A program made the position numbers and the translations under genes. The notes beneath the pieces were generated by a model. That model was not told where the DNA came from, searched no databases, and saw only the letters and a program-made list of their open reading frames with translations. Below, piece by piece: positions 1 through 44,050 of a DNA stretch of 44,050 nucleotides (its first letter is position 1; each line of letters starts with the position of its first letter). Origin of the DNA: Vulcanimicrobiales bacterium (GTDB lineage Bacteria; Vulcanimicrobiota; Vulcanimicrobiia; Vulcanimicrobiales; Vulcanimicrobiaceae); the NCBI GenBank assembly GCA_038215615.1, contig JBBQQR010000019.1, forward strand, positions 1-44,050. Direction: 5' to 3'.

Positions 1-140
1 TCATCAAGCGGCTCTCGTCATCTTGGCGCCGCTTAGACGGGTACCAACACATCGCAGTTGCAGATCAGCAAGCTGCGTGAGATAATGCACCAACGGAGTT
101 ACGCCGCTAAACGAATTTCCCCGAACATCGGCACGACCTC
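1..140 (+). mobile_element. Right end of a probable IS256-family insertion sequence (transposase C-terminus plus terminal repeat)
   Basis: Frame 3 reads IKRLSSSWRRLDGYQHIAVADQQAA* (stop 78-80), like the 'WRRLxG' C-terminus of IS256 transposases. The segment ends ...CCCCGAACATCGGCACGACCTC at 140, where the PDZ gene loses coherence. Confidence 0.5.
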
Positions 141-638
141 CAAGCCGGGCCGCAAAAGTACAAGCCAAGCTCCGAGCACGACGAAAGAGGTATAGACGAG
201 CAGTCGTGTCAGCAAGTCCAGTGAACTAATTATTGGATACGGGCGATTGCCGGGCCGCGGATCAAGGGTAGTGAGAAACGACTTGGAGTGGCGGGTGACC
301 ACTAATCGAATGGGGTGCCCTAGCTCGTAAGCGGGCACTCCTTCATTGTAGAACACAAGGGGCACACGACACTTGAACCATCCGCCGCAGGGATCCCGTA
401 ACGGCGTATAGAGCGCGATGTCTCCGCGTCGCAACCCAGCATGCGCGGCTGGTGAACCCGGTTGTACGCTCAAAATTTGATAGCCCAAAGGATATTTCCA
501 TCTGACGGTTGCCCCCGACTGTGGTATGCGAAAAGTAACGACAATCGACGTGGACCAATAGAAGACCAGCGCGAAGCTCGCAATCGTGATAATCCCTGCG
601 GCAGACAATCTTCTAAGCGCGGAATTGCTCATCGTCAT
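141..638 (-). pseudogene. PDZ-domain membrane protein, probably truncated by the IS at 140
   Basis: N-terminal TM helix, PDZ motif SVQPGSPAAHAGLRRGD, second TM ending LVLLRPG. The ORF then reads into IS-like sequence and stops at 99. GAGGA SD upstream of ATG 638. Confidence 0.6.
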
Positions 639-708
639 TTCGCTTCCTCATCGTCAGATTGTACGTCCCTGGCAAAAAGGCAGCGTAAAAATGCGAAAGT
701 CAGGGTCT

Positions 709-3700
709 TTAGAGTTTTACTGTGAGATAGAAATAGTATGACCGGATACGGTTGGGCGTATCGGTATACGCATCCCGGCCGTGGCGCAGCTGCCCGAGGT
801 CGCCAATATTGCCATACTGCGGGAACGCGTAACCGGAGGCGTTCTGCCCTGTCAACGGCCCCGAAATCCCCGTTGCGACGGGCTGATAACTGCCGTTCAG
901 GACGGGGCCGCCGTAGAGCGCCCCAAACACATTGTACACGTCTATACCGGCAGTCCAATTTTTTGAGGCGTCATATTCGATTGCCAAATTCGTGACCGAG
1001 GACGGGTGCGAGAGTTTGCCTCCCGCAGCAGCGGTTACCGGAATGCCACGCGTAGCGACAATGTTGGGATTGAAGAACGAGCCGGGGTTCATGGGATCAA
1101 CGTACTGGTCGGCGCCGAATGAACCGAGCGACGCCACGACACCCGAAGCATTCGTGAAAGGAACGTTGTATGGCTTACCGTTAATGAAGCCGGCCGCGAT
1201 GAGGCCTGGGCTAATCGGGTAGCCGACGTTCCATTGGATTCTCGGATTGATCCTCCAGCCGCTGTGTGTTTGATACGAGAAGTCGAACGAGGCTACAAAA
1301 GGAGAGAGAAAGCCGACGCGATAGATGTTCCCCAGCAACGCGGACGGCGTGGGAATCGTGGGGAACTGAGCCTCGAAGAACCCTCCGGGTATCACACTCG
1401 TGAACTCATTCTGATAGGTGAAACTCACTTGGCCGGAGAGTCCGTAAGGTTGCTCCTTGGTGAATTGCAGCTCCAGTCCGTCGGCCAGGCTTATGCCGTG
1501 GTTGGTCGTGGTGGGTGGATTGTAGAGATACGCACCCGTTATTGGATCGGTCAGCGGAACGTCGCCGACAGATTTGATTGTGGTTACTATCGCGATCTGA
1601 TCGTGGGCCCTGCGGTACCATGGTGTTACCTTAAACTGCACGCCGTTCATCCAGCCGCGAGTGAACCGGTGCTCCCAGGAGAAATCCGCATTCGTGAATA
1701 CGACGGGACGAACCGGCATCATAGGCACCGTTCCGGCAACGAGTTGCGCATTGTCCCAATAGAGTTGTTCTGCGTAATTGGTGCATGCTTGGTCGCTCAG
1801 CGGGCCGCAGTTTGTGCCGTAGCCAGGAATGTTAAAGAACGCGCCGTTCGGTCCGCCGAAGTATCCCGGATCTGCGGTGAAATCGACAAATGAGAGGTTG
1901 ACAAACTCGACCGACCGTCCCCAGGTGGCACGCACGGAATCGTTCCCTCCCATCCGATACGAGGCTGAGAGAACGGGTTCGACAACCAGCGGCCTGTGGG
2001 TCTGACCGTTAAACTGCGGAAAAGTCGCGACGGGGCAGACTCCGTTCGGTGTTGTAACGATCGCGCCGGTGGCCGGATTCTGGTACGTCGTCTGCGTATT
2101 CGGATTTGTGCTTGGCGTGGTCAGCAGAACACCATTCGCATCGGATTGATAGGTTGGAAGATAGAGCGAGGTACAAGTTGCTGGATCGATCGCCGGCGTT
2201 GGAATTTGGTAGTTGACTCGATCGATGCGAAGGCCCGCTTCTACAATGAGCTTGTCGTTGGGGGACCACGTGTCATCAACGTAGTAGGCCCAGTCGTTAC
2301 GACGTGCTTGCGAGCTCTCGTAGGAGCCGGTGATCTTCTGGGGCGAGCTGACGCCGGGAAAACTATAGATGTATCCGCATACCGGGCTTCCCGGTCCGCC
2401 GTACTCCACGGGGCATGAAGCCTGCGGAATAAAGTCAGGCAGTTCGAAATTCGGCGAGAACTCGAGATTGAAGACGCCGAAGCTTGGATCGACTTGATCA
2501 TAAACCGGTGTGAGATATTGGTACATGACACCGGCCTTGAGCAGATTCTTGTCGCTCAGCTGTTTTGTGAGGTCTATCCGGCCACCACTGCGTTTGCCGC
2601 CCGCCCAGATGTCGAACGCATTGAATCCGGTCGCTTGGTAACCGCCTGCCTCAGCGTTGTTGAGGTATTGAACCGCATCGGTGTGAAAGAGCATCGCTTG
2701 CAAATAGGTCGAGCGATCGAGATGCCATCCGTAGCCGAGCTTCATGGTATTATTCGGCTGACTGTTCATCGCGGGTGGATGATTGCCGGCCTGGGCCAAA
2801 GTTTCGTTCGCCGTCGCCTGCCCCCGCTGTAAGCTTAACATGCTCTGCATGAGCAGAACATTTTGATACGCTGCAAACGCTGCCGGGCTAGAGCCGGGCG
2901 GAGGAGCCGTGGTGTAACCCACGCACTGCAACGCGGAAGGACAGGTTGCCGCAGTGAGCGGCGGTGCGGATAGTCCCGCAATGTTCAAGGTCGCCCGCAA
3001 AAAAAACGGATCGCAGGTTTTGAAGCAGAGGTTGAAACCCGGAGCCCCAACCGATCCGGAATCGGTCGTGTGTTGCGCTAAATTTATGAAGGCTTGGAGC
3101 TGCATGTTATTGTCGCGGCCGAATTTGTAGATGAAATTACCGACGAATTCTCGATCGCTTTGATAGTACTGAGAGAAGCACGTGCCCAGGAGCGCGCAGT
3201 TGAATGATATGCTGTTATAGGCGCTTGCGCTATCAGAGTTCGCGATCGACACGTAGCCTGAGAAATGGCCGTTGGGCAAAGCAAAGCCCCATTCCCCGTT
3301 GAAGCCATGCCGAAAAGCTGGGCCGCCGATGTTTCCTTGCAGTGTTGCGAACGCAGGATACGTGCCGCGCTTCGCGATCAAGTTAAATGTGCCGGTGCCG
3401 TAGTTATCCTGCGATGCGTTTCCTTGACCAGGCGTGAGTTGCGCGCTCTGCAGAGCAAGGCCGGGTATGGCCAGCGCGTTGGTGAATCGCGTCGTAAAAG
3501 CATCGGTGTACTGGATGCCTTCGAATTCAAGGTTCTGTTCGTACTCGCGACCACCCCGAATAACGGGATAGCCGTCTTTGTCCAGCGATCCGCCCGGCAG
3601 TGACGTAATCAGGTTCGACTCGTTGAGATTCAAGGCGTTCCCTTGAATCATTTGGATTTGGCGATCGGTAATGCTATACGTGTCAATAGACTGCAATGGC

Positions 3701-4101
3701 TGAAACGTACCGGCCGCACTGCGCGAGGTCATTTTTGCGATCGTTCGTAACGATTTCGTTAGGACCGCACTGACGGAAGTTGTCACGTCCGCGAAAACAT
3801 TTTGGCCCGGGACGAAAGCTTCGTCGTAACCCACGATGTGAAACGAAACGACGTACGTATCGGGTAGCACTCCTATGATCGAATAGAAGCCCTTGTCGTT
3901 TGTGGTCGCGGAGTAACGGCCGGTTGGCGCTACGACTGCTACGCGAACATTCGCGATCGGTGCACGCGTTACTGAATCCGTTACGATCCCGCTTAAGATC
4001 CCCGATGTTCCAGCGAACGCAGACCCATACGTCTGAGCGAGGAGAACGCACAGGACGGAAAACGCGAGAAACAAACGAGAGGAACGCTGCTTTAAATGCA
4101 A
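709..4101 (-). CDS. TonB-dependent receptor-like outer membrane protein with N-terminal carboxypeptidase-regulatory-like domain
   Basis: 1130 aa; signal peptide; GILSGIVTDSVTRAPIANVRV domain; plug-like LPGG..PVIRGG..EGI; barrel strands (AGLRIDRVNY, ATWGRSV); C-terminal YYFYLTVKL. Confidence 0.85.
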   Translation of the reverse strand: MHLKQRSSRLFLAFSVLCVLLAQTYGSAFAGTSGILSGIVTDSVTRAPIANVRVAVVAPTGRYSATTNDKGFYSIIGVLPDTYVVSFHIVGYDEAFVPGQNVFADVTTSVSAVLTKSLRTIAKMTSRSAAGTFQPLQSIDTYSITDRQIQMIQGNALNLNESNLITSLPGGSLDKDGYPVIRGGREYEQNLEFEGIQYTDAFTTRFTNALAIPGLALQSAQLTPGQGNASQDNYGTGTFNLIAKRGTYPAFATLQGNIGGPAFRHGFNGEWGFALPNGHFSGYVSIANSDSASAYNSISFNCALLGTCFSQYYQSDREFVGNFIYKFGRDNNMQLQAFINLAQHTTDSGSVGAPGFNLCFKTCDPFFLRATLNIAGLSAPPLTAATCPSALQCVGYTTAPPPGSSPAAFAAYQNVLLMQSMLSLQRGQATANETLAQAGNHPPAMNSQPNNTMKLGYGWHLDRSTYLQAMLFHTDAVQYLNNAEAGGYQATGFNAFDIWAGGKRSGGRIDLTKQLSDKNLLKAGVMYQYLTPVYDQVDPSFGVFNLEFSPNFELPDFIPQASCPVEYGGPGSPVCGYIYSFPGVSSPQKITGSYESSQARRNDWAYYVDDTWSPNDKLIVEAGLRIDRVNYQIPTPAIDPATCTSLYLPTYQSDANGVLLTTPSTNPNTQTTYQNPATGAIVTTPNGVCPVATFPQFNGQTHRPLVVEPVLSASYRMGGNDSVRATWGRSVEFVNLSFVDFTADPGYFGGPNGAFFNIPGYGTNCGPLSDQACTNYAEQLYWDNAQLVAGTVPMMPVRPVVFTNADFSWEHRFTRGWMNGVQFKVTPWYRRAHDQIAIVTTIKSVGDVPLTDPITGAYLYNPPTTTNHGISLADGLELQFTKEQPYGLSGQVSFTYQNEFTSVIPGGFFEAQFPTIPTPSALLGNIYRVGFLSPFVASFDFSYQTHSGWRINPRIQWNVGYPISPGLIAAGFINGKPYNVPFTNASGVVASLGSFGADQYVDPMNPGSFFNPNIVATRGIPVTAAAGGKLSHPSSVTNLAIEYDASKNWTAGIDVYNVFGALYGGPVLNGSYQPVATGISGPLTGQNASGYAFPQYGNIGDLGQLRHGRDAYTDTPNRIRSYYFYLTVKL

Positions 4102-4179
4102 ATGGGGCCGCCCGCATAAAACTTATTGCGCAGGCGACCCCAACTCCTTTTTAACGTTCCATACTTCTTCAAGCCGCTA

Positions 4180-5055
4180 CTACGGGCCCCAGGAGCCCTG
4201 TCGACCCTTGGGGATGACGGGACCTTGCTGACCGGTTCCGTCCGCGTTCATAACCCAGATGCCCGCCGATGTACCGCTCGTTCCGTTGGTCCAAGAGATA
4301 TGCGTCGCATCAGGCGACCAGGACGGCTCGTCATTGCTACTCGTGTTCGACGTCAGTTGTGTCAGAGTCGCTGTGAGCGGGTTGTATGAAGAGAGCTGGT
4401 AATTCTTGCCAACGGCCAAGCCGAAGAGAATGTTGCCCGGGCGCCAGACCGTGTCAATGATCGCCGCGCTGGTGAGCGCCTGATGCGCGTTCGTACCATC
4501 CGCGTTCATTATGAAGAGTTGCTGACCCGCGCCGGTGCTTTGCATGTATGCGATCTGCGTGCCGTCGGGCGAATAAGTAGGCGCTATGCCCGCGCTTGTG
4601 AGCCGCGTCCGTGCCGTACCGTCTACGTTAATTTTCCAAATTCCCGAGTCACCGTAGGCGATCGTCGTCCCGGTGGGATCGAAGGACGGCACACCGCCGG
4701 TAGCGTTGAGCTGCCTGTTGTTCGACCCGTCGGAGTTCACGACGTAGATACCGCTGTTCTGGTAAGTAATCAACGTGCCATTCGGCGAGAATTTAGGATT
4801 GACGCCGGAGACACCTAAACTGACATCGGTCCGCGTTGCCAAATTATAGATGTGAAGGGTGCCGTTCGTCCACGCGATTCTGCCCGTTAAAGACGTCGTG
4901 CCAGTCGGCGCCGGAGACGGCGTTGGCTGCTGGGAACGAGATTGAGCTTGGGCCAGTGGTTCGGGTGCGCCCGGCGCCGTCGGCGTAGCGTTCGTTACGC
5001 CGGAGCATCCGGAAAACACGAAGGCGGCGGCGGTAACTAAGGGTAGAAACCTCAT
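4180..5055 (-). CDS. TolB-like (PD40 repeat) beta-propeller lipoprotein
   Basis: Lipobox FSGC after ATG 5055; repeats PKFSPNG, PSFDPTG, PTYSPDG, PSWSPDA, IWVMNADG. Confidence 0.85.
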   Translation of the reverse strand: MRFLPLVTAAAFVFSGCSGVTNATPTAPGAPEPLAQAQSRSQQPTPSPAPTGTTSLTGRIAWTNGTLHIYNLATRTDVSLGVSGVNPKFSPNGTLITYQNSGIYVVNSDGSNNRQLNATGGVPSFDPTGTTIAYGDSGIWKINVDGTARTRLTSAGIAPTYSPDGTQIAYMQSTGAGQQLFIMNADGTNAHQALTSAAIIDTVWRPGNILFGLAVGKNYQLSSYNPLTATLTQLTSNTSSNDEPSWSPDATHISWTNGTSGTSAGIWVMNADGTGQQGPVIPKGRQGSWGP

Positions 5056-5193
5056 GTGAACCCTTCCTGCGCATATACGCAAGTTTAATGTTGCCAGTTT
5101 TTCATGATAGGGCCTGTGCCTCTCAGGACGCTTTCAGGGCTTTTTCATGGACTTGAAGCATCAACGCTAGGCCTCGGAGCTGTCCCAGTCAGT

Positions 5194-6309
5194 TCAGTGA
5201 TCGTCGCCCTCGTCTTCCATGCGTATCTGAAACACGCCAATCTGATTTGCGTTAAGCTCTGTGAACCAGATGTTTCTGTCGCTGCCAAGCGCGAGCTGGA
5301 GCGGCTGGCTGTTCGGCGTTGGTATGGAGAACAGTTTGACTTCGCCGTTCGTCTTGATCCGACCAATCTGGTTGGATTGTAAGCAAGCAAAGTACAAGTG
5401 CCCGTTCGGCGCGGCTATGGTTCCGTGTGGCTCTATGCATGTTTTGAGCGTGAATTCGGTGAACTTTCCGCTTGGCGTAAGTCTGCCGATCTTGTTCGTT
5501 TGCACTTCGCCAAACCATAAGTTGCCATCGGATCCAGTAACAATATCGTTTGGCCCTGCATTCGCGGTTGGGATATTAAACTCGGTGACAACGCCCGAAG
5601 TTGTAATCCGAGCGATGCGATTAAGGTCAAATTCAGTAAACCATAGAGCACCGTCAGGCCCGGTTGTGATGCCTATGGGGCCAGAGCCCCCGGGATCCGG
5701 CGATGGAAGTGGATATTCGGTGAATACCCCCGCCGGCGTGACTTTTCCAATCTGATTCGCTCCCGTTTCCGCGAACCAGACATTGCCATCGGGGCCGGTG
5801 GTAACTCCAAATGGCGCAGAGCCTCTGGTAGGCGTAGCAAAGAGCACGATGCTCCCGGAGGGAGTAATGCGTCCGATGAATCCGCCATTGCCTTTTTCGG
5901 CGAACCATATGTTACCGTCCGGCGCCAGCGTGAGGCGATCGGGTCTACCGTTGGGATTCGGTATCGAAAATTCCGTTACGACTCCCTGCGGCGTTATACG
6001 TCCGATGTTATTGGCTCGGCCCTCGCCGAACCAGATGTTGCCGTCGGCGCCCAATGCGTTCCTATATGGCGCGCTATTCGGAGTCAAGACCTGATATTCG
6101 GCAATCACCCGGGTCGTTTTGCCGTGCGATTGGGATTGCAAGTCTAGATCTAAGTGGCCCGAGGCGAGCTGAGCCGCGCCCGACGGTAAAAGGCTATGGG
6201 CTGTTGCGTCCGGGCCACCCGGAGTCGAGCCGACCGACGAGCCTGAGCACGACGTGAGCAGTCCCGCTGCGCCGATGAACATGAGAAGTGCGAAAAGATG
6301 AAGTCTCAT
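5194..6309 (-). CDS. Virginiamycin B lyase (Vgb)-like beta-propeller lipoprotein
   Basis: Lipobox LTSC after ATG 6309; about seven repeats of GPDGNxWFxE..NxIGRITPxG. Confidence 0.85.
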   Translation of the reverse strand: MRLHLFALLMFIGAAGLLTSCSGSSVGSTPGGPDATAHSLLPSGAAQLASGHLDLDLQSQSHGKTTRVIAEYQVLTPNSAPYRNALGADGNIWFGEGRANNIGRITPQGVVTEFSIPNPNGRPDRLTLAPDGNIWFAEKGNGGFIGRITPSGSIVLFATPTRGSAPFGVTTGPDGNVWFAETGANQIGKVTPAGVFTEYPLPSPDPGGSGPIGITTGPDGALWFTEFDLNRIARITTSGVVTEFNIPTANAGPNDIVTGSDGNLWFGEVQTNKIGRLTPSGKFTEFTLKTCIEPHGTIAAPNGHLYFACLQSNQIGRIKTNGEVKLFSIPTPNSQPLQLALGSDRNIWFTELNANQIGVFQIRMEDEGDDH

Positions 6310-6508
6310 TAAAAAATGCGATCTCCGATTGCCACCGCGGGTGGCGACTTGGGGCCTTTGATCTCCTACAAGGGGCCGCCACAGCAGCTGCCCCAGCAAA
6401 GAGTACGGGTACCGCACAAACGCAGCGTAAAAACGGCGAAATAAACCCTCCGATGGACCTACGGTCTTTTGGTGTTTGCCCGCGCGTTTCTCTCTGCGTG
6501 ATGTTCCC

Positions 6509-6582
6509 GTATTCCATTACAGCCCGGTTGGCGTAATGCGTGCGATCTGACTGGCATCGAGTTCGGTGAACCATAAATTTCC
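6509..6582 (-). pseudogene. Isolated, frameshifted Vgb-type repeat remnant
   Basis: Minus strand reads GNLWFTELDASQIARITPTG, then AVMEY after a frameshift; the same repeat as in the neighbouring Vgb-like gene. Confidence 0.7.
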
Positions 6583-6624
6583 AGCTTGCTCTTGTGAGCT
6601 TTTCGCCCGGCACGGCCTGCGCAG

Positions 6625-6648
6625 AATTTCCCCTCAAATTTCCCCTCA
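6625..6648. repeat. Perfect 12-bp tandem repeat (AATTTCCCCTCA x2), att-arm-like
   Basis: Directly visible at 6625-6636 and 6637-6648. Confidence 0.8.
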
Positions 6649-6713
6649 GACCATCGGCTTCGGACCGTAACCAGCGGTTACCGGAACGGCAGCAGTCCTA
6701 AGTAGGCGAGGCG

Positions 6714-6732
6714 TGTGGCACCGTTGTGGCAC
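6714..6732. repeat. Direct repeat TGTGGCAC x2, 11-bp period, att-arm-like
   Basis: Copies at 6714-6721 and 6725-6732. Confidence 0.6.
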
Positions 6733-7184
6733 GAGCTGGCTGATACAGGACGGTAATGGCCGTGCCATGCCAAAACTTCCGTCTTGCCGAACCACGGTTC
6801 GCGCGGCGAGTGCACACCGTAGCCCATTCACGAGGCATAGGGAAGCCTGTTCCAGACGCCGTCCGGTAACTTCTTATGCATGCAATGAATGCGTATGCAT
6901 CGACTGCCACAAGAGAATGAAATCACGGCTCGTGGGCGCGCCGTGATTGCTGTTATGTCTCTTTGAACTATCGCAAAGACTTCATTTGCGATACTTCGGG
7001 CGTCATAGCGCGTATTTCCGACACCGGAATGTGGGTAAGGCGATTTTTCCTGGGAAAGGGTCCCCTCGCGGTGCCGGTTCCGAGTGCCCGGCGCGCTGAA
7101 GTTTTTGTCATCGCTCCTCCCGCGCTTCGTGTTCAGAATATTGAAGCGAAACGTCAAGCGTTGCCGCTCCGTCGCATCTCTGAG

Positions 7185-7290
7185 GCGGATGTTGTCGAGC
7201 CATTTCGAGCGGTACTGTTAGATCGGATCGGCCAGGCGCGAAGCTTATCGGAAGCGCAAGCGCGCGATCGCTGGCTGCCGCCTACAGGGA
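7185..7290 (+). pseudogene. Possible relic of a type I R-M specificity subunit (HsdS) C-terminus
   Basis: VVEPFRAVLLDRIGQARSLSEAQARDRWLP resembles the HsdS terminal helix (..P...I.....L...RDxLLPxL). The rest of ORF 6963-7364 is not recognisable. Confidence 0.3.
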
Positions 7291-7492
7291 TCTTCGCCCG
7301 CAACCTTCAGCGAGTGGCTTCAAGAGCGGGAAGAACGGCGGCAGCGGGTCCGTCCGACCGTTGATCGCTGCGAGGTGCTAGAGCAGAAGATTCACCAAGA
7401 CCGGCAAGAGCGGGCTGTGAGCGGCGAGTTCTTGCACGCAGAACGCGAGACGCAGGATATGGAAATCAGTCGCGACCGCTGAGATACGATGC

Positions 7493-8185
7493 TTACCAGC
7501 CTGCGGGCTTCTTTACGGTCTTGCCTTGGGCATCGATGAGGACGTCGGGGAACTGTGCCGCTGCCAGATGCTCTTCCCTGATGTCGCGCGAGAATTTAGC
7601 AACCTTGCGCAACGTAATGCTTTGCTTGGCTCGCGGTGCCGATCCGGGACGCCCGCTAATGCGTTGCTGACAATTAGTCGTGCTCTGCGAATGCGGGTTG
7701 AAGACGCCAACCGGAATGTTGAACTCTTTGTTGATGATTCGCACGGGCTCAGCGAGATCGGAGTCGTTCGTAACGACGATGAGCTGGTCGCAATCGTTGC
7801 GGAAAGCATCGACAAGCATGTGCGTTGCGATGTTGACATCGGAGCCTTTCTCTTCCATCTTTACGACCTGAACTATAGAGGGGCCGCCAACGGGCGGGTT
7901 GGCAAGCCGCATGCGCGGCTTGCTTTCTAAGAAATGGCCATAGTGAACGGTAAGGCTCGGGATCGTTTCGAGCGCGCGAATGAAGAACTGCTGCCGGCTC
8001 GCCACATGGGGGTCGGCGGGCGTCGATTTTACGAGCGCTGTAAAATACCGAATCCGGTTGATGCTAAGGCCCGGGAGCACTCCTAGGCAGAGCTTCGCAA
8101 CGTCGAGCCACTTGTACGGCGTGCCCTTGACGGCACCATAGTATAGATTGAAACCGTCGACGTAGACGTTGGTGCGAATGCCCAT
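7493..8185 (-). CDS. NYN-domain (PIN/LabA-like) ribonuclease
   Basis: Motifs VYVDGFNLYYG, IRYFTA, EEKGSDVNIA, VVTNDSDL, C-terminal KPAGW; acidic catalytic residues intact; AGGAGA SD next to the ATG. Confidence 0.9.
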   Translation of the reverse strand: MGIRTNVYVDGFNLYYGAVKGTPYKWLDVAKLCLGVLPGLSINRIRYFTALVKSTPADPHVASRQQFFIRALETIPSLTVHYGHFLESKPRMRLANPPVGGPSIVQVVKMEEKGSDVNIATHMLVDAFRNDCDQLIVVTNDSDLAEPVRIINKEFNIPVGVFNPHSQSTTNCQQRISGRPGSAPRAKQSITLRKVAKFSRDIREEHLAAAQFPDVLIDAQGKTVKKPAGW

Positions 8186-8191
8186 TCTCCT

Positions 8192-8255
8192 GGAAAAAGC
8201 AAAGCCGCCTTACGGCGGCTCGCACCCTCGCTCCGAAGATTGAGGGGGGATGGCT
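8192..8255 (-). ncRNA. Putative structured leader/small RNA upstream of the NYN gene (UUCG hairpin, GUAA hairpin, U-tract)
   Basis: Minus strand: CCCUC-AA-UC(UUCG)GA-GC-GAGGG, then GAGCCGCC(GUAA)GGCGGCUU-UGCUUUUU, then SD and AUG. Confidence 0.55.
8193..8221 (-). terminator. Intrinsic terminator between promoter and NYN ORF
   Basis: 8-bp GC-rich stem (8202-8221) with GUAA loop, followed by UGCUUUUU. Confidence 0.65.
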
Positions 8256-8257
8256 AC

Positions 8258-8266
8258 ATCATAGCA
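8258..8266 (-). promoter_or_regulatory. Extended -10 promoter (TGcTATGAT)
   Basis: TGn plus TATGAT a few nt upstream of the first hairpin. Confidence 0.5.
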
Positions 8267-8292
8267 CTCCCGTCAAGATTATTCGACTGGTC

Positions 8293-8363
8293 CATCCGCC
8301 CCGCAAATGCGCTTGGCCTCCGGACGACCAATCTGCGATGGTCGCGCATTCGCGGGGCGGATG
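8293..8363. repeat. 20-bp-arm inverted repeat
   Basis: CATCCGCCCCGCAAATGCGC (8293-8312) and GCGCATTCGCGGGGCGGATG (8344-8363); one mismatch, which is a G-U pair on the minus strand. Confidence 0.8.
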
Positions 8364-8566
8364 CGAGTCCCCTTTATTCTGCGAATTCCCCCAGATAGCG
8401 TCTAAGAGCCCTAATTTAATCGGCAGACACCCTGGCCGTCGATCTTTCCGAGCAACGAAGTCTCTTTGCGCCGGGCGCTTGGCAAGGGTGGTAGTCTGGA
8501 ATGCTTGGCCGGCCAGCCCTTGCCGAGGCGGGCTGACTATCTTCCCTTGAGGAACAAGCGAGCCAG

Positions 8567-8797
8567 ATGAGTCGTCTTGAAGACTTGAAAGAGAATGCCG
8601 CCGTCAGTGGGATTTCACCCAGTGGTCTCGTCACAGTGGTCGGCACGAAGTGGCACGGGTCCGCGGCTCTAGAGCTGACATACAAAAGCGCGGAGGGCAA
8701 GCTCGCCAACGAGCTGCTCTATCGCGACGACGAGCCTCGCTTTGAAGTGGTTGAAGAAGGGCGCCCATGGGGCATTGGCTTTAACCTTGCACTCTAG
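8567..8797 (+). pseudogene. N-terminal fragment of an SNF2-type helicase of DUF499/DUF1156-associated restriction-like defence operons
   Basis: RLEDL..NAAV.GI.P..LVTVV...WHGS.ALELTYK...GKLANELLYRDDEPRFEVVEEGRPW matches the recalled N-terminus of these large helicases; similarity stops at GRPW. GAGGA SD present. Confidence 0.65.
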
Positions 8798-8908
8798 GCG
8801 AACTCGACGCTCCTCGGTGTTCCAACATACGCGCATCCTCCGAGTCAGCAAGGCAAAAATAGCGCAAGGGCCAGGACTGCTGGCAGCTAGTGTCCCGGCC
8901 CATTTTGC

Positions 8909-9058
8909 TGGTCACCTTTTGGTCACTTCTTCGGCGGTTGGCGGCGAAAGTCGGCGGACGTTAGTGGAAAGTCAATTCGCCACAGAAGCCCCTCTTGTAT
9001 AGGTTTCGCGCATGTCAGCGGACGTCAGCGGTCATCAGCGTTTTATTCGTGAGACGCA
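8909..9058. mobile_element. att-like flank of an integrative element (phased short direct repeats)
   Basis: TGGTCAC x2 (8909, 8920); 10-bp-periodic CGGCG units (8932-8960); GTCAGCG/ATCAGCG x3 (9014, 9024, 9034); abuts the broken tRNA. Confidence 0.6.
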
Positions 9059-9097
9059 TTTCAAGACCGCTGCATTCAACCGCTCTGCCACCTCTCC
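9059..9097 (-). tRNA. tRNA-Ser(UGA) 5' half only (truncated after the anticodon loop)
   Basis: GGAGAGG TG GCAGAGCGGTTGAATGC A GCGGT CTTGAAA = acceptor 5' strand, D arm, anticodon 5' strand and loop. The expected ACCGC, variable arm and T arm are absent. Confidence 0.85.
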
Positions 9098-9221
9098 ACC
9101 GGCATGCTTTGGGCCGCGCGGAGGGCGCCCCTTTCGCGTAGGTTAAACTCGGCGCATGAGTTGGCACAAGACGTTACGCGCTGGAATGCGTCGGCCCGTC
9201 GAGGGTGGAGCGGCTAAAACG

Positions 9222-9416
9222 TTAACGTTGCGCGGGCGGCTCGCTAGCTGAAAACGACTCCGCCATCGATTTGTCGGGAACACACTCGACGAGCGCAAGC
9301 GCCCAACCACCATCCGTGCGCAGGCGCGCCAAATACCCTCGCTCGGTTCTTCCATAGACGTGATATCCGGCGTTCAACGCTTCCCGCAGCGACGTGAAAA
9401 CGACAAGACCGCTCAT
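9222..9416 (-). CDS. Small hypothetical protein (64 aa)
   Basis: GGGAG SD 6 nt before ATG 9416; compact sequence MSGLVVFTSLREALNAGYHVYGRTERGYLARLRTDGGWALALV. Confidence 0.65.
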   Translation of the reverse strand: MSGLVVFTSLREALNAGYHVYGRTERGYLARLRTDGGWALALVECVPDKSMAESFSASEPPAQR

Positions 9417-9536
9417 GCAATACTCCCAGTAGGACGGGCCTTCGTTTAAGCGGCGCGAGCTTGTGAGTCCCTGTTGAGAGCGGGGATAAGCATTAAGAAG
9501 TTGTGCATAAGCCGTGTACAACCGCCGATGGGGCGG

Positions 9537-10166
9537 CTAGTGGCGAACCGCGTCCACGATAACGATGCCGCGCGAGTTGCGCTGCTCGAATTCACCCAGC
9601 GCCGCAAGCGTCGCGCCGATGGGGCTCGCCGGCTGCATGGCATCCGAAAGCGTAATGCCGATGCGCCGCTTCACTTCCTGATCGATCGGACCCCGCATAA
9701 AATCAGGCAGCGAACGGTACTTCGCGATCATGCCGAGCACCGAACCGAACTGCCGGTCGACGATCTGCGGATCCATCACGATCACAAGCGTCCCGTGCGT
9801 TCCCTTTCCGGCGCCACGCTCGAAAGCGGCGTAATCGAAACCGTACTCATGCGTCGCGCCCGGCCCGTGCGAGCCGAAATGATGCACCCACGCGGCGAGT
9901 TTGGAAAACGGCGCATCGCTGGCCGCGACGACTTCTTGCCCGTCGTACGTCCCGGCTCCGTCGGCAAAGACGGTACCGCGCGTCTGCTCGCCCGTCACGA
10001 CTTGCCGGAAAGATCGCACCGAGATCACTTCGGCTTGCGGATAGAGCGCGACGTTGAGCGGATTGCGTAGAACCGCAGACGGCGTCGGAGTCGGGGCCGG
10101 CGTCTGCCCTCCGCTGCACGCGGCCAACGCGAGCACGGGGAGGACGTAAAGAAGAATTCTGCGCAT
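9537..10166 (-). CDS. Hypothetical lipoprotein
   Basis: MRRILLYVLPVLALAAC lipobox, Pro/Thr linker, 209 aa. Confidence 0.8.
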   Translation of the reverse strand: MRRILLYVLPVLALAACSGGQTPAPTPTPSAVLRNPLNVALYPQAEVISVRSFRQVVTGEQTRGTVFADGAGTYDGQEVVAASDAPFSKLAAWVHHFGSHGPGATHEYGFDYAAFERGAGKGTHGTLVIVMDPQIVDRQFGSVLGMIAKYRSLPDFMRGPIDQEVKRRIGITLSDAMQPASPIGATLAALGEFEQRNSRGIVIVDAVRH

Positions 10167-10229
10167 CGGCCGAGTTTTCGCGCCGGCTCGCGGCGGGCCC
10201 CGTGGGCTCGTCCGGCAAAACGACTGCAG

Positions 10230-11015
10230 ATGACACCCGATCCCGGCGACGACCGGCTCTCGTACGGCTCGTACCTGCAGGTTGACAAGCTGCTCTCGCT
10301 GCAGCAGCCACTCTCGTCACCGCCGCACCACGACGAGATGCTCTTTATCGTCATCCATCAGGTGTACGAGCTGTGGTTCAAGCAACTGCTGCACGAGATC
10401 GAGGCCGTCATGCGCGATCTCGCCGCGGGCGATCTGCTGCGCGTCGCCAAACACTTCAGACGCATGGATCCGATTCAGCGCCTGATCGAAACGCAGGTCG
10501 ACATCTTGGAAACGATGACGCCCCACGAATTCAACGCGTTCCGCGACCACCTCAATCCGGCCAGCGGCTTCCAATCGCTGCAGTTTCGCGAGATCGAATT
10601 CATGTCGGGCTTGCGAAACACCGAAACGCTCAAACATATTCAGATGAACGCCCCGCAGCGCGCGCGATTGGAGCGCCGGTTGACCGAACCTTCCCTCTAC
10701 GATCGCGTCAAAGAGCATCTGCGCAGCCGCGGATTTGCCGTCGATAGGCATGACGAACTCATCGCAACCTTTCGCACGATCTATTCGGGAAGCAAGGAGC
10801 ATTACGACCTCTACATGCTGCTCGAGCAGCTCATCGAGTTCGACGAACGCTTCTTGCTGTGGCGCGGCCGCCACATCCGCATGGTCGAGCGCATGATCGG
10901 TGCGCGGCGCGGAACCGGCGGTTCACTTGGCGTTACGTATCTGGCCACCACGCTCGAGAACCGCTTCTTCCCCGAGCTGTGGGAAGTCCGCACGCATTTA
11001 GGAAAAGGCTACTGA
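10230..11015 (+). CDS. kynA: Tryptophan 2,3-dioxygenase
   Basis: YGSYLQVDKLLSLQ, HDEMLFIVIHQVYELWFK, ASGFQSLQFREIEF, HIRMVERMIG..GTGGS.G..YL, FFPELW. Confidence 0.96.
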   Translation: MTPDPGDDRLSYGSYLQVDKLLSLQQPLSSPPHHDEMLFIVIHQVYELWFKQLLHEIEAVMRDLAAGDLLRVAKHFRRMDPIQRLIETQVDILETMTPHEFNAFRDHLNPASGFQSLQFREIEFMSGLRNTETLKHIQMNAPQRARLERRLTEPSLYDRVKEHLRSRGFAVDRHDELIATFRTIYSGSKEHYDLYMLLEQLIEFDERFLLWRGRHIRMVERMIGARRGTGGSLGVTYLATTLENRFFPELWEVRTHLGKGY

Positions 11016-12163
11016 TGCAAAATACCGCCACTGCGCCGGTGCTGCGAGATCGCTTTCCGATTCTGGAGACCTCGACGTACCTCGTCAGTCATTCGATGGG
11101 CGCCGCGCCGCGCGGCGCGAAAGCCGCGCTCGAACAGTACGCAGACGAGTGGCAAACTGACGGCCCCGAAGCGTGGGAGCTGTGGCTGCCCCGCATTGCG
11201 GAAATCGCCGACGGCATCGGCGCGATCGTCGGCGCCCCGGCCGGCAGTGTTTTTTTGGGGCCCAACGTTTCGGTGCTGCAAGCGGCACTCGCGACCGCGT
11301 TGCGATTCGAGGCGCCGCGCAACGAAGTCGTATATGAAGCTCTGCAGTTTCCTTCGCTGACGTATGTGTGGAGTGAATGGCAGCGCTTCGGCGCACTGCC
11401 GCGCATCGTTCCCTCAGACGACGGGCGCACCGTTCCGGCCGAGCGCATCATCGGCGCCATCACCGAACGCACTGCGATCGCCGTGCTGTCGCATGCGTAT
11501 TACATTTCCGGCGCGCTCTGCGACGTGCGCGCGATCCAAGCGCACTGCCGCAAGACCGGAACGCTGCTCTGTGTCGACGCGTATCAAACGACCGGCGTCT
11601 ATCCGTTCGATGTGACCGAGTGGGACCTCGACATCGTGACGGGTGGAAGCCACAAATGGTTATGCGGTTCGGCGGGTTGCGGCTGGATGTACGTCAAGCC
11701 GGAGCTGCGCGAACGGTTCGAACCGGCAGTCACCGGGTGGATGGCGCACGCACGGCCGTTCTCGTTCGAGCCGGCGCCGATGGTGTGGGCCCCGTCGATG
11801 TACCGGTGGGGAACGGGCACGCCGACGATTCCCGGCTACATGGCGGCGAAACCCGGGCACGATCTGATTCGCGAAGTGGGCGTACCACAGATTCGCGCGC
11901 ACAACCTACGGCTGACCGGTCTGATCGCCGAGCGTGCGCTAGAGCGCGGCTTGCATGTGAACACGCCGCTCGAAGCGGAGAAGCGCACGGGCTGGATCGC
12001 GATCGACTTTCCCGGATCGCAGCAGGCATATCGCGAGTTGACCTCGCGCCGCATCTTTGTGGACTATCGCCCCGGATGCGGTATTCGCGTGGGCCCCCAC
12101 TTCTATACCACCGACGACGAAATCGGCGCGCTCTTCGAAGCGCTAGACGAGATTCGATCCTGA
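11015..12163 (+). CDS. kynU: Kynureninase (class V PLP enzyme)
   Basis: YLVSHSMGA, DAYQTTG, GGSHKWLCG, PAVTGWMAH, DYRP..GIRVGPHFY; TGATG coupling to kynA. Confidence 0.85.
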   Translation: MQNTATAPVLRDRFPILETSTYLVSHSMGAAPRGAKAALEQYADEWQTDGPEAWELWLPRIAEIADGIGAIVGAPAGSVFLGPNVSVLQAALATALRFEAPRNEVVYEALQFPSLTYVWSEWQRFGALPRIVPSDDGRTVPAERIIGAITERTAIAVLSHAYYISGALCDVRAIQAHCRKTGTLLCVDAYQTTGVYPFDVTEWDLDIVTGGSHKWLCGSAGCGWMYVKPELRERFEPAVTGWMAHARPFSFEPAPMVWAPSMYRWGTGTPTIPGYMAAKPGHDLIREVGVPQIRAHNLRLTGLIAERALERGLHVNTPLEAEKRTGWIAIDFPGSQQAYRELTSRRIFVDYRPGCGIRVGPHFYTTDDEIGALFEALDEIRS

Positions 12164-13515
12164 TGGAGAGCGGGATGCTTGTCGACCACCGGAACATGGG
12201 CGCCGCGATTCGGCGCCTTTCGCTTCCTATCGCCTTCACGATGCTCGGCGATCAACTTTTGGGCGTGGTCGACACCATTGCGATTGGCAGTCTCGGCGCC
12301 GTTGCGCTGGCAGGTGTTACCGGTGCGGCGACGGTTTTTACCGCCGTAGCTTTTTCAATTTTCGGGTTTTTCAGCGGCATGTCGATCATCGCCGCCCAGC
12401 GCGTCGGAGCCCGGGACTTGGACGGCTATGGCAGCACCGTGCGCGCCGGATTCATCGTGCCGTTTCTGAGCGCGATTGTGGCGGCGCTTGCGAGCATTCC
12501 TTTAGCTCCCGTAGTCATTCACGCAATGGTCGGCGATCTCGCGAGCGCGCACAGCAGTTCAGTCTATCTGACGCTGCGGTGCTTTTCGCTTTTGCCGATC
12601 GCGATTTCCGGAACGCTGATCGTCGGCTTAGGCGCGGCCGGCAACCGCGTATTGGGCGTGCTCGTGCTGGCCGTCGTGAACATCGTGCACATTCCGCTGC
12701 TGCTGATTCTCGCGCTGGGATGGGGCACGCATCACCCGCTCGGCATCGAAGGCGCGGGCATCTCATCCCTTCTTTCCGAGAGCATCGCCTGCGTCTGCGC
12801 CATGATCTACGCATGGCGGCGGCCGATCTATCGCGTCTTCACTTCTTTCGATCTCAATTGGCGGTTGGCGCTGGAATGCGCGCGGCTGGGATTGCCGGAA
12901 GTCGTTTTCTTGTTTGCGGTGATCGCGCCCGACTCGTTCATCGTCGCAATGCTTGCGCCGCTGGGCGCCGTCGCGATCTCGGCGTTCCGCGCGCTCAACG
13001 TCGCGTCGGATCTCACGTTCGTCGTCCCGAGCCCGCTGCAGTCGGCGGCGCAAACGGTGATCGGGCAACGCCTGGGAGCGAGCGATGTCGCAGGCGCGCG
13101 CTCGTTTTTTTCGCGCGCCCGGATTCTGTCGTTCTGGCTCACGACGCTGACAGGCGCGGTCTGCGCGGTATTGGCATGGCCGCTGGCGTTTATCTTTACG
13201 CTCAACGCGGTCGTCGCCACGGCCGCGGCTTTGCCGCTAGCACTGCACATGCTGACGCTGCCGATCAAAGGTTACGCGATGGTCTCGATGTCGCCGATAC
13301 GCGCGTCGGGCGACACCCGTTTTTCGCTGACGGTTGGAATACTCACGGGCATTCTCGTGGTGCCGGTTTGCTATCTCTGCATTAAAGTTTTACATATTGG
13401 CCTGTACGGCGTGCCCGTCGCGTGGATCGTCGCTTGGGGCGCGCGCGCCGTTGCGACCGCTATAAAATTGCGAGGCGAAAGCTGGACGCGCCGCCAACTG
13501 ATCGCCGCGCGCTAA
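12163..13515 (+). CDS. MATE family efflux transporter
   Basis: About 12 TM; VDTIAIGSLGAVALAG, AQRVGARD, IGQRLGA, RASGDTRF; TGATG coupling to kynU (alternative start 12175). Confidence 0.9.
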   Translation: MESGMLVDHRNMGAAIRRLSLPIAFTMLGDQLLGVVDTIAIGSLGAVALAGVTGAATVFTAVAFSIFGFFSGMSIIAAQRVGARDLDGYGSTVRAGFIVPFLSAIVAALASIPLAPVVIHAMVGDLASAHSSSVYLTLRCFSLLPIAISGTLIVGLGAAGNRVLGVLVLAVVNIVHIPLLLILALGWGTHHPLGIEGAGISSLLSESIACVCAMIYAWRRPIYRVFTSFDLNWRLALECARLGLPEVVFLFAVIAPDSFIVAMLAPLGAVAISAFRALNVASDLTFVVPSPLQSAAQTVIGQRLGASDVAGARSFFSRARILSFWLTTLTGAVCAVLAWPLAFIFTLNAVVATAAALPLALHMLTLPIKGYAMVSMSPIRASGDTRFSLTVGILTGILVVPVCYLCIKVLHIGLYGVPVAWIVAWGARAVATAIKLRGESWTRRQLIAAR

Positions 13516-14285
13516 CGCAAGCGCGTAAAGAGCTCGACCGATTCTTCGTGAACGGCGCCGTTGCTCGCAAGAACCGACTCGCTTTCGAGCGTCCACTCTT
13601 TCCCGTCGATCGTCGTAACGCGCCCGCCGGCTTCGCGAACGAGCAGCGCTCCGGCCGCCGTATCCCACTGATGCAAATCAAACTCCCAGAACGCATCGAA
13701 ACGGCCGGACGCGACATACGCGAGATTGAGCGCGGCCGAACCATCGCGGCGCACGCCTTGAGTCATCTGAGAAGCCGCGTCGAAATAGCGCATGTTCCGC
13801 TCGTAACGCGCCGGTTGAAATCCCGTACAGACCAGCGACGCCGATAAACTTTCAATAGATGAGACGTTAAGCGCGCGATCGTTCAGTCTCGCCCCGCCAC
13901 CGCGCTCGGCCAAGAATGTTTCATGCATCGCCGGCGCGTGAACGACGGCCGCCACAACTTCACCGTCGCGTTCGAACGCGATCGAGACGCAAAAGATCGG
14001 ATAGCCGTGCGCGTAATTCGTCGTGCCGTCGAGCGGATCGATAATCCACCGCTCGCGTGAGCTCCCTGTTTGCAGGCCGCCTTCTTCTCCGAGGAAGGCA
14101 GCTTTTGGAAAATCAGCGCGCAGGCGTTCGACGACGACGCGTTCGCTGGCCCCGTCCGCCAGCGTAACCAGATCGGCGCGGCGGCCCTTCTCGCGGATTT
14201 CCAGCGGCCCGCCGATGTGCTTCATCAGCATTTCTCCCGCCAAACGCGCGGCATCGAGGGCTGTCTTTAGCGGGTCAGGCGGCAT
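13512..14285 (-). CDS. suhB: Inositol monophosphatase family protein
   Basis: DLVTLAD, GEEG, WIIDPLDGTTNYAHG, RRDGSAALNL, WDTAAG; start MPPDP at 14285. Confidence 0.92.
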   Translation of the reverse strand: MPPDPLKTALDAARLAGEMLMKHIGGPLEIREKGRRADLVTLADGASERVVVERLRADFPKAAFLGEEGGLQTGSSRERWIIDPLDGTTNYAHGYPIFCVSIAFERDGEVVAAVVHAPAMHETFLAERGGGARLNDRALNVSSIESLSASLVCTGFQPARYERNMRYFDAASQMTQGVRRDGSAALNLAYVASGRFDAFWEFDLHQWDTAAGALLVREAGGRVTTIDGKEWTLESESVLASNGAVHEESVELFTRLR

Positions 14286-14425
14286 GCCGGCTTGAGTTCT
14301 TCGGTGGCGCCCGGCAACATGCAGGAAGGGTGCGTTTCCATACTGATCTTTACCGCACATACGCCTATCATGGAACTCGTTCGTCTGAGCGCGGCATCTT
14401 TTTACTTTGGGCGTGTGGGAGTGCC

Positions 14426-14749
14426 ATGACACTAAAGATCGTGAAACTCGACGGCGATCTGGACTTTTCAAGAAAGGCGCAGATCGCAGAGCTGCTGGCC
14501 GAAGCCGACAATGCGGACATCGCCGTCGTCGATGTTGCCGGAGTAACGTACATGGATTCCAGCTGCTTGAGTTGCTTAGCCCTCCAGAAAAAACGCATGC
14601 ACGAAAACGGAACCGCAGCCATTCTGCGAATCGCCGGGGCTTCGGAATCGCTGCGCCGGATATTCCAAATCTGCGGCCTCGACAAGTCGTTTGAAATGTG
14701 CGCCTCCGTTGAAGCGGCTCGGAACGGGGTAGCCTCACTTTCGCGCTAA
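14426..14749 (+). CDS. STAS-domain anti-sigma-factor antagonist
   Basis: LDGDLDF, VDVAGVTYMDSS (phospho-Ser motif), RRIFQICGLDK; GGGAG SD. Confidence 0.88.
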   Translation: MTLKIVKLDGDLDFSRKAQIAELLAEADNADIAVVDVAGVTYMDSSCLSCLALQKKRMHENGTAAILRIAGASESLRRIFQICGLDKSFEMCASVEAARNGVASLSR

Positions 14750-14862
14750 AAGCCCCGCTAAGTCCGGTAACCTGCTAGACTGACGCTAGGCAGGCCAGCC
14801 CCGCGCCCTAGCGAGCGCCCACTTGCTCGATTTTTGGAAGAGCAGGTGTCCCTTTGATCCCC

Positions 14863-15567
14863 ATGTCTAGTCCGACGGGCAACCGTGTCCTTGACGCATT
14901 GCCGTCATCGGAGTTCGCCGCAATTCAGCCGCACTTACACGATATCGCACTCAAGAGCGGTGAAGTGCTCCACAATCCGGGTGAAACGCTTTCACAGATA
15001 TACTTTCCGACGAGCTCCGTTCTTTCGATCATTCTCCTGATGCACGACGGATCGGGGGTCGAAATCGGCACGACCGGGTGCGAAGGCCTCTCCGGTAGCG
15101 TCGCCATCATGCTCGGCACGCTCGTAGCGCCGAGTCAGACGATCTGTCAAGTTCCCGGAGCCGCTCAGTACCTTCCAGTCGACGTTTTTCAGGACGCGAT
15201 TCGCAACGGCTCTCAATTGCACACGCTAACCCAAAAGTATGCGCGAGCTTCGGTTACGCTGATGGGGCAGTCGATCGCCTGTAATAGGCTGCACACGCCG
15301 ACGGAACGCTGTGCGCGCTGGCTGCTGCTCACGCACGATCGCATCCGGGCCGACAACTTCTCACTAACGCAAGAGTTCCTCGCGATGATGCTGGGTGTTC
15401 ACCGGCCCGCTGTCAGTATCGCGGCCGGCGCTTTGCAGCAAGCCGGGATCATACGATACCGCCGCGGGCATGTGACCGTCGTCGATCGCGAAGGACTCGA
15501 ATCGGCATCGTGCGAGTGCTACCGCGTGGCGACGGGCCAACTGAACGGTCACTCCCCTCCAGCCTAA
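14863..15567 (+). CDS. Crp/Fnr family transcriptional regulator
   Basis: NRVLDALP, cNMP-like domain, ACNRLH..ERCARWLL, HTH LTQEFLAMMLGVHRPAVS, CECY tail. Confidence 0.93.
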   Translation: MSSPTGNRVLDALPSSEFAAIQPHLHDIALKSGEVLHNPGETLSQIYFPTSSVLSIILLMHDGSGVEIGTTGCEGLSGSVAIMLGTLVAPSQTICQVPGAAQYLPVDVFQDAIRNGSQLHTLTQKYARASVTLMGQSIACNRLHTPTERCARWLLLTHDRIRADNFSLTQEFLAMMLGVHRPAVSIAAGALQQAGIIRYRRGHVTVVDREGLESASCECYRVATGQLNGHSPPA

Positions 15568-15582
15568 CCCGGCTCCGGCGAT

Positions 15583-15612
15583 TTGCGACGGGTTGACCGC
15601 AAGGCCTATACT
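15583..15612 (+). promoter_or_regulatory. Sigma70-type promoter for the M-box leader
   Basis: TTGCGA (15583) N18 TATACT (15607), just upstream of the riboswitch. Confidence 0.45.
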
Positions 15613-15625
15613 AAAAGACAAGGAT

Positions 15626-15788
15626 ACCTCGCTAGGTGAGGCGTCCACGCGAAACACAGGCCGCTGCCCGGAAACGTCGAGAGACGCCAAGCGGGTAGAA
15701 CAGACTTCGCCGACCTAAGGCGTCGTCTAATGCGGCTAAGCCCCGTGGGGCTTTACGGCGCGTGGTGCCAAAGCAGACGCGATTGGGG
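15626..15788 (+). promoter_or_regulatory. M-box (ykoK) Mg2+ riboswitch
   Basis: Conserved blocks TAGGTGAGGC, GCTGCCCGGAAACGTCGAGAGACGCCAA, GGGTAGAACAG, CGACCTAAGG, TAATGCGGCT, GTGCCAAAGC..CGATTG in ykoK order, upstream of Mg transport genes. Confidence 0.93.
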
Positions 15789-15871
15789 TATAGAACGCGC
15801 TCGCCGTTCCACGCCACGACCGGTCGCCGCCCAGCGAACCGGTTTTATTATGCGCGGAAGGGAGGTGCGAA

Positions 15872-17167
15872 ATGGCGTTTCAGGACGGATTTATCTCCGA
15901 GCTGGTCGGGCGGCGTGCAACGGTGAATGAATTGCCGATTGGGAGAGTCACCGACTTCCTGGTGAACAATCCCGACCAAACGTTTCCTGAAGTAGACGGT
16001 CTCGTCATCAAGACCAGCCAAGGTCCGCGTTTCGCACCGATGGATACTATTTCAGACGTCGACGCGGATGGCGACGTCGCGCTCAACGCCGCGCCGAAAT
16101 TTGCCGCGCCGCCCGACGAAGAGGCGCTTTACCTCGTACTGGATTTGCTGGACAAGCAGATCGTCGACGTTGACGGCCGCAAAGTCGTGCGCATCAACGA
16201 TATCGAGATCGCGAACACCGGCGGCAAACTGCGCGTTGTGGCCGCCGACGTCGGCGTCAGTGGATTGTTGCGCCGTCTGGGCTTGCGCGGTTTTGGCAAA
16301 CGCTTGGGACCATGGGTCAATCGCCGCGTGCCGCGCACGATGATCGCCTGGGATTCGGTCGCGCCAATTCGCGAGAAAAACCCGTCGCAGATTCAGCTCG
16401 CCGTCAAGGAAAGCAAACTGACGCGCCTGCACCCGAGCGAACTCGCCGAAGTCATTAGCGATCTTTCCGCGCGCGAAGCCGCGGCCGTCATTCATTCACT
16501 GGACGACGAAACCGCAGCCGACGCGCTCGAACATCTCAAACCGGAAAAACAGCGCGCGATCATCGAGGACATCGGGCGCGAACGCGCCGCCGACATCATC
16601 GAGGAGATGGATTCGGACGACGCAGCCGACCTGTTGGGAGACTTGCCGGAGGATCAGCAAAGCGAGCTGCTGGCCGAAATGAATCAGTCGACAGCCGGCG
16701 AGCTGCGCGAACTGGTGAAGTACGAGGACGACACTGCCGGCGGGTTGATGACGACCGACTACGTCTGGATCTTTCCGCACCGCACCGCCGAGCAGACCAT
16801 TCACAAGATTCGCGAGATCGCGCCCGAGACGGAATTCATCTACTATCTGTACGTCGTCGACAAGGACGAGCGGCTGCTGGGCGTGCTGACGCTGCGCGCG
16901 CTCTTACTCGCGCCGCAAAACGATGTCATCGAACGCATCATGGAAGACGACATCGTGACGATTCCTCCGGCGATGCCGGCCCGCGACGTCGCGGCGACGA
17001 TCGCGCGCTACGACCTGCTCGCCGTCCCGGTGGTCGACCCCGACGGACTGATGCTCGGCATCGTGACCGTCGACGACGCAATCGATGCGATCATGCCCGA
17101 GGATCTCGTCAAAGAGCTTCCGCGCATCACTCCGGCGCGGCGCACGAGCCGTGCGGTAAAGGACTAA
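15872..17167 (+). CDS. MgtE cytosolic-type protein (PRC-like, MgtE_N, CBS pair), no membrane domain
   Basis: LDKQIVDVDGRKVVRINDI; acidic helical repeats (EEMDSDDAADLL); TAGGLMTT; YLYVVD; GIVTVDD; ends without TM helices. Confidence 0.9.
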   Translation: MAFQDGFISELVGRRATVNELPIGRVTDFLVNNPDQTFPEVDGLVIKTSQGPRFAPMDTISDVDADGDVALNAAPKFAAPPDEEALYLVLDLLDKQIVDVDGRKVVRINDIEIANTGGKLRVVAADVGVSGLLRRLGLRGFGKRLGPWVNRRVPRTMIAWDSVAPIREKNPSQIQLAVKESKLTRLHPSELAEVISDLSAREAAAVIHSLDDETAADALEHLKPEKQRAIIEDIGRERAADIIEEMDSDDAADLLGDLPEDQQSELLAEMNQSTAGELRELVKYEDDTAGGLMTTDYVWIFPHRTAEQTIHKIREIAPETEFIYYLYVVDKDERLLGVLTLRALLLAPQNDVIERIMEDDIVTIPPAMPARDVAATIARYDLLAVPVVDPDGLMLGIVTVDDAIDAIMPEDLVKELPRITPARRTSRAVKD

Positions 17168-17170
17168 CTC

Positions 17171-18454
17171 GTGGCTCCCGAGGTCATTCGCAAGCGCAGG
17201 CGCTGGCGCTGGCGCAGCCTCGTGCTGCTTCTGGCAGTCTTAGGACCGGGTTTCATCACGGCATCGGCGGGAAACGACGTCGGCGGAATCACGACCTATT
17301 CGCAAGCCGGAGCGCACTTCGGTTACCGCATTCTCTGGGTTCTCATACCGCTCGCGCTGGCGCTCATCGTCGTGCAAGAGATGGCGACGCGCATGGCGGC
17401 CGTGACCGGCAAAGGCTTGGCGGCGCTGATTCGCGAGAATTTCGGCGTCCGCGTTTCATTTTTCGCGATGGTTGCTTTTTTTGTCATTAACTTGGTGATC
17501 ACGGCGACGGAATTCGCCGGCATCGCCGCCGCGTCGGAAATCTTTCACATCTCGCGCTTCATCGCCGTACCCATCGCGATGCTGATCGTCCTGATTCTGG
17601 TTTTTGGCTTCAATAGCAAGAGCATCGACCGCGCATTTGTCTGTTTCTCGCTGATCTATTTTTGCTACATCGCCTCGGCCATATTGGCGCATCCGAACTG
17701 GGGCGCGGTGGCGCACGGCGCGCTCGTCCCAACGTTCGATTTCAACAATCGCGCGTATCTGGTGATGGTCGTGGGCCTGATCGGCACGACGATATCGCCC
17801 TACATGCAATTCTTTTTACAATCGGCGGTCGTCGAAAAAGGCTCCGACGAACGGGAACTGACGCTCGCACGCGCCGACGTGATCAGCGGATCGATTCTGG
17901 CGATCGCCATAGCGGGCTTCATGATCGTCGCCAACGCCGCGACGATTTTTACGGCCAACCGTCACGGAGCGCACATCGCGCCGCTGCAAGCGGCCGATTT
18001 TGCCGCGGCACTGCGGCCCCTGGCGGGAGCGGCGGCGTCGATCATTTTTGCGCTCGGTATTTTCAATGCCGGGCTTTTTACGGCAACCGTTCTGCCGCTC
18101 TCGACGAGCTACGTCATCTGTGAAGCGTTCGGTTTTGAAGCCGCGCTCGATCGCAAATTTTCCGAAGCGCCGGTCTTCTTCACGCTATTCGCGATCGGTT
18201 TGATTGCCGGCGGAGCGTTCGTCCTCATCCCGCACCTGCCGCTGCTCAACCTGATCTTTTACGCGCAGGTCGCGCAGGGAATCTTGCTGCCGTTCGAGCT
18301 GGTTCTGATGCTGATTATCGTGAACAAGCGCGCCGTGATGGGCCGTCACACCAACGGGTGGTTCGGCAACACGGTCGCGTGGGCGACGGTCGCGCTGGTC
18401 GGCGCGCTCTCCATCTATTACGTTGTGGTGCAAGTCTTCGGCGGAACGGCCTAG
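17171..18454 (+). CDS. NRAMP-related divalent cation (likely Mg2+) transporter
   Basis: LGPGFITASAGNDVGGITTYSQAG, QEMATRM..VTGKGL, GTTISPY; about 11 TM. Confidence 0.88.
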   Translation: MAPEVIRKRRRWRWRSLVLLLAVLGPGFITASAGNDVGGITTYSQAGAHFGYRILWVLIPLALALIVVQEMATRMAAVTGKGLAALIRENFGVRVSFFAMVAFFVINLVITATEFAGIAAASEIFHISRFIAVPIAMLIVLILVFGFNSKSIDRAFVCFSLIYFCYIASAILAHPNWGAVAHGALVPTFDFNNRAYLVMVVGLIGTTISPYMQFFLQSAVVEKGSDERELTLARADVISGSILAIAIAGFMIVANAATIFTANRHGAHIAPLQAADFAAALRPLAGAAASIIFALGIFNAGLFTATVLPLSTSYVICEAFGFEAALDRKFSEAPVFFTLFAIGLIAGGAFVLIPHLPLLNLIFYAQVAQGILLPFELVLMLIIVNKRAVMGRHTNGWFGNTVAWATVALVGALSIYYVVVQVFGGTA

Positions 18455-18475
18455 CAAGCGGCGAACCTTCCGGGC

Positions 18476-19624
18476 ATGACGGCCGACGAATTGGTCGCAT
18501 TTGCCGAAGATCTCGCGCGCATAGCAGCGGGCGGCGGCGGCCCCAAAGCCCTGGCCGGCCACCTTGCCAAACGCGCGACCGTCGGCGTGCTCGTGGAAGA
18601 CGCGCACTGGCGCCACCTTGCGGCTGCCGGAGCCACCGGCGTGCCCAACAGCGTGCAGCCGCTGCTCGAGCAAGACGCAACGGCGGAATTTCAAAAACTG
18701 CGGAACGGACACGCTGGACGCACCCTTGCGATTGTCAACGGAGACACAAGCCTGGGCCGCCTCTCGATTTTCGGCAGTGGTAATCTCGATGCGTTCGAGC
18801 ACGCCGCCCGCTTGACCGCGAGCGCTATCGCCGTCGAGCTCGCGCGCGAATCCGGCGCGCAGCCCGGGCGACGCCGGACATTTTGGGAACAGCTTGTCTC
18901 GCAGACGTACCCCGACGCGGCAGCCGTACGTGACGATGCAGCGTCGCGAAGCATCGCGCTTGCAACGCATTATGTCGCCGTTGCGCTCGAAACGGAAACC
19001 GGCGAGCACGGCGCCTTCCGCGCCGCAGCGCTCGATGCGTTTCGCGGCGGGGACGGAGACGCCGGCGTGATCGAGCGCAGGGGCGCGCTGATTATTTTCG
19101 TTCCCGCTTCGCGCGAAGTAGATGCGTCGAACACGCGCACGGCGGCCGCGATGCTGCAAAGAAATCTTCAGAAGAAAGAGCTCGACGTTCGCATCAGCGG
19201 CGGCGTTGGGACGCGAACGTCCGTTTTGGATGCGCACCGCTCGCTGGCGGAGGCCGAAGCCGCTCTCACGATTTCGAGACGGCTCCATGGTCCGGGGCGC
19301 GTGGGCATCTACGAAGAACTCGGCGCGTACCCGCTGCTGCTTTCCGGCGGCGGCGCCGATGCGATGCGCGACTTTGCGAAGCGCATTCTCGCTCCGCTGC
19401 GCGCGTATGACGAAAAACACCAGACCGAGCTGGAACGCACGCTGCGGTTGTATTTCTCGGTCGGTGAAAACGTTAAGACGGCCGCGGCGGAATTAAACGT
19501 CCACCGCCATACGGTCTTCTACCGGCTGCGTCAAATAGGCGAGATCTGCGGCTGCAAATTGGACGACCCTCACGACCAGCTCACGCTGAGAATAGCGACC
19601 GCAATCGATGCCCTCACTGCCTAG
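18476..19624 (+). CDS. PucR/CdaR family transcriptional regulator
   Basis: C-terminal LAPLRAYD..TELERTLRLY..NVKTAAAELNVHRHTVFYRLRQI. Confidence 0.9.
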   Translation: MTADELVAFAEDLARIAAGGGGPKALAGHLAKRATVGVLVEDAHWRHLAAAGATGVPNSVQPLLEQDATAEFQKLRNGHAGRTLAIVNGDTSLGRLSIFGSGNLDAFEHAARLTASAIAVELARESGAQPGRRRTFWEQLVSQTYPDAAAVRDDAASRSIALATHYVAVALETETGEHGAFRAAALDAFRGGDGDAGVIERRGALIIFVPASREVDASNTRTAAAMLQRNLQKKELDVRISGGVGTRTSVLDAHRSLAEAEAALTISRRLHGPGRVGIYEELGAYPLLLSGGGADAMRDFAKRILAPLRAYDEKHQTELERTLRLYFSVGENVKTAAAELNVHRHTVFYRLRQIGEICGCKLDDPHDQLTLRIATAIDALTA

Positions 19625-20918
19625 CGACTCGAAGCGCGCCGCCGGGAAACGCGACGTCTTGCGCCTCGCGAAGGATCGCAACGTCAAGTTCGTGCGCTTA
19701 TCGTTCGTCGACGTGCTCGGCGTCGCCAAAAACGTTTCGATTCCCGCGAGCGAGCTCGAGTCCGCGCTCGAAGGCAAGGTGACATTTGACGGCGGCTCGA
19801 TCGACGGCTTCGTGCGCGGCGAAGAGCTCGACATGGTGCTGCGCCCGGACCCTTCGACATTTGCACTTTATCCGTGGTCGACGCCCGATATGCCCGAAGC
19901 GCGCTTGCTTTGCGACATCGCCATGCCCGACGGTTCCCCGTTTGAAGGCTGCCCGCGCACGACGCTGCGGCGTGCGATCGAGGAAGCGAAAGGCCCACTG
20001 GCCGGCGTTGCCGTCGCACTCGAAGTCGAATTCTATCTTTTCGAAGCGCTCGACAGCGAGTACGGATCGACAAAGACCGCCGACGTCGGCTCGTATTTCG
20101 ACTTCTCCGCCAACGATCGCGGCGAAGACGCCCGCAGCGCAATCGTCGCCGCGCTGCAAGCCATGGGCGTTGCCGTCGCGAGCTCCCATCACGAGCACAG
20201 CCCCGGCCAACACGAAATCGATTTTCCGCACAGCGATCCGTTGGCAGCAGCCGACGCGCTGCTGACGCTGCGTTCGATCGCAAAGCACGTTGCTGCCGCG
20301 CGCGGACTCGAAGCGACCTTCATGCCCAAGCCGCTCGAAGATCGCGCGGGGAGCGGCCTGCACGTCAACTTCCGCGTTTCGAGCGATCAGCAGCCCGAGA
20401 TACTCTACATGATCGGCGGCCTTCTCGCGCATGCGGGTGCGCTGACCGCCGTCTGCAACTCGACGGTCAATTCATACAAGCGATTGGTGAATGCGTGGGA
20501 CGCGCCGGTCTACACCGTGTGGTCGCAGCGCAGCGCAAACGCGCTCGTGCGCGTTCCGCGCCAGGATCCACCGCAGCTCGAGATGCGAAGTCCCGATGCG
20601 GCCGGCAATCCCTATCTCTCGCTGGCGGTGTTGCTCGGAGCGCTTGCGGATGGAGTCGATCAGCACTGGCTTCCCGGCGATCCGCTCACCGGTTCGACGT
20701 ACGAACTCGCCGAACGCGAACGGCACGAACGCGGCATCGGCACGCTTCCGAAATCGCTACGCCAGGCGATCACCGAGCTCGATAACGATCCGGTGATCCG
20801 TGCCGCACTCGGCGACCATATCTATCACGCGTTTCGCGACGCCAAACTCGAAGAATACGAGCGCTATCGCCGCGCAGTTCATCCGTGGGAGCACCGGGCA
20901 TACCTACGACTGTACTAA
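19608..20918 (+). CDS. Glutamine synthetase family protein (divergent GlnA-like)
   Basis: FDGGSIDGF, EVEFYLF, HHEHSPGQHEI, ATFMPKP..GSGLH, NSYKRLV, EMRSPD..NPY. Confidence 0.9.
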   Translation: MPSLPSDSKRAAGKRDVLRLAKDRNVKFVRLSFVDVLGVAKNVSIPASELESALEGKVTFDGGSIDGFVRGEELDMVLRPDPSTFALYPWSTPDMPEARLLCDIAMPDGSPFEGCPRTTLRRAIEEAKGPLAGVAVALEVEFYLFEALDSEYGSTKTADVGSYFDFSANDRGEDARSAIVAALQAMGVAVASSHHEHSPGQHEIDFPHSDPLAAADALLTLRSIAKHVAAARGLEATFMPKPLEDRAGSGLHVNFRVSSDQQPEILYMIGGLLAHAGALTAVCNSTVNSYKRLVNAWDAPVYTVWSQRSANALVRVPRQDPPQLEMRSPDAAGNPYLSLAVLLGALADGVDQHWLPGDPLTGSTYELAERERHERGIGTLPKSLRQAITELDNDPVIRAALGDHIYHAFRDAKLEEYERYRRAVHPWEHRAYLRLY

Positions 20919-20961
20919 GGGTTTAGGCGTGGAGCGCATGCGTTGCTCGGAAACCGCTGCC

Positions 20962-21023
20962 GCCTCTCGACTCGGGCCCTAAACGGGCCCTGCTCGAGGT
21001 CCTTCGACAGGCTCAGGATGACA
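20962..21023. repeat. REP-like palindromic element, copy 1
   Basis: GGGCCC-TAAAC-GGGCCC hairpin module plus core GTCCTTCGACAGGCTCAGGATGACA (20999-21023); the core recurs at 32499 and 36708. Confidence 0.8.
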
Positions 21024-22431
21024 CAGTAGCAGCGGCTTCGCGTAGCAGCTGCCATGCAAGCGCAACATCCTCGCGCGTCGTAGCGATATTCCCGATCGCT
21101 AGCCGCAGCGCATAACGGCCGCGAATTTTCGTGTGTGACAAGAACACCTTGCCGGTCGCGTTCACGTCGTCAAGGATGCGCGCGTTGAGTGTCTCGATCG
21201 CATCTTCGTCGAGCCCGAAAGGCGCGTAACGAAAACAGACGACTGAAAACGGGTGCGGCGCGGCGATCTCCCAGCCGGGCTCCGCCTCAACGCAGCCGGC
21301 GAATTCTTGCGCGAGCGCGATATGGCGGCGCAAATGCTCCCGCAAACCCTCGGCCCCATAGTAGCGCAGGACGAACCAGAGTTTAAGTGCGCGAAATCGG
21401 CGCCCAAGTTGCAGGCCGTACTCCATGAAATTCGTGCCTGACGAAGCGTCGCGCTGCTGAAGCACGTACTCCGGTACGATGCTGAACGCCCGGCGCAGCA
21501 TCGCCGGATCGGCAACGAAGAGCGCCGAACAATCCATCGGCACGAATAGCCACTTGTGCGGATTGACGACCACCGAGTCCGCGCGCTCGACTCCCGCCAG
21601 AATCGAGCGAAACTCCGGCATGATCGCCGCCGCACCGGCGTATGCGGCATCGACGTGAAGCCAAATCTTGCGCGCTCGCGCGATCGCGGCGATCTCTTCG
21701 ACCGGATCGCACGACGTCGTCGATGTCGTGCCGACGGTGGCGACGATCGCCATCGGCCGCATACCCGCCGCGATATCGGCATCAACGCGTTGCGCTAAAT
21801 CGTCGGGACGCATGCGCAGATCGCCGTCCGTCTCAGTGCGGACGACGTTTTCGCGGCCCAGTCCCAGCGCGATGCACGCCTTCTCGATATGCGAGTGCGT
21901 TTCGTCTGTGATGTAAACGCGGAGCTGCGGGAGGTCGCGCGCGGTCATGCCGCGCTCACGGATGTCGAGCTTAAGCGATTCGCGCGCCGCCGCCAGCGCG
22001 GTGAAACCGCCGATCGAGGCCGTGTCGTAGATGATTCCGGTGAAACTGTCCGGCAATCCGATGAGGCGTGCCAGCCAGCGCATCACGACTTCTTCCAGCT
22101 CGGTTGCGGCGGGCGACGTGCGCCACAACATCGCCTTGACGTCGAGCGCGGCCGCCAGGACCTCGGCCGTTATGCCGACCGGCGCGGCGCTGGTCGCGAA
22201 ATAGGCGAAAAAGCGCGGACTGTTCCAGTGCGTGATGCCGGGCAGCACGATCGATTGAAAATCACCGAGCAGCGCCTCGAAGGGCTCGCCACGTTCGGGC
22301 GCCTCGCCCGGCAGGCGCGAGGCAATGTCGCCCGGCAAGACCTTCGAAAGCACGGGATAATCGCGCGCTTCCGAAAGATAGCGATCGATCCAGGCCCCGG
22401 CTGCGGCAAACTCGGCAGCGAAGTCGCTCAC
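21013..22431 (-). CDS. Group II PLP-dependent decarboxylase (aromatic L-amino-acid decarboxylase-like)
   Basis: PGITHWNSPRFFAYF, SPAATELE, HSHIEKA, WLHVDAAYAG, NPHKWL, LGRRFRALKLW. Confidence 0.93.
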   Translation of the reverse strand: MSDFAAEFAAAGAWIDRYLSEARDYPVLSKVLPGDIASRLPGEAPERGEPFEALLGDFQSIVLPGITHWNSPRFFAYFATSAAPVGITAEVLAAALDVKAMLWRTSPAATELEEVVMRWLARLIGLPDSFTGIIYDTASIGGFTALAAARESLKLDIRERGMTARDLPQLRVYITDETHSHIEKACIALGLGRENVVRTETDGDLRMRPDDLAQRVDADIAAGMRPMAIVATVGTTSTTSCDPVEEIAAIARARKIWLHVDAAYAGAAAIMPEFRSILAGVERADSVVVNPHKWLFVPMDCSALFVADPAMLRRAFSIVPEYVLQQRDASSGTNFMEYGLQLGRRFRALKLWFVLRYYGAEGLREHLRRHIALAQEFAGCVEAEPGWEIAAPHPFSVVCFRYAPFGLDEDAIETLNARILDDVNATGKVFLSHTKIRGRYALRLAIGNIATTREDVALAWQLLREAAATVSS

Positions 22432-22436
22432 GACGG

Positions 22437-22444
22437 AGTATATT
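22437..22444. promoter_or_regulatory. Overlapping bidirectional -10 hexamers for two leaderless divergent genes
   Basis: TATATT (+, 22439-22444) 6 nt before ATG 22451; TATACT (-, 22442-22437) 5 nt before GTG 22431. Confidence 0.55.
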
Positions 22445-22450
22445 AAGGCA

Positions 22451-23482
22451 ATGCGATACCGGACCTACCCCAACAGCAGCGTGGCCGTCAGCGAAGTCGG
22501 TTTCGGCTTATGGACGACCGCGACGGACTGGTGGGGCAAAAAGACCGAGAGTGAATCGTTCGCTTTGCTGCACGAGGCCTTCGATCTGGGCGTCACGCTC
22601 TTCGACGCCGCCGACGTCTATGGAAACGGACGCAGCGAAGAACAACTCGCAGCCGCTTTCGGCGACCGGCGTGACCGCGTAGTATACGCGACCAAGTTCG
22701 GATACGATTTCTACAACAACCCGGATAAGAAGCGCGGCGAACGCGAACTGCCGCAGGATATTTCTGCCGGCTTTGTGCGATACGCGCTCGAGCAATCGTT
22801 GGCGCGCCTAAAAACCGACTGCATCGATATCTACCAGCTGCACAACGCGCGGCTGACGCAAATCGAGAACGACGAACTCTTCGCACTTCTGGAGTCTTTC
22901 AAGTCCGAAGGGAAGATCCGCATGTACGGCGTCGCGCTCGGACCGGCGATCGGCTGGCTCTACGAGGGTATTGGCGCCGTAAAGAAGCGCAACATCGCCT
23001 CGCTGCAGATCATCTGGAACATGCTCGAGCAATATCCGGGCGACGAGCAGATTAAAGCCGCTCACGATGCGGGCGCCGATACCGGATACATGATCCGCGT
23101 GCCACACTCCAGCGGTATGCTCGAAGGCCAGTACACGCAAGAGACCGTCTTCCCCGAAGGCGACCACCGCCGCCACCGGCCCCGTTCGTGGCTTGTGAAC
23201 GGCGTCAAAAAAGTCGAACAGTTGCGTTTTCTGGAAACGCCGCGGCGTACGCTCGGGCAAGCCGCGATCCAATGGCTGCTGAACGAACCGCGCGTCATGA
23301 CGGTGCTTCCGAACATCTATAACCGCGAACAGCTGGTGGAGTTCGCAAAGGCGGTAGACACGCCGCAACTCACGCGCGAAGAGCTCGACACGATCGCCGG
23401 ACTCTACGCGCGCAACTTCGGAATCGAGGAACCCCCGATGTCTTTCAAGGGTACCATGACTCCGGCGGAAGCGGAGGTCTGA
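22451..23482 (+). CDS. Aldo/keto reductase
   Basis: VSEVGFGLW, FDAADVYGNGRSE, ATKFG, SLARLKTDCIDIYQLH. Confidence 0.93.
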   Translation: MRYRTYPNSSVAVSEVGFGLWTTATDWWGKKTESESFALLHEAFDLGVTLFDAADVYGNGRSEEQLAAAFGDRRDRVVYATKFGYDFYNNPDKKRGERELPQDISAGFVRYALEQSLARLKTDCIDIYQLHNARLTQIENDELFALLESFKSEGKIRMYGVALGPAIGWLYEGIGAVKKRNIASLQIIWNMLEQYPGDEQIKAAHDAGADTGYMIRVPHSSGMLEGQYTQETVFPEGDHRRHRPRSWLVNGVKKVEQLRFLETPRRTLGQAAIQWLLNEPRVMTVLPNIYNREQLVEFAKAVDTPQLTREELDTIAGLYARNFGIEEPPMSFKGTMTPAEAEV

Positions 23483-23862
23483 TGGCGGAGGCGAATCGTA
23501 CCGATAAGGCGCCGGCGCCCATCGGACCCTACAGCCAGGCGATTCGCACCGGCGATCATCTTTTTTGCAGCGGCATGATCGGGCTCGATCCGCAAAGCGG
23601 CGAGCTCGTTGGGGGCGACGTGGCGGCGCAAGCCGACCAAGCCTTGAAAAACCTGGGCGCGATATTGGAAGCCGCGCACATGACGTATGCGAACGTTGTA
23701 AAAACGACCGTGTTTCTCTTAGACATGGCCGACTTTGCGGCCGTCAACGCAACCTATGCGAAATATTTTGACGCACACAAACCCGCGCGTTCGACCGTCG
23801 CAGTTGCCGGATTGCCAAAAGGCGCCCGTGTCGAAGTCGACGCGATCGCTGTCCCGATCTAA
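23482..23862 (+). CDS. ridA: RidA/YjgF family enamine deaminase
   Basis: APAPIGPYSQAI, VVKTTVFL, PARSTVAVAGLP..ARVEVD. Confidence 0.92.
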   Translation: MAEANRTDKAPAPIGPYSQAIRTGDHLFCSGMIGLDPQSGELVGGDVAAQADQALKNLGAILEAAHMTYANVVKTTVFLLDMADFAAVNATYAKYFDAHKPARSTVAVAGLPKGARVEVDAIAVPI

Positions 23863-25052
23863 GGCGTTACTCTCAACCCCGAACGCTCCATCGCGGCGAC
23901 GCGCTCTTTTGCCAGTGTCTTGACAATCGGATCGTAGGAGTCCAGCGCCATCTTGAATTGAGCCGTCGCCATCGACTGGTTGCCCTGACGCGCATAGACG
24001 TCGCCCAGCACGAAGTGTAAGCGCCCGTCATCGGGTGCGACCGCCAAGCCTTTGAGCAGCGCCGACTGCGCGAGCTCGTAAAACCCGTGGTTATTGTAAT
24101 CCAAACCCAGATCGATGTAAGCCTCGGGCGCGTATGGATAGACCGTCATCGCCTGCACGTAGTACGTCACCGCGCCTTTCCAGTCGCCGTTAACGTCGGA
24201 CAGGTAGCCGATGTTCACCAGCGCTTCGCCGCGTTCGGGCTGCAAGCGATGCGCGATCGTCAAGATATTCGACGCTTGCGCGAATCGTTTGCTTTCCAAG
24301 TATGACGCGCCTAAGTTGACCGCGCACGGGTAATAGCCCGGGTCACGCCCCAGGCATTTTCCGAACGTGTCGATCGCATCCTCGAAGGCCTGCAAATCCA
24401 GATATCCGCGGCCCAGATCGTTCATCGCTTGCAGCGATGCCGGATCCTCGTCAAGCGCGCGGCGGAAGTATTTCACCGCGAGTTCGGTTTGATGTACGGC
24501 GAGGTAAACGTCGCCGAGTTCGAGCTGATCTTCGGGATCGGTCGGATAGTCGATGGCGGCTTTTTCGCGCTCGTACTTATACGCGGCGAAATCGCCCTTG
24601 CGAAGATGCAGGCGCACCAAATCCGGTACGGAGTCGGTTCCGGGCAGGCTGCGATCGAACTCCGCGATGGCCTCGTCGATCTTGTTTTCCGTTGCGAAGA
24701 CCGAACCCAAACGGTTGTGCGTCTCTTTGTCTTTGGGCGCGTAGTTGAGGATGTGCGAATACTGCTCCTGCGCCTTGGACAGCTCGCCATGCCGGTAGTA
24801 CAGGTCTCCGAGGAGCCGCTCCGGCCCAATTTCGCCGGGGTGCCCCGAAACGTAGGTCGCCAGGCCGCGGATGGCCCCATCCAAATCGTCGGCGGCAACG
24901 CGCTCGCGCGCGACTTGAATTGCCCCTAGCGGGTCGGAGGGTAGAATGACCCGGTCAGGGGCGTTAACGGTGACCGTTCCGGCGCGCACGGCCGCGGCCG
25001 GCACCAGCACGAAACAGGAAATGGCCAAAACGGCAGACAGGAATCGCTGCAT
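23859..25052 (-). CDS. Exported tetratricopeptide-repeat protein
   Basis: Signal peptide followed by many TPR-like repeats (LGDLYY, LGSVF, LGRGY, NLGASY). Confidence 0.88.
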   Translation of the reverse strand: MQRFLSAVLAISCFVLVPAAAVRAGTVTVNAPDRVILPSDPLGAIQVARERVAADDLDGAIRGLATYVSGHPGEIGPERLLGDLYYRHGELSKAQEQYSHILNYAPKDKETHNRLGSVFATENKIDEAIAEFDRSLPGTDSVPDLVRLHLRKGDFAAYKYEREKAAIDYPTDPEDQLELGDVYLAVHQTELAVKYFRRALDEDPASLQAMNDLGRGYLDLQAFEDAIDTFGKCLGRDPGYYPCAVNLGASYLESKRFAQASNILTIAHRLQPERGEALVNIGYLSDVNGDWKGAVTYYVQAMTVYPYAPEAYIDLGLDYNNHGFYELAQSALLKGLAVAPDDGRLHFVLGDVYARQGNQSMATAQFKMALDSYDPIVKTLAKERVAAMERSGLRVTP

Positions 25053-25093
25053 AATCTCGCCTCTTTTTGCGCCGCGTCTTCTATTGTATCGGT

Positions 25094-26512
25094 CTATTTG
25101 ACGAGCGGCAATATGTTACTTGGGGTCAACGGATAGAAAGTCATGATTATGACAAAAACCGCGCATAAAGCGGCCCCGGCGTAGGCGAGGGGCGCACTGG
25201 TGCGGGCGCCCGGGGCGGGCGAATCGTGAGGGTCGTACATGAGCCGGAGTATCTTGAAGTAGGCGTAGAGCGAGATGGCCGTGCCGATGATGAGGAGTGC
25301 CGCGAGCCAGGCATAGCCGGCATTGACGGTCGCCGCCAGAATCAAAATCTTGCCCAGGAAGCCGGCCGTCGGCGGAAAGCCCGCCAAGGCCAAGAGGAAG
25401 AAACCCATGGCGGCGGCCAGCAGCGGACGCCGCCGTCCGAGGCCGCGGAACGCGGCGATTTGCGCCCCCTCTTCCCGCTCGCCCGACAACAGCGCGGCGA
25501 TCGCAAATGCGCCCAAATTCATGAACATGTAGGCGGCCAAATAGTAGATCGCATAGCGCATGCCAAGCGCCGAAGCACCCGCCAGCGCCGCGACCATGTA
25601 ACCGGCTTGCGCGATGCCGGAATAGGCCAGCAGTCGTTTGAGATCGGTCTGCGCCAGCATCGCGAGGTTTCCGCCGATCATCGAGATGCCGGCGAGCACG
25701 AAAAACGGCAGCAACAGCTTTTCGCCATGAGGCAGCGCGTACGCGAACCGCGCGAAGACCGCAAGCGTTCCGGCTTTGGTGACCACGCTCATGAACGCGG
25801 TCACCGGGAGCGGCGCGCCTTCGTACACGTCGGGCGACCAGACGTGAAACGGCATCAAGCTGAGCTTGAACGCGATGCCGACCAAGAAAAATCCGCCCCC
25901 CATCCAGTACAGCGGATTCGCCGTTAAGCCCGGCAGTGCCAAACTCGACAACGTAACGCTTCCCGTCGCTCCAAAAAGCAGCGCCATACCGAAGAGCAAG
26001 AAGCCCGACGCCGTTGACGAGAGGATCAAATATTTGAGCGCGGACTCTTGCGAAGCGGGGCGATCGGCAACACCGCACAGGCAGTAGAGCGCGAGCGAAA
26101 GCAGCTCGAGCCCCAAAAAAATCGTCATCAAGTTGGCGGCGCCTGCCATCAGCATTGCGCCCGTCGTACTCCACAACAAGAGCGCCGTGATGCCCGCCAT
26201 GCGATCGTCGCGGCCAAACGTGCCGAACAGCGCGAGTGAGAAAATGGCAGAAACGACGATGATCTCTTGAAACACCACCGCAAAACCGCCGAGCATGAAG
26301 CCGCCGTTGAACGCGTTGTAATCGCGGCCATAGGTGGTAGCGGCGAACGCGCCGGCCGCGAGCAGCACGCCGATTCCAATCGCGAGCGAAACGTAACGCG
26401 GCGCGTGCTTGGGCCACAGAAGATCGACGAGCAGAACGATCAACGCTCCGCCGCCCGCGATCAGCAGCGGCGTGATCGCCAGCCAATCTTGGTGCGTGAT
26501 GAAATTCGGCAT
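25094..26512 (-). CDS. nuoN: NADH-quinone oxidoreductase subunit N
   Basis: GLELLSL, ESALKY, FKLSLMPFHVWSPDVYEGAP, KRLLAYS; start MPNF coupled to the nuoM stop. Confidence 0.95.
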   Translation of the reverse strand: MPNFITHQDWLAITPLLIAGGGALIVLLVDLLWPKHAPRYVSLAIGIGVLLAAGAFAATTYGRDYNAFNGGFMLGGFAVVFQEIIVVSAIFSLALFGTFGRDDRMAGITALLLWSTTGAMLMAGAANLMTIFLGLELLSLALYCLCGVADRPASQESALKYLILSSTASGFLLFGMALLFGATGSVTLSSLALPGLTANPLYWMGGGFFLVGIAFKLSLMPFHVWSPDVYEGAPLPVTAFMSVVTKAGTLAVFARFAYALPHGEKLLLPFFVLAGISMIGGNLAMLAQTDLKRLLAYSGIAQAGYMVAALAGASALGMRYAIYYLAAYMFMNLGAFAIAALLSGEREEGAQIAAFRGLGRRRPLLAAAMGFFLLALAGFPPTAGFLGKILILAATVNAGYAWLAALLIIGTAISLYAYFKILRLMYDPHDSPAPGARTSAPLAYAGAALCAVFVIIMTFYPLTPSNILPLVK

Positions 26513-27891
26513 CAGTGCATAACCGCATTTAAGAGTGCGTGCGGATAGATTCCCACGAATAGCAATGCCGCGAGCAGCGGCGCGACGGCCAGCGCTTCGA
26601 CGAGCGTCAGATCGGGACGCCGCGGCAGCGCCGCCACTTCCGGCCCATTGATGACGTCTTGCAGCAGCCGCAGCATATATGCTGACGCCAGGACGATCGG
26701 AACGAGCGCGATCAGGGCCGGCCAAAAGTATCCGGCACGGAAGACTCCGGTGAGAATCACAAGCTCGCCGGCGAAACCGGCCAAACCCGGAAGTCCGAGG
26801 GCCGCGAGCGCGGCGATGGTGAACGCGCCCGCGAGTTTCGGATTGGCCGCTCCCAGGCCGCCGAGCTTCATCACCGAGCGTGTCTCTTCGCGCTCTTCCA
26901 TGTAACCCAAGATCAGAAACAACGCCGCGCTAAAGAGACCGTGCGCGATGATGTAGACGATTGCGCCCGCAATCGCGATCGGGTTGGCGCTGGCGATAGC
27001 CAGCACGATCAGCCCGAGATGCGAAAGCGACGAGTACGCCACGATCCGCTTAGTATCGGTTTGCGTGAGCGCCACGAACGCGCCGTAGAGCAACGAGACG
27101 AGCGCCAGAGCGACGAGCATCCAGCGCCATTCCACGAGCGCAGAATGCAAGAACGGCAGCGCGATCACGATGAACCCGTAAAGTCCGGCTTTCGATTGCA
27201 CGGCGCTGATGACGGCGACGACGGGCGGCGGGAGTTCCGCGTAAGTGTTGGGCATCCACGTGTGCAGGGGCCAAAGCGGGGTCTTCACGGCGAACGCAAC
27301 CGCGAAGCCGGCGAAAATCCACGGCGCCCACGATCCGGCGAACTGGTGCGTGGTGCCGATGACGTCGGTCGACCCGCTCAGAATGCCGAACGCAGCGGCC
27401 GCCAGCAGCAGCGTCAAGCCGCCCGAGAAATTGTAGATCAGGAAACGCCACGCGGTTTCGCGATGCGGCGCCCATTCGACCAACGCAAAAAACGGCGGGA
27501 TGAGCATCACATCCCAAAAGAGCGCGAACGCGAGAATATCCCGCGCCGTAAAGACGCCCATCATGCTACCTTCGAGCAGCAGCAGCAGTGCGACCATCGT
27601 ACGGCTCGCAGCGCCCTTGGTCGCCAGGATCGCGCAGAACGTGCAGAGCGCAAGCAGCAGCACGAGCCACAGCGAGACGCCACTCCACGAAAAATGCAGC
27701 GACGCGGTGAACGGACGCGAGAGCCAGCGCGTCGAGAAATCTCCGCCCCGGTCGCCGCCGAGCAGCGGTATCACAAACGTTGCCGCTGCCACGACGCAGC
27801 CGATCACGCGACTCCATACGCGGTCGGCGCGCGGCAGCGCGAAGAGCAAGGCGCCCGCAGCGATCGGCAACAGTATCAGCAACAGCACCAT
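26512..27891 (-). CDS. nuoM: NADH-quinone oxidoreductase subunit M
   Basis: AVKTPLWPLHTWMP, KRIVAYSSLSHLG, AHGL, GLPGLAGFAGE. Confidence 0.95.
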   Translation of the reverse strand: MVLLLILLPIAAGALLFALPRADRVWSRVIGCVVAAATFVIPLLGGDRGGDFSTRWLSRPFTASLHFSWSGVSLWLVLLLALCTFCAILATKGAASRTMVALLLLLEGSMMGVFTARDILAFALFWDVMLIPPFFALVEWAPHRETAWRFLIYNFSGGLTLLLAAAAFGILSGSTDVIGTTHQFAGSWAPWIFAGFAVAFAVKTPLWPLHTWMPNTYAELPPPVVAVISAVQSKAGLYGFIVIALPFLHSALVEWRWMLVALALVSLLYGAFVALTQTDTKRIVAYSSLSHLGLIVLAIASANPIAIAGAIVYIIAHGLFSAALFLILGYMEEREETRSVMKLGGLGAANPKLAGAFTIAALAALGLPGLAGFAGELVILTGVFRAGYFWPALIALVPIVLASAYMLRLLQDVINGPEVAALPRRPDLTLVEALAVAPLLAALLFVGIYPHALLNAVMH

Positions 27892-29804
27892 TAGTGTGCC
27901 GCTCCCTGGAGCGCGTAGTAGATCGCAAAGAGCGCGGCGCCGAAAACGATGACCAGAGCATACGAACGCAGCAATCCGGTTTGCGCGCCGCGCACGAGCG
28001 CGCCCAGGTCGGTGTTGGAGCGGACGAGACCGCGCACGGCGCCGTCGATCACGTCGGGGTCGAAGATGCCGCCGAAGAATCTTCCGAGCGCTTGCGACGG
28101 CTTGACAAACAGCCAATCAATCGCATCGTCGAAGTAGAACAGCTTCACTAGGAGCGCGGGTATACGCTCGGATTCCGTGCGCAGCCGCGCCGGCGCATTC
28201 GCGAGCGCAACCGGTGTCGCATAGCGCACGTACGCGATTGCGATGCCGGCCGCCATTACAACGAAGAGAATCGCCGTCGTCCAAGCCTCGCTTATCGCAG
28301 GCGCGGCCAGGGTCTCAGATGGAAACGTCTGCGCGAAGAGGCGGTTCCAGGGCGAGTTCGATCCGATCATCACGTAACCGGCGATCACCGAGAAGATGGC
28401 TAGAACGGCAACGGGCGCGGCCATCAGCCATGCGGGAGCGTGCGAATAACCATGCGCGGGTTCGTGCACGGGAGCCAAATCGCCGCGGTACGTTCCGAAG
28501 AACGTCACGAAAAACAGCCGGAACATGTAGTAGGCCGTGATGCCGGCGGTAACGATGCCGACGACGTACAGCCACGGGTGACCGTGTTCGAGCGTGCCGA
28601 AGATAACCGCGTCCTTGCTGAAGAAACCGGCGAAGCCGGGGAAACCGCTGATCGCCAGCACCGCTGCGAACATGGCAAAGAAGGCAACCGGAGCGCGCGA
28701 GCGCATGCCACCCATGCGCCGGATATCTTGTTCGTCGGCGAGTTCGTGGATGACGATGCCGGCGCCCAAGAACAGGCACGCCTTAAAAAATGCATGCGTG
28801 AAAAAATGCGCGATGCCCGCTTGATACGCCGTCACACCCACGCCCATGATCATGTAGCCGATCTGCGACATGGTCGAATAGGCGAGAATGCGTTTGATGT
28901 CCCATTGCGCAATGCCGAGCAGTGCGCCCGCGAGTGCGGTCAGACCACCGATCGTTCCCACGAGCAGCTGCGCGTCGTGCGACGCGCTAAACAGGGGCCA
29001 GCAGCGCGCGACGAGATAGACGCCGGCCGTCACCATTGTCGCCGCATGGATCAGGGCGGAGACAGGCGTGGGTCCTTCCATCGCATCCGGAAGCCACGTG
29101 TGCAGCGGAATCTGTGCCGACTTGGCGGCCGCGCCGATGAACAGGAAGAGGCAGACCCAGAAGAGCCAGCCATCGAGTGCGCCTACGTGAGCGAAAACGT
29201 TCGCAAACGTCGTCGAGCCGATTTTCGCGAACATCATGAAAATCGCAAACATGATTGCGACGTCGCCCACGACGTTGATCACGAATGCTTTGCGAGCCGC
29301 CGCCACCGCCGCCGGTTTAAAGAACCAGAAGCCGATCAAGAAATACGAGGCCAACCCCACTAGCCCCCAACCAACGAGCAATCCGACGAAATTATCCGAC
29401 AGTACGAGCGTCAGCATCGCGAAGACAAAGAAATTCATGTACGCAAAGAATCGCGCGATTGCCGTATCCGACCACATGTAGCCGGCCGAATACACGTGAA
29501 TCAGAAAACCGACGCCCGTAATGATCAGCGCCCAGATCAGCGATAGTGGATCCAGCAGCAGTCCGAAATCGAAGCCCGGCATCCATGAAAGTACATGCTG
29601 CTGCGCGCCGCCGGCGACACCGCTGCTCTGCGTCGCAATGCCCCACGACAAGAGCGTCGCTACGAACGGAACGCCGAGCGCCACGCATCCGATGACTCCC
29701 GCCGCGCGCTTCAACTGCGGGCCGAATGCCCAATTCGCGATCGCGCCGGCTAACGGCACGAGCCAAATCACAAACAGCAAGGGATACGTGCCCGCGACGC
29801 CCAT
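27891..29804 (-). CDS. nuoL: NADH-quinone oxidoreductase subunit L
   Basis: KSAQIPLHTWLPDAMEGPTPVSALIHAATMVTAG, HAFFKACLFL. Confidence 0.97.
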   Translation of the reverse strand: MGVAGTYPLLFVIWLVPLAGAIANWAFGPQLKRAAGVIGCVALGVPFVATLLSWGIATQSSGVAGGAQQHVLSWMPGFDFGLLLDPLSLIWALIITGVGFLIHVYSAGYMWSDTAIARFFAYMNFFVFAMLTLVLSDNFVGLLVGWGLVGLASYFLIGFWFFKPAAVAAARKAFVINVVGDVAIMFAIFMMFAKIGSTTFANVFAHVGALDGWLFWVCLFLFIGAAAKSAQIPLHTWLPDAMEGPTPVSALIHAATMVTAGVYLVARCWPLFSASHDAQLLVGTIGGLTALAGALLGIAQWDIKRILAYSTMSQIGYMIMGVGVTAYQAGIAHFFTHAFFKACLFLGAGIVIHELADEQDIRRMGGMRSRAPVAFFAMFAAVLAISGFPGFAGFFSKDAVIFGTLEHGHPWLYVVGIVTAGITAYYMFRLFFVTFFGTYRGDLAPVHEPAHGYSHAPAWLMAAPVAVLAIFSVIAGYVMIGSNSPWNRLFAQTFPSETLAAPAISEAWTTAILFVVMAAGIAIAYVRYATPVALANAPARLRTESERIPALLVKLFYFDDAIDWLFVKPSQALGRFFGGIFDPDVIDGAVRGLVRSNTDLGALVRGAQTGLLRSYALVIVFGAALFAIYYALQGAAH

Positions 29805-30124
29805 CAGCCCTTCATCAGCGCGATTTCGTCAACATCGACGTTGGTGCGCGTCCGGAAAACTATGACGACAATGGCCAGGCCGATCGCGGCCTCAGCCGCG
29901 GCCACCGTAATCACGAGAAAGGCAAAGATATGCCCCGCGTTGTTGAGCCATGCGCGCGCGAATGCCAGAAATAACAGGTTGGCTGCGTTCCACATCAACT
30001 CGATACTCATCAGCATGATCAGCGGGTTGCGCCGCAGCACGACACCGGCGACGCCAATAAAGAAAATGACCGACGAGAGCGCGACGTAATTCGCTAGCGC
30101 GACGGGCAGCAGATTTTCGTGCAC
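29804..30124 (-). CDS. nuoK: NADH-quinone oxidoreductase subunit K
   Basis: RRNPLIMLMSIELM, VAAAEAAIGLA. Confidence 0.96.
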   Translation of the reverse strand: MHENLLPVALANYVALSSVIFFIGVAGVVLRRNPLIMLMSIELMWNAANLLFLAFARAWLNNAGHIFAFLVITVAAAEAAIGLAIVVIVFRTRTNVDVDEIALMKG

Positions 30125-30726
30125 TACTCTTCTCCCGCGCGCACGATCGCTTCGCGCATGTCGCTTTCAACCAGACGGGCGCGGCGGCGCGTCGGTACGT
30201 AGGGCACGTGGTCGCCGGCAAGCAAGATCACGCCGACGACGGCCACCATTAAAATGAACGCGGTGATTTCAAACGGCAGCAGGTTGAGTGTGAAGAGCGC
30301 GTGTCCGAAATCCGCAATCGAGCCAAAGACGCCGGCCGTCCCGACCGGCCCAGAAGCAATCCCGCGCAGCGTCGGCGTTACCGCCGGTTCTCGCGAGACG
30401 GCGTAAGCGACAAATCCCAGGAGAACCGCGACAATCGCAATAGCAGGCGCGGCAATTTTCGGCAGGCGATCCGGTCCCGCGGAAAATGGTGCCACGCCGC
30501 TGGAAAGCAGCGCGATGACGAAGACGAACAGCATGAGGATCGCGCCGCTGTAAACGATCAGTTGAATGACGCCCAAGAATTCGGCCGAGAGCATGAAGTA
30601 CGTGATCGCGAGAAAAAGAAAATGCGCGAGCAGCCCGGCGACGCTATGCACCGGTTTCTGCGCCGTGATCACGAAAATTGCCGACGCGATCAACAGCATC
30701 GCCAATATCCAGAACGCGATGGTCAT
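30124..30726 (-). CDS. nuoJ: NADH-quinone oxidoreductase subunit J
   Basis: AEFLGVIQLIVYSGAILMLFVFVI, LLPFEIT. Confidence 0.94.
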   Translation of the reverse strand: MTIAFWILAMLLIASAIFVITAQKPVHSVAGLLAHFLFLAITYFMLSAEFLGVIQLIVYSGAILMLFVFVIALLSSGVAPFSAGPDRLPKIAAPAIAIVAVLLGFVAYAVSREPAVTPTLRGIASGPVGTAGVFGSIADFGHALFTLNLLPFEITAFILMVAVVGVILLAGDHVPYVPTRRRARLVESDMREAIVRAGEE

Positions 30727-31322
30727 TCAGCCAAGCCTTTGGTTTGCGTCTTGAGAATCGTGCCGCGCCAAGTGGCGTCGTAGCCTTCGCCGGTGTCGAC
30801 GGTAGATTTGATCTCCGCTACACGCCCGAGGTCGGACGGAATGCCGTTCGGGCGGTCGTCGGGCGCCAAACCCGTACCCGCTTCCGGCGGCACGAGCAGC
30901 CGGTCCTTGGAATAGATGAACGAACCGCGGCGGTAATCGGACATCTCGAAACGCGGCGTAAGGACGATTGCGTCGGTCGGACACGCTTCTTCGCACATGC
31001 CGCAGAAAATACAACGCAGTTCGTCAATTTCATAACGCGCCGCATAACGCTCCCCGGGCGACCGGCGGTCGGCGGGCGAGTTTTCTGCACCGATGACCGT
31101 AATCGCGTTGGCGGGACAAACGCTCGAGCAGAGCTCGCAGCCGATGCAGCGCTCTTTGCCGTCGCCGTAGCGGCGCAGTTCGTGCAAACCGTGGAAGCGC
31201 GGCGCATGCTTCTTCTTGCGCGACGGATATTGAATCGTCGGCTTGCGTTTGAACATGTACTTGAACGTCACGCCAAGTCCGGCCAGCAGCGCGCCAACAT
31301 TGTAGAGATTTTTGCGGCTCAT
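30723..31322 (-). CDS. nuoI: NADH-quinone oxidoreductase subunit I
   Basis: Two 4Fe-4S motifs, CIGCELCSSVCP and CIFCGMCEEACP. Confidence 0.96.
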   Translation of the reverse strand: MSRKNLYNVGALLAGLGVTFKYMFKRKPTIQYPSRKKKHAPRFHGLHELRRYGDGKERCIGCELCSSVCPANAITVIGAENSPADRRSPGERYAARYEIDELRCIFCGMCEEACPTDAIVLTPRFEMSDYRRGSFIYSKDRLLVPPEAGTGLAPDDRPNGIPSDLGRVAEIKSTVDTGEGYDATWRGTILKTQTKGLAE

Positions 31323-32323
31323 CCGCGCACCGCCACGTAAGCCGCCGTTGCGATCAGATTGAGCGTCGCGACCGGCAGCAGCACTTTCCAGCCAAACGCC
31401 ATCAAACGGTCATACCGGATCCGCGGGAACGTCGAACGCAGCCAGATATATGCGAACATAAAGAACGCCACTTTCAGCAAGAACCACACGATGCCGGGGA
31501 CGATCGTTAGACCGGCGACCGCATTCCAGCCGCCCAAGAAGAGCAGCGTCGCGATGCACGACACGGTCAGCATGTTGATGTACTCGGCGATGAAGAACAG
31601 GCCGAATCGCAGCCCGGAGTATTCCGTGTTGAACCCGCCGACGAGCTCGGCATCGGCTTCAACCAGGTCGAACGGCGCACGATTGGTTTCGGCAACGGCC
31701 GTGATGATGTAAATCATGAAGCCGACAAATTGCGGAATGAAGAACCACAACTTTGCTTGACTGTTGACGATGCCGACGAGCGACGTCGTGCCGGCTAGGA
31801 TCAGCACGCCCACGAGCGACATTCCCATCGCCAGTTCGTAACTGACGAGCTGGGCGGTGGAGCGTACGCTGCCCAGCAGCGGATACTTCGATCCCGAAGC
31901 CCACCCGCCGAGCGAGATGCCGTAAACACCGATCGACGTCATCGCGAGAATCAGAAGGATGCCGGCATTCACGTCGCCGACCGCCCACACGTTGCCGGGA
32001 GCGGGTTCCGAGAACGGTATGACGGCGTAGACCGCAAACGCGGTTACGAGCGAAATGAACGGCGCCAACCGGTAGATGAGCGGATCGGCGGTCTTCGGAG
32101 TGAGGTCTTCCTTTAATATCAGCTTGACGGCGTCGACGGCCGGCTGAAGCAATCCCCACGGACCGACGCGGTTGGGCCCAGGGCGCAACTGCATCCATCC
32201 CATGACCTTGCGCTCGGCCAGCATCGCGTAAGCGAATGTCGTGATCACGATGAGCAGCAGAATGGCGCACTTGACGAGCACCATCCACCAGATGGGCGAC
32301 TGCGGTGTGAGAAAACCGTTCAT
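31319..32323 (-). CDS. nuoH: NADH-quinone oxidoreductase subunit H
   Basis: ERKVMGWMQLRPGPNRVGPWG, AETNRAPFDL.EA..ELVGG. Confidence 0.97.
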   Translation of the reverse strand: MNGFLTPQSPIWWMVLVKCAILLLIVITTFAYAMLAERKVMGWMQLRPGPNRVGPWGLLQPAVDAVKLILKEDLTPKTADPLIYRLAPFISLVTAFAVYAVIPFSEPAPGNVWAVGDVNAGILLILAMTSIGVYGISLGGWASGSKYPLLGSVRSTAQLVSYELAMGMSLVGVLILAGTTSLVGIVNSQAKLWFFIPQFVGFMIYIITAVAETNRAPFDLVEADAELVGGFNTEYSGLRFGLFFIAEYINMLTVSCIATLLFLGGWNAVAGLTIVPGIVWFLLKVAFFMFAYIWLRSTFPRIRYDRLMAFGWKVLLPVATLNLIATAAYVAVRG

Positions 32324-34674
32324 GCCGGCGCCCCGACCGCTTCGGCCGTGCTCTCGGGAGCGCGCCGGATGTTCGTTACGCTTACGCTCGCGCCGTCAAA
32401 ACCGTTGGCGGGGCTGTCGGGCAAACCGCCAATAAGCGCGACCGTTCCGCGCGGCATTCCGCTTCGCACTTCTACGAGCAGATCGTGTAATACAACGTTG
32501 TCATCCTGAGCGGCGCGCGCAAGCGCGCCAGTCGAAGGACGCCCGAGCAAGGCGCCATCGGCGCCTGCGTCGAGGGGCGCAAGATCGACGTAATCACCCG
32601 TGCTCACGCCGAGTTCGGCGGCATCTTCGGGAGAAAGGGCAGCCGCCGGGAGCGGACAAAGCTGCGCAATGCGCGCATCGTGCGCGACCGTTCCGCCGCC
32701 TGCGAAAATACGCGTTTGCACGACGACTTTGAACGCACCGTCCTTACCGCGCGCATTCTGCCCAGCGGGGAAGCCAAAGCGTCGGTCGCCCAGCGTGAAA
32801 TCTTCGGGCGCCGTCGCCAAGTGGCGAAGAACTGTGGCGTCCACTTCTTGCGCCGCCGGAAGCTCAACGTCGAGTTTTTGCGCGAGCGCGACGATCATCT
32901 CGAGGTCGCTCAAGGCATCGTCGGGAGTCTCCAACGATTGCGCCCCGTTGACCGGCAGCACGTCGCCGGTCATGTTTGTGGTCGTGCCGGTTTTTTCGAA
33001 CGGCCCCTTCGCCGGCAACACCAGATCTGCCAGTTGCGCGGTTTTGGTCATGAAGAGATCGCTGACCACTGCAAAAGATGCGCGCGCGAAATCTGCGCGA
33101 TGCAGCGCAGGGTTTGCTCCGAAAATCGAAAGCACGGCTAGCTTTCCTTCGCGGGCCGCTGCGAACATTTCCGCCGTACTTAATCCCGATTCGGCCTTAC
33201 CGTAGCCGGGTTTGCCAAACGGCAACATGCCCATCGCTTCGGCCCCACGCGCATTTGGCTGCTCGCCACTTATGTACGTCAGAATCTCCGCGCCGGCGGG
33301 AAGCTTTTCCAGCAGCGACGTCGCGAGTTCGCCGTCGCAGCCGTCCCACACGATCGCGATGCGCTTTGGTTCTTTCGGTAAAGCTTTGATCGCTTCGGCC
33401 AGGGTCGCCACGTCGGTAGAAGGAATCGGCGCCGGATACGGTCGCTCGGCCGACGCGATGCGAATGACTTTCGCGCCTTTTTGCAGCGCGGCTTTGCGGA
33501 CGCGCAGATCCACGATCGGCGCACGCTCGGCCGGCGATTCACCGATGATCAGAATGGTGTCGCAGCCTTCCAAATCGACGAGCGTTCCGCTATTGCGCCC
33601 CGGCGAAGCTTGGCGCTGACGCCCGGCGCGCCAGTCGAGACCGGCAACGCCCTTGGCGCGAAAAACATGTTGCAGCAAGAATGCTTCTTCGTTCGTTAAG
33701 CGCCCGCCGCCAATGACGCCTACCGATGCGGGATCGATTGTGCACGCCTCGCGAATCGCCGTCGCCCAGAGATCGAGCGCGTCATCCCAGCCGATCTGCA
33801 CCCAGGTTCCGTCGCGTTTATACATCGGCTGCGTAATGCGATCGGGGTCATCGTAAAAGCCCACATTGTAGCGGCCGCGATCGCAGAGCCAGCCATCGCT
33901 GATCGCGTCGTCGTTTTCAAGCGACATCGTCCGCTGCACGACACCGACGCGTACGTCCACGTGCATTTGGCAGCCGGCCGGGCACTGCGTGCACGTCGTC
34001 GTGGTTCGCTGCAGGTCCCAGGGACGGGATTTAAAACGGTACGTTTTCGAGGTGAGCGCGCCGACCGGGCAAAGCTCGGTCACGTTCCCGGTAAAGTTGT
34101 GCCGGTACGGCTCGCCGTTTGCGGTTGCGATGATGTTGCGCACGCCGCGATCTTTCAAAACGAGTTCCCGTTCGCCGACGATCATGTCGTCGAAACGCAC
34201 GCAGCGCTGGCAAACGACGCAGCGCTCCTCGTCGAGCACGATGGTCGGTCCCAGGTCCACGGCTTTGGGCTTGCTGACTTTCGGATCGACGCCGCGCGAG
34301 TAGCCCTGACCGTATGCCATCGCGTAATCTTGCAGATCGCACTCGCCGCCCTTGTCGCAGATCGGGCAGTCGAGCGGGTGATTCACGAGATACAATTCGA
34401 GAACCGCGCGGCGCCCGTCCGACGCTTTGTCGCTCTGCGTGTGCACGATCATGCCGTCGGTTACCGCCGTATTGCAGGCGATCTGCAACTTCGGCATGCC
34501 TTCGATTTCGACCAGGCAGACGCGGCACAACCCCGCCGGGCCCATTTTGCGGTGATAGCAATACACGGGAATCTCGCGTTTGATTTGCTTCGCGGCTTCG
34601 ACAAGCCATGTTCCCTTCGGAACCTGCACCTGCGTGCCGTCGATGGTGACGGTGACGAGTTGCTGCTCGTTCAT
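32320..34674 (-). CDS. nuoG: NADH-quinone oxidoreductase subunit G
   Basis: CYH..CRVC..C, HPLDCPICDKGGEC, CVVCQRC..CPVGAL, and CTQCPAGC..LCDRGR (N7-type motif). Confidence 0.96.
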   Translation of the reverse strand: MNEQQLVTVTIDGTQVQVPKGTWLVEAAKQIKREIPVYCYHRKMGPAGLCRVCLVEIEGMPKLQIACNTAVTDGMIVHTQSDKASDGRRAVLELYLVNHPLDCPICDKGGECDLQDYAMAYGQGYSRGVDPKVSKPKAVDLGPTIVLDEERCVVCQRCVRFDDMIVGERELVLKDRGVRNIIATANGEPYRHNFTGNVTELCPVGALTSKTYRFKSRPWDLQRTTTTCTQCPAGCQMHVDVRVGVVQRTMSLENDDAISDGWLCDRGRYNVGFYDDPDRITQPMYKRDGTWVQIGWDDALDLWATAIREACTIDPASVGVIGGGRLTNEEAFLLQHVFRAKGVAGLDWRAGRQRQASPGRNSGTLVDLEGCDTILIIGESPAERAPIVDLRVRKAALQKGAKVIRIASAERPYPAPIPSTDVATLAEAIKALPKEPKRIAIVWDGCDGELATSLLEKLPAGAEILTYISGEQPNARGAEAMGMLPFGKPGYGKAESGLSTAEMFAAAREGKLAVLSIFGANPALHRADFARASFAVVSDLFMTKTAQLADLVLPAKGPFEKTGTTTNMTGDVLPVNGAQSLETPDDALSDLEMIVALAQKLDVELPAAQEVDATVLRHLATAPEDFTLGDRRFGFPAGQNARGKDGAFKVVVQTRIFAGGGTVAHDARIAQLCPLPAAALSPEDAAELGVSTGDYVDLAPLDAGADGALLGRPSTGALARAAQDDNVVLHDLLVEVRSGMPRGTVALIGGLPDSPANGFDGASVSVTNIRRAPESTAEAVGAPA
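32499..32540. repeat. REP-like palindromic element, in-frame copy inside nuoG
   Basis: TGTCATCCTGAGC-GGCGCGC(GCAA)GCGCGCC-AGTCGAAGGAC is the reverse complement of the core at 20999/36708 with an extra hairpin; 42 bp. Confidence 0.85.
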
Positions 34675-35930
34675 GCGCGCACTGTCTCACGGGCCACGCG
34701 CGCTTCAAACTGTTCCGGAAAACGCTTAAGGACTGAGGCCAAGAACGGTTCGATCGAATCGCCCAGCGGACAGAGATTAATGCCCGTGATCTCGTGGCTC
34801 ACTCGCGCGAGCATTTCGATATCGGATGTGAGCCCGCGGTTTTCGAGGAACCGGTGAAGCACGCGCTCGAGCCAGTGACCGCCTTCGCGGCACGGGGTGC
34901 ATTGGCCGCACGATTCGTGTGCGAAGAACCGCACGAGGTTGAACGCCGCGCGAACGAAATCGGTCGTGTCGTCCATCACGACGATCGCACCCGATCCGAG
35001 CATCGTGCCGGCTTTCTGCAGCGACTCATAATCGTACGGCAGATCCAGCTGCTCTTCGAAAATACACGCCGAGGAACCGCCGCCCGGCTGAATGGCCATC
35101 AGCTTTCGGCCCGGCCGCAAACCGCCCGCGATTTCGATCAATTCGCGCACCGGCGTACCCAGCGCAACTTCGTAGTTGCCGGGCTTTTGCACGTGCCCGC
35201 TGATGGAAATGATTTTATATCCCTTGCTGCGCTCGGTGCCTACCGATGAAAACCATTCGGGGCCGCGTTCGAGAATCGGAATGAGATAGGCCAGCGTCTC
35301 GACGTTGTTGACGACGGTCGGCTTGCTGTAAAGCCCCTGCAGCGCCGGAAACGGCGGCTTAAGACGCGGCTCCCCGCGTTTTCCTTCGAGTGAATTGAGC
35401 AGTGCGGTTTCTTCGCCGCAGATATACGCGCCGGCGCCGCGATGCACGGTCAGTTCGAGATCGAAGCCGCTGCCGAACAGATTCTTTCCGACGAATCCGG
35501 CTTTGCGCGCCTGTGCGAGTGCCTCCATGAAAATCTCGTAGCCGCGTTTGAATTCGCCGCGTATATAAATGAACGCGTGATGCGACTCGATCGCGTATGC
35601 GCCGAGCAAGATGCCTTCGATCACCTGATGCGGCGTCTCTTCGAGCAGCATGCGATCTTTGAACGTGCCGGGCTCGGCCTCATCGCAATTGCAGACCAGG
35701 TAGCGCGGCCGCACGTCGGGCGGCAGGAACGACCACTTCTTCCCGGTCGGGAAGCCGGCGCCGCCGCGCCCGCGCAATCCGGATTTGTCGCTCAGCGCTT
35801 GCACGTCTGCCGGTTTCATCTCGGTGAACGCGCGTTTGAGCTGCGTGTATCCGCCGCGATCGCGATAGACTTTGATGTCGCGTAGGTCGGCCTCGCCTAT
35901 CCCTGCGGTCAATACTTTGACGACCGGCAT
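34671..35930 (-). CDS. nuoF: NADH-quinone oxidoreductase subunit F
   Basis: GLRGRGGAGFPTGKKW, GAGAYICGEETAL, ESCGQCTPCREG. Confidence 0.97.
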   Translation of the reverse strand: MPVVKVLTAGIGEADLRDIKVYRDRGGYTQLKRAFTEMKPADVQALSDKSGLRGRGGAGFPTGKKWSFLPPDVRPRYLVCNCDEAEPGTFKDRMLLEETPHQVIEGILLGAYAIESHHAFIYIRGEFKRGYEIFMEALAQARKAGFVGKNLFGSGFDLELTVHRGAGAYICGEETALLNSLEGKRGEPRLKPPFPALQGLYSKPTVVNNVETLAYLIPILERGPEWFSSVGTERSKGYKIISISGHVQKPGNYEVALGTPVRELIEIAGGLRPGRKLMAIQPGGGSSACIFEEQLDLPYDYESLQKAGTMLGSGAIVVMDDTTDFVRAAFNLVRFFAHESCGQCTPCREGGHWLERVLHRFLENRGLTSDIEMLARVSHEITGINLCPLGDSIEPFLASVLKRFPEQFEARVARETVRA

Positions 35931-36670
35931 TACTCTTCGATTGCCTCCGCCATCGCGGGCTCAAGGTTCGCGAGCCGCTCTTTGGTGCGTCCCTTGAATC
36001 TCGCCTCGTCGGACAAGATCCGGTCGAGCATGATGATGCCGTCCCGATCGAGTCCGCCCGGATTATTCGGCTCGGACTGATCTTGCGCTCCGGCCGACTT
36101 CTCGCCGTGCGAGACTTGCAGATCTTGGCGCAGCGTCCACGTGCGCGCCGGCGCTTGCGACTGCGGGAGCGGTGCTATCGCGTATTTGCCTGAGCGCATC
36201 GCCGCCAGCATGTCATCGATCATCTGCGGCGTCAGATCGTAGACGAAGTTTAAATTCACTTGCATGCACGTCGCGCGGTCGCAGGCGGCCAAGCACTCGA
36301 CTTCCTCATACGAGAACATGCCGTCGTCGGTCGTCTCCAAATGGCCGACACCCAGTCGCTCACGACAATACGCCATGATATCTTCGGCGCCGTTGAGCGT
36401 GCATGCCAAACCGCGACAGACTTGCAGCATATATTTGCCGACGGGCTTGCGATAGAAAAGCGTGTAGAACGACACCGTCGACTCCACGACTGCGGGCGAC
36501 AGATCGAGCATCTCCGAAACCGCGCGAAGCGCGTCGGCGCTCGCGTAACCTTCGTGCGCTTGAAACAGGTGCACGAGCGGCAGCAGCGCCGAGCGCGGCT
36601 GCTCGTACTGCGCGATGATCGCGTCGCACTCGGGCTTGAGTTTTTCGCGCAAGGCTTTGAAGTCGTTCAT
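35930..36670 (-). CDS. nuoE: NADH-quinone oxidoreductase subunit E
   Basis: SFYTLF, CRGLAC..VECLAAC 2Fe-2S ligands; C-terminal extension. Confidence 0.94.
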   Translation of the reverse strand: MNDFKALREKLKPECDAIIAQYEQPRSALLPLVHLFQAHEGYASADALRAVSEMLDLSPAVVESTVSFYTLFYRKPVGKYMLQVCRGLACTLNGAEDIMAYCRERLGVGHLETTDDGMFSYEEVECLAACDRATCMQVNLNFVYDLTPQMIDDMLAAMRSGKYAIAPLPQSQAPARTWTLRQDLQVSHGEKSAGAQDQSEPNNPGGLDRDGIIMLDRILSDEARFKGRTKERLANLEPAMAEAIEE

Positions 36671-36673
36671 GCG

Positions 36674-36752
36674 CCCCTCGTCGGGCGCGCTTTGCGCGCT
36701 GCTCGGGGTCCTTCGACAAGCTCAGGATGACAATCTGAAAGCTCAGGATGAC
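36674..36752. repeat. REP-like palindromic element between nuoD and nuoE
   Basis: GCGCGC-TTT-GCGCGC hairpin module, core GTCCTTCGACAAGCTCAGGATGACA (36708-36732) and a partial duplicate AAGCTCAGGATGAC. Confidence 0.85.
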
Positions 36753-36812
36753 TATGCGGGCCGGAAATGTGCTCGGCAAACGTCCCTGCGGGCCCCGTGT
36801 TCTCGGCACCCA

Positions 36813-38030
36813 TTAACGGTCTACCTCTCCGAAAACCGGATCGAGCGAACCGATGATCACCACCAGGTCCGCGATCAAGTTGCCCGGCGCGAGACCCTTG
36901 AGCGCTTGCAGGTTGTACAGCGAAGGCGGACGCGTGCGCACGCGGTACGGACGGTTGCCGCCGTCGGAGACGACGTAGTAGCCGAGCTCGCCGCGCGGTC
37001 CCTCGACCGCTTGGTAGACGTCGCCGGGCGGCACGCGAAAACCCTCGGTCATGATCTTGAAGTGATGGATCAGCGCTTCCATCGAGAGCGCGATCGTCTC
37101 TTTGGGTGGCGGCATGACTTTGGTGTCGTCGATCGCGATCGGCCCGGGTTTTAGCGCGTCGCGAACCTGGCGAACGATCCGCATGGACTCTTCCATTTCG
37201 TCCAACCGCACGAGAAAGCGGGCGTACGAGTCGCCTTCGGTGCGCGTGATGACATCGAACTCGAATTCTTCATAGCCGCCGTACGGAAACGCCCGGCGCA
37301 CGTCGTAAGCAATGCCTGTTGCCCGTAACGACGGGCCGGTGATGCTCCACTCCTGCGCTTCTTCTTGCGACATAATGCCGACGTCGATCAAGCGGTCTTG
37401 CAAGATCGGATTGGCCTGCAGCAGTTTACGCAGATCGCGCATGCGTTCGGGAAACATTGCGACGAGCGCATCGAGCTGCTCCATGAAACCACTGGGAAGA
37501 TCGGCTTGAACGCCGCCCACGCGGAGGTAGTTGGGATGCATGCGCGCGCCGCCGGCCGCTTCTTGCAGATCGAGAATTTTTTCGCGCATATCGAAGCAAT
37601 AGAAAAACGCCGAGAGAGCGCCCAGGTCGATGCCGTGCGTTCCCAGCCACACGCAGTGCGAAGCGATGCGCGTGAGCTCGGCCTGCATGACGCGAATGTG
37701 GCGCGCGCGCTCGGGAATGCGCTCGGTGATGCCGAGCAGACGCTCCACGGCCAAACAGTAGCAGTACGCATTGCTGCTGGGCGCCAGATAATCCATGCGC
37801 TCGATGACGGTCTGCGCCTGCGACCAGAAGAGATTTTCGGCGGTCTTTTCTATCCCGGTGTGCAGGTAGCCGATCTCGGGCTCCGCTTTGACGATGTTTT
37901 CGCCCGAAATCTCGAGCATGATCTGCAGCACGCCGTGCGTTGAAGGATGCTGCGGACCCATCGAGAGCACCATCGCGTTGCCATCTTGCGAAACGATCTC
38001 CGGTGTGAGCGGCGACGTGGTCATGCTCAT
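36813..38030 (-). CDS. nuoD: NADH-quinone oxidoreductase subunit D
   Basis: MGPQHPSTHGVL, GYLHTGIEK, ERMDY, EGPRGELG, DPVFGEVDR. Confidence 0.97.
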   Translation of the reverse strand: MSMTTSPLTPEIVSQDGNAMVLSMGPQHPSTHGVLQIMLEISGENIVKAEPEIGYLHTGIEKTAENLFWSQAQTVIERMDYLAPSSNAYCYCLAVERLLGITERIPERARHIRVMQAELTRIASHCVWLGTHGIDLGALSAFFYCFDMREKILDLQEAAGGARMHPNYLRVGGVQADLPSGFMEQLDALVAMFPERMRDLRKLLQANPILQDRLIDVGIMSQEEAQEWSITGPSLRATGIAYDVRRAFPYGGYEEFEFDVITRTEGDSYARFLVRLDEMEESMRIVRQVRDALKPGPIAIDDTKVMPPPKETIALSMEALIHHFKIMTEGFRVPPGDVYQAVEGPRGELGYYVVSDGGNRPYRVRTRPPSLYNLQALKGLAPGNLIADLVVIIGSLDPVFGEVDR

Positions 38031-38605
38031 TTCGAGCCGTCCTCGCCGCGAATCTTAGCGATCTGCTGCTGCAGCGCTTCGAGCGTGCGGCCCGATGGCG
38101 GCGCTCCCGCCTGCACGTTGCTCTTGAGCGCAAACGCCGGGCGCGGTGAACGCTCGCGCGCGGGCCCGCGCAGCGGATAATCTTTGCGCAGCGGGTGACC
38201 TTCCCAATCGTTGGGCATTTGGATGCGGCGCAGATCCGGGTGGCCCTCGAACGCTATGCCGAACAGGTCGAAGATCTCGCGCTCGGCCCAGTCGGCCGAC
38301 TTCCATAGATCGGTAGCCGTTGGAAGTTTCGGATCGTCATCGGGCACTCCACAGAGCAGCCGCACGCGTTTGGTTTCGCGCAGGTTCAAAAGGTGATAGA
38401 CGACATCGAAGCGCGGCTTACGCTGCGGATAGTCTACCGCACCGGCGTCGAGCAACATCGTGAAACCGTCGCGCTTGAGTTCGGCCAACCGCGCATGAAT
38501 GTTGGCCGGTTCGACATGCTCGATCGCTGCGTCGTCGATCGGCGGCCGCAACGCGGTCGGATCGATCGCCGTTCCGGTCAGCGGCGGTGTTTGTGTACTT
38601 GGCAC
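38027..38605 (-). CDS. nuoC: NADH-quinone oxidoreductase subunit C
   Basis: ADWAEREIFDLFGIAFEGHPDLRRI..WEGHPLRKDYPL. Confidence 0.96.
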   Translation of the reverse strand: MPSTQTPPLTGTAIDPTALRPPIDDAAIEHVEPANIHARLAELKRDGFTMLLDAGAVDYPQRKPRFDVVYHLLNLRETKRVRLLCGVPDDDPKLPTATDLWKSADWAEREIFDLFGIAFEGHPDLRRIQMPNDWEGHPLRKDYPLRGPARERSPRPAFALKSNVQAGAPPSGRTLEALQQQIAKIRGEDGSK

Positions 38606-38613
38606 GCGTTACG

Positions 38614-39093
38614 TTATGTTCGCGCCAGCAGACCGCCGCGGCCGCCTTCACGGATCTGCTGCTGGATCAAATTGACCGCATACAGCAACCCGTCAGGCGT
38701 CGGCGGGCAGCCGGGAACGTAAACGTCAACCGGAATGATCGTATCGACGCCTTGCACGATTGCGTAATTATCGAAGACGCCGCCCGAGCTCGCGCACGCA
38801 CCCATCGAAATGACCCACTTCGGGTCGGCCATTTGATCGAAGAGCCGCTTCACGACCGGCGCCATTTTTTGGGCGACGCGTCCGGAGACGATCATCAGAT
38901 CGGCCTGTCTGGGCGAGGCGCGGAAGACTTCGGATCCTAGCCGTCCGATATCGTACTCCGGGGCGGTGGCGCTCATCATCTCGATCGCGCAGCATGCCAA
39001 GCCCATCGTCAACGGCCAGACGCTGGAGCTCTGCGCCCAGCGCGCAACGTCGTCGAGCTTCGCCAAAAGGAAATGCCCCGGTCCTACCTCCAT
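38614..39093 (-). CDS. nuoB: NADH-quinone oxidoreductase subunit B
   Basis: [39 protein letters not shown]. Confidence 0.97.
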
Positions 39094-39437
39094 TCGAAGC
39101 CTCGTTTTTTCCAAACGTACGCGTAGCCAATCCCCAGCACGACGATGAACGCGCCCATCTCGACCAAGCCGAACATCCGCAAGGCGTGCATCTGCACGGC
39201 CCACGGATAAAAGGAAGCCGCTTCCACGTCGAGGATCACGAAGAGCATCGCGATCAAGTAAAACTTCACCGGAAAGCGGCCGGCAATGGCCGAGGTCGGC
39301 TCGACGCCGCACTCATAGGCCTTCTCTTTTTCAGGGTTCGGTTTGCGCTGCGCGATAAGGCCCGGCAGCAGGCTAAAAGCCAGCGCGGCGGCGACGGCGA
39401 CGGCCGCAAAGATCGCGACGGGAGCATAGGGGGTCAT
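39084..39437 (-). CDS. nuoA: NADH-quinone oxidoreductase subunit A
   Basis: [29 protein letters not shown]; start MTPY at 39437. Confidence 0.95.
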
Positions 39438-39438
39438 C

Positions 39439-39462
39439 GGCTTGTGACAGTTTTCACAAGCC
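39439..39462. promoter_or_regulatory. Palindromic operator, Rex-like (also fits CRP-type TGTGA-N6-TCACA)
   Basis: GGCTTGTGA-CAGTTT-TCACAAGCC immediately upstream of nuoA; one mismatch to TTGTGAAnnnnTTCACAA. Confidence 0.7.
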
Positions 39463-39493
39463 TTTCCCAACCCCTTGAAGAAAGAATAGGGGC

Positions 39494-39943
39494 ATGAAAC
39501 TGTTTGCGGCGACGATCATCTTTGTTTTGGCCCAAGCCGGCGGGTGCAACAACCCCAACGGCGGCGGCGTCCAGGACTACGGCGCGATCGTCGGACGCGT
39601 GCTCGATGCCACGAACAACCGTCCGGTACCAAACGCACTGGTCGCGGTCGGAGCGCTCTACACGGGCTACTCGAACCCGGACGGTGCTTTCTCGCTGACG
39701 GGAATTCCGGTCGGCCGGCAAGGGCTGAGCGCGAGCGCGCCCGGGTACTCCACGACCACGGCCACCGTCTCGGTGCACAAAGACCAGACGACCAACGCTT
39801 ACTACGTCCGGTTGCTTCCGCTTTCAGGCGGCCCGACCGCGCCGCCGCCGCCTACTCCGACGCCGACGGCCGGCCCGGCGACGCCCACGCCCGTGCTCAC
39901 TCCCGAACCCAGCCCAACCGGCAGCAGCAGCCCCTCGCCATAG
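39494..39943 (+). CDS. Exported carboxypeptidase-regulatory-like domain protein with Pro/Thr tail (probable lipoprotein)
   Basis: Signal ..AGGC; GAIVGRVLDATNNRPVPNALV..DGAFSLTGIPVG..SAPGY; PTPTP tail. Confidence 0.8.
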   Translation: MKLFAATIIFVLAQAGGCNNPNGGGVQDYGAIVGRVLDATNNRPVPNALVAVGALYTGYSNPDGAFSLTGIPVGRQGLSASAPGYSTTTATVSVHKDQTTNAYYVRLLPLSGGPTAPPPPTPTPTAGPATPTPVLTPEPSPTGSSSPSP

Positions 39944-41019
39944 TGGCGCTCAATCTCCTGCCGATCGCGGGCGGCGTATTCTTGGTGCTCGTCGCGCTCC
40001 GCGACGTCTTTCAAGGCGTCATCGTGCCGCGCGCCGAGAATACGGTGCTGCGCGTCAGCCACTATTTGAGCCGCGGCTGCTGGGGCATCTGGCCATGGAT
40101 TGCGTACGGGCTTTACCGCGATGCCCGTCGTCGAGAAAACTTCCTGGGCACGTTTGCCCCACTCATGCTGGTCATCTATCTTACGACCTGGGTGGCGCTG
40201 CTGATCGCGGGCTGGGGTTTGATTTTCTACGGCATCCGCGATCAGCTGCGTCCTGAAGGTTTATCCTTTGCGGAATGCGCGTATTTTGCCGGCGCATCGT
40301 TTCTGACGATCGGATACGGCGATATCGTCGGCACGACGACGCTATCGCATGTGCTGTCACTGGTAGCGGGCGCCTCCGGCCTCGCCGTGGTCGCCGTTGT
40401 GGCAACGTTTTTGTTTTCGATCTTCGGAGCGTTTCAACAGCGCGAAGGGTTCGTCGTGACGCTGGGGGCGCACGCGGGCGCGCCGCCCAGCGGCGTCGGC
40501 TTGCTGATCGAACACGCACAGGCCGCGATCGTTGCGGACTTGGCGCAAGTGTTTCGCGACGGACAAACGTGGATGGCCGAAGTTATGGAAAGCCATCTGG
40601 CCTATCCGATCCTCACGCTCTTTCGATCCAGCCACGACTATGAATCCTGGGTGGGAACGCTCGGCACGTTGCTGGACGCCGCCGCGCTGGTGCTAACGAC
40701 GGTTGAAGTAGACGACGCGATACGAGGGCAGGCTCACATCGCATATAATCTCGGACGACACCTGACGCACGATTTCACCAACTACTTCGGTTTTCGGGAA
40801 AGCGGGAGCGCCGCCGGAATCGAGCGGGCCGAGTTTGACGCTGCCTGCAAACACCTGACGGAGGTCGGATACACGCTGCGCGACAGCGGCGACGGCGCGT
40901 GGAAACGCTTTTACGATCTACGGAGAACGTACGCGTCGCACCTGAACACGCTCGCGCGCTGGCTCGAAATCCCGCCGGTGCAATGGGTAGGCGACCGTTC
41001 GATCCTGCACCATCCTTAA
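39943..41019 (+). CDS. Potassium channel family (Ion_trans_2) protein
   Basis: TM helices flanking filter motif FLTIGYGDI; C-terminal ESHLAYPIL..FRS domain; GTG start overlapping the previous stop. Confidence 0.8.
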   Translation: MALNLLPIAGGVFLVLVALRDVFQGVIVPRAENTVLRVSHYLSRGCWGIWPWIAYGLYRDARRRENFLGTFAPLMLVIYLTTWVALLIAGWGLIFYGIRDQLRPEGLSFAECAYFAGASFLTIGYGDIVGTTTLSHVLSLVAGASGLAVVAVVATFLFSIFGAFQQREGFVVTLGAHAGAPPSGVGLLIEHAQAAIVADLAQVFRDGQTWMAEVMESHLAYPILTLFRSSHDYESWVGTLGTLLDAAALVLTTVEVDDAIRGQAHIAYNLGRHLTHDFTNYFGFRESGSAAGIERAEFDAACKHLTEVGYTLRDSGDGAWKRFYDLRRTYASHLNTLARWLEIPPVQWVGDRSILHHP

Positions 41020-41702
41020 AAGCCGTGTTCGGCGTCGTGCTTATGAAGGAAGCGCTTCGCGTCGTTGATGGGCAGCGCGAAGCCGATCGATCGCTCGTCT
41101 TCAAATCGCGACTCCGCGATGCCGATGACTTCGCCGGTATCGGCTAAGAACACCGGACCGCCGCTTTCCCCGGGAACGATCGGCAGCGTCACTTCGATCG
41201 CTTCGCGGCGCAGCGCCGAAACGCGCCCGGAGTTCAGCGACGTCGCCAAACCTAGCCCTTCGTTATCGAACTCGTCCGGAATCGGATAACCGAGCAACCC
41301 GATCGATACGCCGGGCTGGGCATCCGCGCTGGAACCAAGCGTTGCAACCGGAAGGTTTTTGGCCGCGGTTCGAACGAGCGCGACATCCAGGTCACGGTCA
41401 CGCGCGATCACGCGAAATGGAACTTTGCGTTTATTGCCGATCGTCGCGACGTGATTCCAGGTTTTTTCGAGCGCGTGCTCGACCGTCAGAATATCGCTTC
41501 CCCAATTTCCGCTGGCGACGACGACGCCGCTCGCATACTCGGTGTCGGGGCCGTCCTTCTTCGTCTCGCCCGCCACGTTCATGGTCAGCAAGATCGTCGC
41601 GGGACGCAGCTTGGCCGCGGCGGTAACGAACGCATCACCGGCCGGCTTGGGCTGCGCGCAAGCCGCCAGCAGCAGCACCGCACACGCGGCCGCGCGTTTC
41701 AG
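41016..41702 (-). CDS. Trypsin-like (S1C) serine protease lipoprotein
   Basis: ILTVEH, DLDVALV, PGESGGPV triad motifs; lipobox LAAC. Start inferred at CTG 41702; first canonical start is GTG 41678. Confidence 0.82.
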   Translation of the reverse strand: MKRAAACAVLLLAACAQPKPAGDAFVTAAAKLRPATILLTMNVAGETKKDGPDTEYASGVVVASGNWGSDILTVEHALEKTWNHVATIGNKRKVPFRVIARDRDLDVALVRTAAKNLPVATLGSSADAQPGVSIGLLGYPIPDEFDNEGLGLATSLNSGRVSALRREAIEVTLPIVPGESGGPVFLADTGEVIGIAESRFEDERSIGFALPINDAKRFLHKHDAEHGF

Positions 41703-42781
41703 GAGCCTACCGCTGTTTCGATGGCGGCTTTCAATTCTGCAATGCCCTCACCGGTACGAGCGCTCACGGCTAGCGAGTGCTCGCGATGCGGCAGTTCCTC
41801 GACCGAATCACACTTGTTGAACGCGACGACGCAGCGCTTGGATTCCAAATGCAAGGCGGCAAGCGTGTTTTCGACCGCGGTCATCTGGCGCGGCCAGTCC
41901 GGATTGGATGCGTCGACCACATGCACGAGCAGATCGGCTTCCGCCAATTCCTCAAGCGTCGCTCGAAACGCGTTCAGCAAATCCTTCGGGAGATCGGTGA
42001 TGAAGCCGACCGTGTCGACAATCCGGATGTAGCGGCCTTCTCCAAACCAGACGCGGCGCACGGTGGGATCGAGCGTTGCGAACGGCTGGTCGGCGACGAA
42101 CGCCTTCGAGCGCGCCAAACGATTGAGCAGCGACGTCTTGCCGGCGTTCGTATAGCCAACGAGCGCGGCCAGCGGTTCCCCTCCGTTGCCGCCGCGGCGC
42201 GTCGTGCGCTGGCGCCGCACCTCTTCCAGTTGCTTGTTCAAGATGCTTATTCGCGCTTGAATGCCGCGCCGGTCGACTTCCAATTTCGTTTCTCCCGGAC
42301 CGCGTGTGCCGATGCCGCCACCCAGTCGTGAGAGATCGGCGCCGGCGCCGATCAAATTCGATTGCCGGTAGCGCAGCTGCGCGAGTTCCACTTGCAGTTT
42401 GCCTTCGCGGCTGCGCGCGTGCCGCGCAAAAACGTCGAGGATGAGCATCGTTCGATCGACGATCGGAATCGGAATGATCTTTTCGAGATTCTTCCGCTGC
42501 CTCGGACGCAAGTCGTTGAGAACGAGCACCAATCCAGCGTGCATCGACTCCGCGAGCTCGGCAATCTCTTGGGCTTTTCCGGCGCCGACGAGCGTCGCCG
42601 GATCCACACGCGCGCGGCGCTGCACGACGCGTCCCGCGATCTTCACCCCCGACGCTTCGGCGAGCGCTTCCAGCTCGGCGAGCTCGGGCTCGATCGGGCG
42701 CGCGGGATCGCCCGTATCGACGGCGACAACGAGGGCTCCCGTTTTTAGCGGGCGATTGGGCGGAGGCGTTCGATGAGCCAT
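41699..42781 (-). CDS. hflX: GTPase HflX
   Basis: GGIGTRGPGETKLEVDRR, VGYTNAGKTSL, FATLDPT, DTVGFI, NKCD. Confidence 0.96.
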   Translation of the reverse strand: MAHRTPPPNRPLKTGALVVAVDTGDPARPIEPELAELEALAEASGVKIAGRVVQRRARVDPATLVGAGKAQEIAELAESMHAGLVLVLNDLRPRQRKNLEKIIPIPIVDRTMLILDVFARHARSREGKLQVELAQLRYRQSNLIGAGADLSRLGGGIGTRGPGETKLEVDRRGIQARISILNKQLEEVRRQRTTRRGGNGGEPLAALVGYTNAGKTSLLNRLARSKAFVADQPFATLDPTVRRVWFGEGRYIRIVDTVGFITDLPKDLLNAFRATLEELAEADLLVHVVDASNPDWPRQMTAVENTLAALHLESKRCVVAFNKCDSVEELPHREHSLAVSARTGEGIAELKAAIETAVGS

Positions 42782-43581
42782 GACAGGGCTTCGTTATAGC
42801 GCGGTCCCGGACGGTACAACACGTCCGGGTCGGGTGCGATCAGCAGCCGCTTTGCGCGCACGGCTTGCAAGGAACGCCACGGTTCGCGCCCCACGGTTTG
42901 TTCGAGTTGCGCATCGCGCGCGGCCAAGAGCGCATCGGGTTGGAGCCGCAGCAGCGCTTCCCCGCTGAACTGCGCGTACGATTGCGGCAAGGCCGCGACC
43001 GCATTGCGACCGCCCGCCAGCGAGATTAGCGACGAAATAAACGAGTGCGGGCCAACCGTCCAAATCGGGTTGGTCTGCAGCACGACGAAGATCGCGGGAC
43101 GTCGCAAGAAATGCTCAGAGCCTTGAAGTTTCTTTGTTTTTGCGTGCAAGCTTGCAATTAGCGCACGCGCATCGCTCGCATGCCCGCTTAACGAACCAAG
43201 CCTTTTTATGTCGCCGAATAAGTCCGCGTAGCTGTCGTCAGGAAATAACGCAACGGCGATGCCGGCGCGTTTAAGCGCCGCGACCGCGCGCGCTTGCGAG
43301 GGAATGCCGACGACGATGTCGGGGTGGAGCGCCACGATTTTTTCGGCATCGACGCTCGATGCATCGTTCACTTCCGGCAAGCCTTTCGCGCACGGAATGC
43401 CCGAACTGAATTGCGAGACGCCCGCCAGCTGTTTCGCCGCGCCAATCGCGCACAGATCTTCCGTCAGCGAAGGGATGAGCGAAACGATGCGCGGCCGCGC
43501 ACTCTGCGCCGGCGGCCCGTTCGATGAGCCGCAGCCCGAGAGACACGCCGTCAGCATCGCCGCGACCCAAGCTGTTTTCAC
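42745..43581 (-). CDS. btuF: Cobalamin-binding (BtuF-like) helical-backbone lipoprotein
   Basis: Lipobox LSGC; RIVSLIPSLTE, EKIVALHPD, LAGGRN, RPGPR; divergent from a B12 riboswitch. Confidence 0.75.
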   Translation of the reverse strand: MKTAWVAAMLTACLSGCGSSNGPPAQSARPRIVSLIPSLTEDLCAIGAAKQLAGVSQFSSGIPCAKGLPEVNDASSVDAEKIVALHPDIVVGIPSQARAVAALKRAGIAVALFPDDSYADLFGDIKRLGSLSGHASDARALIASLHAKTKKLQGSEHFLRRPAIFVVLQTNPIWTVGPHSFISSLISLAGGRNAVAALPQSYAQFSGEALLRLQPDALLAARDAQLEQTVGREPWRSLQAVRAKRLLIAPDPDVLYRPGPRYNEALSWLIERLRPIAR

Positions 43582-43639
43582 ACGCGCGAGCTTTCACGGA
43601 CCAGGAAGCCTAGCCTGCACCGCTGTATCAGACCTCATA

Positions 43640-43777
43640 ACGTTTGCGCGCGGGAAGCCGGTCGAATGCCGGCACGGTCGCGCCACTGTAGGCGGGGAGC
43701 CGCTCGATGTCACTCCATTTGGGGGAAGGCACGGGCACCAGGCTACGATCCGCAAGTCAGGATACCAGCGCAAACGT
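43640..43777 (+). promoter_or_regulatory. Cobalamin riboswitch
   Basis: GGGAA-GCCGGT..GCCGGC-ACGGT..GCCACTGTA, then GGGAAGG and B12 box AAGTCAGGATACC; closing helix ACGTTTGCGC/GCGCAAACGT. Confidence 0.9.
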
Positions 43778-43811
43778 CGCACAACCGCCTCGCGAAAGGG
43801 AAAGGGTTGCA

Positions 43812-44050
43812 ATGTTCTCGTTTCTTCTGGTCATCACACTCGGCGCTGCCGCAGCGTCGCCTTCGCCATCGCCGCTTCCGGAGATTGCGCACGTCTATAC
43901 GAGCGATCGCACCGACAGTACGATGAAACACTCCGCGCGTACCACCTACATTGTGACGCGCGCAGATATCGAACGCCACGGGTACCTGACCGTCGGTGAC
44001 GCACTCGAAAATCTGCCCGCTTTTGAGTATTCGCCTTACGGCGCGATCGG
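43812..44050 (+). CDS. BtuB-like TonB-dependent receptor, 5' partial (not in ORF track)
   Basis: MFSFLLVITLGAAAASPSPSPLPEIAHVYTSDR..ARTTYIVTRADIERHGYLTVGDALENLP is a signal peptide plus plug start, downstream of the B12 riboswitch; open to the window end. Confidence 0.85.
   Translation, partial: MFSFLLVITLGAAAASPSPSPLPEIAHVYTSDRTDSTMKHSARTTYIVTRADIERHGYLTVGDALENLPAFEYSPYGAI

Follow-up and report, generated by a model that had tools for sequence, protein, structure and literature searches.

A conserved 62-nt structured RNA accompanies HEC-09-family NYN nuclease genes in a candidate type III-like RNA-antitoxin module

The window analysed here is the whole stretch of 44,050 nt from a Vulcanimicrobiales bacterium (assembly GCA_038215615.1, contig JBBQQR010000019.1), and it carries on its minus strand a gene for a small structured RNA directly followed by an intact NYN nuclease gene. 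The RNA belongs to a real conserved family that is apparently undescribed, and the pairing of this family with NYN nucleases is most likely a variant of RNA-antitoxin system. With a probability of roughly 60%, we read the pair as a two-part module in which the RNA binds and inhibits a likely toxic NYN ribonuclease in trans, in the manner of a type III-like toxin-antitoxin system. Support for this reading comes from the RNA fold, its tight linkage to the nuclease gene, three gene layouts with promoter motifs and the lack of a conserved protein partner. The features of the module and its surroundings are listed below in window coordinates.

9059..9097, minus strand: copy of the first 39 nt of tRNA-Ser(UGA), 39/39 identical to the tRNA at C34:7129-7217
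8567..8797, plus strand: HmaA SNF2 helicase relic, a 76-aa N-terminal fragment divergent from the module (PADLOC HmaA E 6.8e-17, profile 1-70 of 1176)
8271..8276, minus strand: TTGACG hexamer, 7 nt upstream of the -10 box (sequence)
8258..8266, minus strand: extended -10 promoter (TGn-TATGAT), predicted to serve the RNA and, through read-through, the nuclease gene too (sequence)
8192..8253, minus strand: 62-nt gene for a small structured RNA, with a full-length match to covariance model R1 at 58.7 bits
8247..8251, minus strand: conserved unpaired 5′ segment AUCCC, a predicted protein-contact element (column conservation; present in all three layouts)
8225..8246, minus strand: hairpin P1 with c(UUCG)g cap and 9-bp consensus (9/9 pairs compensatory), a unit tandemly repeated in some homologous loci
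8199..8223, minus strand: hairpin P2, terminator-like, with a variable loop and, at the conserved foot of the stem, a one-nucleotide 3′ bulge (alignment and fold)
8194..8198, minus strand: U-tract (U5) of the predicted intrinsic terminator (sequence)
8186..8191, minus strand: Shine-Dalgarno-like AGGAGA, 2 nt after U5 (sequence)
7493..8185, minus strand: intact gene for a 230-aa NYN (PIN-like) nuclease of the HEC-09 family, ATG at 8185 (ORF and profiles)

A sequence-only reading of this DNA had described an extended -10, UUCG- and GUAA-capped hairpins, a U-tract, a Shine-Dalgarno sequence and an intact NYN gene, all of which were recovered on the minus strand; the leader end that it placed 1–3 nt before the Shine-Dalgarno sequence lies there, with 2 nt between U5 and AGGAGA. 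The window copy of P1 consists of 5 bp, a 2x2 internal loop and 2 bp, and its P2 has a GUAA-capped 8-bp core (8221-8202) within 10 bp formed over one bulge (8223-8199). The 63-nt leader folds with a z-score of -2.82, a value equalled by 1 of 200 shuffles, and other cut-outs of the leader gave -1.6 to -2.3; such single-sequence folding is modest evidence, and it is the homologues that carry the case for the RNA. No promoters were returned by a sigma-70 scan of positions 6500-9000 because the TTGACG hexamer (8276-8271) is just 7 nt from the -10 box. The TGn-TAnnnT motif is also present in three homologous loci (L208, L209 and L210). We also noted that in the window clade (L081, L208, L209, L210, L213 and L221) a TTGAC hexamer stands 7–8 nt from the -10 box, a spacing about one helical turn shorter than is usual in the remaining family, and that the -10 box of the window module is additionally covered by an inverted repeat.

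To follow the RNA across homologues we used 195 loci from 80 genomes, 80 metagenome contigs and 35 viral contigs, these being the best 80 of 589 genome and the best 80 of 583 metagenome confirmed candidates and all 35 viral ones. The covariance model R1 was built from a 61-sequence seed to which the window RNA belongs. In the seed 92.6% of cells were paired, compared with 74.3% after shuffling and 36–51% in slid controls, and compensatory changes were found at 18 of 20 pairs; the alignment of the second half had 96% of cells paired, a value biased towards structure by model fitting. Corrected mutual information over 175 distinct sequences ranked nested stem pairs in all of the top 11 places and revealed no crossing helix among the top 30 pairs, so that a pseudoknot fold was rejected in favour of nested stems only. 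In sequence, the 5′ residues that remain unpaired are conserved, as are the UUCG loop, the linker and the bulged base in P2, and mid-stem positions of P1 and P2 covary freely. RNA-guided action was also rejected, since the RNA is without a variable unpaired segment. The conserved, covarying structure on which the sequence-only reading had staked its case therefore exists, in 184 of the 195 loci, and the comparison with Rfam that it called for gave no relevant match with Rfam 15, whether in window positions 6400-9600 (E up to 10) or, at gathering scores, in 16 homologous loci. A mir-233 match at 8294-8362 was dismissed, as it scored 27.5 bits against a cut-off of 67 and its sequence is an inverted repeat. 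Distances between RNAs correlated with those between proteins (Spearman 0.45, 176 loci), a correlation that kinship alone would produce and that we did not count as co-evolution; among relocated copies, the nearest RNA clearly tracked the protein clade for L087 only.

The window protein has NYN as its sole Pfam match (E 4.5e-8) and matches the PADLOC profile of HEC-09 (PDLC04163) at E 1.3e-38, and all six further homologues tested match PDLC04163 over nearly the whole profile (E 6e-47 to 5e-25). A sequence search against solved structures gave no match for the window protein. The fold was assigned with Foldseek, and the top matches of the AlphaFold model (mean pLDDT 94) were the NYN domains of VPA0982 (2qip) and MARF1; an ESM Atlas search returned NYN clusters only. 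All predicted active-site acids (D10, E111, E112, D116, D141 and D143) are present in the window protein, and among 188 distinct homologues (196 rows minus 3 short or broken and 5 duplicates) D10 occurs in 182, D141 in 187 and E111, E112, D116 and D143 in every one. Judged by its family, the window protein is likely an active metal-dependent RNase. The family is large, with 7,823 of the 8,000 candidates scored reaching E 1e-10 or better, and its members are annotated merely as 'NYN domain-containing' or as HspA hydroxylase. Two distant homologues (L203 1995-2972 and L248 1399-2421) carry a C-terminal Xre/MbcA/ParS antitoxin-like fusion and retain a hairpin-terminator leader. ATG, GTG or TTG is missing at the expected start of 12 of 101 upstream-sense genes (e.g. 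L001-L003, L013 and L210); several of these starts are ATT or ATC, which may hold translation low.

According to R1 the RNA adjoins the gene in 184 of the 195 loci (60 in the seed and 124 outside it); among loci that have 200 nt on either side and an identity of 43% or more, it does so in all 159. Six of the 11 misses are truncated on one side at a contig end, L184, L185, L187 and L189 have a variant two-hairpin leader that scores 9–15 bits, and three misses are distant proteins (28–32%). Sampling by taxon of 151 genomes of the window's phylum gave six close homologues, all with the RNA directly upstream, and two distant ones (35%) with a hairpin-terminator leader to which R1 responded weakly or not at all; six RNA matches (26.8–52 bits) were without a NYN gene, and four weak R1 matches resemble chance terminators. 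Within this genome itself, the window RNA is the one strong R1 match. In 151 genomes of a second phylum, that of L013, the RNA was found at 31 of 33 NYN loci (28 from the first search and 3 with filters off), both misses belonging to a more distant subfamily. At least 46 RNA matches were recorded there, the RNA counts in both phylum samples being lower bounds from 34 scored candidates per genome; for 15 of the 46 the search threshold yielded no NYN match, and one of the 11 NYN-less RNAs inspected had a clear pseudogene. The 12 stretches picked out of viral contigs by a DNA-pattern scan comprised 3 full RNA matches, 2 contigs with partial or weak ones and 7 chance hits, and of the full matches one adjoins a NYN gene cut by the contig end and two have no NYN gene. 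Phyla with the family include Acidobacteriota, Chloroflexota, Actinomycetota, Planctomycetota and Gemmatimonadota, among others. No intact close homologue with full flanks was seen to lack the RNA in the 195 loci and the two phylum samples. L314 and L319, which belong to a NYN subfamily that is further removed and carries a CxxC insert, gave no R1 match and have upstream an apparent divergent promoter and structured sequence, perhaps a related RNA.

The position of the RNA relative to the nuclease gene is free. It lies upstream in the sense orientation in 110 of the 184 loci, upstream and divergent in 21 and downstream and convergent in 53, and there is a single downstream-sense locus (L303). 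A TTG-16-18-TAnnnT motif immediately precedes the RNA in 46/108 upstream-sense, 16/21 divergent and 12/46 convergent distinct copies, against a background of 44 in 11,700 random positions; TAnnnT stands at exactly -10 in 29/46 of the convergent class, and across the family TAnnnT boxes are most frequent near -10 and TTG boxes near -35 relative to the RNA. At paired columns, G-U cells outnumber A-C cells in every class (upstream-sense 158/18, divergent 38/14 and convergent 73/6), which indicates that the same strand is functional in all layouts, and the 5′ AUCCC segment is likewise kept in all three. A U-tract (at least 5 T in 8 nt) follows 74/106 upstream-sense copies and is weak in divergent (6/20) and convergent (9/48) ones. 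On a FastTree protein tree the layout changed at least 7 times, with the convergent L087 nested in the window's own clade (support 99) and L157 a separate divergent case. Layouts in which the RNA is divergent or downstream and has promoter motifs to itself strengthen the argument for a discrete, trans-acting RNA beyond what the earlier note could see, and the 74 detached loci, together with the lack of an antisense signal described below, would point to action in trans on one constant partner, the protein. In L086 and L087 (2992-3813) the module is inserted into a cell-wall gene cluster, ahead of mraY, and its RNA is encoded on the opposite strand, an orientation that would avoid termination of the operon.

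The 3,117 ORFs that lie up to 1.5 kb from the 195 genes include no conserved neighbour protein, the largest cluster reaching 12 of 135 NYN groups, and 100 flanking genes were heterogeneous; a conserved protein antitoxin was rejected on these two results. The neighbours are housekeeping genes, relaxases, integrases and defence genes (Mrr, BrxL and Swt1-HEPN), and many loci lie between housekeeping genes, outside defence islands. Homologues are present on 452 plasmid records, and the one on prophiGD43A-1 is placed between integrase and repressor, in the immunity region, with a convergent RNA predicted at 3897-3967 on the minus strand. Small-plasmid homologues include those of NZ_CP075745 and CP057929. 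Plasmid homologues that are less closely related still have a promoter-hairpin-terminator leader, but one of different sequence. Four hairpin copies precede the terminator on the E. coli plasmid CP057929, which is the layout by which type III loci are defined; for L200, tandem hairpin copies before the terminator were recorded, and two RNA copies are present in L037, L179, L199 and others. On small E. coli and Klebsiella plasmids (L200 210-326, L199, L205 and L249) the NYN gene is nearly the sole cargo and is preceded by repeated hairpin units and a terminator. A further contig (G154:C1:23575-31111, with L255, L257 and L259) holds three promoter-RNA copies about 3.7 kb apart, one followed by a full NYN gene and two by truncated starts.

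Intact RNAs were found beside a broken or missing nuclease gene in seven loci (L211, with a stop at codon 6, L215, L216, L255, L256, L257 and L260) and beside a broken one in 8 loci of the second phylum, so that such broken genes are common. This asymmetry, in which the RNA survives the nuclease, fits a toxin-antitoxin pair and would fit a cofactor equally; it is also inflated, because a 62-nt RNA is a small mutational target that would to some extent be expected to outlast a broken gene whatever the model, and because metagenome frameshifts may be assembly errors. Stand-alone RNAs nearly identical to that of the window and without a NYN gene were noted in L212, L213, L217 and L221, those of L212, L213 and L221 being divergent from AbiEi/AbiEii loci and that of L213 lying beside a helicase/relaxase-like gene. 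Such stand-alone copies are possible decoys or relics.

Under the RNA-antitoxin reading, the one promoter of the window layout would yield mostly short terminated RNA and, by read-through, little nuclease mRNA, leaving the RNA in excess over the nuclease; in the divergent and convergent layouts the two would be transcribed separately and the RNA would reach its target by diffusion. Predicted contacts of the nuclease are the AUCCC left unpaired at the 5′ end, the UUCG hairpin and the bulged P2 base. If the element were lost, or if a phage shut off transcription, the RNA would be depleted and the nuclease set free, which would then cut cellular RNA and bring about addiction and possibly abortive infection. 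Several observations count against this reading. The one HEC-09 representative assayed gave no protection against the tested phages in E. coli, and the main text of that study mentions toxicity for HEC-03 and HEC-04 only (bioRxiv 10.1101/2024.01.29.577857); the construct was induced with IPTG and included about 150 bp of upstream sequence where possible (bioRxiv 10.1101/2024.01.29.577857), and may for that reason have carried the RNA and its terminator. U-tracts are weak in the detached classes, the window RNA is a single unit and the alignment gives no pseudoknot signal, unlike ToxIN, many loci are among housekeeping genes rather than in defence islands, and a Bacteroides CRISPR-associated NYN protein is described, in the portion of the source available, as an RNA-trimming enzyme and not a toxin.

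If the RNA were a required cofactor or scaffold (a subunit for activation, specificity or sensing) and not chiefly an inhibitor, with the protein inert by itself, obligate linkage, free layout and the pattern of loss would be predicted just as well. The lactococcal AbiV RNA offers a parallel, as the available text reports it to be needed for phage resistance besides inhibiting the RNase, with a protein harmless to normal growth (bioRxiv 10.1101/2024.05.05.592566), and HEC-09 is without noted toxicity in the main text of its description (bioRxiv 10.1101/2024.01.29.577857). We nevertheless regard a cofactor role as unlikely: a terminator stands between promoter and gene in 110 loci and would produce the RNA excess typical of an antitoxin, the extra tandem copies (L200, L037 and L179) suit titration, and the RNA has no long variable unpaired stretch usable as a guide. 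Slightly less probable still is a feedback device, in which the RNA would be a preferred substrate or sponge that buffers a non-toxic RNA-processing enzyme and, when upstream, an attenuating leader. In the commonest layout the terminator-like P2 and the U-tract do lie immediately before the start, the read-through transcript can refold across part of the ribosome-binding site, and certain NYN proteins are, as far as the available sources describe them, processing enzymes; but a cis leader cannot act from the divergent or convergent position (74 loci, of several origins), and patchy presence, plasmids, a prophage and many pseudogenes are unlike a housekeeping enzyme.

Two further explanations appear very improbable. 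The conserved unpaired end is C-rich and could make the RNA an antisense, type I-like repressor that either base-pairs at the ribosome-binding site of the mRNA for the nuclease or overlaps the 3′ end of this mRNA; in 9/10 loci of the convergent layout, the RNA terminus and the stop codon lie no more than 20 nt apart. However, over 70 pairs the duplex energies of the 5′ 12 nt were -7.0 kcal/mol for cognate, -7.1 for non-cognate and -8.0 for shuffled partners, and those of the whole RNA were -40.3, -39.6 and -40.6 kcal/mol, respectively, so that pairing to the start region was rejected, cognate duplexes being no better than controls. The C-rich end is moreover kept in the convergent class, where an SD-like motif precedes 3/47 genes and 18 look leaderless, and the 3′ overlap is possible in that class only. 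Stand-alone copies, which are present on mobile elements and chromosomes, would fit an element that acts as DNA, as an operator or a recombination or mobility site, or that is a generic promoter-terminator cassette travelling with the gene, but the strand-specific G-U pairs, the UUCG loops, the compensatory changes in both stems and the fixed distance to a same-strand promoter all argue for a functional RNA.

RNA-antitoxin systems named in the literature available to us involve ToxN-type RNases, HEPN RNases (AbiF and AbiV) and a deaminase (AvcID). The closest in layout is C. difficile AbiF with RCd22 (RF03085), for which a promoter, one or more units of a short hairpin RNA, a terminator and an RNase gene are described, on prophages and plasmids, with an RNA active in cis and in trans that provides a precedent for a hairpin RNA antitoxin (available text of bioRxiv 10.1101/2025.04.15.648962). 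AbiF is however a HEPN (Abi_2) RNase, whereas the window protein has an NYN/PIN-like fold with acidic metal-binding residues; the window RNA matches neither RF03085 nor any other Rfam family, and the NYN-linked RNA also occurs divergent or downstream with its own promoter motifs. AbiV with its abiV2 RNA is a second hairpin precedent, classed as type III-like, in which an upstream RNA without repeats has a small hairpin that is bound; it differs in that the RNase is HEPN and metal-independent and the RNA, of 296 nt, is also needed for defence (as given in the available text of bioRxiv 10.1101/2024.05.05.592566). ToxIN (with AbiQ), CptIN and TenpIN share with the NYN module a single toxin gene after an RNA and a Rho-independent terminator (PMC12283969, in the portion available) and the lack of a protein antitoxin, which was found for the NYN module as well. 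The type III-like layout proposed from the sequence thus holds for the window and 110 loci, in which a shared promoter and terminator precede the gene, and does not extend to the other 74 of 184, which are not co-transcribed with the RNA. Of the type III-like system, the covarying RNA and the lack of a protein antitoxin stood, and three hallmarks were not found: the window has a single antitoxin unit, repeat arrays being confined to a minority of the family (L200), the NYN-linked RNA gives no pseudoknot signal, and the window protein is NYN by Pfam and Foldseek rather than of ToxN-type fold. Judged by these comparisons the module is not a member of ToxIN or AbiF; it may be likened to AbiF, AbiV and ToxIN, and is set apart from them by fold, RNA family, pseudoknot and repeats.

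The protein itself is not new, as by profile it belongs to the same family as HEC-09 (Hma-embedded candidate 9; bioRxiv 10.1101/2024.01.29.577857; PDLC04163). The embedding between hma genes for which HEC-09 is named is seen in L059, between hmaA and hmaB, while the window copy stands beside and divergent from an hmaA fragment and not within an operon. HEC-09 was published as a single gene, 'ncRNA' and 'non-coding' being absent from the main text, and its representative has an N-terminal helix-turn-helix-like region that the window protein lacks (bioRxiv 10.1101/2024.01.29.577857). The pairing of an RNA with a NYN nuclease had not been known to the sequence-only reading as established, and we likewise found no NYN-RNA pair in the literature, where supplements and subscription journals could hold the motif. 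'NYN' is absent from PMC13092281 and 10.1101/2025.01.08.631966, the main text of 10.64898/2026.10.21.760802 is without 'antitoxin' and its listing without 'NYN', and five NYN rows in the table of PMC8040213 concern LabA_C/OST-HTH or YacP types, or distant neighbours, with no NYN-RNA pair among them.

If the RNA-antitoxin reading is correct, a PIN/NYN toxin held by RNA would be a further toxin fold among RNA-antitoxin systems, PIN-like superfamily toxins being otherwise paired with proteins. VapC toxins are paired with protein antitoxins. The NYN module resembles VapBC and other type II systems in its PIN-like superfamily nuclease as the likely toxin (available text of PMC5499597), and differs in having no conserved protein partner and a protein of the NYN group. 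A testable role would be provided for a large family, and the RNA partner would offer a reason for the apparent inactivity of HEC-09. Testing would be cheap, given a very short RNA with good covariation and homologues on 3–5 kb E. coli plasmids, and the occurrence of single units, tandem arrays and a detached gene in one family could serve as a model for the evolution of RNA-controlled nucleases. More tentatively, it is conceivable, although we would sooner doubt it than accept it, that a cross-phylum RNA-antitoxin family has formed on the PIN/NYN nuclease, with a free-standing 62-nt antitoxin gene open to relocation, inversion and amplification into arrays, and that the stand-alone copies on mobile elements (beside AbiE loci and on viral contigs) are decoys that disarm a host NYN toxin.

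The 39-nt tRNA-Ser(UGA) duplicate likely marks the attachment-site end of an island, and the module, which this island would carry, lies about 800 bp inside the putative end. The gene had been described as intact among defence-gene relics; it is intact, and one such relic was identified, the 76-aa HmaA fragment, but ORFs 6963-7364 and 6828-7157 had no match in Pfam, PADLOC or NCBIfam. Between the module promoter and the hmaA fragment there is an inverted repeat with 20-bp arms (8293-8363). A 49-nt segment of the window (6621-6669) shares 84% identity with C30:16177-16224 of the same genome and is a possible further island junction.
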